Part shown: piece by piece, positions 1 through 64,000 of the stretch
Layout of the letters: every line of letters starts with the position of its first letter
How positions within the stretch are numbered: position 1 is the stretch's first letter
NCBI GenBank assembly: GCA_044892525.1
Contig: CM097886.1
Coordinates: 92,194,001 to 92,258,000, forward strand
From: Schmidtea polychroa
Lineage: Eukaryota
Direction of reading: 5' to 3'
DNA length: 64,000 nucleotides
Program-made: the position numbers and the translations under genes
The notes under the pieces: model-generated
Told to the model about the DNA's origin: nothing
The model's input: only the letters and a program-made list of their open reading frames with translations
Database searches by the model: none

Positions 1-205
1 TTGCATAAAGTATGACATTTTCAAAATGTTACATACAAATATTAAAAAATAATAAATAAATAATATTTCTACAAAAATTATAACTTAAGGGGAAATTTTT
101 TCAACATAATAAAAATTATAAATGATTTTCATCAAACTTACAAAATCAAGATCATAGATATCATTTAAAAAGACAAATGTTTATTATATTTTAAAAATGA
201 TATAA
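1..205 (-). repeat. Left arm of perfect inverted repeat flanking the RING gene (runs off the window start); equals the 3' flank of the gene
   Basis: 1-205 is the exact reverse complement of 1867-2071 when read base by base (pos 1 pairs with 2071, 205 with 1867, first mismatch at 206/1866). Confidence 0.95.
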
Positions 206-415
206 CTTAGTTCCAAGCATTTTTTGGTTTAACAGATTTGACAAGCTTATTCAAATTTTATATATTTCTCTTTGAATTGTTTAGATAAAATGGATGAATT
301 CGACTCTTTCTAACATTCGTATGCTCTTGACCAATTTCTCATAATTTTTAAATGGAATTCCTTTGTTTATAATATTTTCTATATCCAACATATATGTTAT
401 AAAAGATTTAATCAT

Positions 416-1846
416 TTACCGAAATTCGTAGAAATATGTCAATTGTTCATATTCGTAATTCATATTAAAATTTTCTCTAAATAAATCTACGCAGTACTCC
501 ATGCATTTTAGTTTAGAAAACTTTCCACTCGAGAACCGCAAATATTCGTAATTGACCATTTCATTAAATTGACGTTTCACATCCAAAATCAAATTATTAT
601 TAAGATTTGTATTTTGCAATGTTTCCAATTCCGACAACAATGCATTTAACAAATCAAATAACTTTTTATTTGACTGACAAACCGAAAAGAAATTGTCGTA
701 ATGACTTTTCATTTCTTGGCAATCGTCAATGGCAAAAAACCTTTCGATTTCAGTGAAATTTCTCTTTAAATACATTTCAGTTGTCTCTCTTTTGATATAA
801 TTCGTAAATGAAATGTTAATGAGAGAATTCCTGAATATATTTAGGTTAACTAATTTACATTTATCAAAAGGACAACTTCCATAAGAAATCAAATATTTTC
901 TAGTGCATGACAAACACAATTTGTGAGCACAATTCGGAAATCCAGAATAAATATTGCAATTGATTGATTGGCTACAAATTAAGTATTTATCAACGTCTGA
1001 TTCGTTGATATTTGGTTGGATCGCTTGAAATATTGATTTATTGTTTCTCACTAAATTAATCGACTTGCTGATAATGAATTGAACAATTTCTTTCAAACTT
1101 TTGAAATCGTTTTCAAAATTATTCAATAATTTTTCAAGTTTGTTTCTAGGAGGAAAATTTCCAATATAAATTTCAACAGGTTCCGAAAATTCATGAATTG
1201 ACAAATTAAGATTCAATGAATTTATACTTTTTAGATTTTTTATTAATAAATGGTCTTCTTCATTGGAATATTTCTTTGAATTTGATAGAAACAATTCACC
1301 TAAACGGTCCGTGGTAACTTTTATTGATATTTCGGTAGTCACTGATTGAAATAGTCTGTCGAATAATTGTAATTCGGTTTCAGAAACTTCAGTGTTACTT
1401 TTATCAATCCATTTTTTAATTAATTTTATGAGATTTTTCAAATTCATCATGACGGTGTTAGTAGTCTCTGTAATCTTCAAAAGGCTGTCAGTAATATCCT
1501 GATCTAATTTCTTCAGAAATGAATCATAGTTAAATTTTATTACCAATTCATTGTAGTCTATCAAAGGTAAATTATTAGGATTTACTGATAAATCTTTGAT
1601 ATATTTAATCACTCTTTGATCTAGAGGACACAAGGTTTTTTTAGTTTTCAATGTCATATATTGCTCAAGAGAGTCACAGTTAAATAATAATTGCAAAGTA
1701 CAATCTTTACAAAATGAATGACCACATGGAATAAATGTTACGAAATCATTATTTTCGAGACTATCGTAACATATGTAGCACTCGTCATCTTCTGTGACAG
1801 TTTTCATTTCCTTATTTAACTCTTCATTTGAATTTGTTTTTTTCAT
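416..1846 (-). CDS. Intronless RING-finger protein (putative E3 ligase) with an N-terminal C3HC4-type RING and a second degenerate RING
   Basis: 476-codon ORF from ATG at 1846 (the track start at 1849 is TTG). RING1 is CYIC...PCGHSFCKDC...LCPLD; RING2 is CSQSINC...PNCAHKLCLSC...SCPFD; helical segments follow each. Confidence 0.8.
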   Translation of the reverse strand: MKKTNSNEELNKEMKTVTEDDECYICYDSLENNDFVTFIPCGHSFCKDCTLQLLFNCDSLEQYMTLKTKKTLCPLDQRVIKYIKDLSVNPNNLPLIDYNELVIKFNYDSFLKKLDQDITDSLLKITETTNTVMMNLKNLIKLIKKWIDKSNTEVSETELQLFDRLFQSVTTEISIKVTTDRLGELFLSNSKKYSNEEDHLLIKNLKSINSLNLNLSIHEFSEPVEIYIGNFPPRNKLEKLLNNFENDFKSLKEIVQFIISKSINLVRNNKSIFQAIQPNINESDVDKYLICSQSINCNIYSGFPNCAHKLCLSCTRKYLISYGSCPFDKCKLVNLNIFRNSLINISFTNYIKRETTEMYLKRNFTEIERFFAIDDCQEMKSHYDNFFSVCQSNKKLFDLLNALLSELETLQNTNLNNNLILDVKRQFNEMVNYEYLRFSSGKFSKLKCMEYCVDLFRENFNMNYEYEQLTYFYEFR

Positions 1847-1866
1847 CAAAATAATATTATTATATT

Positions 1867-2071
1867 TTATATCATTTTTAAAATATAATAAACATTTGTC
1901 TTTTTAAATGATATCTATGATCTTGATTTTGTAAGTTTGATGAAAATCATTTATAATTTTTATTATGTTGAAAAAATTTCCCCTTAAGTTATAATTTTTG
2001 TAGAAATATTATTTATTTATTATTTTTTAATATTTGTATGTAACATTTTGAAAATGTCATACTTTATGCAA
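1867..2071 (+). repeat. Right arm of the inverted repeat (second copy of the RING-gene 3' flank, placed just upstream of the ATG)
   Basis: Exact reverse complement of 1-205; begins about 20 nt upstream of the RING ATG. Confidence 0.95.
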
Positions 2072-2989
2072 TTGTTTATTATATATTTATGTCTCATAAA
2101 TCCTTTAATAATTAATATTTTGGAAAGATATGAATTGTTTTAATATTCAAAATGAAATTTCTACACCTTTAAACATTTTGTAATTAGAATAAAATATCAA
2201 ATTGTTTATTTATTCGACTTAGTTGTGTTTTATACAAATTGCAATTATTTCAGTGATTTTTTATTATTTATTTTCCTTAAAATTTAAATATGAAATAATT
2301 TATAACAATTGAGGAAAGGTGATAGACTCTAAGATTATATTTTCCCATCAAAACCGATCCCCATTAAATCCAACCGACTATATCCCTTTAAAAATTGTAT
2401 ATTCCCATTTTAACCGATCTCTCACAAAATATTTCTACCCCTTTAAACATCAATATCTAACCAACTATATCCCTTGAGGTTATATCCTTTTTAATTCAGT
2501 CAATCCTCTTAAAGTCCTTAGAGAATTCTTCAAAAATATTAATATTCATTAACTGTTACAGACACCAAACATTCTTCCATTGAAATAATTTAGTATCTAT
2601 ATAATAAGAGCACACTAAAAGATTAAAATTCACTAAAATTTACACAACTATTTACCATCAAATATATAATTAAAGATGATATATATTGATTGATCATAAT
2701 TCTTCGACGATTCAACCAATCATTTTCATGCAATAATAGCAAACTGAATTTCAGTATATTCTACAATAATTTTCAAGTAAATTTGAAGTCCTTGATAAAG
2801 TTAACTGGTTTCTTAGCTTATGATTTTTAAAAGTTCATCAATGTGTAAATGGAAATATTCTTAGAAAATTATTTTAAAAATTATTTAGTCAAATTCAATA
2901 TCATTACAAAGTCAATTATAAATTACTGTATATCAATTTTTTGACCGATAATTTTTGCTTTAATTCAAAGATTTACCGTGCTTTTTTAG

Positions 2990-3370
2990 TGTAGACCCTT
3001 TTAGTATTGAAAATCTTAGGACTAGGAGACCCACCATAGTTTAATTAGAAAAATATTTGCTCTTTTAGTGATAGACGGATTTTCTATTGAATATTCCAGT
3101 ACCAAGGAGACTAACCTTAATTTACTTGACAAAATCGATGCTTTTTTATTGTAGACTGATATTTGTATTGAAAATATCCTGAGACCTTAAATTACTATTA
3201 TTTCCATATTGAAGAACGCCTTTTTATGTTGAATATATCCTGAGACCTTAAATTACCATGGTTTTTTTGATATTTGTATTGAAAATCCCAGGACAGGGGA
3301 GACCCCCTCACTATAGTGTGAAAAATCTTGGCCTTTTTTCTATAGAGCCTATCTAAATGTATTGAAAAAA
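2990..3370. repeat. Degenerate ~80-bp tandem repeat array (about 5 units)
   Basis: TAGAC at 2992, 3072, 3152; TATTGAA at 3005, 3085, 3166, 3277, 3360; GGAGAC/GAGACC at 3025, 3106, 3181, 3298. Confidence 0.7.
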
Positions 3371-3531
3371 ACATGTGTAGCCCACGGCAACAATTATGTA
3401 ATCAAAAAATGTAAGTTGCAACAAAAGTTGCAAAAATGTTTATTCCCCCCCGCTACCCGGGGGAGTAATTGTTGCGGGGATGCCCTAACTACCTACTCTA
3501 ATAATATTTTGAAAAATAATAATAATTTTAT

Positions 3532-3636
3532 TGACTCATCGGATGACTCATATGATCCTGAGAATGACCTTGAATGAGTCATGCGATGAAGGGGCATATG
3601 GTCTCGCGGGCACCAATCCATCTAGTTATATATAGA
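3532..3636 (+). promoter_or_regulatory. Putative Pol II promoter of RING copy 2: three AP-1 sites, CCAAT box, TATA box
   Basis: TGACTCA 3532-3538 and 3544-3550, TGAGTCA 3575-3581, CCAAT 3613-3617, TATATATAGA 3627-3636; ATG at 3804. Confidence 0.55.
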
Positions 3637-3803
3637 TATACACGAATCGAAAGAATTAAAATATTGTGTAATTCAAATACAGGAAATATTTAAATTTTTA
3701 ATGAATTTTAATACATTTATTAAATTAATAAACAATTATATTTTATTTTTTGTAATTAAAATATAATTGTTTGAATAAAACAAAATATAATAATATTATT
3801 TTG

Positions 3804-4290
3804 ATGAAAAAAACAAATTCAAATGAAGAGTTAAATAAGGAAATGAAAACTGTCACAGAAGATGACGAGTGCTACATATGTTACGATAGTCTCGAAAATA
3901 ATGATTTCATAACATTTATTCCATGTGGTCATTCATTTTGTAAAGATTGTACTTTGCAATTATTATTTAACTGTGACTCTCTTGAGCCATACATGACATT
4001 GAAAACTCAAAGACCCTTGTGTCCTCTAGAGCAAAGAGTGATTACATTAATCACCGATAGTGATTGTTGTTATATCTTTACTTAAATGTAATTTGGATAT
4101 AGAAAATATTATAAACAAATGTATTCCATATAAAGACCATGAAATATTGATTATGAGAATTGAAATGTTAGAAAAATGTTTTAGGCATCCTTTTAATCTA
4201 AAAGATTTAAATAATAATATTGAAAAACTGAATGAATTTGTCAAATCTGTCAAACCGAAAATGCAAGGAAATAAGTTATCAATTTTAAAA
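3804..4290 (+). pseudogene. Second RING-gene copy, internally deleted (RING1 joined out of frame to the C-terminal tail)
   Basis: 3804-4044 is near-identical to the first ~80 codons of 416-1846. From ~4060 the sequence (LDIENIINKCIPYKDHE...VKSVKPK) matches the degenerate coding-like tail at 206-415 of copy 1; the intervening ~1.2 kb is missing. Confidence 0.85.
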
Positions 4291-4475
4291 TATAATAAAT
4301 ATTTGTATTTTTACATGATATTTATATATAATTTATATAATTATTATTTATATTTTATAATTTTTATTATGTTGATAAAATTTTCTCAATATATTTGTAT
4401 AATTTATTCAATATATTCTCAAAATATTTGTAGAAATATTATTTATTTTTCACTTTTTAATATTTGCATGTGATG
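4273..4475 (+). repeat. Diverged third copy of the RING-gene 3' flank
   Basis: AAGTTATCAATTTTAAAATATAATAAATATTTG...TTATAATTTTTATTATGTTG...TTTGTAGAAATATTATTTATTT aligns with 1867-2045. Confidence 0.8.
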
Positions 4476-4562
4476 GTTTGAACATATATTTATATATTTT
4501 TCAAAAAATAATATCACAGTAAAAGTTTATGAAACATTCAGAAATGCACTTATTGAGTATTT

Positions 4563-5130
4563 TGTGCAACTGGGTGTTACTGTGTGACTCCTTGTTGTCC
4601 TTTTATTAAGTAAATTGAACAACCCAACACAATTATATTTATTCGAAATTATCACAATTACACTTTTCTTCTATTACACATATTAATAAACAATTCCTCT
4701 TTATACAACTTTAAACAAGTTTATTTTCTCTACACACTTTTCAACTGGAATCTGAAACTTGTGCATAGATAAATCTTCCAACGGGACATGTTGCTTTCTG
4801 GTACGCTGAATTAAGAACGATTTAGTTAGCACTAAATTAAATTCTCCTTTGCTTCCTTTCTATTCTATCTTCAACCTACTGGCAATTATGTTCACTTGCA
4901 GGTCGCTTTTTTACCCGTCTCGTAATTTATTATCTCCTTTTCAAATTAATTTGGATACTTTTCCCCGGGTTTGCTCTTACCGATCTAATTTATTTGGGCA
5001 ATTTATTCATTTTTGAGAGTTTTCCCCAATTTAATTACTCGTCGGCTAATTCGATTGCCTCTAAGTAATTTGATTGACAACTCGGGTCCTCTCACACTGC
5101 TCCGATTTTCTATTAGGTAAATAATTTTTA
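4563..5130 (-). mobile_element. Probable solo-LTR fragment of the purine-rich LTR family
   Basis: Minus strand is purine-rich and ends ...AATAAAAGGACAACAAGGAGTCACACAG...TTGCACA, similar to the ends of 25252-26209 and 34950-35260; no TSD found. Confidence 0.4.
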
Positions 5131-5572
5131 ATTAATTCTAGTTTTTTGTAATTATTTCCTTATTTTTCAGTAAAAGAAGTTATTAAATAAAGGTTCTTTG
5201 TGGGAAAAAAACAAAGAACTTTTATTTAAAAGGTAGTTGAACTAGTGGGTATGAGCATTTTAATATCGCACTAAAATGATATTGATTTTTGAGTATCAGT
5301 AACATCCTGGTACTGAAAATATTATTATTTGAAATCACTTAGACACATGTATTTTATTAAAAATGGTTTATTGGTGCACAAAATATTCAATAAAAAAATT
5401 AATTTGTTTTAGAAATGGCCAGGCTACCTGCTAAATCACTGATCTGTCAGAAATAGTGGATTGAAAATTTTCCACTTGAACGAGGAATTCATAGTAAACT
5501 CAAGTCACCAGCTTTCGCTCATTACGTCCCTGCCCTTTGCACACTCCGACCGTGGCTACTACCGATTGAGTA

Positions 5573-5680
5573 AAATAATTTTCGACTATAACAAGACTAT
5601 AGTCGAAAATTATTTCATTTGTATTAAATATATTATTTGCATCAAAAGGCTTAAATTATCATTTAATTGTTTAAAATTCC
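5573..5680. repeat. Perfect 18-bp-stem hairpin; collapsed copy of the hammerhead-like palindromic family
   Basis: AAATAATTTTCGACTATA (5573-5590), 7-nt loop, TATAGTCGAAAATTATTT (5598-5615), followed by the family flank ...AAAAGGCTTAAATTATCATTTAATTGTTT. Confidence 0.8.
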
Positions 5681-7475
5681 ATTTTATACTAAACCCAAGA
5701 GAATTGTCAAAATGATTAGTTTTCCTTAACACTTAAACCACTGAAATAAAATTACGAGGACAAACCAAACTCAACCAAACTGACCGTTACAAGCAAACCA
5801 TGTGCTTGATCGTTTTCAAACCTGCAAATTGTGGTGTGTAGTTTTACAGACGAAAAACGGTCTTACTGTTTGGAAGGCGAAAATATGTATATATAATCCT
5901 TTTTAAAATTGTGTAAAAAGACAGAATTAATTTAAGAAAATAATTATTAGAAAAATTGATAGTGATTCCTGAGAATCAATTTTAATGAAGTATAATTGGT
6001 AATAAACGTTGGTACATGAATTTAATTTTTCAATAATTTAAAAATAATATAATTAATGCATTATTTAAAATCAAAATAGTAACTAAAAATTTAAATTTTA
6101 AAGTTAAATTTTTTTGTAATTAATTATAATCCCATAGGACTGGATTTATTGAGTGTTTTACTGTTGATTTACATAACATCAAATATTTTAATAATATCGC
6201 TCAATTTTGATTTTTATATCGACGTCTGATTAATTGTGAAAATAACTTATTTATAGTTTTGAAATTTCGAATTATTTATTTTCATTATATTTTTAATAAA
6301 TATTATTTGTTTAAATTTTTATAGTTTTTTTTGTTTTTAGTGTACCTTTTATAAAGATTATTTTATAATTGGTTCTCAAAATAAATTTTAATTAAAATTA
6401 ATATAAATTATTAGTAAAATCATTTTTAAATTTTATTTACATTTTTTTCTTTTATAATTTCATTTATCTTCCTTTAGATTTTGACTATAAATCAATATTT
6501 TTTCCTAATTAAGTCAAATAATATTACTTATTTAATCATCCTATAAATTATATTATTACATAAATATAAATATGATACTACTATCAATATTTGAAAACGA
6601 CCATCGAACATCATCAAGTTAAACCAAAAAATCTATATAGATTTTAAATTGCTTATTCAAATAAAACTTAATTTTTAGAAACTATAAACTAAATAATTTA
6701 TAAATTCATAAATGTTTTTATTAATCGATTCAGTCAACAAGTTCTGGGTCAAACTCTGTGTGTATTACATGACACTGAAGTGGCTAATGTAAACACAATC
6801 ATACACACTATTACATAATCAGAGAGTTATACATAACTCATCAGTATGTGAATTGTGTGTAATATTGCATAATGTTAATATTTTGTTTTCATGAATTGAT
6901 CGCCATTTATAATTGTAATGAATATCTTAAATTTATTACGTAACGTGAGTGATTAATTGAATGTTGGCTAAAGCTGTGATGTGAGAGTTGGTGATTGAAA
7001 GTCGTTAAAAGGAGGGTAAAGTTAGTGTGAGAGTGAAAAATGGGAAAGCCTGTGAAGTGGATCAAGACCATTAAAATCTTTTATATTACTATTGTACAAC
7101 AAAAGCCCTATGAAGGCAGGATTAGGGATGCATTTAATTATAACCAAAGACTTGGACAGTGAGCAGATCTTGCGTTTAAAAAAAAATTAACTATTTGAAA
7201 TAATAAAACAAAAAAACTTACTTTGTAATTTTAAATTAATTTATTAAATTTAAAATTATTCTAAACTAAAATTTAAGCAATAAAATTTACTTAACTTTTA
7301 ATTTAAGTTTTATATTAACTTAAAATTTATTTTAGAAATTTATAATACTTTCCCTTAAAAAAAATTATTTACTTGAAACCTAATGGTTCTTTAAAATTTT
7401 AACTTTGTTAAACGCAATTAAATTCAAATATTCTTCCAACATTTATTTATTAATTACAATATTACATTCTCGAAT

Positions 7476-7804
7476 ATGAGTATTGATACTAACAAACAAG
7501 ATGAGCCAAAATATGCGATGGTATTGCCGTATTCTGAAGGATATAAAGATTTCGAAAGAAAGATAGGTAAACAGCTGGGTAAATTGAATTATAGAATTGT
7601 TTCCAAACCGTGCAAAGTACTTAGTATGTTTGTTAATAAATCTCAAACGCCGGTTGGATTGTGTTCGGATCTCGTTTATCAATTCACATGTAATGGGTGT
7701 AATGCCACATACATTGGAGAGACTTCCCATCATCTCTGTACTCGAGTTCAAGAACACTGTCGACGGAAGGGAGTGTCCAATATTAAGTATCATAATAAAG
7801 TTTG
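7476..7804 (+). mobile_element. Penelope-like element family A, 5'-truncated; linker and N-terminal half of GIY-YIG endonuclease
   Basis: VLPYSEG...LVYQFTCNGCNATYIGETSHHLCTRVQEH; frame interrupted at the LTR insertion and resumes at 14786. Confidence 0.88.
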
Positions 7805-8433
7805 TGTAATGTATTGTAATTATTTATTTTTCTTGGTTTTGTTAACCGTATGTTATAAATGTAAATTACAATTCTTCACGTCGTACGTGGCGAAGGTTTT
7901 ATTTTATGTTTGTAAAAAAACAAACTATATAGTGATAATTTACTATGGTAAATTATCACTATAGGAAAAAATTGAATTTAAAAAAATCGATAACTACAAA
8001 TTAAAAAATTATCAAAACAAGAAACAGTAAATTGGGAAATTTCAAGATCCAACAGTTATAATTCGGAAGCTCTCCCAACGACTACTCAAAGGATTAGATC
8101 AAATACTCGTATAATCTCGAACCATACACTTACTTTTTCATATCCCATTATTATTCGAACTTAAAAAGCTTACTCAAAGATTAATCACTGAAGAAAAGCT
8201 ATATTGTCAGAAGTAACCTTATATTGGTTTTTAGTTAATAAAAATTTTAAAGTGTTATAATAATTGTTGTATATTAATTTGATTTTCTTTTTTATTGTAT
8301 TTTTCGCATCAAAACAAAACACAGCCTGCACCCCGATTGTCCCGCCACATTTGTTTTTATCGGTGACTCTTTCTGGCTCATCAATTTTCCTGATTGCATT
8401 AAATAACAATAAAAATAACATTATTACTTAACA
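7805..8433 (+). repeat. 5' LTR
   Basis: TGTAATG...TAACA; I counted 5 transitions versus the 3' LTR. Confidence 0.97.
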
Positions 8434-8435
8434 AT

Positions 8436-8447
8436 TGGTGTCAGAAG
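8436..8447 (+). other. Primer-binding site, tRNA-Leu(CAA)-type
   Basis: TGGTGTCAGAAG 2 nt after the LTR; complementary to the ...CUUCUGACACCA 3' end of animal tRNA-Leu(CAA). Confidence 0.7.
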
Positions 8448-8633
8448 CAAAGCAAACACAACACGACACTCGCATTCGACGTTTTCTTTCAATCACGAAA
8501 CCTTTCAGAATAGTTATTATAGAACTAAAGGCTAGTGACACTGTTGGCCGAACACAGTAGGCCATATCCTTCAAATAAACCACTATTTTATTTTGCACAA
8601 CAAACAATAAAAAAACTGCAACAAAACAAATAA

Positions 8634-9728
8634 ATGGCTTCAAACCAGCAAAACCCGACAAACAATACACAGATACCCAACAACTATGAAAATGCTCACT
8701 CACCGGAAAACATGAACCACCTATTCAACCCAAGCACCAACAACGCAAACACACACCCAACACACGAAAGCAGTAGTTATTATTACAACCCCGAAAATTC
8801 ATCCGCGGTAAACTCAATACTAAACCCCAAGGCAAACATCCCAAATTTTTTCACAAACGAAAATGGGACACCACAAAAATGGCTAGAATTTGCCAAATTA
8901 ACATTAAGCCTATCAGGCATTAAATCATCAAGAACAGTTTGTTCTCACATAATCGCTGCCCTTCCCAGCAACATCCTGAACGAGATAGCCGATAGAATAG
9001 AGGAAATATCAAAGGACGACAACCCTTTCGAAAATTTATACAACACTTTAATAAATCGGAACAAAGTAAACAGACGAGAACTACTCGAATCCTGCTTGAA
9101 AGATATCCAATTGGGTAATGACAAACCGTCCGAATTTCTGGGAAATCTAAAGACAAAACTCGAATACTTGCAACCAAAAATAACAAGTGCCGGGTCAAAA
9201 GAGTTCATCAAAGACCTTTTCATGCGCGCAATGCCACCTGAAATACGACGGATTCTAGCTGCCAGCAACTGTACAGACCTCGATACTCTGGCAAACATAG
9301 CAGACAAAATCAACGACGAAATATACCCAACAATATGTAGAACTTACCAAAACAAAAATTATTTTAAGAGCAACGAAAACAAACCTGTACACAATAGCTC
9401 AGAAACTACAGAAACGAACAAACTCCTCTCAACTCTGGTAACAAAATTCGACGAAATAATTATTGAAAACAAAAATCTTAGAAAAGACATAACCGAATTA
9501 CAAAGAAGAGAATCAAGGAGAACGCAATATTAAGAAAACAGACAAAATTATCCCAGACAAAATACACGATCTGGCAGCCGTAACAGCTTCGACAGAAACA
9601 AAACATGGAACAACCCTAATAAAGGCACAAACCAAAACTTTTGTTACTACCACAATAAATTTGGGAATCAAGCATACAAATGCAACAAACCCTGCACCTT
9701 CGACAAAGAAGAGTCGGGAAACATATAA
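8634..9728 (+). CDS. gag: Gag (one internal in-frame TAA at 9531-9533)
   Basis: The frame continues past the TAA to CYYHNKFGNQAYKCNKPC (CHCC knuckle) and ends SGNI* at 9728. Confidence 0.88.
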
Positions 9729-9779
9729 AGTCACCAATGATAGCACCGACATTAGGTGACAGCCAAACTTTCACGGTGC
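9716..9779 (+). promoter_or_regulatory. -1 ribosomal frameshift signal: G GGA AAC heptamer plus H-type pseudoknot
   Basis: GGGAAAC at 9716-9722 in gag frame; pol is in the -1 frame; 7-nt spacer; stem 1 GTCACCAATG 9730-9739 with CATT-A-GGTGAC 9750-9760; stem 2 GCACCG 9743-9748 with CGGTGC 9774-9779. Confidence 0.8.
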
Positions 9780-12490
9780 ATAGCAATGGCCTCAATTTTC
9801 TTGTTGATTCAGGTTCAATAATTTCATTATTACCGAATTACCTATACAAAAACACAAAAACCGAAACCGCAAATTTGTGCGCAGCAAACGGCAGCCCAAT
9901 TAAAACGTTCGGAAAGCAAAACATTAACATCACCATCAACAACACACAATACAATTGGCAATTCACTATCTCTGAAGTCAAACAAGCTATTTTAGGAGCA
10001 GATTTCCTTTCAAACTTCAATCTACTAGTCGACTGTAAGAATGGAAAAGTCATACCAAACAATTCAAATAACACACACCACAAAAATAAACAGTCTAAAA
10101 AACAAATCAATTGTGACATCGGAGTAATAACAGCCCAAATAGGTGAAGCAAAAACAAATAAAACAGAAACAAACTGGCACATACCTAACGAAATCGCAAA
10201 ACTGATACGAAATGCAGCAAATATAACTAAAAAATTTGAGATAAACAACAACACAAAATGCATAACCGAACACATAATAATTAGCAACGGAAACCCAGTC
10301 CATGCAAAAGTCAGACAGTTAGACAAAAATAAACTCGAAATAACTAAGAAAATATTCGACGAACTACTAGAAAACCAAATCGTCAAACACTCAAACTCAA
10401 ACTGGTCATCGGCCCTCATGCTTAAAGAAAAGGCAAACTGCGAATGGCGAGCCTGTGGAGACTACAGAGCATTAAACAATATCACAACAGCAGACAAATA
10501 CCCAATCCCAATAATAAACGATATCATCAACAGATTTAACAAACCCAAAATTTTCAGCAAAATAGATTTAGAAAAAGCCTATCATCAAATTCCTGTCAGA
10601 ACTGAAGACATAAAGAAAACAGCAATCATCACACCCATAGGACTGTTCGAGTATAAAAAAATGCCTTTCGGATTAAAAAATGCTGCAGCCACTTTCCAAC
10701 GCTTCATGGACCAAATATTACGAAATCAACAGAACACAGTCGCATACCTTGACGACATCCTGATAGCATCAGCAAACAAAACAGAACATATACAAAATAT
10801 TAAAAATGTGTTCGATATATTAAGCAAACATGAGCTAAAAATTAACATAAAAAAATGTGAATTTTTGAAAACAGAAATAAAATTCCTGGGACACATGTTA
10901 AACGAAAATGGAACAAGACCTTTAGACGACAAAATCAAAGCGATCAAAAATTACCCTCTACCCAAAACTACAAAAGAGCTAAGACGTTTCCTTGGCATGA
11001 TCAATTTCTATCACAAATACATACCAAGATGTAGTGAAATGCTAGCCCCTCTCAATGAACTGAACAAAATAAAGAGAAACATCAAAATAAATTGGAACGA
11101 AAAACTAATAACATCGTTCGAACAGGCAAAAGAAAATCTGAAAAATGCAAGCATCCTAAACTATTCCAACCAAGAATTACCATACATAGTCAACACAGAT
11201 TGTTCGGGAGTAGCAATGGGCGGAACGATATTCCAAGAAGAAAATAACGAAAAAAGACCAATAGCTTTCTTCTCAAAGAAACTCAAAACCCACCAAATGA
11301 GATACTCTACTTTTGACAGGGAGTTATTAGCGTTACATGATACAATCAGACATTTCCAATACCTATTGGAAGGAAAAGATTTCGAAGTGTATACCGACCA
11401 TAAACCCTTAATAAACGCAATGAACATGAAAAACCCTTCACCGAGACAAATAAGACAATTAAACTATATTTCACAATTTAATTGCAAAATAAAATACATA
11501 GCAGGTTCAGCTAACATAAGTGCAGATGCATTATCAAGAATAGAAACTGACATAAATGCACTTAACATAACACCCATAATAGAGTTAGAAAAGTTAAAAA
11601 CTAAACAAAAAGAAACAACAATCGAAACTCCAAGGATGAATTCACTCCACCTGGAAGAAATAGACGGCATATGGTACGACACTTCAAATTACAATAACAA
11701 AAGGATCGTAGTACCAGCAGAACTGCGCGATCAATACCTCCAAAAATATCACAACATCTACCATCCGGGAAACAAAGCCACATACGAACTTCTGCATACC
11801 AAAGTTGTTTGGCCTTATATGAGAAGGGACGTAAAAACGTTCGTAAAAAATTGCCCACAATGTCAAAAGAATAAAATAACAACAAAACAATTCAAAACAA
11901 CAATTGTAGAATTCCCAAGTTCTGAACCGTTCGAAACGATACATATCGACATAGTCGGCCCTCTACCTCCAAATAATAAACACAAGTACTTATTAACTAT
12001 AATAGACCGAAAAACAAATTGGTTCGAAGCCATTCCCATAAAGGAAATATCAGCAGCAAAAATATGCAGTAAATTAGAATTAAACTGGTTCGCCCGGTAT
12101 GGCTGCCCAAAGACAATAATCAGCGATCAGGGTAGGCAATTTGAATCCGACATTTTCAAAGGACTTTGCAACAAATATAACATCAACAAAACCAGAACAA
12201 CAGCATACAATCCACAATCAAACGGAAAAGTTGAGAGATTACACCGATCATTAAAACAAGCAATCCGAACAAAAACAAATAATAACAACAACTGGTTAGA
12301 AAAATTACCAGAAATACTAATAGGATTACGAAACAACCCTTCAAGCCTAAACAACAAAAGCCCTAGCCAATCAGTTTTCGGACACAATACAAACCTACCA
12401 AACCTAAAGGACGAAAACGAAAACAAGATAAAAACAACCGCTAAAGAATCACAAATACCCATACTAAAAAGTATCCTAAAAAAAAAATAA
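9716..12490 (+). CDS. pol: Pol polyprotein (protease, RT, RNase H, integrase); C-terminal GPY/F tail frameshifted
   Basis: FLVDSGS protease, YLDDILI RT, VNTDCS RNase H, YH...H...C..C and HIDIVGP/SDQG/VERLHR integrase; VLVKKPF...YEGPY continues in another frame after the A-run near 12480. Confidence 0.96.
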   Translation, partial: GKHIKSPMIAPTLGDSQTFTVHSNGLNFLVDSGSIISLLPNYLYKNTKTETANLCAANGSPIKTFGKQNINITINNTQYNWQFTISEVKQAILGADFLSNFNLLVDCKNGKVIPNNSNNTHHKNKQSKKQINCDIGVITAQIGEAKTNKTETNWHIPNEIAKLIRNAANITKKFEINNNTKCITEHIIISNGNPVHAKVRQLDKNKLEITKKIFDELLENQIVKHSNSNWSSALMLKEKANCEWRACGDYRALNNITTADKYPIPIINDIINRFNKPKIFSKIDLEKAYHQIPVRTEDIKKTAIITPIGLFEYKKMPFGLKNAAATFQRFMDQILRNQQNTVAYLDDILIASANKTEHIQNIKNVFDILSKHELKINIKKCEFLKTEIKFLGHMLNENGTRPLDDKIKAIKNYPLPKTTKELRRFLGMINFYHKYIPRCSEMLAPLNELNKIKRNIKINWNEKLITSFEQAKENLKNASILNYSNQELPYIVNTDCSGVAMGGTIFQEENNEKRPIAFFSKKLKTHQMRYSTFDRELLALHDTIRHFQYLLEGKDFEVYTDHKPLINAMNMKNPSPRQIRQLNYISQFNCKIKYIAGSANISADALSRIETDINALNITPIIELEKLKTKQKETTIETPRMNSLHLEEIDGIWYDTSNYNNKRIVVPAELRDQYLQKYHNIYHPGNKATYELLHTKVVWPYMRRDVKTFVKNCPQCQKNKITTKQFKTTIVEFPSSEPFETIHIDIVGPLPPNNKHKYLLTIIDRKTNWFEAIPIKEISAAKICSKLELNWFARYGCPKTIISDQGRQFESDIFKGLCNKYNINKTRTTAYNPQSNGKVERLHRSLKQAIRTKTNNNNNWLEKLPEILIGLRNNPSSLNNKSPSQSVFGHNTNLPNLKDENENKIKTTAKESQIPILKSILKKK

Positions 12491-13043
12491 TAATAAAACC
12501 CAATACCAAACAGAACTAATAATAGACATGGTTTTAGTAAAGAAACCCTTCACTAGCGGATTTGAAACAAAGTACGAAGGCCCATACAAACTGTTAAATA
12601 TGTAAAAAAACGTTGGCACAATTTTAAAAGACAATAAACAAATCAAAATAAACATACGCAGATTAAAACCATATCACGAAAACAAAACACCAACTCTTAA
12701 CAATCACCACAACCTAAACCCTCAAAACAACCACCCAAAGCACAAAACACAAGAACGAACAGAAATACAGACAAACCAGAAACACATCAGATTCAGCGAA
12801 AAAGACTCAACAAAAATTTTCGACAACAACACAACAATTACACCAGAATACAAAAAGCGTTATAGCAATTGCCTCAAATAAACAACACATGCACCCACAA
12901 GATTTTGTTGTACAATTTTTATAAAGTGCTAGTTGTAAAACACAAAACATAAACTCACCTAAATCATCACAAAACACAAGAACATATTTTTTTTTGCAGT
13001 TTTATCTTATCTCTGTAAATATGTAAAGCCGTTTAAATGTTAA

Positions 13044-13646
13044 CCTCCGGTATAATTCATTCAATCTTTCATCCCAGTTCTTATGAGCCCCAGCGTATAT
13101 AAGTATACCAATCAGTGCATAAATTTCGTTTGAATTTGTATCATACCAAATACGTGCAGTGTTACTATTTATAGTGTAGAAATGCCGAGCTTTTCTATTT
13201 GTTTCGGCCACTATTACATTTATTAATGTCTCGGGAAGTATTTTTTTAAACGCGGCCAGATGAGTATTTATATTTCGAGCTGTTTCAAGAGAAATTCCTT
13301 GTTTTTCTCTCAAGATCTGAAAGTCGCGAACTCTAGTTACATTTGGTGGACTTGCCATCCATTTTCTTTTGTACTTTTTATTTTGCGCGTAATACCAAAT
13401 TCCTTCTTCTTCCACTTCAGCTTCTATATTTTGTACTTCTTGGTCTTCATCAGTTTCTATATTTTGTAGTTCTTGTTCTTCATCAGTTTCTATATTTTGC
13501 ATTTCAACAGCAGCTTCATCTGTTGCTATATCGAGATCAGAAAAGTCACTATCAAAGTTATCATTTGCTAGCTCTTCCTCATCAGAATCGATTATACTTT
13601 CGAAAAGATTTCGAATATCCTGGCTAGTTTGTCTTTTTCGGGCCAT
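13044..13646 (-). pseudogene. Truncated piggyBac transposase (acidic N-terminus and start of the DDD core)
   Basis: ATG at 13646; ...LPETLINVIVAETNRKA...TNSNEIYALIGILIYAG...; homology stops at ERLNELY. Probable 5' UTR intron GTGAG...TTTTCTAG around 13677-13728. Confidence 0.8.
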
Positions 13647-14140
13647 ATCTAAATAACAATCCAAATTATTATATACCTAGAAAATTAGACTACACAAAAC
13701 AACCACAAAAATATATAAATATTCTCACCTTATAAAAATAGTCACCAAATAGTTTTTTATATGAATATATAATTAATAATATATAATAATCCCCTAAAAC
13801 ACAAAGAAATGTAATACTAAATACAAAATGGTGAGTCTTTTCGAAACTATTGATAAAAAACTATACAAAAGAAAGGAAAGAATATGATTTTGATTCAAAA
13901 TGCATAACAAAAAAATTGGGGTCAGATTAACCCCAATGCACCAATATATAATTAAATTGCTTAAAACTATCGTAGCTACGTCATATATAATGTTTTTTTG
14001 ATTATTTTTTTTGTAATATGTGTGTAAAACCTTAGTTGAGGCAAATCTAGTTGCTTGACATAGTTAGTTGGTGTAAAAACTTATTATATCACTTATTACA
14101 AAGACTGGGGTCCTTTTTACCCCAATGCACAGACAGAAGG
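13044..14140 (-). mobile_element. piggyBac fragment inserted into the Gypsy 3' UTR immediately before the PPT
   Basis: TTAA at 13040-13043 and 14141-14144; ends CCTCCGGT and (reverse complement) CCTTCTGT; two subterminal TGCATTGGGGT-N6-GACCCCA palindromic repeats (~13917-13938, 14107-14128). Confidence 0.8.
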
Positions 14141-14142
14141 TT

Positions 14143-14153
14143 AAAGGGGGAAG
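14143..14153 (+). other. Polypurine tract
   Basis: AAAGGGGGAAG three nt before the 3' LTR. Confidence 0.85.
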
Positions 14154-14156
14154 TTC

Positions 14157-14785
14157 TGTAATGTATTGTAATTATTTATTTTTCTTGGTTTTGTTAACCG
14201 TATGTTATAAATGTAAATTGCAATTCTTCACGTCGTACGTGGCGAAGGTTTTATTTTATGTTTGTAAAAAAACAAACTATATAGTGATAATTTACCATAG
14301 TAAATTATCACTATAGGAAAAAATTGAATTTAAAAAAATCGATAACTACAAATTAAAAAATTATCAAAACAAGAAACAGTAAATTGGGAAATTTCAAGAT
14401 CCAACAGTTATAATTCGGAAGCTCTCCCAACGACTACTCAAAGGATTAGATCAAATACTCGTATAATCTCGAACCATACACTTACTTTTTCATATCCCAT
14501 TATTATTCGAACTTAAAAAGCTTACTCAAAGATTAATCACTGAAGAAAAGCTATATTGTCAGAAGTAACCTTATATTGGTTTTTAGTTAATAAAAATTTT
14601 AAAGTGTTATAATAATTGTTGTATATTAATTTGATTTTCTTTTTTATTGTATTTTTCGCGTCAAAACAAAACACAGCCTGCACCCCGATTGTCCCACCAC
14701 ATTTGTTTTTATCGGTGACTCTTTCTGGCTCATCAATTTTCCTGATTGCATTAAATAACAATAAAAATAACATTATTACTTAACA
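14157..14785 (+). repeat. 3' LTR
   Basis: 629-bp direct repeat of 7805-8433 followed by the GTTTG TSD. Confidence 0.97.
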
Positions 14786-15250
14786 GTTTGTATGAAAGAA
14801 TTAGGAATGTCGGATTTTAAAATATTCTCAAAAAACTTTGATAATTGTTTTGAGCGTGTGATATGAGAAGCATTATTGATAAGAACTTTTAATCCTAAAA
14901 TCAATGTAAAGATTGCAGTGAACACGTGTGTGTTGAATGTTTTTAATTAAGTTTTTGTATGTTGATGTATATTAATAATAGTTATGTTAAATAATTAAAA
15001 AAAATAATTAAAATAATATTTTTAAATAATTTTAAAAGTTTAAAATAATTGATTGTTGAAAATTATTTTAAAAATAATTGTTTAAAATTGTTATTTATAA
15101 TTTAAAAAATTATAAATTTGTCTATATATTATCAATATAGTTTAGTTATTCATCCGTCGTGAATGTAGGTAACCTGATGATGATAATGATTCTATCGAAA
15201 TATATAGTGAAAAAGATGTACGAATGGCGATTTAGACAAATAAATATTTA
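14786..15250 (+). mobile_element. Penelope-like element family A, C-terminal half of GIY-YIG and 3' terminal region
   Basis: Joining 7804 to 14791 restores HNKVCMKELGMSDFKIF...*EALLIRTFNPKINV...VF N* (stop 14948-14950); hammerhead motif ~225 nt downstream. Confidence 0.85.
15171..15209 (+). ncRNA. Minimal type I hammerhead ribozyme motif (PLE type), slightly decayed
   Basis: AAC-CTGATGA-T-GATA...TATC-GAAA-TATA-TA-GTG; core intact, UA cleavage site after 15206. Confidence 0.65.
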
Positions 15251-17073
15251 AAAAGTATTATGTGTGCAGAGTGTAAATGTTAATTGTGTGCAGAGCCTAA
15301 TTATTTATAAAATTGTGGAATTAAACATTTGTGTGAAAATTGGAAACAAAATTTCGATTTAGTTGGGTCTCATAATTCAACCATTTGTACAGGTAATCAA
15401 TTAAAAATCAATTGTGGCGAACCAATTCAAAGTTATTAGCAGCAATTTGAAATGTTATTTTAACTTAATCCATTAAGGCCCAAATTTATTTTTGCAGAAA
15501 TTGATTTAGTTCGTCATCAAACGAAGTAAAAATTACTAAAAAAATTGTTTACCCACCTGTAGAGATAAACTTGATAATATCGGTGGTATTCAAATAACGA
15601 TCGTGAGTCTTAAAGGTAACAAAATAAATTAATATTATGGACATTCAAAAATATAAACAATAGAATTGTCATTTGACTACCATAGGTGCTAATGGGTCAA
15701 TTTAGGCGTTATAAAATATATAACTTGTTTATGGAACTATCAACTTATCAAATATCACTCGACGTGTTATGGACGTCATTCCAACACAAGTGGTTAATAA
15801 AAGTACATTACGAGTCCTATTCAGTATTTATCATTCTTACTGAAAAACTATTATAAACCAAACAGTTTAAATAACTTAATTACTAAGATATTGCGATTGT
15901 TATAGACAATGATGTTATCTATTTCATTTCTTTTTACTCTTTTTTTCTCTTAATGTTTTCAGATATAACGTCCAAAATTTCGACATAAGAAATTATTTCC
16001 TATCAGTCATGAACTATTTTATTATTTAGTCATAGTAATTTGGTGAACCATATGACAAAATTAAAAAAAATTATTAATAGCTAGATATTTCAAAAACAAA
16101 TTAATTTAAAAGATAATAGAATTTTCTTTATATATTGATGAAAGTAAACATGGCATGCGAATTAAAATGATATTTTCTGAATACTTATTATTTTATAATC
16201 TATTATTAATTTCTATAATTTAAAAAAAATTTCAAAATAAATAAAATTGTAATTAATCATAAAAATTAAATTAAAATGGTGAAAATAGTTGTACAAATTC
16301 TTATAGATCGATAGTAACAATAATATAAATGATGATTTCTTGGTAAGGTTTAATTAAATGTTAAATAAGGAATATGTATTAAATAATCATAAAGTGAAAT
16401 ATCTTTTCATTTACTTGTTTAGTAATAATAATGATGATGATAATAAATATAATAATNNNNNNNNNNNNNNNNNNNNNNNNNNNNNNNNNNNNNNNNNNNN
16501 NNNNNNNNNNNNNNNNNNNNNNNNNNNNNNNNNNNNNNNNNNNNNNNNNNNNNNNNNNNNNNNNNNNNNNNNNNNNNNNNNNNNNNNNNNNNNNNNNNNN
16601 NNNNNNNNNNNNNNNNNNNNNNNNNNNNNNNNNAATATAATAATTTTTTGAAGAATAATATAAATGTTTACCAGAACATTAAATTTCTATCAATAAAAAA
16701 CACATCAGAAAACCTTTACTTGATACGATTTTCTTTAAGAATTATATTTCATTAATTTTCCAATAGTAATAAAATGTTCCCAGAATTAATAAAAATGTTC
16801 TTATTTTTCCTTCCTATTAGGTTTTGACATTCTTTTAAACAAAATATTTATATTAGTAAATATTTTTCAAAGCTGATTTACTCAATTTTATCAATCTTTG
16901 ATCACAAGAGCCATATTTGCCACATTTGCCATCCAGGGCAAATAATGGATGAATAATTGTGACAATTGACATAAAACTTTCTAGTTCTTGCAATCATGAA
17001 AACTTCAGTAAAGGCCTTTATTCCTTTTACCATTAATCTTTCTCCTCCATCTTCATGTCAGATTAATAATAAA

Positions 17074-17430
17074 CTAGTATAATATACAGCCGAGCATGAC
17101 GGGAAAAGTTAAAATGATAATAAAAATAAAATTCATTTTAAAATAACAATTCAAGTAACTTAAAGTTAAATTTTACGTCAAAAAATTTCCTTATAAACTA
17201 TATTGTGAGTGAAATTCCTTCTATTTTTAGCAACATTTCTTGTCGTGGCCTTGGATTGATGAATATTTTTATGTTGTCACTATTCCTTGATCTCGATAAA
17301 GGTACGTAGAGTTGTCCATGTGAGAAAACCGGGTCGTTTAAAAAAGATTAATGACAGCTAATATATTTGATTGATCTGACACACGTACAAACAAACAAAC
17401 AAATTAATGATGACTATTATATTAATGTTT
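17074..17430 (-). mobile_element. Short non-autonomous Helitron-like element
   Basis: Minus strand starts ATTAATATAATAG...(GTTT)n GTACG like 57959-58010 and ends with a GC-rich CCCGTCATGCTCGGC segment 11 nt before CTAG|T. Confidence 0.5.
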
Positions 17431-18986
17431 TAATATTTTAACACTAATTTTAGGAACAAACTTTTCAAATATATATATTGACCAATCTTAATTTATTTAT
17501 TCAAAAATGTAGTTTTATGCGATCTGAATGTTGATTGGAGGATTGTGAAGAAACACGATTGGATAATATTTATAAACTTTAATATTTGTTATAACTAAAA
17601 ATTAGTTTGAATTAAAACTGGTGTTTTTAATAAATTTTAATTAAAAAATAAATTGCATGAGTACTGATTTTTAAATGTAATTATTAAATTAATGAATTAA
17701 ATTAATTGGAAGATTTTTGAGAAATATTTTCTAAGTTATATATTGTAATACCTGTTAGTTTCAAAGAGGACCTTTAAATCGATTGAATTAATAAAAAATG
17801 TATAAATAAAAGAAACGTTATAGTCATAGAATGACAGACTCAATGAATATATTACGAATGCCAAAATATTAAAATAAATTATTGAAGTAATTAAAATATT
17901 TGAAGAAACTAGAAAAATGTCAAAGAGAAATTTTTATCGAACTATGAAAAGAAATAGAGAAAAAGTAAAAAATATCAATGAGATAAATTAATAAAAAATA
18001 AATAGACGAAAATGAATGTCAATAAAAATTAATTTGTAAAAATACTGAATAAAAACAAAAACAATTTTCAAAGTCTATGGGATATAGATCTAACAAAAAT
18101 GTTTAGTTCTAAATCCTCAAGTTGTTACTAAACATCAAAGTAATTGTTAATAAAAAACGTTTGTCAGCAAAATTTATAAATAAAAAAACATTAATTAAAA
18201 GTTAAACCACAGAGTTAAAGTAAAAGTAGCAATAGATATAATAGTTCTAAGATATTTAAACCATAAAAATAGTTTTGTAATGGTGAATCATAGTTTTAAA
18301 CAACTGCTATTCCCCTCAAAAAGTTTCATTAGACACTGACAACCTTTGAATTGATTAATATTTTTGTGCTCTTGCTCAGTAAAGCAGAGACTAAATTGTA
18401 ATTAGGCTGATCTAATAATTGTTATGCATTGTAGTAAATTTGTTGTCAAAGCATAATTGGAGTCACACCAACAGTTGTTAACATCTTATTTCACAGACAA
18501 TTTCATCCGACCTAAAAGTTTTATAAAAATTTGGAAAATATTCAAAGTAATTGTTTTTAAAAAAGAAAGAAAAATTTGCTTTTCTTATTAAAAAAACTAA
18601 ACAAATCATAATAAATTACTTTGATAAGGCGTTTAGAAAAAATTTAATAAAATTTTGGATTTTGAGTTTATTTTTTAATTTTAATTTTAATAGGCTTTAA
18701 GAAAAATAAACTCAATTGATTATTTTACTAGAATTACTTGAGTAGGTTACTTCAATAGTCAATTATCCTAAAAGATTTTGTGGATTTAAGGATAAAAGAA
18801 ATATGATGAAAGAATTAATTAATCGTTCGTGGTCTTTATCGGAGTAAAAGCTGTTAATAAATTCGTAAAGTTGTTGATGAAGAATGGGTATTCAAATCAT
18901 TTTTATAAATAACGATAAAAGAAACGGTTGATAAATTGTTTTTTATTTTTAAAAAGAAGAAAAATTTTATTTAAATATTTTTTAGT

Positions 18987-19100
18987 TTATAAGAACTTTT
19001 TTTTCGAATTTCACCACTGATTTTTTCCATTGAATTAATTAAAAGAGCTTGAAGACTATAAATATCGATGTTTTTGATATATAGTCTTCAAGCTCTTTTT
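18987..19100. mobile_element. Collapsed copy of long-TIR MITE family C (perfect 20-bp hairpin)
   Basis: AAAAGAGCTTGAAGACTATA 19041-19060 and TATAGTCTTCAAGCTCTTTT 19080-19099, preceded by the family leader TTATAAGAACTTTTT...TTTCACCACTGATTT. Confidence 0.7.
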
Positions 19101-20622
19101 AATAAATTTTTTAGTTTGATACAATTTAATAACGATTATTATTTGTTAATTGTTTGAATATTCTTATTTTTATTTAGTTCCTATTCATTTATTATTTCTA
19201 GCATAAAGAAGACTGTTAAACGGTCGAAATATATAACAATATTATATTTTAATATACTTAGTTGGCGATTTTCAATTATTAAAGCAATTTTATTATTTAC
19301 TTAATATAAATCAATATTAATTAGGAAAGACTTTAAATATTTCTCTATTAATATGTTATAAGTACCAAATAATTAATACAAAATTAAAACAGAATCAAAC
19401 TTTAATGATGTAAAAAATGTTTCCTTATCAAATTTAAGCTTCAAAATAATATTAAATAAACACATTTTAATTACTCGATTTGCAATATTAAAAAGCATAA
19501 TTATTATTAAAATTTATCTTTATAATATATTTATTTTCATTAAATTTGTGATGAAATTCGCACAGTAAATATCGAGGGAGAGAAAACCGTCTAGCTGTTA
19601 AATGTGATTAATGCCATCTATTTTTCAATGATTAATATTAATTTAGCAAAATATAATTTATTCAGTAATAATTTCATTGTTTTATTTTTTTTCCAGAAAA
19701 ATATTTTTTTACCTATAATTAAACTCAATAAATAGAAAAAATGAAAAATGAAAAATTTATTAAATTTACTTAGCTTCAAATATAGAAAGAATTCGTTTTT
19801 ATTTATTAATATTAAATTAAGGAGCTATATATAATACATTAATTATAGAAATTTTTTGTTAACAAATATTTGCCTTAAAATAAGAAAATTTACTAGAAAT
19901 TTAAATTAAAAAAGATTTTATATATATTCTAATCAAACTTAGTTTTTGTTTATATCAACCAGGTTTACCAATCAGATTCGCTTATCTTCAGTTTTTGTCT
20001 AAAATTGATTTTCGTATCTATTTACTATTTTTTTCTTTAGAAATGTCTTTAACCCTATTATTACCAGGTTATTATTACAATAAATAACAGTGAAAACATT
20101 TTTGAACGATTTAGATCAGCTAATATAGATCTGGAAGAACATTCAAGCTATGATTCGCCTTAAAAGTTAAATAATGGTATCTTCAGAAACGTGATGGAGT
20201 TGCATCCAAAGTTCATAAGTCGAGAGATTGCTGGCTCAATGCTGAAATCAGAAACCACAAAACGCTTTTCTTTAATTATTCTTAGAAAAGAATTTGAATG
20301 AGTTTTCAAATAAAATGAAATATATTTACCAAATTCTTTAAGAAAATCCAAAATATTTTTTGACTTAATTCTTTTTGCTTTCAATATTGAAATTAGCAAA
20401 GAAATAATTAATATGAAGATTAGTTAGTTAATTTTATTTTCTGGCAGAAATTTATTTTCCTTTGGAATTTTAAAATTTCCTTGTTAACAAAAATAGTAAC
20501 GAATTGTATTCATTTTTGTTAGAAAATTAAAATCAAAGATTTTGTTACGTAGTAAAATTTGGGGAAATTATAATTTATTTGACAAGACACTAATAATAGA
20601 AAATTACGAAAATATCATTATT

Positions 20623-21260
20623 GGAAATGTCTGTATACTGAGGATTTTCCACCAGGATCTAGATGTTCTTTAACTCTTTGGTCCAAGTTCTTGAGCGTAC
20701 TTCCAATGAATATTTCATTGCATACATTCCACGTGATGCAGTAGACAACGTTTTTTCAAAAGCATATTTTCTTCGGTGTTTTGTTTTCCAGTTTTCCATT
20801 GTGCAAATATTTTCTTTTTTTGCGTTGTTTTCCAGAGCTTCTATACATATCCCAGACTTATGTGCTAAACAGGTTTAAGGGCCATCATGCTTAATGTTTT
20901 TTAGGATCTTAAAGACGAGTATCTCGCTGATGAATGGAATATTCAGATAAAAATATTTCTTTTTTTTTGTTATCTCACTAGGTCTTTGTGGATTTGAATT
21001 CATTGCTTCAATATATTTATTGTGATAGGCGTTTTTGTGTAGGACATTTTTGAAGTTAAGTTGATATATATTGATTGGCTATCCTTTGTTTCACGTTTTA
21101 TATTACTTTCTGTTAGTATGAAAGTGTTGATTTTTTGTGCATAAATATTTCCATACGGGCTAGTTTTTTCTAGAATTCGCCGGTGAGTGTCTATTTCAAT
21201 TTTAATTTTTAAATCCAATGAGAACCAGAAAGGACCATCACTGAGAACAAACACTGAGGA
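20623..21260 (-). mobile_element. Penelope-like element family B remnant (RT thumb, linker, GIY-YIG), frameshifted
   Basis: Minus-strand pieces LHKNAYHNKYIE, KKKYFYLNIPFISE, NVVYCITWNVCNEIFIGSTLKNLDQRVKEHLDPGGKSSVYRH; DNA aligns with 63525-64000. Confidence 0.82.
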
Positions 21261-21633
21261 CTTTTACTGAGGTTTCTAGACAGATGTCATCTTTATTACG
21301 ACCAAGGGCAAAAAGTAGCGGAAGAAATATTCTTAAATATAATTAAAATAAAAATAGATACTCCAACCTACCAGTTCTACAAAAAAAACAAGGAAACACT
21401 TATGCACTTAAAAATATTTAAAAACATTTAGAACACAAGCATGTTTTTAAATAGTATTTTCAGAGTTACATATATAGATTGCTGTTTTTAAATTAAATAA
21501 TTTTTAAATTTGAATATTTTAAAATCTCCTTTTATGCTACAAATTAAAAATTATTTAATTAATATATAATATATATGATCAATATATTAATATATTTGTT
21601 TAGAAATCTATAATTTCTATTTTTAGTCTATCC

Positions 21634-21672
21634 TACTTGATGGTGACAGGAAAACTGTCAAAATATATCATA
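21634..21672 (+). ncRNA. Decayed hammerhead ribozyme motif (probably inactive)
   Basis: TAC-TTGATGG-T-GACAG-GAAAA-CTGTC-AAAA-TATA-TC; stem II identical to 47309-47323 but C3, A9 and G12 are mutated. Confidence 0.6.
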
Positions 21673-23924
21673 AAACGGATGTTTGAGTGGTGCTTTCTTA
21701 TAATTAAATCGTTGNNNNNNNNNNNNNNNNNNNNNNNNNNNNNNNNNNNNNNNNNNNNNNNNNNNNNNNNNNNNNNNNNNNNNNNNNNNNNNNNNNNNNN
21801 NNNNNNNNNNNNNNNNNNNNNNNNNNNNNNNNNNNNNNNNNNNNNNNNNNNNNNNNNNNNNNNNNNNNNNNNNNNNNNNNNNNNNNNNNNNNNNNNNNNN
21901 NNNNNNNNNNNNNNNNNNNNNNNNNNNNNNNNNNNNNNNNNNNNNNNNNNNNNNNNNNNNNNNNNNNNNNNNNNATCTTCATTTCAATGAAACTCTATTT
22001 TCATTAATTTTATGCGCTTATAAATCATTAAATAAATAAGACTTTTAAAAATAATTGATCACTGATGAAAATAATAAAACTTATAATTAAATAAACATTT
22101 AAATATATTTTGGATTATATTTTAAAAAATTAAAGATATTACGTTACAATTTCAATGGTTGATTGCAATCGAATTATTAAAAATTATGTGCTACAATCGT
22201 TTGATATTTACTAATATATATTTAATATTAAGTAACACTTTAATATAAAAAAAGAACACCATTTCTAAAAATATTTTTTACAGTATATTTCTACAGCTAG
22301 GCGGTCATAATTAGATACTAAAAAACTTTACTAAAATCTATTATACTTATAGGTCTATTAACAATAACGTAATTATATGTGTGGAATCCAATAAAATTGA
22401 TTACTCCTAATAAAGTTAATTACACACTCTCAAAACCACGTGGTTAAAGTATTTTGAATGTTCATTTTTGTGTTGAATATTTTTATCATCAAGGCCTCAC
22501 AAATAATATGTTTCCAGTAGTTTTCGAAACGGTTATATAATAACTTAACCCCATAATGTGCATGCTCGAGTTACCTTGAATGCACTAAACGGGACATATT
22601 ATGCGCACTCAATATAATTGGAAGTGCGTTGAATACTATAAATGTAAAAATATTGAGTGATTTTGTATTTTATTTAACATTTTTGATCAAAATAAGGTTC
22701 ATAAATGTATATTCTTCAATAAAGAAAATTGTATTTTTTCGGTGGTTTTTGTCAAATAAACTATGCGTTTAAGGTTTAAAATTAAAAATGTCAACTTTTA
22801 ACTTACATTTCTTAGAATGCTCAATAATATTAATGTTTCCATTCAAAAAAGATAATGATGACATTCAGAACGATATAATTCTTAAAACACAAAGGACAAT
22901 GTTGTGGATAAATTGGAAAATTCATATCGCTCAATGGATGCAGCATTTCATTGCATTGTTCCCAATAGAAATGGTACGAACAATTCGCAACTTCAACATT
23001 TCCATATGTCATTTGCAATAAAATTAATTTTGAAAAACATTTCATTACAATGAAATAAAGCTGTGATTTAAATAGCAAACATTTAAAAAATTTTAACAAA
23101 ATCATTTTTATATTCTTTTGTAATTGATATTTTACAATATAATTCTTAGCGGGCGCGAAATTGAAATTAAAAAAAGATGCTGAAAAAGTCTAAATCCAAA
23201 TTTTTTACGTACATTTTATATTTAATAATCTAATAATTTTGATTTTTCTCATCTAATATTTACTTTATAGAATAAGGAAAAAACAACAATGTTACAATAG
23301 AAAAATATTTCTCAAAATACATAAATTCAACAATCATATTCTCGATTAACAAATAAACTTTATCGAAAAAATATCTGAAAAAGATTTTGATAAAATCTTT
23401 TTTTAATAATGGATTTCTCCCATCTATCCAAATTGTTTTCGTTTCAAGGAAATTAGTTATTTATTTTTACAGTCATTATATCAGATTATTTTAAATTGAA
23501 ACATGAAAGAAATCTTCTGAAATCATAAAAGAATTTTCGATCTAATTCGTTGCATCTGAAATATTAGTTGTGAATTGATGAGAGGTAATCTGATTTTCCG
23601 ATAAAAAGTTGTGATAAAAACTGAATTTTGTATATTTCCATCTCATTAGAGTGCTTTGATAATTTCAAATTTTAAATGAAGATCCTAAATGATTTAATTA
23701 TCCCTAATATTTATCGCAAAACTGAANNNNNNNNNNNNNNNNNNNNNNNNNNNNNNNNNNNNNNNNNNNNNNNNNNNNNNNNNNNNNNNNNNNNNNNNNN
23801 NNNNNNNNNNNNNNNNNNNNNNNNNNNNNNNNNNNNNNNNNNNNNNNNNNNNNNNNNNNNNNNNNNNNNNNNNNNNNNNNNNNNNNNNNNNNNNNNNNNN
23901 NNNNNNNNNNNNNNNNNNNNNNNN

Positions 23925-24900
23925 ACTTGATCAAGACAGTGCCGAAAATTCGTGAGTATCAAAAAACATCGATATATTACTGAAATTAATAACTAATCAT
24001 AAGTTGCAATTTATTTAATTATATTAATTTTTATTAATTTATAAATTAATAACAAGCTTTGTGAAACATTTCTAGCAAAAATAAATACATCTAAAAATAA
24101 AATGAAAATAGGAAACCTCAATGAAACACCGATAACATTTTATATGTATTTTAAAACCTTGTTGTATATTGTCAAAATTACAGTCTTAGTACAATTCTTA
24201 TAATCCACAAAATTTAAGTTCAAAAATACAAAAATCAAAGTATTTACATAAAATTTAACTGATTAAATGTAACGAAATATTATATGCAGAAATATTACAT
24301 ATAATATATAATTGCATATATATTGTCAGAGCAAACACCGGGACTAGATTGCGTGCTTAATATTATTTTTTGATTTGGATATTTTTTGGCCGACACTGTT
24401 GGATATAAGTAACAGGAATTATATTATTTCGAAATTAATATTTTAATTTCTGAAAAGGTTAAAGAGAAGTGAAAAATAAATAAATTATTAAAATCAAAAG
24501 TTAAACAAGTGTGACCGTCAGTGTAAATAATATGTAAATAAATGGTAATTTTATAAGAACCTTTTTCCAATTTCACCGCTGATTATTTTTTATATTGAAT
24601 TTATTAAAAAGAGAGCTTAAAAACTATAAATCAGTAATATATCGTTGTTTTTTGATACTCACGAATTTTTAATAAATTATAAACATTATAAAGTTAAATA
24701 AAAAATTAAATGCTCCAGATTTGTTTGAATTAAATTGATTTAATTATCTAAAAGTATTATAAGAACTTTTTTCAAATTTCACTACTGATTTCCTTTCAAT
24801 TGACATTGTATTTATTATAAAACTTGACTATGACTCGGGAAATATATCGATGTTTTTTTAAATATCTTTATTCATTCATAGTCAAGCTTTTTAATAAATA
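23925..24900. mobile_element. Cluster of family C TIR fragments
   Basis: Arms at ~23930-23985 (CAGTGCCGAAAATTCGTGAGTATCAAAAAACATCGATATATTACTGA), ~24550-24670 and a collapsed hairpin at ~24760-24900. Confidence 0.65.
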
Positions 24901-25251
24901 TATTATCTGAAAGTGTTTATATTGAAAAAAATTTTATTAACAAATTTTAGTACAAATTTTTGAGGTCATTATAGAAAAGAGTTTACAAAAAAGTAATAAA
25001 GTGAAGAAGATTAAAAGAGAATTCAGACAAAATAATGATATGTTGAAAAGTTAGAGAAACTGCTAAATCTATTTTAGTAAGTATAATTATGTAATGTAAA
25101 ATTTAAACATATACTTATAATTCTTTTATTTTCTGTCATACCTCTAAATAAATATCAGATCTTTATTAATGTTCCAACATATAATTATTGCTAATTATTA
25201 TTTTGGCATTTTAAAAAAGGTCATCACAAATATGAAGTTTTCACGTATTTC

Positions 25252-26209
25252 TGTTGAGGATACCTAAATGAAAAATAACATAATAAATAAATAAATTACC
25301 TGGGGGAAGATCGTCATGACAAATTGGACGATCTATGGAAACTCAGAAAAGAAAACAGAAGTAAAAAGAAATTAAAAATGAGAAAGATAAATCAAATAAA
25401 AAGAAACAAACAAGAAATTAAAACAAAGGTCATTGTTAATTAGGAAGTACAAATGAAGGTGGAATTTCGAATTCCAGAAAAAAACAAAGTAAGGGAAAAA
25501 GCCGTATCTTGACAGCTTGTCAAAGATAGCGAAATTGTCGGGAGAAGGTGGCTTAACAGAAAAGGAAAATGGAAAAATATCTTGACATCTGTCAGAGATA
25601 AGGCTGATGTAGAGGAAAAGAAAAATGGTAAACAGAATCTGTCGCCAGTGCCACAAACAAAACAACTATATAAAGGAAAACTGGTGTATGAGAAATCAGA
25701 ACAAATTGAGAGCAAATTTAGAACAAATTTAGAGCGAAAAGTAGAATGGAAACAGAACGAAGTTGAGAGCAAAACGAAACGAAATTAGAGACAAAAAGTA
25801 GAGTAAAATTAGAGACGACAGAGTAAAAAGGGGAATCAAAACAGAGTGAAAAAAGAAGTGACAAGAAACTTTTATAAAATTGAATATAAAGTAAAAGTGG
25901 AGTAAATAAATTGTGTGGTCAAAGCAAATAGAACAATCGATCAACATATTCTGTAATTGAGTAGTTGACGGCTAGTGATTATTGTTGTGGTTACAGAAAG
26001 GGATATTCTTCACGAAGTGTCGAAATAAGCTCTGTGTGATAAATTGGTTTATAGTTAATTGGTTGTAATTGAAATTTGTACTATTACCTGTGGATATTAA
26101 TAAAGCTTATTGTGTTCGAGAGTGTTGAATTACGAAGTAATAAACACGATTTGGAGCCAGATTAAAGGTTTGAATTTACAAATATTGTCACCAACTCAAT
26201 AACCCAACA
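25252..26209 (+). mobile_element. Solo LTR (958 bp)
   Basis: Ends TGTTG...CAACA with 4-bp TSD TTTC (25248-25251, 26210-26213); purine-rich body; AATAAA motifs near the 3' end. Confidence 0.8.
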
Positions 26210-26914
26210 TTTCCAAAGATTCTTTACATGTTCTGTATTGAGCAAGTCGCCAAATTATTTTAGTTATACTTAAAAAAGGCTTCCAAAAATCAAGATTTCC
26301 CGATATGGATAAAAACTGAACTGATAAGCAATCCTTTTCGATTGAGTTCAGAGCACTATATTCATTGAAAATTAATAATGAGTTAATAGGATATATAAAT
26401 ATTTGCGCAAATATTATTTGTCTAGTATTTTGAAAAAAGAAACAATACGATAACAAATTGGGCACTTTACTAAATATGCCAATTTAGTTATCATGATGTA
26501 ATCCTTACAACAGATGTACTACTTTCGATAATATATTTAACATTCATCAACATTTGTTTTCCTATAATATTTGTTTTACTACATTATATTAATTAAGTTT
26601 CACTAAAATAGCTTTTGTTTAAATTTAATATTTTATGCAAATAAAAAAAAGTGTCTTCAAAAATAAAAGTTTGTCAATCTTTAAGTTAAATGAAACATAT
26701 AACAAAAAATATAAATTTGTTTAGATTGAAATATCAAAAATAATGTAACCAAACTAAAATAACACAAAAGACTTTTTAAAAAACAGATAATGCTATTTTT
26801 AGTTTTCTATTAAAACATATTTTTATATTGTGTAACAAATTTTTCATAGTTATCTTGGGCAATTCTATAAAATCATCACTAAAAGGTTTTTGTCAAATTA
26901 TAATATAAATATTA

Positions 26915-27160
26915 AAAAAGCAAATAATAATACACGCCTTTTGCTGCAAAGTTTCTATTCAATAAAATGAAATAATTTTCGACTATAAAAACAATCCTTA
27001 TCAATCCTTTTCAATATCAAGAAATTGATAAGGATTATTTTTATAATCAAAAATTAGTTCATTTTATTTAATATATACTTTGCGGCATAAGGCTCATATT
27101 ATCATTTACTTGTTTAACATTCAATTAATGCTGCGACCAAGAAATCATCACTTTATACTA
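26915..27160. repeat. ~200-bp imperfect palindrome made of two inverted hammerhead-like units plus a shared tail
   Basis: Left arm 26915-27005 and right arm 27024-27118 are reverse complements with mismatches; each reads TTGATAAG-GATTRT-TTTT-ATARTC-(G/A)AAA-ATTA(T/G)T-TC-ATTTT. Confidence 0.8.
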
Positions 27161-30100
27161 TAATATAATTAAATATCAATTAGTATTTTGTCTTAAATTT
27201 ATTTGTTTTGAGATTTTAATTGCGATTTTGTTTAAATTTTATCTGTTTTAAAAGTTTATTTGCGATTTTTTTGTCGTAGAACGGAGTTGAAGTTAATAAC
27301 AAAATTTCTATGAAAAGTCAGACGATGTTTTGAAATAAAATCTCTATTTTAATATGAAAAACTGTATATGATTGCTGCTTTATACACTTTGAACTTGGTT
27401 ATTTTCGAATAACAAAAACAAAGTTTTTAATTAAAATAATAAAATAATTGAAAACTTTAATTTTATTTACATTCTTGAGTAAACATTTCAAGTCAAATTA
27501 ATGGTAACTATTTGCACAGTATTATGTTTATGGCAAATTAGAAAAATATTTGTAAATAAATAATAACCGAATCTGTTTTTATTTTAATTTGTGAATTAAA
27601 TTCATTTTTAATTATAAGATTATATTAATCTTTCTCTATTAGTTTTCACCGCCTTCAAAGTCATCAATAGCAAAATTAAGGTCTAGGACAAAATATATTA
27701 ATATGTTACTATTATAAACAATATATAATATTATCCTGAAAAATAATTTTGATAATCTAAGCAATGAATAAACTTAACAGTGAATGACCCATTTAAAGAC
27801 TTTATTTATAGTAGACATCAAAGCTCAACAAAATGATCTAGGAAAACTTCTTACTTACAAAAAACCTTTTTCAAAATTTTTTAAATTAAATTTTAAAAAT
27901 GTTTATATATTTGTAATTGACAATAATTACTAGAATTTAACAGTTGGTATAATTTATTCAATGTCAAGACACTGAGTTGTATAATAATTCATTCGAAAAA
28001 CACTATTTTTGGGTAATTAATACAAAGAGATTAGTGGAAAACATCACTGCAAAATTATCTCTATCCAAAAATAAAATAATAAAAAAAATATAATTTTTAA
28101 TCTATAAATCATTTATCGTTAAGAATTTCATTTATCTTCATATGGTTTTTGATTTTAGTTCAATATTTTTGCCATTTTAAAATTTTGGCTCTGCTTTTTA
28201 AAAATTAATTAATTGAAGCGAGATTAATTTATTGAGTGGAACCGTGGCACAATTCATAATACTTTGGTTCGAGGTCTAATACTCACAATGAATTTAATTT
28301 CCATTTTAATTGTTGAAATAATTAATTTACAAAAATCCAAAAACCATTGTTGCTAGAATTGGTCCTTGAAAAAGTGTCAAAAATTCGTTAATGATACTAA
28401 ATATAATCAAGGTTTCACTATATTCTAAAATTAATCTATACAGTATAGTTGAGTAAGAAGATGATTGTATGAATCTCTTAATTATGTGATAAGCAAGCTG
28501 TCAGTTGCATATCAGCTGACACCGTTAATAAATTAAATGTGAAAACGGTCAATGTAATACTTTTAAAATAAAAACTAATTATATTCACATAATTCAACAA
28601 ACCTCGCTTTAACAGTCTTTTGATGAATAGTCCAAATAGGAATACTTTAAAATTATTAAAGTAATATCTACTGAAAAAATTTTAATAATAGATTTTGAAT
28701 ATAATTACGCATTTTATCAAATTATTTTGATAACGAAACTACATCAAATAATTTTTATATATCTTTTTGGTTGAAATAAATAACGAAATTTTTTAAATCT
28801 TTTTTATTTCCTTTTTATTTCAATAAAATTCTCAATTAAAAGTTTATAATTTTTATTATATAATTTGAATCTCCGCTGGTGATAGATGACTAAAATAAAT
28901 TTCCAGAAAAATTTAATTAATTTTATTGCAAGCAAATTGTTTGAATTAAGTTCAATAGAAATGAAATAACATATTAATGATTTAGTATAAAATTTTAATA
29001 TTAACCAAAAAAATTTAATATTTAAACAAAAATTACAATATGATTTTACTCATAAATCATTCAATATGGTAAAGTTTTATTTTTAAAGTTTTTCAACCAG
29101 AATTCACTTTGGATAACATTTATAAAAACTATAAAGAAAACTATAAAACTATTTTCAAAACATGCGATCTTTTAGAAAATTATTTACTTTTCTTAATTTT
29201 TTATAATTAACGGTAATTTATGCAACTTTATAATTTTATAACGTAATTTTAATTAATTTTAACCATAACAGGTTTTCATATTAAAATAATTCTTTGTTTT
29301 ATTTTTGATGCCTAAACCAAACATACATTTTATCAACTTAATAAAATCATTTTTTATTTTTTTTAATTAATTATCTTCTTCAACTTTATTTAGATAGAAA
29401 TTGAGAAAAATATCGTTTAATTTTATCAAAAAATTAAATTAAATCTCTAATTCAAAATAAATAATTTAATTAAAATGAAATATTTAATAATAGTCATTCA
29501 AATTATTCATTATTATTTTTTATCTCTAAAAATACATAATATTTTACCATAAGGTATGTAAGTAACAAATTGAATATTTTGTATTATATTATTAAAATTA
29601 TNNNNNNNNNNNNNNNNNNNNNNNNNNNNNNNNNNNNNNNNNNNNNNNNNNNNNNNNNNNNNNNNNNNNNNNNNNNNNNNNNNNNNNNNNNNNNNNNNNN
29701 NNNNNNNNNNNNNNNNNNNNNNNNNNNNNNNNNNNNNNNNNNNNTGTCTTGAAAATTGTCGTGATAATTAATATAATTCAGAAGGCTTAGAATAAACGCA
29801 ATTTTTATGGTCTCATTCATAAATAATTTTTTTCGATAATAATGCTTTTTGATAATCACATTTTTCTTTTATTATTTTGACATTCATTTCATTTTAAGAT
29901 TCTGTTACTACAGTGAAAAATCCATTCACATGTATTAATATTTATTTTAAAGAAATCAAAAATAAAAACTGATTTATTTATAATTTCAGCGTCTGTTAAT
30001 TTTTACACCTTTTTTACATAGCTGAGAATAAGAAATTTTGCATTTTTATTAATTAAATTTAATTATTTTTTAAAGAAAATTTAAAAAATTTTAATTATCT

Positions 30101-30389
30101 TTCTGTCTCAGCATAAGAATTTTAATTTAAAGATTGCTTAAAGTAAATTAAATTAAAATTAATTCTTAATACACACACACACACACTCACTAACATCTAT
30201 ATATGAAATGTCATTATATTTTATAAAATTTATTTAATTTTTGCTATTGACATAAATAATTTCTTAATATGATATGAAAACTTTTGTATTGTCTAATTAA
30301 TAATTAGTATTTGACCTTGAAAATGAGCCAAGGTCAATTATGACGATCTAAAGGTCACCGTTGAGTTTCATCCATCTTAGGGTGCCTAT

Positions 30390-30761
30390 AAAAACACAAC
30401 AGAAATACACTGCAACCAACTAGACGAAATGATGCAAAAACCTAAAGAAAAACAATGTAGATGAGTTAACAGATCGACTCCTATCTTATTGTATGATAAC
30501 ACTACAACAAAGTGCAATAACGACTGTGATAAAACTACAGGGATTACACTCGGCACTTCATAATCATTCTCCATACTAATCAGACTTACTCCCCACTGAC
30601 TACCACCTCTCTCGAAGTTTAATTCCGACAATGTTGTAAAACTGGCCTTCCAGGAATTCATCGACTCCCGTCCGCCAGGATTTTATACCACAATCCTGCA
30701 CAACCTACCACTTAAATGCCAAAAGTGTATAGGCAATATGGGTGTATACTTTAATGAATAA
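30390..30761 (+). mobile_element. mariner transposase C-terminal remnant
   Basis: TTEIHCNQLDEMMQKPKEKQ..VNRSTPILLYDN, HSPY*SDLLPTDYHLSRSL, KLAFQEFIDSRPPGFY...LPLKCQKCIGNMGVYFNE*. Confidence 0.85.
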
Positions 30762-31387
30762 AATAATTTCTTATATTTGTAAGTTATCAACCAACTTTGG
30801 CTTTTTTTCTACAAATTTCATCCTTTTTTATATATTGTTTTGGACAAATTTATCAAAAGAAACCAATTATATGTTAATGTCAATAATATGTCAATAAATA
30901 ATATAAAATTTGTAGTTTTCATTAAAATGTTTGAAAATAACTTATTTATATATTTGAATAATTTTATCCTCGTTAGCTTATGTATTTATTTTAGATTTTA
31001 ATACTTTTAACAGTTTATTTATTGTATCTTTAATTTGCAACATATTTCTTTGAATTTCTGACAACAATCTCTGTATTATTTTATTTTTGTTTTAACAGAG
31101 ACATCATTATTTTAGTTTATGTATTTCAAAATATATTATTTAATTATATTCTTTATTTTTAATTAATACTTCAATTTTATATAATAATAATATAATAATT
31201 ATTCATCAATTCACTTTAAGAATGAAAAATGAATGTAAGTTCTTTATTCAAAATTATAAATCAAATAAAATTCAAAGATCCACAAAATTTAATTATTATC
31301 AAATATTTCAACAAAATTTGAAACAAAATCACAAAAACAAAGAAGAAACGATTCCAGAAATAGATAATAATTCCAACCACAGAAAGA

Positions 31388-31450
31388 AACAAACGCGCAC
31401 ACAAACGCGCACACAAACGCGATCAGAGAATAAATTCTAAACGCGCACAC
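31388..31450. repeat. Short minisatellite (ACAAACGCGCAC)n
   Basis: About three tandem units plus one dispersed unit. Confidence 0.7.
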
Positions 31451-31500
31451 AGACACGAAAATAAACCACAAAAATTATAAATGTGCACTATGATGTAATA

Positions 31501-32640
31501 CACCCGTTTCCACAATATAAGAGTTTCTATAATCTAAAAAAAAAATCGATAAAATTATATTATAGCAACACACAAACTTACCTGTGTGCAAAAATTTAAT
31601 GTTCCGAATGTTAAAAGTTTTATTATAGGAATTGAGAAAGTGACAGAAAAATAATTTTACATACAAACACAGGACACATAATATAAAATACACGCAAATT
31701 TAATATAGCTTTTTTTGTTCCGAAAGTAGAGAGTCATTAACATACTGTTAACATATCATTAATTTAAAATTATTAAAATTCATGGCTGAAAAAAATTTGG
31801 ATTTTGAATCTGACAACTCAACTTTGAGTTTTTGAGAAATGGACGACAAAACATCGTAAGATCTATTTATAAAATATTTTTGAAGTTAATATTTCTTTAG
31901 ATTTTCAGATATTTCTTTGGAGACATTTCCATTTTGCGAAGGTGAAGATCTGACAATGTAAGAATTTTTTTATTTAATTACAAATAATTAAAATATTTTA
32001 CAGCATATCAGATATTTCTAGTCAAACGCCTTTGTGTGAAGATATTCAACAAGTTCCATCGACATTTTTGGAATTGAAGAAAAAAATTCGAAAATCGTAA
32101 ATTTTAATAACTAAAAAAAAAATAATATTTTCAAAGAATTTCAGAAAATGACAAAATCCGTCTCATCAATCCATATGAAAATGGAGAAAATTATAAAGAT
32201 TTTGGAAGATTACTGGGAATCTCCAAAAAATCGATTGGAACCATTATTTCTTAAAAAAATAAATGTTTTTGGTGATTATTTTATTTCTTTTTAGTTAAAA
32301 ATATATATAACTTACATTTTATTGAAATAATTCCAAATTCATAACATATCATAAAATACCTAAAAAAGCACCTGAAATTTAATTATCAATATATTATAAA
32401 TATATTATAAATGCTGATTACAAGTAATATTTAAGAGCTTGAATAATGATCTCATAATTATATGAAATCAAAATTCAAGCCTTAAAATATACTTAAATTT
32501 AAAAAACTTACTTCTAAAACCATAAATAAAATTGAATTGAGAATGAAAAAATGAAATAAACATTCTCATAAATGGTGAGTCATCGATAGATGAACACACC
32601 AACATGTATTATAAAGACTTTTAACATGTGGAAACGGGTG
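31501..32640 (+). mobile_element. Non-autonomous Tc1/mariner-superfamily element (1140 bp)
   Basis: TIR CACCCGTTTCCACA (perfect 14 bp, imperfect to ~33 bp) with TA target duplications at 31499-31500 and 32641-32642. Confidence 0.85.
31782..32254 (+). pseudogene. Spliced four-exon HTH (transposase N-terminus-like) ORF
   Basis: Exons 31782-31855, 31901-31957, 32004-32096, 32137-32254; GT-AG introns of 45, 46 and 40 nt, all phase 2; ends ISENDKIRLINPYENGENYKDFGRLLGISKKSIGTIIS*. There is a TGA in exon 1, but the frame is open from ATG 31839. Confidence 0.7.
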
Positions 32641-32884
32641 TAAAAGCCCAAACAAACGTAATCGGATGAAATATTATTTAAATTTTTTTCATAAACCAAT
32701 CTTTTATAATATTATTTATTAAAAATATTAAGAACTAGTTATAAAAGCTTTAAAATCTTTATTTTGTATTTTAAAGTAAATTTAATTTTTAATTCTTGAA
32801 AAAAGTTTTATTTTGATTTATTTTATCTTGAACTAATGAGAAGAGAGAAAATGGCAATGAAAGAGAAAAAGCAACTAAATTCCA

Positions 32885-32985
32885 TAAAATTGATAAGGAT
32901 TATTTGTATAGTGGACATTATTTTCATTTTGTTGAATTTATACTAAGCAGCCTTATATTATTATTTAATTGTTTAACATTTAAAT
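32885..32985 (+). repeat. Single unit of the hammerhead-like (TTGATAA) family
   Basis: AAAATTGATAAGGATTATTTGTATAGTGGACATTATTTTCATTTTG followed by the family flank. Confidence 0.65.
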
Positions 32986-33790
32986 GTAATTTTTGTAATT
33001 TATAATTATTCTAGGTCATATATATTTCAAAGGTTCAATTTCTTAAATTAAATTCTTCATTATTATATTATAATAAATTAAATTAAAAAAAACAATTACA
33101 GCAAATATACAAATATCTGACTTAAATAAATATTTGAAAATTTTTCAAAAATTATTGAAAATAAATTCATTGAAAACTTTTCTAAATTGTTTAAATCAAC
33201 ATCAAATGAAAATTAATAGATTTTTCTCATGAAAAATTTATTGAAAATAAATAATTTATTAAATAACATCAAAAACTGGTTATTGAGAAGTTGCTTGTTA
33301 CATTTTAATTCCCTATAAAATATAATTTATGACGATGTCGAAATGATAATTTCTGAAGCAGAAACAATATCAATCCGATATTCCTGAAATTATATATCGG
33401 CCATCTAAATATAATGGAGAAAGAATCGTAAGCAGTGGGAATTGAATAATTAGACATTTCTATTCATTTTCACCAATAAAAAATACATTAATGATTTTAT
33501 AACAATTCTAATGAGAAATAATTTTATTCCAAATAAATTACAATTTTTATTTGGAAACAATATAAAATATATTGCATAATATGTTATATATTTGGACTTA
33601 TACTGTGATTGAATTAGGTGTAGGATATGTCTCCTCAGACACAAACCCCTCACTGTTACATAATAATTAAACAATATAATGTAAGAATTGACATTTGACC
33701 CCTGGTAAAACTAGTCATTCACGTGGTTATGTAATGACATATCTACATACATACATGCCAACACATAGCAACTTATGCATTACTATAGTA

Positions 33791-34134
33791 CAGTGGTTCT
33801 CAATTAATATAAAAGCGCGGTACACCATTCACATGATTTTTTTCTATGCGGAACACTGACAAAAAATACTTGCCCACAATGAGTGACCAATCACAAATTA
33901 CTATAAATCTGTCGTAAACGTAAACAATGCCTTCTTATAAGCAAAGAAAATACCACGCGCAACAATAACAATCAATAAAACACTTTTATATTTGTGTTTA
34001 TATATCTGTGTAACGGCTTTCTTATTGAAACATCTTATAAAAAAATTAATTGAGGTTTTTGATGATATGTATCTTAAATGCAAATTTAAAGATAAAATGT
34101 CATTTTTTTGTGGAACACGGGTTGAGAGCCACTG
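33791..34134. mobile_element. hAT (Charlie/Buster-like) MITE
   Basis: TIR CAGTGGTTCTCAA / TTGAGAGCCACTG; 8-bp TSD CTATAGTA / TTATAGTA. Confidence 0.85.
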
Positions 34135-34738
34135 TTATAGTACTACCAGATCTCAATTCATCCACTCTCAGCCACGGCACATATATGTTCAAGACCAAAA
34201 CCAAATCCAATATCACAACGATAACTACTACTAGAATGGTTTCTATGTATTATAAATATCTTTTATATCATTTGCATAGAAATTATTTAAAATTATAAAT
34301 ACATAAAATTTTTCGATTGTTAACTAAATTGGATAACATAAATGCAAGCGTAAAATAGGATAAAATAACCGCCAAGTGGTCTGAATAATAATATCAAATC
34401 ACTAATTTATTTAGATTTCTAAATTTTATGTCAGTTAGTGAGTAAATGGCATGAGTCTTTTTGTAAAATCCTTGACTAATTTATATGAAATTTTAAATTT
34501 ATAGCAAATAAAGTATGCTGATTCATATTATTCAGGCAGCAGTTAATATTTCAGTCCAACAACAGCATCCTTTTCACTTAATGGTATCACTAACTAAAAG
34601 TTTTGATTATCTTGTCATACTATTAAGAATGTTGCCCAATAAAATATCAAACGTATTCGACTTTATTCTCTGAAACAAATGCTATTAAAGGATATCATGT
34701 CACCATTGGTAAGCAGTTTTACAGTGCGGTCTCTTTAC

Positions 34739-35278
34739 TAGGGATTGTAAATTTGCCGATTATTTCTTTTACCGGTAAATCGGTAAATGAAAATAAAATT
34801 ACCGGGAAATTTTCTTTTACTAAAAGATAAAATAAAGTTGACAGAAAACAAGTTTAAATTTCCATTTCACAATTTTTATTTCAAAAATATAAAATTTGAG
34901 AAATATAGATTAATGTATTATTATAAATCTAAACAAACTATAATAATATTGTTGGGTTTTATTAATTCAAGTCAGTAAACTCTGACTCCACGTGTCCTTT
35001 TAATCGTAAATAACAAAACAATAAACTACCCAACCTATATTCGAATCACAAATCTCTCACAATCCAACGAAACAATCAAAGACAGAGTTTTACCAGTTTA
35101 ATCGGTTCTCCGCTAAGCGCTCATGCTTTGTCAAAATCTTTATCAATATTCACCTTTTAATCGAACTTTTCCTTTTTGATCTGTTCCGTTTCCTATTCAA
35201 TTTTCATCTCACGTCTCAATTATTTCCTAACTCTATCCGTTCGTTTCCCAAACTTCGTTCACCGGTATACAATCCCTA
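34739..35278. mobile_element. hAT-like MITE carrying an LTR fragment
   Basis: TIR TAGGGATTGTA / TACAATCCCTA; ACCGGTA subterminal repeats; candidate 8-bp TSD CTCTTTAC / GTATTTAC (6 of 8 match). Confidence 0.65.
34950..35260 (-). mobile_element. Truncated solo-LTR fragment nested in the MITE
   Basis: Minus strand ends ...AAAAGGACACGTGGAGTCAGAG...AATAAAACCCAACA, the same terminus as 26201-26209. Confidence 0.55.
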
Positions 35279-36969
35279 GTATTTACATTATTATTTTTCT
35301 ATTTTGTTTGAAAATAAATTTTTAAATAATTTTAATTTTATTGTATGTATATTTATTATTGACAGACTCGCGGTTTGAATTAACTTTATTTGTTTTACGA
35401 AAAGTTTCTCGAGTCAAATTTTAAAATGCTTATTATTCGAATTATATTTAACCTTCTTTTTAATTCAAATTAAACTATGCAAACCACTTCATAATACCTC
35501 TAATTTATTTATTCCGTTCTTAGGATTTTACATCTAAAATAATTTCGAAATGAAAAAAAGTGAAGTAAAATATGAAGCTTTAAAGTAAGATGTTCGAGTT
35601 TGTCTAAAGTTGCTCAAAATAAATTTAAAGTGCAAATCAAAAATGTCAAAACTTACAAAATTCAAAATAATTTAAAAAATTTGAAAAAAAATTAAAATTG
35701 ACGAATTCCGGGATAAATTGGTATGTAGGTTTAACAAATGTTGAGACAAACATGAACAGCATAAAAGCAAATCAATGTGAGGATAAAGAAATTAAGCCTC
35801 CTTCCAAAACCAATAAAAATAATTAGTTTTGAATTAGCGAAACGTGATCGACTGCTCAATTATTTTTATTTCAAAAAATTTGGTCGAGGACTAATTCAAT
35901 TATTTGATTACTCAGGAGGAACATCAATATAAATTTACAATCCAAAATTTTTAAAAAGGGAAAATCATATTCAAATCTTCTTTAGAGTCGACTGCTTAAT
36001 TTTAATAGAAAAGTGCAGAACAAAAAAGAATGTTATAGACATTTTTGTGTCAACTTTTTGGCATTTAATAAAATATTCTGCCTTGGGTCTTATTTTATTA
36101 ATTGAGACAAAAGACACAAGAAGTCAGATTCTGTACCGAAATTAACTATAATAACCCAACAAAAGGTTTACGAATATTTAAAAAATGAAGAAAATTTGAA
36201 TTCACTCAAATAGATACTAAATGCAAATAAATCATGCAAATAAATAACACTGTATGTTAATGAGTAAATAGATAAAATATACAAGTATCATACCAAATTT
36301 GCCTAAACTTAACATCGCAGAAAAAATGTAAAACCATTAAAGAAAATATACACAAAGATAAAATACTGAAAAATATATACCAAAAAATGACATGAAAAAA
36401 CTGAAGAAATACTTATGTAATAATATCACACAGATATCATTCATATACCAAGCCCTATTCATGCATTTATTCATAAATGTTATTATTTACATAATTTCAT
36501 CGTCGCATAATTAAAACAATAAAAAATAGTTTACTTACAAATTTTCTAATATTTTATATTTAACTATATTACTCAAATAGAAAATTTATGAGAAATCGAG
36601 TAAAGAAATTATTATTTTTACTTGAAAAACACAACCGAAACAGAACTGGAAGTCTCAATTGTAGAGAATTAATGAGATTATTTATTCCATTGAAATTAAA
36701 AAAAAATTGAATTACCACCTCTGCCCAAATAAAACAATGAATATCCTGACATGATTCGGAGTTTTAATTTCTTTCTCGGAAAATACTTCAATTATATATT
36801 TAAAAATTTATTTCCTAGTTGATTTTCAATCTCAAATTATTTACCTTAAAAATTGCACTAATTTAACCTTTCAATTTTAGTTAATTTATTTCAATATTTA
36901 TCAAAAATAAAAATTATTTGAAAAAGAAATCTTTTGATTATCCTTATAAATTTTTTAAATAAAAATAAT

Positions 36970-37620
36970 ATTATAAGAATTTTTTACAAATTTTACCACT
37001 GATTTCTTTGACATTAAACAGCTTGACTATGAATCAGTAAATATATAGATGGTTTTTTGATATTCACGAAATTTCGCCACTGCCTTTTTCAAGAGATTTT
37101 GATTGAAATAATATTAAATTATATTAAAAGTTTTATTGATAATTGAAATTTTATTTTTAACAAATCAAATCAGTGTAATTTACACGTAAAATTCTCAGAA
37201 GAAAATAACCAAATAAAAATCCAGAACATTGAAATGAATATTTTCTTTAAAAATAAAAATAATGTATCTTTTCGAGAATTTTAAAGAAAATTAATTAAAA
37301 CAAAAAGGAATAATCAAAACACCTTTTCCTTTCTCAAGTCATGCAGATAGTAATCAAAGTTTAAGCATCAAAATTAAACCTTTAATCCTTTTTAACATCG
37401 AATCTAAACTTTATCAGTGTTCATGTTAATTATTCTTATTTTATGTATTTCTGTTAAAATATGATTTTTTAACATTTTTGTACATCTGTACTATTCAGAT
37501 TTGCACTTAATTAAGTAATCACAATTTATTAACAAAATCTTTTGAAAAAGGCAGTGCCGAAAATTCGTGACTCTCAAAAAAACATAGATATCTTTACTGA
37601 TTCATAGTCAAGCTTTTAAA
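36970..37620. mobile_element. Most complete copy of long-TIR MITE family C
   Basis: ~80-bp inverted arms at ~37019-37100 and ~37534-37614 around ~430 bp; one-sided leader 36970-37015. Confidence 0.75.
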
Positions 37621-38842
37621 TAAATACAATTTATTAACAGTTAATATTACAAACGCATTTTTATTTGATTCTTCCTTCAAAATATTTTTGTTCTTCGAGA
37701 TATGTTTTCTGCTAATGATCAGGATCAAATTTGGCTGAGTTTGTCTTTTTAATAATTAAAACAAACAGAATTAATGTTTTACACAGAATGAAATAAAATT
37801 ACCGTAAATTTGTTTAAAAAATAAAATGCTTATTATTTTAAAGATTTAAACAATATTTGGTCATTGTTATGGAGTTTTTACATTCACTCAAATTAATTTA
37901 TAATAAATGGTTTACTTATAAGTATTTAAAATAAAATAATATGATATATAATATAATTTGTTAAATGCAGGAAAAATTGTTTTTAATTCCATATTAATTT
38001 TAATGTACATTTATTTCCAACGTCCCAATTTTTTTGCATTAATTTAAACATATTAATATATAATTAATATTTAAAAACAAAATAATATTTAATTAAGTTA
38101 AAAATATAATGATATGTTTCTGAGGTTATTAATATTGGTCCTTTTACAATTTTATTAAATATAACATAAGACTGTAAATGAGTGACAGTAGGAATGAAGG
38201 GAAAGTTTACGACAACATGTAAAAAATGACACCTTTGTCCTTGAACGCATAAAATCAAACGCAATATATTTTGCATTACGGGTTTTTTCAAATATTTAAA
38301 AAATCAATTTTGCCATTGAATATTCACGATAAGCTAATGAATCCGTGTTTTAAAATGTTTTATTATTGGAAACCTATGGAAACTAAAGAATCTTACAAAG
38401 GCTTAAATTAAACAATTTCAATGAAATAGAGTGATTTCCTTTTGAACGTTAAAAATTCAAAATTCCTATAAATTAAATATTATTTATTTAATTTTATTAA
38501 TTTTTTGTTAACTAAAATTAAAAGTTTTCTTAATTGATTATATTATTACATTTGATTTCATTACGATGTTTTTTATGTAAGATAAAGTCTCAGAAATTAC
38601 GGCTTTAAATTTTATGATCTAAAACATGTTATTTAAATCTGAATTAAGGTAAGATGGCCTAGAAATTTATTTAAATGATTTGTAAATTTTAATACAGCAA
38701 AACCTTATTAGATTTATTGGATCCTAAAGTGTCCGCTATAACAGATTGTCCGTTTTATAATTAAATATTTTTCAAAGCGTACTTTATACATATAATGTGT
38801 CAAAAAACCAACCATAAAAACATTGTTTTTGAAACTCTAATT

Positions 38843-39221
38843 CAGTGCTTTCCAACCTTTTCATGCTTGTGACACACTTTTTAGACTTCCATCATTTCGC
38901 GACACAGCAAATCAGTTTTACCAGAAAACCAGACGTCATACAACTTACGCCATATGGTAAACCGTTATACAAGAGAAAATAAAACATATTTAAATATAAA
39001 TATCGAATTCCAACGATTAACTAATAAATAGGGTAAACAAGCGTTCTTGCAGCTAAAACACGACGAACTATATATATATATGTATTGTATTTCAGTCTAA
39101 CAATCGTTAAAAAGTTTATAAAATTAAAGGACTCTGTGGCTTTTCATTATGCTCACGCGACACACCTATGCAGCGCTGCCGACACACTAAAGTGTCGCGA
39201 CACACCGGCTGGAAAGCTCTG
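38843..39221. mobile_element. hAT (Buster-like) MITE
   Basis: TIR CAGTGCTTTCCAACC / GGCTGGAAAGCTCTG; exact 8-bp TSD CTCTAATT with central TA; CGCGACAC subterminal repeats. Confidence 0.92.
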
Positions 39222-39460
39222 CTCTAATTCCATAATGAAATCACTTTCATATAATATATTGAAAGATGTTAATTCGAAATTGTTACTATTTGATACTATT
39301 TTGCACTTTAAGTACCTATATAGACATGAAGTTCAAACTTATATAATATATTTTAGATAAATTTCCGTTATCTCTCTAATCCGAAGTTAATGAATAGATA
39401 AGAATTTATATTGAAATAAGGAAATAACACTAGATTTGACAAATCAATATTTTAAAAATT

Positions 39461-39630
39461 AACCCACTGTACGTAATAGGATTGATCTGAAATTTTGATA
39501 ACATGCAGTATCCATGAAAACGAATCTACCTGCCAAATTTCAGCTAAATCCGAAAGTATTTGGCTTCACAAAATTTGCGTGCCACATACAAACATACAAA
39601 TATCAGTGAAGTTAATATATAAAGAGTAAA
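39461..39630 (+). mobile_element. Possible Helentron-associated (DINE-1/HINE-like) element
   Basis: GATCTGAAATTTTG...CCAAATTTCAGCTAAATCCG...ACATACAAACATAC...AAGTTAATA layout resembles DINE-1-like elements; ends not defined. Confidence 0.35.
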
Positions 39631-40949
39631 ATATAGACAAATTATGCTAAATCTATCTAAATCAAATCAAATAAGTAAGTGTTAAAAATAATTAAATCGG
39701 ATAAATGATTAAAACAATTATTAAAAAATTGCCATTATTAAAAAATTGTATAAATCAAGAAGTCATAATTAAAATTGAATTTGGAATAAGAATGCAATTT
39801 CAAGATTCATCAAAATTAGCTAAATTTTACAACATTTTTTAATAAATAATGATAATGTTGATAATAATAATAATTTATTCAATTATTAATAATTTACAAA
39901 TAAGAGCAAATTTATAAATAAAATATTTCAAAGAAAGTTTTAATTTTAACGTTAAAAATTATATTTTTAATTAAAAACAATTGAAAAGATTTCTAACAAA
40001 AAATGTCTATTGATATTTTCCAGTTCCAACGACAGACAATTTCTAAAAATCAATTACGAGAATAATTATGATTTAATTCATGGAATTTCTTATTTTCTTT
40101 TTGTAAAATCTTTAAATTTTCAATAAATTTTAAGCGAATTAAAATCTAATAATGAAGCAGAAAATTATTGAAATGTTACAATAATTTCCCATGAGATGGA
40201 AGAAAAGGGTTTGAAATATTGTTAATTACCTACAAAAAATTCATTAAGAAGGCAGTTTTCCTTGGAGAATAATGATTACATCATATCATTTTTTTACTGC
40301 TAAATCTTTGCTGTTAAATACAAAATACTTAAAATGACATTTTAAGCGATTTTTACTTTTTGTGCTGATTTCAAACGGTCAATATGGTGACAATAATGTT
40401 ATGACAGTTGGAACATATANNNNNNNNNNNNNNNNNNNNNNNNNNNNNNNNNNNNNNNNNNNNNNNNNNNNNNNNNNNNNNNNNNNNNNNNNNNNNNNNN
40501 NNNNNNNNNNNNNNNNNNNNNNNNNNNNNNNNNNNNNNNNNNNNNNNNNNNNNNNNNNNNNNNNNNNNNNNNNNNNNNNNNNNNNNNNNNNNNNNNNNNN
40601 NNNNNNNNNNNNNNNNNNNNNNNNNNNNNNNNNNNNNNATATAAAAATATAAATCAACGGCGTCTATTTTCATGTCAAATTTGGAAAAGAAAATACAATT
40701 TAACTAAACCAACTGTGTATAAACGTTATGTTGATAATATTATTTTATTGTTTGAGAATCATGAGCATATAAGGCCTTTTTAGATTATATGAATGATTTA
40801 CATAAAAAGAATTATCTACGATACCGTTTTTTGATCTGCTTATTCAACGAAAGGAAAATGACTATCAGTCTGAAATATACAGAAAGATGACTGATAAGGT
40901 CTTTATAATACTCCTTAGAACTTTTGTAAATATAAGGAAAAGCGAAATA

Positions 40950-41629
40950 TGACGAGAAGATTAGTTTTTCGTGCATGGTCTTTATCATCTACGTTTATTA
41001 ATTCAGTGAAAAGTGTTGATTCTCTGGTTGCTTCTTAAAAATGGATATTCTAAATCTGTTCTTACTCGCATGACAAAATAGATAAATCGATGTTGAATAC
41101 TCATGATCCTTGCACAGGTTTATTTGAAGGTAATGATCATATATTGATCCTGATATTAAAGTTAATATGTTGTCAAGTTCCGAAGCTGAGAAATCCGATC
41201 TAAACACACTCATCAAAAATTTGTGTTTGTATTACCTTATTCAGAAGATTTCTGAGAGTTCAAGCATAAAATATTAAAACATGTAGATAAGACTATATTT
41301 AGGATTGTTTCAACGTCTTGCATGGATGGTAGCATGTTATATAATAAGTCTCCAATTTCCATGTAATGGATGTAATGTTACATACATTGGAGAGACTGCC
41401 CGTCATCTCTGCACTCGAGTTTTTGAACATTGCCAACGGAATTGATTGACTCACATTAGTGATCATTTTAAAAAGTGTACCAGTAAAAAAAGTCTTTCTG
41501 ATTTTGTCGTAAAAATTGAGCAATTACTGCGAGCCAGTAACGTGCGAGGCGTTACTCATTAGATCTTTAAATCCTATAATTAATATTCAAAGTACCCAGT
41601 CTACATTGATTTTGAATGTATTTAAATAA
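40950..41629 (+). mobile_element. Penelope-like element family A remnant
   Basis: LVFRAWSLSS, LLKNGYSK, VLPYSEDF, KHVDKTIFRIVSTSC, QFPCNGCNVTYIGETARHLCTRVFEH, EALLIRSLNPIINIQ...LNVFK*. Confidence 0.85.
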
Positions 41630-41809
41630 ATTAACCTTGTATATTTATTATTTGGGATGATGTTATTGTTTATTAAATATTTTTGTATGAAAACAATTTT
41701 AATTTTTAAAAATTTAAATTGAACTTTATTCTTCATTTTTTATATTAATTTAAAATGCTTTTGTATGAGAATGTTAAAGGTTTTGTGAGTTTTCTTAAAA
41801 TTATTATTA

Positions 41810-41935
41810 TTAATAAACAATTAAATGATAAAAAAAGCCCGTTACTGCGAAGTATATATTCAATACAATGAAAAAAACATTTGACTATAAAAATAATCGT
41901 TAATAATCCTTAGGAAATTCATAAGGATTATTGTA
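41810..41935 (-). repeat. Decayed unit of the hammerhead-like palindromic family just downstream of the PLE remnant
   Basis: AAACAATTAAATGATAA...TACTGCGAAGTATATATTCAATACAATG...TTTGACTATAAAAATAATC matches the left arm at 26915-27000. Confidence 0.6.
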
Positions 41936-42002
41936 TTTTTGCCAATACGTTTCCAAAATTGTATTGATGGGGTAGCTCTCCACTATGCTCTTTCACATTT
42001 AA

Positions 42003-42074
42003 CACGTTGAACGCCGCAATGCTTAAAAACAAATATATTGTGCATCGTATACGATTCGCACGGCGTTCAACGTG
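42003..42074. mobile_element. 72-bp piggyBac-type micro-MITE
   Basis: Perfect 14-bp TIR CACGTTGAACGCCG, TTAA on both sides (41999-42002, 42075-42078). Confidence 0.8.
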
Positions 42075-45068
42075 TTAAATAATAAAATTACATATCATGA
42101 ATCTTGAATCGTAATTTTTAAATATTTTATTTATTTACAATCACTTAACAAAACAAAAGATCAACTTTGATTACGATAAAAATTAAAAATCTCATTTTTT
42201 TATTTACTATTTTTTGAAAGCTATAAAGAAATTATTTATATATACACACAATTACACAAGTTATTAAATAAAAAAGAAAGTTCATTAAAATATGTAAAAG
42301 ATATAAGATTTATTTCTTTGATGAAAGAATATAAAAGTAAGTGTCTTTTAAAACTTGTCATGTCTAATTTAAAATTGTATCTCATGAAGAGCTGGTGCCA
42401 AAATGTTCAAGAAAAAACGAAAGATTGAATTTAATGAATTTATTCAAAAATAAAATTTAATAATTATTTATTTATGAAAAACAAATTTATTTTCTCCAAT
42501 CAAATTACATTGAAAAAGTTAAATTAATATTTTAATTAATGCAATTTCAAATCTCTATGAATTAATTTTTGGTTTATTTAAATTTAAATATTTTAAATAT
42601 CCATCGCATAATTCGTTTAAAACTTCAAATAAGAAACGGAAATAATCCACTAATGCATCAGTATAAAGATTTCAAATAAAATAATTTAAAAGAATTAACC
42701 AATCAAAATCCACCAAATTTATTTTTAATAATTAATAAATGAAAGAAAAAGTTTAGTTTAAGATTTTTAACCACAGAAATTCTTTAAAATACGTAAATTT
42801 TGAATAAACTCATTTTTTTATTATTTATTCATATTTTAGTTTTCATTTTTTAAAAAAAATAATTTTAAATGATTTAATTAAAGAAAATTTGAGAAAAAAT
42901 GTAATATGCTGTTTCAATTCCAGTTTTGGATTTGCATCAACGAAAAAAATCCTAATCTGTTAAGGAAATATGCGGTTGGTATGATAGATGCACAAAACCT
43001 TTGTTGTATAGGGAAATTGGCTTCTGTCAAATCATAAGTTTCGTCTTTATTTGTACATAAATACTAGGGTTTTTCCAAACCTTTTGTTCAAATCTGTCAT
43101 CGAAAATATTTCTAGCTCTATCTCAAGTAAATAAAACTTTGCAAGCTTAACTATATCCATTTAATTTCAAAAAAAGGTGAACATTTTAAAAATTGTTTAC
43201 AACAATAATGAAAAAGGTCGTACCTTGAATCAGTGCTGTAGCTGTTAAAATCTAAACAACTTTGTAACAATACATTAGCAATAACAGTTTCAATTTTTCA
43301 AAAATAAAAATACAAAAATAGCAAAGAAATATTGTGTAAAATTACAATATTCGTGGGAATGTCTTGCTGAAAGTCTCAAAGGTCCTGGTTTTATTGGTCG
43401 GACGGGTTTCCTAACATTTGAATAATGAGATTCCTCAATTAATTTTTCAATAAGATAAATAATTTTCAATAATCTAAATTCTAAATGATCTAATTTTCCA
43501 TAATTTTTAGTATTTACGAAATATACGTTAAAAAAAATCCAGCAGATAGAAAATTTTTTTTCTTATAATATTTCTTTCCTCGTTATCTTGTGACCCGATA
43601 ACTATAGAGTTGCTGATCTTATCTATCGACTCCCACCATCGTATTATTGTACTCAAAAATTAAAATTTAAGTTGCTAAAACTGAACTTGGGTTTGGTCAT
43701 TTTTGCATGTATAGTATGCCCATACTGAGCTTGGGACTGGACGTTAAGGGATTAATAAAAAAATAGAATATCTTTTGAATGAGGGCCTTAAAAGATTTCG
43801 ATTTAAAAATAAGTTGGATTTCCGAACGTTTATAAATATTTTTTATATTCTAAAATAATAAGTTAAATTATTTTTTCAGAGAAATTAACAATGTTAGAAA
43901 AACCAAAACAAAAAACAATATTAGAGATTATGAGATTAATTTTAATAAATTTAATATAGAACAAATTTTACTTTTCTTATTGTTACAAATATCATAAATT
44001 CTTTCAAAATCTCTAATCTGAACTCATTTCTAATTTTTATGTCATTTATTCTTAAGCCTTCAAATATTATTAACCACTTACATTGGAATTAGATGCTATG
44101 CGCATCAATCGCTATCTGTACCAAATGTCGATATGACATGTATAACACGTCATGTGATATTTACTAAGTTTGTAGTTCCATTAACAAGTTATATACTGTA
44201 TAATACCAGAATTACTTTTATAAGTTAAAGTAATATGCCAACTCAATGCAAATTGCTTTGAACGGTTTCCCCACTCTAATAATATACTTATCAAATCCAA
44301 GGAGTCAGCTCGATATGTGTATGAGCTACATTTGTGACTCTTAAAATTACATCAATTCGTCAACCTCTTTTGTCAACGTCTCCTGCTTTCTTTTAATTTT
44401 GAAATGAGCATTTGTAACTTCCACGGAGATAAAGTTTAAAAGGTTTTTTTAAAATGTATTTCTATCTATATTTGAAGTTATATTTTATTCATTTTGTCAA
44501 AATTATAAATTTACACTCAAATTTGTTGCGTTAAAGATTCAATAAAAAAGATTTAATAATAATTATTTACCATTTTTAATATTTAATTGTATAACAAGTG
44601 AATTTCTTTTTTTTCTTTTTTTCTTTTTTTTTAACTAGAATTAATGCAACAGGTCTTGCCACGAGGTTTAAAATTAAAATTTTCTGCTAATCATGCCGAG
44701 TTTTTCAAAGATTTTCAATGAATACTTTAATTACAAAAGTTAATAAATCTGGTACTCTAATTTTAATAGGTTAATTAATAATAATATTTCATGAATAAAA
44801 AAAAATAAATAAATAAAAATAATATAAAAATAATATAATTAATTAATTAAATTACCTTAAACAAAAATAAAATTAATAATTTTTTTAAATTTAATTAATT
44901 TTAAAATTTATTTATAATTTTTTTTTCATTGACAACGGCGGTTTATTTTGTATTTATTACCAATAATCTGCTTTTTTATCATTAACCAAAAAACTGAAGA
45001 ATGTTATAAAGTAATAAAGGTTTTTTGACATAAATATAAATTTGTATAAAAAAGAACAAAACCTTTAC

Positions 45069-45614
45069 CTTGGCAAATAACGATGATGACGGATGATCAA
45101 AAAATAACCACAAGCGATATCTTAATCGTTTTAATCCTCTGCAATATTTTACCAAATTTTTCATAGAGTCAATATCTTCAAAACAATCTTTAAATAAAGT
45201 CTTTTTTGTTCGTTTTTCTTCATCATATCTCATGTAAGCCGACATGCAACACGGACCGATAAATGATTCGTCGATTCCCCAGAAAATTAATTCTTTTCGA
45301 ACAAACGGTCCACAGATACTATTCGGTAAATGCAATTCACCAGTTCGATAAAAGTCTAAAACGAAACGAAAAATTTCCGGATCTCGATCAAAATAATAAA
45401 TTGGCGCATCAGACGACATCGACGTTGACGAACAAACCACTCCTCCATGGTCGTGGGAAGATGAGCAGATTTTGGATGACTGTGAAAACTGTTTCTCATG
45501 TTTAATGGCGATCATGTAAAGTCTACTGTCGGGAACGCGATATAAAGTCGATCGACGAGTGACAAAAATTCTTCCTCCAATGCAAAGAGTCACCGTGTCG
45601 GTTGCATTGATCAT
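45069..45614 (-). CDS. Shaw: First coding exon of a Shaw/Kv3-type voltage-gated potassium channel (T1/BTB domain to pre-S1)
   Basis: ATG 45614; YYFDRDPEIFRFVLDFYRTGELHLPNSICGPFVRKELIFWGIDESFIGPCC and RLWLFFDHPSSSLFAK; donor AAG|GTAAAG at 45069/45068, phase 0. Confidence 0.85.
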
Positions 45615-46479
45615 TTTATTTAATTTATTTATTCAAAATAATTTTCCAAAAAATAATATAAATAATTATAAAAGATTTTCTTGAATTTCATTCGTCAGAT
45701 TACCAATCCAATCTGAAAAATCTAACATTTTTATGATGTTGGCTTTTATTTGGTTTTTTGAAAATAATAAATACTATAAATGTATTTGACAAAAAAAATA
45801 AAAATAAACTCTCATTAAAACTAAATATTAATTGTATTGTTTTGTAGAATTAAACAAAAATTGAAAACGAGAAATCTAATTTGTTTTCTTCTTAAATTAT
45901 TCGTATTTATCTATGAGTGAAAACAGCCGCAAAACATTTTCGCCACTTAGGCCAAAAATATTCAAGGAGAATTCAATCAAATTAACTTGATAACATAACG
46001 AGAAATCACTTTTTAGCTTTAAAATTTAAATATATAATTTTTCAGAAAAGAAATAATTAAGGATTTAATACTTTTAATATTGACCAATCAAAATATCCTC
46101 TCCTTATTATATATTATAATTGAAACAAATAATTTTACAAATGATTAATGCAAAGAATTAAATTTATAAAATGTATTCTTTTACGTAAATAATAACTACA
46201 TTTATTTTTATTTATTTTCTATTATTTGTTTAAATGTAAAATATTAACTCTGGTTAGCGGACGACTCTCAACTTTTAGGGGTATCAAACAAAACGTAAAA
46301 CTAAATATTATAATACGAAGAGCAATAATTAAATGAATAATTTTTTTATTGAAAAATGAGATAATAAGATCACTGGATATTGACGACTATATTAAGAACT
46401 ATTAAAATCTATGAAAAATATAGAAATATATAGCCTAGTACTTCCATTATGGTTTTGTTCTGTTTACGAAATTCTTTAA

Positions 46480-46711
46480 CCCTTTCGCCCCTATTGGGAC
46501 AATACGTCCCAGAAACTTTCATCATGATCCTACTGGGATATTTTGAATGGTCCATAAAAGCCTATTGGGACTTATTATCCCAGGACTTTCTAGGATATTC
46601 AGAAGCGCCACGATTACAAAAATGAGAATATTTCATATTTAGGTCAATATTAACAAGTTCCAATATATAAATTTAGCATAGTGTCATTAGCGGAAAGTCG
46701 GTGCGAAAGGG
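46480..46711. mobile_element. piggyBac MITE (232 bp)
   Basis: TTAA-CCCTTTCGC...GCGAAAGGG-TTAA; internal TGGGAC-N5-GTCCCA-type palindromic repeats. Confidence 0.9.
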
Positions 46712-46989
46712 TTAAATAAGATTTATTCAAGCTGTTTGTCACATGCAAAATGATGTAATCAGGTTTCCAAAACATTTATATACACATCAAGTTATAATTC
46801 CTATTGAAAACTCTAAAATATAATATATACAATTAAAAGTTTTCTAGAAAAGACAAACCCTAAAAGTATCTTGTTGAAGAACGACTCAACAATTTCAATT
46901 GTTTCAGCTGCAGAATGTCATAAAAAGACAAGTGGGACGAAAAATAAAAGTACAAAAGGATTTATCAATATTGCAAACCTAATATTAAA

Positions 46990-47080
46990 CAATTAAATGA
47001 TAATTTTAGCATTTTGCTGCGAATAATATATTTATTACAAATGAAAATATTTTCGACTATAAGATAGTCCTTGTTGATTA
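46990..47080 (-). repeat. Unit of the hammerhead-like family
   Basis: Minus strand AATCAACAAG-GACTAT-CTT-ATAGTC-GAAA-ATATTT-TC-ATTTG plus the family flank. Confidence 0.6.
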
Positions 47081-47297
47081 ATTATTTGGTTAATTATTAT
47101 TTTTTTATTCTTAACATATTGAATTTAATTTAGTAATTTATTAATTAATGTTAAAATTTAAAAAAATAATATATTATTTAAATTATAATTTTTAAAAGAA
47201 TGAAATGTTTTTATTAAAAAATGTTTTTATATAATTAATAATTAATACAATTAATAAATTTGTTTAAAAATCCTTAATTTTTATAGTTATTATATAC

Positions 47298-47336
47298 CAC
47301 CTGATGATGACAGGAAAACTGTCGAAATATATCGTG
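47298..47336 (+). ncRNA. Intact minimal type I hammerhead ribozyme (PLE type)
   Basis: CAC-CTGATGA-T-GACAG-GAAAA-CTGTC-GAAA-TATA-TC-GTG; predicted cleavage after C47333; palindromic ATATAT in place of helix III. Confidence 0.8.
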
Positions 47337-50300
47337 AAACGAATGTTTGATTGGCGCTTTCAAATAATTGTTTGAAATTTAATTAATGGTGATACCAAGA
47401 AATCATCACTTTATACTTACAAACCTAATATTTATAATAATAATAAATAAATAAAAAAAATATTATAATAAATAAAATTAATTTTCGACTACCCATAATA
47501 ATTTGTAAGCATAGTGTCATATAAAAAAGAGAAACCTTTATTTTCAATCAATTATGGATAATATTATATTCAAACAATTAAATTAACAGATTTGCCTCAC
47601 AAAGAAAAATAAAGTTTTCTTAAAAACATTAAATAATGAAAATTTTACGATTTAACTTTAGTAAGTAAATCCCAAAATAGATTAATTTTATTAATTGCAA
47701 ACATTTTAAGAGAAAAACGTTCATAAAAGTCTATTAAAATACCGATTCGTTTGCTTAAACTTGATTTAATCAAGCAAATATTAATGAGATTTTATGTAAT
47801 TTTATTCTATAATAAGACAGAGCAATTAATATCAAAGTGAGACAATCTTATAGAAATTAATCATAGGAGAAAAACATGAATTAATTTTGATTTTCTATTA
47901 TATTAACATTTTTTATGTAAACAATAAAAGGTTTTGAGTATCCTTTAATAAATTATTTGATATAATTTACCAAATATATCTCAAACATAATAGAATAGCC
48001 TCAAAAATATTCAATTAATTGGATTTATTTGTCAGAAGCCAAGGCCGATTTATATCAAAATAATCACGAAAAAGGTTAGATTTTTTTTAATACGATTTTT
48101 AAACAATAATTGACCTTATGGATTTACATTTACCAATAAAATAAAAATATATAACTTACTAAAGCTAAAATATTTTATTTACATAGTCAATAGAATTATA
48201 TTTTACAAAAATGTTTTACATTATTATTTGTTATTTCATTTGGAACTATCATTTATAAAAAGCTTATAATTGTTAGGATCGATCTAGTGTAACTAAAAAT
48301 GCTGATTTATCTGACTCCAAAGATAAACCTTTTGGCGTGTAGGTATTATAAATAATAAAATATGAATTAAATAAGACAACGCTTGTTCTCCATCTAAAAA
48401 ATATTTGTTTATGCACAATATAGAAATGTTAAATAGATAACCCGAAAATGTCACTACTATAAAAAACAGAAATCGGATAGGAAAAAATCTCACAAGCTGG
48501 GCCTAATCGTCTCATAGCGCTGAACTAACAAGATTGGATCAAGATGGAGGCAGAGTCCCATAGTTTGCACAATCGAGTAGAACCAGGTTGTTCTACCGAT
48601 ACCTAATAAATTCCCTTCTTAAAGTTTAATTCCAGCAGGTAATTCAAACCGAAATGTTGATACATGTGGTCGGGTGTGTTATCTTTATATAAAAAATAAA
48701 TAAATAGATAAAATAACCTTAATATCTATTGTTTACAAAATTTTTCTTTGAAATTCTCAATAAATACTAATTTTTCCTTTTCGAGAAATACTTTTTATAA
48801 TTCTCACAATCGACTGCCGGTGGAAATTAAATTCTTAATACTTACCACAGCTGTTAGTATTTTCACAGTTTATTGACTGATAATAAAGTCACCGATGGAG
48901 AATTAATTTCTGTAATGCCTTTAAATCGATATTGATTTAAGCTTGACGATTTTATTTCTACCTCTGATGACTATTTCACCTTTTATAATTTATAATAAAT
49001 ATTTATTATAATTTTCATAATTAATATGTACCATAAATATATATTCCATTTTATAAATTACTAGATTTAGTATATAATTTATATATAGTAAAATATTTAT
49101 ACTATTTATATAACGTTTCTATTTTTAGTAATTATATATTTATATATGGTATTTATTGTTTATTTATAGTAATTATCATCTATTTTTATCATTCTATCAA
49201 CCCAAACCCCAACATAATTTCAAATTCCTTTTATTTCATAATATCTACATTTAAAATTTTTTTTAATGTTTTATTCACAATTAGTCATGAGGTTTGAGAT
49301 AGTTACGCATTATATGACTTCACCCTACCTTTTAAAAATATTAATTAATTCTATATTTTGGACATATAATGTTATTTTTTTATATTTCGTGACTAGCGAT
49401 AAAAATTTCCAAATTTTTCATTAGAAGTTATTTAAATTTCCTCACTGTTATCTTATCTTACCAGTGATATTTCGTCTATTTTTCATATTAGAATTAAAAC
49501 AAATTATTATTAGCAAATATCACTAATTTGGGTAACTTATTTATTTTCATATACTCGATGTCGCATTTGAAGTGATTTTGAGAAATAATATTTCGACACT
49601 AATGATAAATTTACCAAAATAATTAAAAATTATATTATAATATAATATATTGTGTCATATTTAATTTTTTGTAGGTTTAATTAATTATAAAATGAAGAAA
49701 GAACTTCATTAAAACGTTTATCAATTGGAAAAATAAAATTCACAAATGCAATTTTTTGAGAATTCGTAAACAATTGCAAATGATGAGTGCAAATTAAATA
49801 AAAATATTCAAAAAGCAAATTTAAGTGCAAAAATTAATTAAAACTTGGAAATATCGAAAATCCATGAAAAGGTGAGCGAATAGCAAACAAAAGTTAATTA
49901 CCACTACGATAACTTCAAATAATCTGAATACCAATGCAGTTGCAACATTATTAAATAATTAATTAATTAATCAAAATTTTGTTGACGACATTTAAAATTT
50001 ATTGAATTATCTGATAAATAATTATCTATAAATAATGTCGCAACATGTCGTGTTGTTGATGAGTAAAAAGTAAAATGATGAAAATAAAACTTAATTAAGT
50101 TGGGTCTTGTTGTTATATATAAAGGCTCATGGAATCAGAGTCTGATTATTTCACTACCAAAATTATTATAAGTCTATATTTTAAAAATCTATATTCAGTG
50201 GCGAATATTCAATGAATACAGAATATGGCACCGTGTACACTCAATGAAAAATTGAAAATATTTACTTTCTCATTGACTTTTCATTTTTAAATTTATAGCA

Positions 50301-50591
50301 ATTTTTATTGTTGCTTATGAATATAATTTTTCTTAAAGCAAATGTAAAAAGGCAGCCAGTTCACTGACTAACAGTAGAGAATTTGTGCTAATTTTATTCT
50401 ACATAGGTGTTTTAATTTGCGCAACTATGAAGATGCTAGTCACAGTAAAACCAATAAGAGTAGAACGTATAGTTTAACGTTTTAACACTAATGCATTCGT
50501 GCATATTTTATACTAACACGCAAATGAATGTGTGCTGTACATCCAAACTCATCTATTATAAGAAGTCAAAGCTGAAACTATACTTCTGTTC

Positions 50592-50687
50592 TGTAATTGC
50601 ATAATTAAATTTGTTGTAATATGCAGATTTTGTGATAAAAATCGAATTTAAAAAACGTTGTGATTTCCTTGTGTCAATAAAACTACA
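50592..50687 (+). repeat. 5' LTR (96 bp)
   Basis: TGTAATTGCATAATT...AATAAAACTACA. Confidence 0.92.
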
Positions 50688-50771
50688 AGCTATCGCCGCC
50701 ATATCATGGAGAAGGTGACGTTCAACAGTGGATTCAGAAAGTGAAGCTAGTGGCAACAATTCAAAAAAATC

Positions 50772-51357
50772 GTGGAATCAATAATTCCTTTATATCTAGA
50801 TGGACCAGCTTTTGCAGTATATCAGCATTTGAGCGCTGAAGACAAAGACAACGCATTGAAGATCGAACATGCCTTAATCGATGTCTATTCGATAGATATG
50901 TTCCAAGCATATGACCGATTCCGTGAAAGAAAGTGGTGCAATGAGCCAGTAGATGTCTATTTGAATGATCTCAAAAACTTAGCATCTCTGGCCAAGATAG
51001 ATAACGAGATTATAATTAAAAGCGCATTCATAATGGGTTTGCCAGCAGTGTCGTCACAACAGTTACGATCCAATGCCAATATTCAGCAGATGTCTCTTGT
51101 TGAGGTCTTGAAACAGTCTCGTGTCTTAGTAAACTGTGACAATATGGAACTGTGTTCGTGGAAAAACAAAACAAGAAAAAAATGCTCGTATTGCGGAAAG
51201 AATGGCCATCTAGAAGAACATTGTTTCAAGAAACAAGGAAGGAAGTGTTGGCTATGTGCAGAAGAGGGCCACATTGCATAGGAGTGTGCCAGGAATTCAG
51301 AGTCGGAAAATGCCAAAGTAGTAACGCGTGCGCCAGCGTCTACTCTAGCACGAATAT
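50772..51357 (+). pseudogene. gag: gag with two CCHC knuckles, interrupted by a stop
   Basis: CSYCGKNGHLEEHC and CWLCAEEGHIA*EC. Confidence 0.8.
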
Positions 51358-51359
51358 AA

Positions 51360-54066
51360 TGGCGCTGCAGTTTATTTCAGTCATAATCAATGGGGAGTCC
51401 GTGAAAGCATTGATCGACTCGGGGTGTTCCAAATCAGTTGTGTCAGCCAGAATTGCGAAGAAACGATTTATACGGAATGGGAGTATCAAGACTGCGGATG
51501 GATCACTAGTCAAGTGTATGCGTGATGTGAAAGTTCAGCTGATTGTTGGTGGTAGTTTATTGAATGTTAATTGTGTTTCGTTGATGAAACTACCACTTAA
51601 TGTTGAAATGATTTTAGGAATGGACGTAATAGAGATGCTGGGAGGTCTTAAAATTGACAAGACCAATGTATCTTTTCCAGGTATTGCAAACGTATCGTGC
51701 GTGTCTGAGAATCAGTTAAATGAGAATTTGCGAATTGAAGATGGTGAATTTTCGGCAGCATTCAGTGACGGCAAGTGGACCGTGAAGTGGAAATGGAAAG
51801 CAGAACCAGCTGTACTATTGAATAGAATTTCAAATTATAAAAAATTGATCGAGGGCTGCAGCACAAGTTTGACATGGAGGTTGACAAGAAGGATGGCTAA
51901 TTCCAACGAAAGACGTCGTGTATGGAAAAATTCCGTTATTGGCAGTAGAGCAAGCAAACAAAGGAAAAGTTCGTCCAGTAATGGATTTTCGAGAACTAAA
52001 TAAATATGTTAGTAGCCATACTGGACAAAGTGATGTATGTGGCGAATCATTAAGGCGATGGCGAATGATGGGCGAACAGGTTATTTTAATTGATCTTAAA
52101 AATGCTTATCTTCAGATACATGTTGATGAATACCCATGGGAGCACCAAAGGGTTAGTTACAAAGGGAACGGATACTTTCTAACGAGACTCGGTTTTGGTT
52201 TAAATGTGGCTCCGAAAATAATATCAACAATATTACGGAATGTATTGAGTTTAAGAGAAGATATCAGAAAAGCAACGGATAGTTATATTGATGACATTAT
52301 TGTCAACCAGTCAAAAATAAACGTCAATGAAGTAATAAGCCATTTAGGAGCATACGGGCTAATTACTAAGCCACTGGAAGAGTATGATGATGCACGAGTG
52401 CTAAGTCTCTAGCTTCAAACAAGTATTAACGGTCGTACGTGGCATCGTGGAAACATTCTGCCACACAGTGCGTTTACAACTATGTCAAGAAGGGAGTTAT
52501 TTTCCCTCTACGGTCAACTCGTTTGGCACTATCCCGTTGCTAGATGGTTAAGAGTAGCAAGTAGCTATATAAAACGACAAAGTGCTGGAAATAAGTGGGA
52601 TGATACGATTGGAAAAATCGCGTTAAAATGGTTAACTAAATGATGTCTCATGTGAAAGAGAGCGATCCCGTGACTGGTGAGTGGCACGTAAACAAGGACG
52701 GATCTACACATGTCTGGTGCGATGCGAGCAATCTGGCATTAGGAGTTGTATTAGAAATATCAGGAAAAATTGTCGAAGATTCATCATGGATGAGGAAGAA
52801 AAACGATTTTGCTCATATAAACCTTGCACAGTTAGACGCTGTGATAAAGGTAATTAACTTAGCCATCAGCTGGGAAAGAAGCAACTTAGTTGTAGTAACA
52901 GATTCCGCTACCGTCAGAAGTTGAATAGATTCAGTTTTAACGGATACTGCCAGAATCCGAACTCATGGAATTACTGAGATGCTAGTCCAAAGACGTCTGC
53001 AGATCATTTGTGAATTACGAAAAAGCTATGACTTAACGATCTCGGTTGAGTTTGTCCCGACAGATAAAAACAAAGCAGATGCACTCACAAGAGTCAGTAA
53101 TAAATGTCTAACATGGGTTAAATCGTGTGTCGAACAAACTGCAAGCACCGTTGCTGTTGTGAGCCAAGTGTTACGAGAAAGTCATAGACAGCACCATTTC
53201 GGTGCCAAGAAGACGTTGTATTTTGCAAAGCAACTTTGCCCAGACGTTACACTTGAGGATGTAAAGGCTATAATTAGTGAATGTTCAGAATGTCAATCTA
53301 TCGATCCGGCGCCCGTAAAATGGGAGCATGGAGAGTTAAACGTTAAGGATACGCGAAAGAGACTGGCTATGGATGTTACACACTATCTAAGTAAGCTTTA
53401 TTTAACTATGATTGATTGTGACGAGGTTCCCCTGATGAGCTATTGATTGATAATGCGACATCATTTCGGTCCACACAAATGAAAGTACTGTGTCGCAAAT
53501 GGGGTGTGAAATGTGGGTTTCGATGTGCTTATCGGCCATCAGGAAACGGCATAACAAAACGAAACCATCGTACAATTAAACTCAAGGCAGCAAAAACCAA
53601 CAAGGGAATATTGGAAATGGTATATTGGTATAACCTAGCACCCAATGACAAGTGCGGAACGCCGCCGTCTTCATCCGTGTTTTTATATTGCTGGAAAGGA
53701 GTTGGAGGTTGTTATACAGAAGAGAAGACACAGGACACGTCGTTCCAAGTTGGCGATGCAGTTTACGTTAAACCACCAAACGCGAAGTGCACATCGACAT
53801 GGGGTGAAGGTATTGTAACGAAGGTAAATTCATCGACTAATTTCGACATCAACGGGATTCCGCGACACTATTCCGACATACGACCGGCTGTCAACGAATT
53901 GTCAGTGGAGAACAATGACGATGATGGATTAACAGACGTAGATAATCCTATACTCAACTCACTGCGCCGAGATGAACGTAGAGGCAGGACGAAAAGACCT
54001 CGATATCTTGATGATTTTGAAACCAGTTTTATCGAGAACGAAGATGAAAATCACGCGGAGATGTAA
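51360..54066 (+). pseudogene. pol: pol (PR, RT, RH, IN) broken by several stops and frameshifts
   Basis: ALIDSGCS, IDLKNAYLQI, YIDDII, WCDAS, HRQHH...CSEC, DNATSF; the last ORF ends 5 nt inside the 3' LTR. Confidence 0.88.
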
Positions 54067-54156
54067 TTGCATAATTAAATTTGTTTTAATATGCAGATTT
54101 TGTGATAAAAAGAGAATTTAAAAACGCTGTGATTTCCTTGTGTCAATAAAACTGCA
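54062..54156 (+). repeat. 3' LTR (95 bp)
   Basis: Direct repeat of 50592-50687 followed by TGTTC. Confidence 0.92.
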
Positions 54157-55269
54157 TGTTCTATAATATTTATTTATAATTTACTGTATTTAACTTATTT
54201 TGTATTGTATACTTTTTAAAAATATATAATGTTTTGTGCAAATAGATGATTCCCTTCCCGGAATATCTCCATCACGTTATGGCAATAAATACCTTTCATA
54301 ATTTGACAGCAAACATAAGTATAAAACTCACACTACGCCACTGTCTATATTTTAAATATTTAACATCGGTTTTTATAAATTAAACGAATAAAAATGTTAA
54401 AATTAATTTTCAATATTATATATTACAGTACTTTTTTAATTTTTAATTTTTCTAATTAATGATAAAAATTTTTATTAATTTTTGATTTTATTTCAAATAA
54501 TAAATTTAATAATATTTATAACAAAATATATTAATAATTTTATTTTTATTAAAATAAAATGAATAAAATAACTAATTTTTCATTGTAAAATATCTCATCT
54601 AAATATTATAATTATTTTTATTTTAATTTTATGAGCCAAGAAGACAGACTAGCAATAGTTATAAATTAGATAAAATTTCAATAAAAAATCAACCGGAAAA
54701 TTTTATAAAAATTAAATAAAATTCCATCTTCAAAAGAAATTAAAACGCAATTCACGACAGGAAACTCATTGTACTATACTAGCAAAGAGGTTATAGTAGA
54801 AATTCCTTATTTGTAANNNNNNNNNNNNNNNNNNNNNNNNNNNNNNNNNNNNNNNNNNNNNNNNNNNNNNNNNNNNNNNNNNNNNNNNNNNNNNNNNNNN
54901 NNNNNNNNNNNNNNNNNNNNNNNNNNNNNNNNNNNNNNNNNNNNNNNNNNNNNNNNNNNNNNNNNNNNNNNNNNNNNNNNNNNNNNNNNNNNNNNNNNNN
55001 NNCTATATTAATCTAAATTGCACTTTTTCAAACAAACTAATTCATTAATTTTTTAATTATATTTTGCTAAAAAATTATAAAATTCTGTTTTCTCAATTCA
55101 TAATTTTAAAACTTTCAAAACGTATAAAAGTCAAAATCAAACAACATCCAATAAATTTTTCACAAAATTTTGTTTACTAATATTAATCAATTCATTCAGT
55201 CAATAATGATCAAGAACTATCAATGATTGAATTGACTATGTGAGATATAAATTGTGAAGTTGGCTTACT

Positions 55270-55680
55270 TCAGTTCTTGATTAGATTGTATTCAGATCTT
55301 GTTTATGAATATATATGCCATGGGTGCAATGCCACATACATTGGAATGACTGCCCGTCATCTCCATTCTCAAGTTCTTGAAAACTGTCGATTGACGGAAT
55401 TGATTTATATCAGCAAACACAATTTTATGTTTAAGTTTATATTTTTGTATTTTGAGTGTTATACAGTTTGTGTAAAGACTTTACACAAGAAGTTGTGTAT
55501 TCAATGTTGTAAAGTGGTTTCTAATTCCTGTTTTTTTAACTTCGTCTTTATTAGTGGATTTCAAGTCCTACTTAGATTGTGTTCGGATCTAGGATATAAA
55601 TATTTATGTGATGGGTGTAAGACCACATGTATTGGAAGGACTGCCCATCATCTCCGTTCTCAATTTCTTGGTCACTATAT
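55270..55680 (+). mobile_element. Two tandem fragments of PLE family A GIY-YIG N-terminal half
   Basis: RLYSDLVYEYICHGCNATYIGMTARHL and RLCSDLGYKYLCDGCKTTCIGRTAHHL in one open frame (track 55277-55855). Confidence 0.75.
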
Positions 55681-57958
55681 ACTAGGGATCTGCATGAACT
55701 CGAGCCGAAGATTCAAGCCGAACATCAAAAACATCGATGTATTTACTGATTTAAAGTCAAGTCTTTTAAGAAATACAATGTCAATGGAAAATAAATCAGT
55801 AGGGAAATTGGAAAAGAAAAGTTCTTATAATAATAAAATTAATACAATTTCTTAATTATCGTACTTTTAATTATAATTGATTATCATCATCCTGTTCACC
55901 AAAACGATTATTAAATAATTCATTATTTTTAAACATTTTTTCAATTAAAAATATGAATCGTTAAAAAAAATTGTTACTAAATGGAAAAACACCAATTGCC
56001 TATTTAAACTTTACAAACCTTTACAAAGTTTTCAAGCCTCGATAAACCTGAAATTTTAACCCAAAACATAAATATTACTAATTTAATGCAAACCCTATTA
56101 AAGAAATATAAAAATAAATATAAAAAAATAATGATAATATAATTGAAACACGAATTTCAAGAATTAAAACAAAATATGATTGGTAAAATGAGCATACTTA
56201 CATCGAATTTCACAAGATGTTTCTGAAATGAAAGAAAAATCAACATGCAGACTTGAAAGTAAATAAAATATTGTATTCCAGAAAAATTTGATATGATAAA
56301 ATATTTTGATTGGATTTTAATTACAGTTTTGTTTGAATTTCTTAAGTTGTTTAAAATGAGGTAAATTTATTACATTTCAATACTGTTAGTTATATTTTCA
56401 CAATTGATCTTTTTTCGTTTTAAATCTTTTTTATCTTCATTTTTCATCAACATTTTGTTATAAAACTAAATAATATTGTTTCAAACATTGTAATGTGATC
56501 TATTTTTACTGATTTATTGGTTATATCGGGTTCACTGAGTTGTAACTACAATACATCTTATTATATGTATAAAAATAGTGACATGCAATTCAGGTGCAAT
56601 ACACGTGCATAATAATAACTTTAAAAATGTAATAAATTTTCTTATAGATAATATTTTTACCATTTAAAATACTGCATCATATATACGATTAGTAAGTTCC
56701 ATTTGTTTTAAATGTTGAAAGTAGTTCTTTATTAGATAAAAGGTGATCGATGACAAAAACCTTATTCATAAAATCACATATTTAGTAGTTTTTAAAAATT
56801 AAATTCTTTATTATTTTTTTAATTACAATAACAACCACATCAAAAGTTAAAAAAGTAAAATTTTAAATTAAAGATTTTTTTAAAAATTCGGAAAATATTA
56901 TGAAAGAATAATAGATTTCTCCATTTCATCTATTTTATATTTTTCACAAAAAATCATTTCATAAGAAGTCAAGCATGAAATGAGAATAAAATCTTTGGCT
57001 AAAGTCGAGTTTAGTTCACTGAATAATTTTTTAGATTTATTTTTAAAATTTTTTAAAGTTATTATTATTATTATTACAAATGAACAATAAATACGGTTGG
57101 AGACAGCACCCCGATTTCCGATAATTTATCCCAGTGAATGAGTTCATATTTATGAAAGGATACAAAATTCAGTATAAAGATTAATACTTTTTTTACCAAC
57201 CCCTCCTTGGTTCACGCACCGAAGGACGCTTGTCCCACAGCAATTGCAAATTTTTCATTTGTCAACAACCATGTACCATTCAAAAATTATTGAACATCTC
57301 TTGTTGAGAATTTATTATACAGATCAGTTCAAACTATATAAAAGTCATCAAATCCATTTCTGCTGGTGCCTTTGATCAAGATGTGCATTCAAAACATTCT
57401 AAATGTCTTTCATTTTTTTGGAGACTTTATTTTTTTCATACTTCAGTTTGCATTCTTAATATTTCCAAAAAATAACTCTAAATACATTTGCACATTTAGG
57501 AGTTTGCACTTTTATGGTCAAATATCCAGGTGTAAACTTCACCGTAGACAAATTTTATTAGATTTGCTTGCTAATTTTATATGATATCCTTTTACCATTT
57601 AATCGTTATTTTTACTATCATTTTTGCTTCTTAATAAAACAAAGTTTATTAATTCAAAATATAAACTAATTTATTGTAATTATTGAAAATTAAGAAAAAC
57701 CTCTTTTACCTGCGTGTTTCTAAATAATTATAATAAGCATAAAGTGATGATTTTTTAGTAGCAGCATTAATTAAATATTAAACCTTAAATGTTAAGCCTT
57801 AATTAATAATAATAATAATAAAGTAATAATTGTGATAATAGTAATTTTAATAATAATTTTAATGGTGACTCAATTGAGTTCAATAGTGATTTTATTAACA
57901 AAAAATTTTAACAATAAATTTTAAACATTAACAAAACCTTTTATAATAATATGATATA

Positions 57959-58061
57959 TCTATATTATAAGAATGAAAGTTTGTCTGTTTGTTTGTCGTT
58001 CCGATCAGCAATTTACCATATAAATAATAATTTATTATATACTACTTACAGTTAAAACTAG
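57959..58061 (+). mobile_element. Miniature Helitron-like element
   Basis: A|TCTATATTATAAGAATGAAAGTTTGTCTGTTTGTTTG 5' end and CTAG|T at 58058-58062; no clear 3' hairpin. Confidence 0.5.
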
Positions 58062-58203
58062 TATAAATTAGTCAAACGTTTTCAATGCAGAATTCAAACA
58101 TGAATAATTTAAATTTTATTTAATTAATGAACCGGTTTGCAATAGGAAAAAAAACCCCCAGGGGTTATAAACAAATAGAACCGGTTCAATTTGGTCTCCC
58201 TTC

Positions 58204-58336
58204 GTCTACATCGCATTTCATCATGCAGTTATAAGTCACATTATGAATACCATCACTTATGTCTCTTCCGGCTAAATTAATTCTACAAATAGCATGAATT
58301 TGGATCATTAGAGTCCAGAACGATACACGAGATGCG
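58204..58336 (-). pseudogene. Actin-like relic made of three non-contiguous motifs
   Basis: RISCIVLDSND / IHAICRINLAGRDISD / GIHNVTYNCMMKCDVD versus actin RTTGIVLDSGD / PHAILRLDLAGRDLTD / GIHETTYNSIMKCDVD. Confidence 0.7.
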
Positions 58337-58897
58337 AAGAAATTTAAATACAAAAATCTTAAATCATTAAAAGTCTTTAATGAAAGTAGAAAAATTGTAT
58401 CAAGTAAAAATAATTCTAGAAGAAATTCACTCTAGATGACAATAAATTTATTAAAGATGAAGTGAGATAAACTAAATTTCCACCGTAATAGTTCAAAGTA
58501 AAAATATTCCTAGAGAAAAAAGTATCGTTTCTTTTTCCATTGAAAGTCGTGAAAAAATTCAATTATTGTAAATAACATTGAAAAAAGATCAACTGAAACA
58601 ATTTCAAATAAAATGGATATATGCGAATAATATGCGAATAGCATAGCACTTTTAATTAATTTATTTTAATATTAAATTTTTAAATTAATATCTTGAAATT
58701 AAAAATAAATAATTTGAAAAAAATCTTTATTTAGAATTATGTTAATTACAATTATGATAAATTTTAATTAAAATTACTTTATACGCCTAACTCTCTTTCT
58801 TGTCCATGGTACTTTTGTTTTTATATTTTTTTATAAATTCTTATAAGTTCACTTTTTGATTGACATTTATTAAAATTAATTTAAAATATTTAATTAA

Positions 58898-59449
58898 CCA
58901 CTTGCCGGGCGATTTTTTTTCATGTTTTCGGCCAAAAAAAACTATTTTTTTAAATCATTAATTAATAGTATATAATCAAAATATAACGTAAATATATTTT
59001 TTTTAATTTTCGAGTTTGTATTCACTAATTATTAATTATTGTTATTATATATCAAAGTGCACACACACACACAAACAAACAAAAAAACAGTTTGAAAAAC
59101 ACGAAATTTCCGACGAACGAAGTGAAACAATTCAAAAACGATGCAGTCTCGCGCGTGGTTATTGGACAACTGATATTTTAGAAAATATGAAAAAAATACG
59201 AACCTGGAATTCATGTGTGTATAGCCGAAAATTCACATGTGTTTATAAAAAAATGACCTAAGAAATGGCAGTTTAGAACATAAATATCGTAAAATAATGT
59301 GGTTCGAAATATCGCTCATATGTTAGTTCACGCCCGGGATCAGATTTCTTATTCAAAGGACAATATTTTTTCTATATGAGTTTGCGCTCACATGTGAGCG
59401 CTCGCCCGAAATGGTACACATTTGCACATTTTTTGCACCCGGCAAGTGG
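58898..59449. mobile_element. piggyBac MITE (552 bp)
   Basis: TTAA-CCACTTGCCGGG...CCCGGCAAGTGG-TTAA. Confidence 0.9.
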
Positions 59450-60805
59450 TTAATATAATTCTGACCAACTTTAAAAATTAATTTAATTTTTTTTAAATTA
59501 ATAGTTTTCTTAATTGAAAAAATTTACCGATTTTTTACTGAATTTATCGAGCCAGAACTAACTCAGTCAATACAAAATCAAGTTGAATTTTCTAGACAAT
59601 TGAGAATCTTAAAACGCACTCTAACATGTACGTATTGTCATTTGATGATGCAGCAATCTGAATACTCAAATTCTATTGCATTGTGGGTGAAAATTTTAAT
59701 TCTGATTCTGAAAAGGTTATTAATTTAATAAATAGGTATTATTAAATTATTATATTATATTCGTGTCATAAAGTTGTGATTTTGTAAATTTTATTATAAA
59801 TTAAAAGTAAACATTGTCAGTCTAAGTAAAATTCATATTATGATGGTTTTTCTGACGAAAATGTGTAATTTTATTTTTTTAATTTATTCGAGAAAATATT
59901 GTAATTCTATTTTTTGAATGTAATTTTTTTGATTTTCAGGTAACATTGAAATAAAAATATAATGTATTAAGTTAAAATAAAAATAAAAGTTCTAATTTAA
60001 TATAATATATAGGAGATTTATAAAGGGTTTTCTTGTTATTTACTTGTTAAAAATTTAATTTATGTTACTACCAAGAACTCCCGACTTAATAAGTATTATT
60101 ATATTATTTAACCTTTTACTGTCTCCTTCATGTTACGTAAGAAATTGTTACAGAATAAATGGTCATATGTAGATACTTAAATAATTAAGTAGGATGGTAA
60201 TCACCATTACCCAATTTTCAAAAACCTTAGAAAACCAAAACTTAATTTAAAATATAAATAAGGCTCAAACCTCATTCAAATGTACATTCATTTTTTCAGT
60301 TTCTTAAACTAGCCTTATTTTTTACAATATTCTATTCAAAAATTACAAACATTTAATTCTATTAAAAAATTTAAATCAATTTAAAATAAATGCAAATAAA
60401 GACCTTCTTTGGAGTTATTACCTATTTTATATAATTAATTTTTTTCTTATTTTCAAAATGAAATTTCTTGTCAGATTGAAGCATTTCCTCACTAAGTAAA
60501 TGAAATACAACATGAAATATATTTCCCACTATTAATTAATTAAGAGATTTGTAAAATCTCTAAATTTTTGATTAAAATGAACTTTTTATTCTTNNNNNNN
60601 NNNNNNNNNNNNNNNNNNNNNNNNNNNNNNNNNNNNNNNNNNNNNNNNNNNNNNNNNNNNNNNNNNNNNNNNNNNNNNNNNNNNNNNNNNNNNNNNNNNN
60701 NNNNNNNNNNNNNNNNNNNNNNNNNNNNNNNNNNNNNNNNNNNNNNNNNNNNNNATATACACAATTAAAAAAAAACACAATTATAAAATTAAAAAAACAA
60801 CTATT

Positions 60806-61455
60806 GTGTCCAACGTAAAAACAATGGAAAAGATTATGGAAGAGAATTTTTCATCCGAATCTTTAGATTCTTTTTATCCGAGCATCAAAATTGTTGGTTT
60901 TGGAGTTCCTTGCAGTGGGATATGCTATGAATTGTTGATCAATAAGAACACTGCTGTCGAGAAATGCCAAGATTTTTGTGAGATTTGCACACTATATTTA
61001 ATTGAAGAATCCAGTACGCTAGGTGGAATAAATAAAGACTGTACGCCCAAAGAGGTAAAATTCAATGAGAGCGTCTTCTTCAAAAGAAAATTCAATGTTG
61101 AGCGTAATATTCCGCTGACTTGGGTTTTTGGCGCCTATTAACGAGGAACCAAAAGTGTTTTTATAGTTCCCGAGACAGATCGTTCGAACGCAACACTGAT
61201 GGCAATTATTAATAAAAAAATATTATCAGGCACGTGAATTATAAGTGATGGCTGGGCTGCTTGTGTTGATATTGAGCGTTACGGTAATTCATTCACGAAA
61301 CTTTGTTAATCCCAATGATCCTACTATTCACAATTAACATATTGAAAATACATGGTTGCATGCGACGAAAAAATTAAGGAATCAATTTGGACCAAGGCAA
61401 GAACATTTGGAAGAATATCTTGGTGAATTTCTATTTCGTCGGAGATTTGAAATGA
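60806..61455 (+). mobile_element. Merlin (IS1595/ISXO2-like) transposase pseudogene
   Basis: EVKFNESVFFKRKFN...WVFGAY*RGTK...IISDGWAA...NFVNP...IENTW...LEEYLGEFLFRRRF; 5' end lost in the N gap. Confidence 0.85.
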
Positions 61456-61544
61456 ATTATTAGTTGCAATTAGCCGACTTTATTTTAATTAAAAAAATAA
61501 ATTGTATATTTTTTTTGAAAAATTGTATATGCTAGGATATAACC

Positions 61545-61600
<56 letters not shown>
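61545..61600. repeat. (TAA)n microsatellite
   Basis: About 18 uninterrupted units. Confidence 0.95.
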
Positions 61601-62407
61601 CGTAATAAAATATCAAAGATATGTATGGTAACGTACAATAGATGATAAAACGGTTCTAACTGTATTGGACAGTTCTTTTATTTTTACCTTAGAAACGATG
61701 AAAATATGAAATTATATTGTCATCAGAAATATTTTCCAAAAAAAGAAATCAAAATAAAGACCAAAATTAACGAAAGTGAAACAATTTTATTAAGAAAAAA
61801 TTTTGATTTTCAAAGTCGGTAATTTGCTTTCATTTATTTTTAAATTATCAATTTAATTTATACGGATACTGATTTAATTGTTTTATTGTTTTATTGTTTT
61901 AATAGGATACTGTTATGGTCTGAGTATTTTTTCTTTTTACCCATAAATAAAATAAATTATAATGAATCTGAGGGGACGAGAATTTTAATTTTAATTTCTT
62001 TTATATAATTCAAAGGCAAAAGGTTTTCATTAATCACATTTGATTCTTAGTGTCATAGATTGAAAATTCCCTACGGATGCAAGATATACCGACCTTAATT
62101 AGAAGGGTATTATTGTAGTGATCACACAATTTTACTCAATTGATCTTTCATTCTAAAAGTCATTTGACCACATTAATTATGTATATAGAAAATAAAACTA
62201 GTCATACGTTTAATAAAAACATTACTATGTGTAATTTTTCTCAAAAACTCCGATATTTGTATATTATTTTATAAATATTTTGTAATTATTGAGTATCTAT
62301 CATAAAGAAAGTTTGCATACCAAAAACTATTTTGGAACTTATATTTTAATGTTGCCAGAATAAGTGTAATTATATAATCATAATAGGTAATAATAATAAA
62401 GGAAATC

Positions 62408-62490
62408 ACTTGAAAAAGGCAGTGCCAAAAATTTGTGAATATCAAAAAAACATTGAAATGTTTACTGATTCCTTTCAAGCTTTATAATAA
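62408..62490. mobile_element. Isolated family C TIR arm
   Basis: TTGAAAAAGGCAGTGCCAAAAATTTGTGAATATCAAAAAAACATTG...TTTACTGATTC...TCAAGCTTT matches 37542-37617. Confidence 0.7.
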
Positions 62491-63524
62491 ATACAGAGTC
62501 AATTGAGAAGAAATCAGAAGTGAAAATTGAAAAATGTTCTTAAAAAATAATAATTATTATTTTTACATCAGTTACGGGCACGATGACAGTATTATGTCGT
62601 AACCACTGGGGTTCGTTTCGCACTGGTGCGGTAGAAGAGGCAGATAATATTCGCCCCACTGAAAAAGGCATAGTTATTTTGTTCAGGAAAATGTTTTAAA
62701 AGGCCAATATTCCACCAGTATTTTCACAGAAAATATCTTCAGATAGCAATAATGTAATAATAGAACAATCGGAACTCAACGAAAGCTTTTGTCCTGAATT
62801 ATACTCCCATTACTTCCCTATGTTTGTATTTCTAATACTGTTAGCTTCAAGGACTGTCCCGTTCACAAATTAACTCCACTCTGCACCAGTTTTACAAGTT
62901 TAACTGTAAACAAGGGTTTACCAAATTTATTTGCAGAATTTTGTGACTTGATATTACAATTCTAAACCTTAGTATTTTTATGGTCAGAAAAAAGTTACAT
63001 GTCAACCAAGATAGGAAAGAATTTCTTGCAGCTAATTGAAAAACTAGATTAGCATATTAGTCCTCAAAATTATTATGACTGTCCTTCTCATTAGTATATA
63101 ATTAAGATAATAAACAATTGTATTTTTCAAATAAAATTACATTATTTATTTAGTCACCTTTGATTTGTTTTCTAATTTTGAAAATTATTTATTTTGGACA
63201 ATAGATAAAAAATTTGATATTTTAAAAAATACAAATATTTGGTTTTGCTTTATCAACCGGTACCCTTCTGATAACTGTCCATTAATTTCTAATTATATAA
63301 ATTTCATATAAATTTGAAATATAAATATTATTTTTTATTTAAGGTTTTCCTTTTTTACAATGATCTTGAAAATTAATAATGCTAATTTCTAAATTAATCA
63401 TCTTTAATTTAATTTTGATTATGATAATTTTATATTTTAATTATTATTAAATATTTATTGTAAATTTAACATTTGTAATATATCAATTAATTAATGTTTT
63501 CATTACTATAACATAATTATTTAA

Positions 63525-64000
63525 GGATATCAAGGTAAGGAGATTGAAAGAATGAAATCGACCCCAAAAATATCTATGGAGATAACACAAAAAAAGAAGA
63601 AATATTTTTATCTTAATATCTCATTCATCAGTGACATACTCGACTTCAAAATCCTAAAAGAATTAAAACGCACAGGCCTTCCTATTCGTATAGCAGATAA
63701 ATATTGGATATTGAGAAAAGCTCTGGGAAACAACGCGAAAAAAGGAAACAATTGCACAAAAGAGATATGCTTTGCACCAAAGAGTTAAAGAACATCTAGA
63801 TCCTAGTGAAAAATCCTCTGTATACAGATTTTTCCAAAAATGTCAACCAAGGAAGGAAAGAAAAAATATTTTTATCGAAATCTTAGCCAATGAAAACATC
63901 CAAAAAAAGTCATATTTAATGAACCAATTCTCATTATAAACAGACAGCCAACAATCAACACTAAAGAAGAAATCAATGAAATCATCAATTTGATTTGTTG
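63525..64000 (+). mobile_element. Penelope-like element family B remnant with the VY..C..C..YIG segment deleted
   Basis: GYQGKEIE...KKKYFYLNISFISD..., then HQRVKEHLDPSEKSSVYRF and EPILIINRQPTINTKEE; colinear with 20623-21000 except for the deletion. Confidence 0.82.

What the first reader, a model, noticed from the sequence alone, without database searches (positions are those of the whole stretch)
1..2071. Long RING-finger ORF bracketed by a perfect >=205-bp inverted repeat of its own 3' flank
Seen: 1-205 and 1867-2071 are exact reverse complements, and the repeat is the gene's own 3' flank (a diverged third copy follows gene copy 2 at 4273-4475). The right arm starts ~20 nt upstream of the ATG, where homology to the upstream region of copy 2 stops. 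A 12-bp hairpin (TTATTATATTTT 1857-1868 / AAAATATAATAA 1880-1891) sits on the junction. Inference: this is a collapsed head-to-head palindromic amplification, an invertible cassette, or an IR-bounded mobile or viral unit carrying an E3 ligase. It is the least explained structure in the window.
Basis: partly seen in the sequence, partly recalled or inferred. Interest (0 to 1): 0.72.

Follow-up and report, generated by a model that had tools for sequence, protein, structure and literature searches.

The report
Inverted-duplication scar around decayed RING gene
A broken copy of a large family of zinc-finger (RING) genes sits between two mirror-image copies of its own downstream DNA, most likely the scar of one local copying accident that flipped the gene and removed its upstream region, a known kind of rearrangement rather than a mobile element.

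Summary
The repeat is real and longer than the window shows: 438 bp perfect (1867-2304 against contig C2:92193768-92194205), then a ~0.77-kb deletion in the right arm, then a second block of 403 bp with 6 substitutions. Each arm has one native and one new junction (2- and 4-nt microhomology). That fits a one-off inversion with inverted duplication and deletion (copy pattern 1-0-1-2-1), probably followed by arm-to-arm conversion. It is not a transposon: there is no target-site duplication, the inner arm occurs only here and beside two paralogues, and 1 of 30 family loci has such a bracket. The ORF is a decayed copy: premature stop (476 vs 546 aa), frameshift, an otherwise invariant RING cysteine lost, upstream region gone. 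It belongs to an intronless double-RING family (77 matches) that often forms near-identical inverted pairs (5 of 6 tested). The outer block is debris of a gene-less Polinton-ended palindrome family that this scan found before on other DNA. The 12-bp hairpin abuts the junction more often than chance (0.06% of simulated joins) and may record snap-back priming. Read-level support for the junction was not obtained.

The parts
1..205 (-). Left inner arm (in-window part): native 3' flank of the RING gene; continues left of the window to C2:92193768 (438 bp perfect) and, through ~0.77 kb present only on this side, to C2:92192564
180..191 (-). 12-mer in the 3' flank (16-27 nt after the family stop) that is identical to the 12-mer just upstream of the ATG: a direct repeat in gene sense
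207..415 (-). Decayed last ~70 codons of the gene (behind the premature stop, with a 1-bp frameshift near 309); family stop codon at 207-209
416..1846 (-). 476-aa ORF, truncated double-RING protein (RING 1 at aa 23-77; RING 2 at aa 288-328 with Cys288 changed to Tyr)
1847..1868 (-). All that is left of the native upstream region (20 nt plus 2 nt shared with the right arm); holds the left stem of the hairpin (1857-1868)
1867..2304 (+). Right inner arm, 438 bp, 100% identical to the left arm; new junction at 1866/1867 with 2-nt microhomology; right stem of the hairpin at 1880-1891
2305..2332 (+). Diverged edge of the inner arm; here the right arm keeps bases shared with paralogue C3b that the left arm has lost; ~0.77-kb deletion follows
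2333..2736 (+). Outer block of the inverted repeat (6 substitutions in 403); inner-arm piece of a gene-less Polinton-ended palindromic element
2737..3497 (.). Rest of that old element remnant: collinear inner piece to ~2924, then outer piece in reverse orientation ending in a Polinton-type terminus at 3497
3668..4053 (+). Copy 2, 5' part: native upstream region (93% to C3) and first ~83 codons (10 differences in 270 from copy 1)
4070..4485 (+). 3' end and flank of an older paralogue (71-73% identical) fused to copy 2

Best explanation
The structure is likely the scar of a single local rearrangement in which a RING gene was inverted in place, its upstream region was deleted and about 1.6 kb of its 3' flank was duplicated in mirror orientation, after which the inner 438 bp were probably kept identical by gene conversion between the arms. 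Inferred ancestral order on the + strand: X - upstream - gene - flank F - repeat R - Y; present order (shown): X - R' - F' - gene' - 20 nt - F - R - Y. Inferred mechanism: a broken or stalled nascent end next to the stop codon folded back on 2 nt, copied 10 nt, and so came to end in the 12-mer that also lies just upstream of the ATG; it switched there, copied gene, F and R, and rejoined X through 4 nt of microhomology (microhomology-mediated template switching). The gene is most likely a pseudogene and the structure has no predicted function.
For: Shown: (1) Left arm inner side is native (stop codon into flank exactly as in both C3 paralogues); its outer side is a new junction, where the match to the repeat family flips orientation at C2:92192564 with a 4-nt overlap. 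(2) Right arm inner side is new (2-nt microhomology at 1867-1868); its outer side runs on collinearly with the repeat family past 2736 to ~2924. (3) Native upstream DNA, seen in both C3 copies and at 3668-3783, is missing from copy 1. (4) Divergences fall in a consistent order: copy 1 vs C3 18/270, copy 1 vs copy 2 10/270, outer block 6/403, inner block 0/438 (Fisher p=0.012 for inner vs outer). (5) Both arms carry private changes (3 left-derived, 2 right-derived, 1 unpolarised of 6). (6) A stem of 12 bp or more starts at the join in 56 of 89,117 simulated joins. (7) 5 of 6 inverted family pairs tested show gene-centred islands of 93.5-99.5% identity. (8) Decay: premature stop, frameshift, Cys288 lost in 1 of 27 loci aligned. 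Known class: deletion plus inverted duplication separated by copy-neutral DNA, 1-0-1-2-1 (PMC10766186, section 6 read); fold-back inverted duplications by microhomology at breaks (PMC11724301, abstract).
Against: No unrearranged allele or outgroup locus was seen, so the ancestral order is reconstructed. A two-step history (palindrome, then central deletion) gives the same sequence. The hairpin test was designed after seeing the hairpin and used copy 2's upstream region as a stand-in. Conversion rests on 0/438 vs 6/403, a modest contrast, and the 30 diverged bases at the edge of the inner block are not explained by it. Copy 1 vs C3 dN/dS is 0.44 over codons 1-455, so the gene was under constraint for part of its history and a truncated one-RING product is not excluded. 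Raw or long reads across the junctions were not examined.
Confidence: 0.65

Rival explanations
1. Collapsed head-to-head palindrome: upstream-gene-flank-repeat was first duplicated as a full inverted pair, and a later deletion removed both upstream regions and the whole right-hand coding sequence, with the 12-bp stem holding the two break sites together.
For: Head-to-head near-identical pairs exist in this family (C1:83.46-83.50 Mb 98.9% over 3.6 kb; C1:191.15-191.19 Mb 99.5% over 2.3 kb). PMC10766186 argues that such patterns arise by secondary erosion of palindromes (passages and section 6 read). The junction asymmetry is the same as in the best explanation.
Against: Needs two events instead of one, and the deletion must end 1 nt behind the stop codon and 20 nt before the ATG. 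No remnant of a second coding sequence lies between 1867 and 3667.
Confidence: 0.22
2. Composite mobile unit: the 6.4 kb between two Polinton-type termini (C2:92191110 and window 3497) is an old gene-less palindromic element that captured the RING gene and whose arm-copying made the inverted repeat.
For: The two termini face each other around the gene. In the reconstructed ancestor the gene sits between two collinear pieces of one element arm. In 2 of 4 large elements examined the host flank is mirrored beyond the termini.
Against: The 6 bp outside the two termini do not match, whereas E1, C1:36.94 Mb and C1:191.1 Mb elements have exact 6-bp duplications. The two outer pieces are only 73% alike, older than the copy 1/C3 split. 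The C3 paralogues have no such element within 1.5 kb; it was found there at the window locus and at 2 of the other 28 loci. No second copy of the unit.
Confidence: 0.07
3. Assembly artefact: the right arm is an echo of the left arm.
For: 438 bp are identical; junction-spanning reads were not examined.
Against: The right arm holds paralogue-like bases absent from the left arm, its own ~0.77-kb deletion and private substitutions, and it continues into sequence the left arm lacks. An echo would not create these.
Confidence: 0.03
4. Functional cassette: the arms are a regulated inversion switch, or a read-through transcript folds into a 438-bp hairpin that yields small RNAs against the 3' ends of the C3 paralogues.
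For: Perfect arms permit homologous flipping; the arm is 94% identical to the C3 flanks.
Against: No recombinase or site seen in the window's long ORFs; a flip leaves the adjacent 438 bp the same; the native upstream region is gone; unique in the family.
Confidence: 0.03

Closest known systems
Inverted duplication with deletion, pattern 1-0-1-2-1 (Brewer et al. 2024, PMC10766186; passages and section 6 read)
   Same: Deleted segment, copy-neutral middle, inverted duplicate, junctions with little homology.
   Different: Kilobase scale in an invertebrate-type genome and apparently fixed in the assembly; both junctions are microhomology joins, whereas the Factor 8 example has one junction in long repeats; no parental allele to compare.
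Inversions with inverted duplications at breakpoints, staggered-break model (Ranz et al. 2007, PMC1885836; abstract read)
   Same: An inverted segment flanked by an inverted duplicate of non-repetitive sequence; 17 of 29 Drosophila inversions show this.
   Different: Here the inversion is only 1.66 kb, one side is a deletion, and the junction carries a fold-back signature.
Fold-back templated inverted duplications at double-strand breaks in yeast (Yu et al. 2024, PMC11724301; abstract read)
   Same: Fold-back on microhomology next to a break, then template switching.
   Different: Those duplications are mostly 5-34 bp; here the snap-back would be 10 nt followed by about 3.3 kb of copying.
Palindrome arms kept alike by arm-to-arm gene conversion (PMC8327919, PMC8981503; search listing and start of abstract only)
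   Same: Near-perfect arm identity with patchy decline outward.
   Different: Arms here are under 2 kb and non-coding; the gene is in the spacer, so conversion does not protect it.
Pack-MULE-type or Polinton/Maverick cargo elements (PMC6431247; passages read)
   Same: A host gene between inverted repeats; Polinton-type ends nearby.
   Different: The inner repeat is the gene's own flank, single locus, no target-site duplication.

Membership tests
Inverted duplication with deletion (1-0-1-2-1) | Duplicated segment in inverted orientation, separated by single-copy DNA | tested here: met
Inverted duplication with deletion (1-0-1-2-1) | Adjacent deletion | tested here: met
   Native upstream region present in C3 copies and copy 2, absent from copy 1 beyond 20 nt; size of the deletion unknown
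Inverted duplication with deletion (1-0-1-2-1) | Two new junctions with short or no homology | tested here: met
   2 nt at 1867-1868; 4 nt at C2:92192564, the latter read against related repeat copies
Inverted duplication with deletion (1-0-1-2-1) | Unrearranged parental allele for comparison | not testable with these tools
   No relatives held for this genome; no second copy in the assembly
TIR transposon carrying a host gene (Pack-type) | Target-site duplication | tested here: not met
   None at the inner-arm ends, the outer-block ends or the two Polinton-type termini
TIR transposon carrying a host gene (Pack-type) | Terminal repeats belong to a dispersed family | tested here: not met
   A 260-bp part of the inner arm matches only the two arms and the two C3 paralogue flanks, 4 of 4 candidates scored; only the outer block is repeat-derived
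TIR transposon carrying a host gene (Pack-type) | Same unit at other sites with other flanks | tested here: not met
   1 of 30 loci examined (of 77 matches) has the bracket
Polinton/Maverick-derived element (for C2:92191110 to window 3497) | Matching termini of the type found on coding Polintons in this genome | tested here: met
   Same terminal motif as the polymerase- and integrase-bearing elements at E1 and C1:191.1 Mb
Polinton/Maverick-derived element (for C2:92191110 to window 3497) | 6-bp target-site duplication (length recalled from the literature; seen here in 3 other elements) | tested here: not met
Polinton/Maverick-derived element (for C2:92191110 to window 3497) | Polymerase and integrase genes | tested here: not met
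   In the window part the only ORF of 150 aa or more before 7400 is the RING ORF; the part left of the window is repeat remnant by alignment, ORFs not listed there
RING finger proteins (C3HC4-like) | Zinc-ligand pattern | tested here: met
   PF13923, PF13639, PF00097 above cut-off for RING 1; RING 2 ligands invariant in 34 of 34 rows of alignment A1 but broken in this copy
RING finger proteins (C3HC4-like) | Ubiquitin-ligase activity | not testable with these tools
   Inferred from the domain only
Programmed invertible cassette | Recombinase and both orientations present | not tested
   No recombinase among the window's long ORFs; orientations in reads not examined

The most novel reading that the evidence does not exclude
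The gene-less Polinton-ended palindromes of this genome capture or mirror neighbouring host DNA, and this locus is a relic in which one of them took in a double-RING gene and generated the inverted duplication, so that these elements help drive the spread and inverted pairing of an unnamed 70-plus-member RING family.
Probability: 0.1. Interest if true: 0.7.

Novelty: new member of a known kind. Interest (0 to 1): 0.3.

Why it matters
As read here it is a small, unusually legible natural example of a germ-line inversion with inverted duplication and deletion, in which both junctions, the likely priming hairpin and later homogenisation can be read, and it shows one way a member of a fast-turnover gene family dies (loss of the upstream region). 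It does not reveal a new element. The more valuable by-product is the gene family itself: intronless, double-RING, about 500-560 aa, at least 77 matches in this genome, with only unnamed relatives found and no whole-protein structural match.

Tried and rejected
TIR transposon, viral cassette and common-repeat readings of the inner arm: rejected. Word-based homolog search with the intact paralogue found nothing; the full HMMER search found 40 unnamed relatives at 23-43% identity, the 10 looked up all singletons without names. Atlas hits were generic viral RING clusters at scores of 0.91 or less with low recognition: no evidence of viral origin. Foldseek against PDB gave no match at E<=0.001; PDB sequence hits were to RING domains and two designed coiled coils. 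Idea that a Polinton end caused the inverted pair at C1:191.1 Mb: rejected, the Polinton is a later insertion with a 6-bp duplication and the arm continues behind it. Idea that the two outer element pieces around the locus are recent mirror copies: rejected, 73% identity. Sequencing-run search: 7 of 16 listed rows hold some of the stretch, 6 hold half or more, 3 studies, one may be the source; not junction-specific, so not used; no RNA holder listed. Rfam found nothing in 3340-8000 at E<=0.01. Literature searches listed no paper on this gene family or on such palindromes in planarians; the RING list in the supplement of PMC8807557 was not opened and may contain family members.

Full report
Setting. 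The window is G000:C2:92194001-92258000 of a 781-Mb, AT-rich animal genome. Earlier notes of this scan call it a probable flatworm; I did not test that. Positions left of the window are given as contig coordinates.

Observation. 1-205 and 1867-2071 are exact reverse complements. With the neighbouring contig DNA the perfect run is 438 bp, 1867-2304 against C2:92193768-92194205. About 30 diverged bases follow; then the right arm lacks ~0.77 kb that the left arm has; then a second block aligns, C2:92192564-92192974 against 2333-2736, with 6 substitutions in 403 bases and an 8-bp (AT)n difference. The duplicated segment was therefore about 1.6 kb. A 260-bp part of the inner arm matches only the two arms and the flanks of two paralogues on C3 (4 of 4 candidates scored), so it is not a dispersed repeat.

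The gene. The ORF 416-1846 (minus) gives 476 aa with an N-terminal RING. A six-frame search gave 77 matches, mostly single open frames of 500-560 aa (lower bound). The two closest copies (C3, 86% protein identity, 1 nucleotide apart over the compared coding region) encode 546 aa. Against them copy 1 has a premature stop at 416-418, a 1-bp frameshift near 309, and only 20 nt of its native upstream region. In an alignment of 27 loci with ORFs over 450 aa (3 of 30 dropped as shorter; 2 rows are duplicates on an unplaced contig; P0003 repeats L033) copy 1 alone has lost Cys288 of the second RING and alone lacks the C-terminal 47-100 residues. The same cysteine is invariant in the 34 rows of A1. 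dN/dS against C3 is 0.44 for codons 1-455 and 1.0 for codons 456-476, so the lineage was constrained for part of the time. The predicted structure of the intact paralogue (pLDDT 75.6, pTM 0.76) is RING, long helices, RING, helical bundle, with no whole-protein match in PDB. Relatives elsewhere are unnamed (40 hits; 10 looked up). E3 ligase activity is inferred from the domain only. Copy 2 is a chimera: native upstream region and ~83 codons close to copy 1 (3668-4053), fused to the 3' end of an older paralogue (4070-4485, 71-73%).

What the outer block is. 2331-2924 and C2:92192564-92193619 match a family of gene-less giant palindromes (arms about 7.6-10 kb, mostly 99.4-99.95% identical in their inner parts, spacer 0.8-1 kb in three of the four). 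They share their terminal motif with coding Polintons in the genome, and 3 elements show exact 6-bp target duplications, a fourth an ambiguous palindromic one. This family was reported several times before by this scan; I had found its ends and duplications myself before that look-up. Two such termini face each other around the locus (C2:92191110 and 3497), but their flanks do not match and the pieces behind them are 73% alike.

The key pattern. The left arm is native on its inner side: stop codon, one base, then flank, as in both C3 copies. Its outer end is a new junction: the match to the repeat family flips from an outer-arm piece in + orientation to an inner-arm piece in minus orientation, with a 4-nt overlap. 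The right arm is the reverse: its inner end (1866/1867) is new, with 2 nt shared, and its outer end runs on collinearly with the repeat family to ~2924. One native and one new junction per arm is what an inversion with duplication of one flank gives: ancestral X-U-gene-F-R-Y becomes X-R'-F'-gene'-F-R-Y with U lost. In this reconstruction X and R are collinear pieces of one old element arm with the gene between them, which is economical but inferred. The copy pattern 1-0-1-2-1 is a described class (PMC10766186, section 6 read); inversions with inverted duplications are common in Drosophila (PMC1885836, abstract).

The hairpin. The 12-mer occurs in gene sense both 11-22 nt before the ATG and 16-27 nt after the stop (the C3 copy has one mismatch upstream). 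The inner 2 bp of the stem are the junction microhomology. A nascent end at the stop-side break that folds back on 2 nt and copies 10 nt would end in exactly that 12-mer and could land upstream of the ATG; this would also explain why both breakpoints hug the coding sequence. In 89,117 simulated joins between the 3' region and the upstream/5' region, 56 (0.06%) had a stem of 12 bp or more starting at the join; the test is post hoc. Fold-back by microhomology at breaks is documented in yeast (PMC11724301, abstract). The step is inferred, not shown.

Order of events and conversion. Differences: copy 1 vs C3 18/270; copy 1 vs copy 2 10/270; outer block 6/403; inner block 0/438. So copy 2's 5' part was shared with copy 1 while the latter still had its upstream region, the inversion came later, and the inner block is younger-looking than the outer (Fisher p=0.012), as conversion between arms would give. 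The family is prone to this: 5 of 6 inverted pairs tested have gene-centred islands of 93.5-99.5% identity 3-36 kb apart. Of 30 loci examined with 1.5-kb flanks (30 of 77 matches), only this one is bracketed by its own flank; two others show unrelated 62-84 bp inverted matches.

Artefact. Reads were not examined across the junctions. The right arm keeps paralogue-like bases that the left arm lost, has its own deletion and private substitutions, and continues into sequence the left arm lacks, which an assembly echo would not produce.

Verdict. A real but ordinary rearrangement scar around a decayed gene copy: one-step template-switch inversion 0.65, collapsed palindrome 0.22, Polinton-ended composite 0.07, artefact 0.03, functional cassette 0.03. 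New member of a known kind; interest 0.3. Papers: PMC10766186 passages and section 6; PMC11724301 and PMC1885836 abstracts; PMC8807557 and PMC6431247 passages; PMC8327919 and PMC8981503 listing only. The 6-bp duplication as a Polinton hallmark is recalled, not found in the passages read.

Noticed in passing
genome-wide; examples L033-L061: Unnamed family of intronless double-RING ORFs of about 500-560 aa, at least 77 matches, in tandem arrays (C3:12.0 Mb) and inverted pairs; second RING is the best conserved part; only unnamed relatives elsewhere.
   Followed up: partly
C2:110.13 Mb, C2:110.87 Mb, C1:83.46 Mb, C1:36.94 Mb, C1:191.1 Mb: Inverted gene pairs with 93.5-99.5% identity limited to the gene and short flanks, 3-36 kb apart; three have a Polinton or a Polinton-ended palindrome in the spacer.
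   Followed up: partly
L063 and L066 regions (C2:183.36 Mb, C2:44.93 Mb): In 2 of 4 gene-less giant palindromes the mirror symmetry runs 1.5-3 kb past the element ends into flanking DNA (a Polinton ATPase-like ORF in one, a pogo-like transposase ORF in the other; names by resemblance), so the flank is duplicated in inverted form.
   Followed up: partly
C3:27724579-27729273 and 27739980-27744643: The two intact paralogues lie in a 4.7-kb direct duplication, 98.5% identical, 15.4 kb apart.
   Followed up: partly
window 416-480: The last ~21 codons before the premature stop are only 77% identical to C3 while neighbouring blocks are 95-99%: a divergent patch, possibly conversion from another paralogue.
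   Followed up: no
window 5410-5570: GC-richer stretch (46%) that resembles the 3' part of 18S rRNA (recalled); Rfam gave no hit at E<=0.01, so unconfirmed.
   Followed up: partly
window 8634-12490 and 50751-54066: Two gypsy-type LTR retrotransposon bodies; the first has intact gag-like and pol ORFs (RT, RNase H, integrase by Pfam), the second is broken into pieces (not scanned).
   Followed up: no
window 13002-13646 (-) and 44982-45614 (-): piggyBac-type transposase fragment (PF13843) and a BTB_2 domain exon, probably of a voltage-gated potassium channel.
   Followed up: no
C2:89503501-89514539 (L068-L069): A Polinton polymerase gene mirrored in a palindrome of at least 5.2 kb per arm (97.7%) centred between two facing termini.
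   Followed up: no

Follow-up and report, generated by a model that had tools for sequence, protein, structure and literature searches.

Minimal hammerhead ribozymes in which a U3-A8 pair takes the place of C3-G8 in the core have been published from Penelope-like elements (PLEs) of Schistosoma mansoni, with about 1,300 hits and with pairs on opposite strands (Cervera and De la Pena 2014, PMC4209133). Schistosoma_mansoni(3), UUGAUAAA, and Schistosoma_mansoni(4), UUGAAAAA, are two such examples. The same article describes minimal PLE hammerheads as cutting poorly even with C3-G8. Published statements on the exchange itself differ: natural U3-A8 covariation is stated to be active in vitro (PMC3088659), whereas a full double-mutant scan of another hammerhead is reported to have rescued only C3G/G8C (PMC9901934). 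An earlier note on the DNA studied here had taken tolerance of the swap as established, which agrees with the first source and not with the second.

Two other systems concern the surroundings of the motif. Endonuclease-bearing (EN+) PLEs with a C-terminal GIY-YIG domain are described as leaving a 5'-truncated unit, an adjacent inverted copy and a 30-40-bp tail, with a bias toward microsatellites (PMC8557442); all of these are present in the family described below. For Poseidon of Anolis carolinensis (PAc; Frangieh et al. 2024, PMC11167929), in vitro work is reported in which reverse transcription starts internally at sites bounding the tail, both strands are extended, the target is ATT, unprocessed RNA predominates as substrate, and the ribozyme is active only with protein.

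The locus lies in a window of 64,000 nucleotides from Schmidtea polychroa. At 26908-27159 it is a 5'-truncated PLE insertion made up of an inverted arm, a forward arm and a one-sided tail of 38 nt. The inverted, tail-less arm (26908..27005, minus strand in the element sense) has a boundary common to 27 aligned genomic loci. A joint that varies among copies in the alignment of genomic loci (27006..27018) leads to the forward arm of 141 nt (27019..27159, plus strand), which begins at 27019, a base matching the wall of 5' ends discussed below, and extends through 5' UTR sequence as far as the opening codons of the ORF. The tail occupies 27122..27159 on the plus strand, where 27128-27159 are the first 32 nt of an RT/GIY-YIG frame; just these 32 nt of the element ORF are present at this locus, the full frame being known from other copies. 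The inverted pair, 26889-27005 and 27024-27140, has arms of 117 nt that are 79% complementary, and the folding computation gives a single long hairpin of -71 kcal/mol for the locus. Both arms carry TTGATAAG-GAT(T/G)T-TTTT-AT(A/G)TC, a 6-bp hairpin and an A-rich box. The earlier note had described the motif as arranged in inverted pairs; the pair is confirmed, but the arrangement is the ordinary footprint of a PLE insertion and owes nothing to the ribozyme. A head-to-head locus, dispersed copies and the lack of head-to-tail hammerhead units separate the family from non-LTR retrozymes (for retrozyme context see bioRxiv 10.64898/2026.07.22.740005).

We are highly confident of the two identities, PLE stub and minimal hammerhead. 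The fuller reading takes the locus for an old stub, head to head, of a PLE that carries an endonuclease, with a U3-A8 minimal hammerhead motif at the beginning of each arm; it is very likely. The motif probably represents a copy of the element RNA's uncut 5' end, and at this locus it is likely inactive. The case combines things already known, a decayed inverted PLE stub and a known hammerhead variant; both the U3-A8 core and the inverted stub being in print, its value as a discovery is small.

The motif with a complete core is in the left arm (26969..27008, minus strand), as judged from sequence, register and pairing. Positions U3-A9 fall at 27004-26998, a bulged G at 26997, and helix II at 26996-26981, with 6 bp of which two are G-U. 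G12-A15.1 follow at 26980-26977, AAUU at 26977-26974 and A17 at 26973, so that the predicted cut lies between 26973 and 26972. Helix I has just 3 bp in this arm because its 5' strand runs into the arm joint. The right-arm motif (27021..27060, plus strand) is decayed: its core at 27025-27031 is intact, and it has G12>A at 27049 and U1.1>G at 27057. G12 is the catalytic base of hammerheads, and the right-arm motif is therefore predicted to be inactive. In any RNA that reads through the locus, both motifs are predicted to be trapped in the long hairpin.

The register of the family is G12 A13 A14 A15.1 A15.2 U16.2 U16.1 H17, followed by UUUC, with a helix I of 4 bp (A-U, R-U, A-U, G-C). In the young copies this gives four contiguous pairs in helix I (A-U, G-U, A-U, G-C). 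The published Schmidtea PLE motif, with an AGA/UUU helix I and A17, has the same arrangement (PMC4209133). A different register, with cleavage after TC, had been proposed in the earlier note. We rejected it, since it yields A-A, G-U, A-U and G-A in the young family, that is, two pairs; the predicted site is 4 nt upstream, after AAUU-H. The A-A mismatch at 1.1/2.1 that had been entered as a caveat came from the misplaced cut, and it disappears in the AAUU-H/UUUC register. Position 17 is C in 78, U in 58, A in 35 and G in none of 171 copies. The AAUU of the 15.1-16.1 region is palindromic, so that two copies could pair through it as helix III. The short helix I, the NUH site and the palindromic 15.1-16.1 are thus all found, and the core of a type I minimal hammerhead (positions 3-9, G12-A13-A14-A15.1 and a Watson-Crick 3-8 pair) is present in the family and, at this locus, in the left arm only. 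This bears out the proposal of a U3-A8 core with a 9/10.1 insertion of the PLE type. Among young-class copies the GAAA box is conserved at 96-100% per position and the bulged G at 9/10.1 occurs in 94 of 100; helix II, closed by G10.1-C11.1, forms 6 of 6 pairs in a young copy, with pairing probabilities of 0.66-0.87.

These features resemble Sm3 and Sm4 of S. mansoni as published: a U3-A8 core (UUGAUAA or UUGAAAA), an extra base at 9/10.1, a long helix II, a short helix I, no real helix III, a palindromic 15.1-16.1, a position in the pLTR and opposite-strand pairs (PMC4209133). The comparison is one of features and not of ancestry. The family described here differs in host and in sequence (GAYUAU/AUARUC, AAUU, bulged G), and has at least about 3000 copies and young, intact elements. 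The variant is not new, the type having been described in Schistosoma; none of the papers listed by a literature search, with subscription papers, Repbase and Dfam outside its scope, names this particular U3-A8 family.

Genome-wide counts were made in the AT-rich genome of 781 Mb. The 272-nt locus as query gave at least 82 matches, from 40 scored among 2791 candidates. A motif pattern that specifies 23 letters has 2996 exact matches, and its reversed control has none. Position 8, left free in this pattern, is A in all of the 100 matches listed of the 2996. With the helix II of this family, matches that start with C3 number 43 in the whole genome, 40 of them C3-A8 and 3 C3-G8. We parsed 273 distinct copies, of which 171 have the full motif and 102 do not; U3 occurs together with A8 in 145 of the 171, and C3 with G8 in one. 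Among the 84 copies first met through an anchor downstream of the motif, 73 have U3 and A8 and none has C3 and G8. U3-A8 is thus fixed in the family and is not a product of decay; whether the genome-wide consensus is CTGATGA, a check that the earlier note had set, is answered in the negative, and the notion of decayed CTGATGA copies was rejected with only the three C3-G8 matches above sharing this helix II. At one locus (L262) a C3-G8 motif is likely a change after insertion, because the other arm of that insertion has TTGATAAG. Another (L258, G000:C1:27565005) has a single C3-G8 motif with a GATTAT/ATAGTC helix II and AATT, followed by unrelated downstream sequence, and is possibly a remnant of an intermediate family. 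A loose search for further U3-A8 families gave 1100 matches against 81 in its control; the main new class was GIY-YIG coding sequence and not ribozyme, and the 100 rows listed of the 1100 contained no further U3-A8 family. The expectation that CUGANGA searches miss the family proved correct: such a descriptor passes over the motif, and the Rfam hammerhead models match nothing in the window at E<=1, nor at E<=10 in a pair of young full-length loci, so that descriptors and models together miss about 3000 copies here.

Covariation within the family is real and thin. In the young length class, 93 of 100 copies have C-G at pair 10.3-11.3, while the 48 copies of the old class have U-A in 28, U-G in 9, C-G in 5 and non-pairing letters in 6. 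This two-sided change, by way of U-G, is accompanied by one one-sided change (2.2, G-U/A-U), and each probably represents a single event. The other five pairs of helix II hardly vary and are uninformative. Of the compensatory changes in helix II claimed previously, one is seen, at 10.3-11.3. Five groups defined by length and sequence were compared by their majority letters. These vary at 4 of the 6 free positions (those at 7, in loop 2 and at 17), whereas of the 13 core positions 1 varies, C11.1>U, the group concerned being small and decayed; Fisher p is 0.017, for groups that are small, related, not phylogenetically independent and partly chosen by motif patterns. The pattern is suggestive, and not strong.

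Four other sites in the window had been cited as carrying the motif, for at least six places in total. Related pieces are indeed present at all four: a stub inverted inside helix II whose 5' core is missing (5577..5683, plus strand), a decayed copy with upstream pLTR sequence (32730..32992, plus strand) that has the core TTGATAAG at 32890 and a broken GAAA box, a decayed copy that has lost its core (41814..41932, minus strand), and a decayed copy of the class with a 3-nt loop, its core reading TCAACAA (46981..47081, minus strand). The TTGATAAG string itself, on the other hand, is found at three of the six (both arms and 32886), and a complete core with GAAA only at one, the left arm (27004-26973, minus strand), so the claim of a motif at six places is not confirmed. 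The site at 32886 has C11.1>G and A14>C, and cores 3-9 are decayed at 41868 and 47040 (both minus strand). When the window was shuffled five times (one strand), no match to the template had fewer than 11 mismatches, compared with 2, 3, 5 and 5 at the real sites; this control is partly circular, because the scoring template comes from the family itself.

The parent element is known from young copies with an RT/GIY-YIG frame of 856 codons, many of them open among 150 scored matches. One of these (L146) encodes RT (RVT_1, E 1.5e-14) along with GIY-YIG at the C terminus (E 8.2e-06). A single ORF with RT and C-terminal GIY-YIG, a pLTR hammerhead at both ends, an inverted 5'-truncated copy and a one-sided tail together place the family among EN+ PLEs. 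The motif is followed by UTR and the in-frame ATG of the long ORF in 7 of 30 loci, and in one more with a frameshift; in tandem copies it lies about 415 nt behind the stop of RT + GIY-YIG and 88-101 nt before its ATG. Inverted copies have the motif in both arms at 96-100% identity (L146-L149, L152). Stub ends match the pLTR/ORF junction, and the tail is the start of the ORF. In the alignment of 27 loci the unit is fixed and its centre variable, only one arm has a tail and (ATT)n often flanks the copies, and a one-sided tail of 30-40 bp was counted by eye in 12 of 30 rows listed. A 27-mer downstream of the motif has 90 exact matches; single-arm, inverted and longer copies are seen among 79 rows, a set that leaves aside 8 units of one tandem array and 4 other places and has one row doubled. 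The best database relatives, none of them named, are at most 47% identical over the whole query.

Several further observations concern the element and its copies. A tandem array of 869-bp units (L050-L058, G000:C1 252.407-252.416 Mb) has captured a stub of the family that lacks the 5' core. Three young copies (L149, L151, L152) sit inside other frames; to judge by resemblance, these may be the DNA polymerase B and packaging ATPase genes of a large DNA transposon. The window also contains broken PLE RT/GIY-YIG fragments 33-72% identical to the young protein, at 20621-21175 (minus strand), 63525-63998 (plus strand), 7524-7805 and 41362-41517.

Where copies of the element end at their 5' sides was mapped against L146 for 95 of the first 100 places listed of a 34-mer (4182 matches in all); the two arms of an insertion count separately. 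Sixty-four ends lie within 45 nt of the anchor and 31 copies are longer. Thirty-six ends fall at 38-45, including 8 at exactly 45, and there are none at 46-74. This wall is the A of CC/AGGAGA (the slash marks the boundary), which lies 2 nt short of helix I and has a CCAAT about 70 nt upstream of it; as far as can be told from DNA copies, it would be the start of transcription. A peak of 5' ends at the predicted cut is absent: among the matches listed, 3 of the 95 end there, and two of these are one duplicated junction. A genome pattern for ends exactly at the cut has 21 hits, namely 10 from one amplified array, 7 intact motifs with point mutations, 1 internal deletion and 3 with two unrelated flanks. 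For the 4182 anchors this leaves 3 independent junctions at the cut, compared with 1 at the next two positions by a stricter pattern, and hence no peak. Copies thus derive mostly from uncut RNA. The amplified array (L222:690-1080 and L324-L333, G000:C1 15.61-15.93 Mb) has about 70 nt of ORF start joined to the exact predicted cut without microhomology; it is one event copied 10 times, and the sole junction that resembles use of a cleaved RNA end.

These features suggest the following course of events. Transcription would start at the CC/AGGAGA wall, with the CCAAT box about 70 nt upstream, and the ribozyme would fill the first 45 nt of a 101-nt 5' UTR. The element protein would nick AAT/ATT-rich DNA on both strands, and reverse transcription would begin internally on the RNA, once shortly ahead of the ATG and once shortly past it, the two sites being about 38 nt apart. 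Each cDNA would run off the RNA 5' end, and head-to-head joining of the two would leave a palindrome of which one arm bears a tail. For intact elements, helix I (GARA/UUUC), a 6-bp helix II and a helix III made from the AAUU palindrome between two copies could support a slow cut after H17, probably only as a dimer or with the help of protein, and the cut would remove a capped leader of 37 nt. The parallel with PAc, as described, extends to a tail of ORF-start sequence between two inferred RT starts, ATT targets, uncut RNA as template and no cut-site peak of genomic 5' ends; PAc differs in having C3-G8 and an ORF that begins inside the ribozyme, whereas the ATG of the present family lies about 64 nt behind the predicted cut (PMC11167929). 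The young family with its intact frames would be a natural case for asking if minimal hammerheads with U3-A8 are able to cut, and how hammerheads serve PLEs whose templates are uncut.

Measurable cleavage by the motif of the young family is judged slightly more probable than not. The strongest alternative is a dead relic, in which the U3-A8 motif goes back to a canonical PLE hammerhead and persists by descent, or for a role as hairpin or promoter-proximal signal, and the element spreads without cleavage. Folding of the young monomer is in keeping with this, the pairing probability of the active helix I being about 0.12, a two-shifted register reaching -6.5 kcal/mol against -6.2 for the active one, and a GAAA/UUUC hairpin competing as well. 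So are the almost entirely uncut templates, the mutational scan in which U3/A8 was not rescued (PMC9901934), hammerhead mutants reported to have no insertion defect in vitro (PMC11167929) and the proliferation of PLE clades described as lacking hammerheads (PMC8557442). Yet where the groups differ, the differences are at positions 7 and 17 and in loop 2, or else leave pairing intact, and positions 3 and 8 have both changed with their pair preserved. The same swap is found in Schistosoma PLE families (PMC4209133) and is stated to be active in vitro (PMC3088659), and canonical PLE hammerheads are reported likewise to leave no cut ends (PMC11167929). We hold a dead relic to be less likely than not. 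Rather unlikely is a further proposal, that U3-A8 and the competing folds make up a selected, tuned-down ribozyme at the very 5' end of the transcript, with most RNA remaining capped as template and a slow or protein-triggered cut 37 nt in removing the cap and acting as a timer between translation and reverse transcription. Under this proposal the thousands of stubs would record, as fossils, where the RNA starts and how much of it stays uncut, well under 1% being cut, and the presence of C3-G8 and U3-A8 families side by side in one genome would offer a direct test of the role of hammerheads in PLEs.

The wall might instead be a splice acceptor, TTCCAG/GAGA, at the foot of helix I, as in Penelope of Drosophila virilis, where the end of an intron maps to the helix I 5' end (PMC4209133). 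The wall sequence does read CAG/G, but the eight longest short copies keep the AG with unrelated letters upstream and have no common exon, the pyrimidine tract is short, and the CCAAT is at promoter distance and is retained in old copies; we consider splicing improbable and continue to favour a transcription start. Contigs aligned to part of the pLTR contain no starts, ends or splice joints, and speak neither for nor against expression.

Coding constraint could in principle preserve the letters of the motif, an open frame of 55 codons crossing it in the young family (L295, L146). This frame starts in CCAATG, ends two codons short of the main ATG, with which it is in frame, and places positions 7 and 10.3 at third codon positions. 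Such a frame arises in 5.4% of Markov shuffles, however, its ATG precedes the inferred RNA start, the matching change at 11.3 does not fall on a wobble position, loop 2 differs by 1 nt between the classes, and the frame is broken in 5 of 8 copies examined, which makes this explanation very improbable. Across the motif region the length classes differ by 0 or 6 nt. A MITE, fold-back DNA transposon or microRNA-type hairpin gene with a chance likeness to hammerheads, which the 117-nt inverted arms and the hairpin of the whole locus might call to mind, was rejected as hardly credible, fixed symmetric termini being lacking: the joint is variable, the one-sided tail is the start of an ORF, single-arm copies exist, and (ATT)n flanks and continuity with the RT/GIY-YIG frame had already refuted it.

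Canonical C3-G8 minimal hammerheads of similar size occur in the same genome (3753 pattern matches, control 54). Their families have a C3-G8 core and an AUAUAU palindrome, and the linked proteins are just 25-34% identical to those of the U3-A8 family. In the window one is intact, at 47301, and others at 15174, 21635 and 19189 are more or less decayed. The copy at 47301 ends in a tail near-identical to that of the U3-A8 family; this tail is a single copy and may belong to an adjacent stub. An 18S rRNA fragment (about 5200-5570 in the window) adjoins the stub at 5573, and antisense 28S sequence lies at most 40 nt from the 5' end of another stub (L256:1312-1464); template switches to rRNA are a possible origin of both. 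The Rfam model of mir-753, a Schmidtea microRNA family and thus in keeping with a planarian host, matches a palindromic, AT-rich hairpin on both strands (81 and 55 bits), with a second, weaker copy (32428-32489 and 19037-19104); a fold-back repeat may be the source of this annotated microRNA family.
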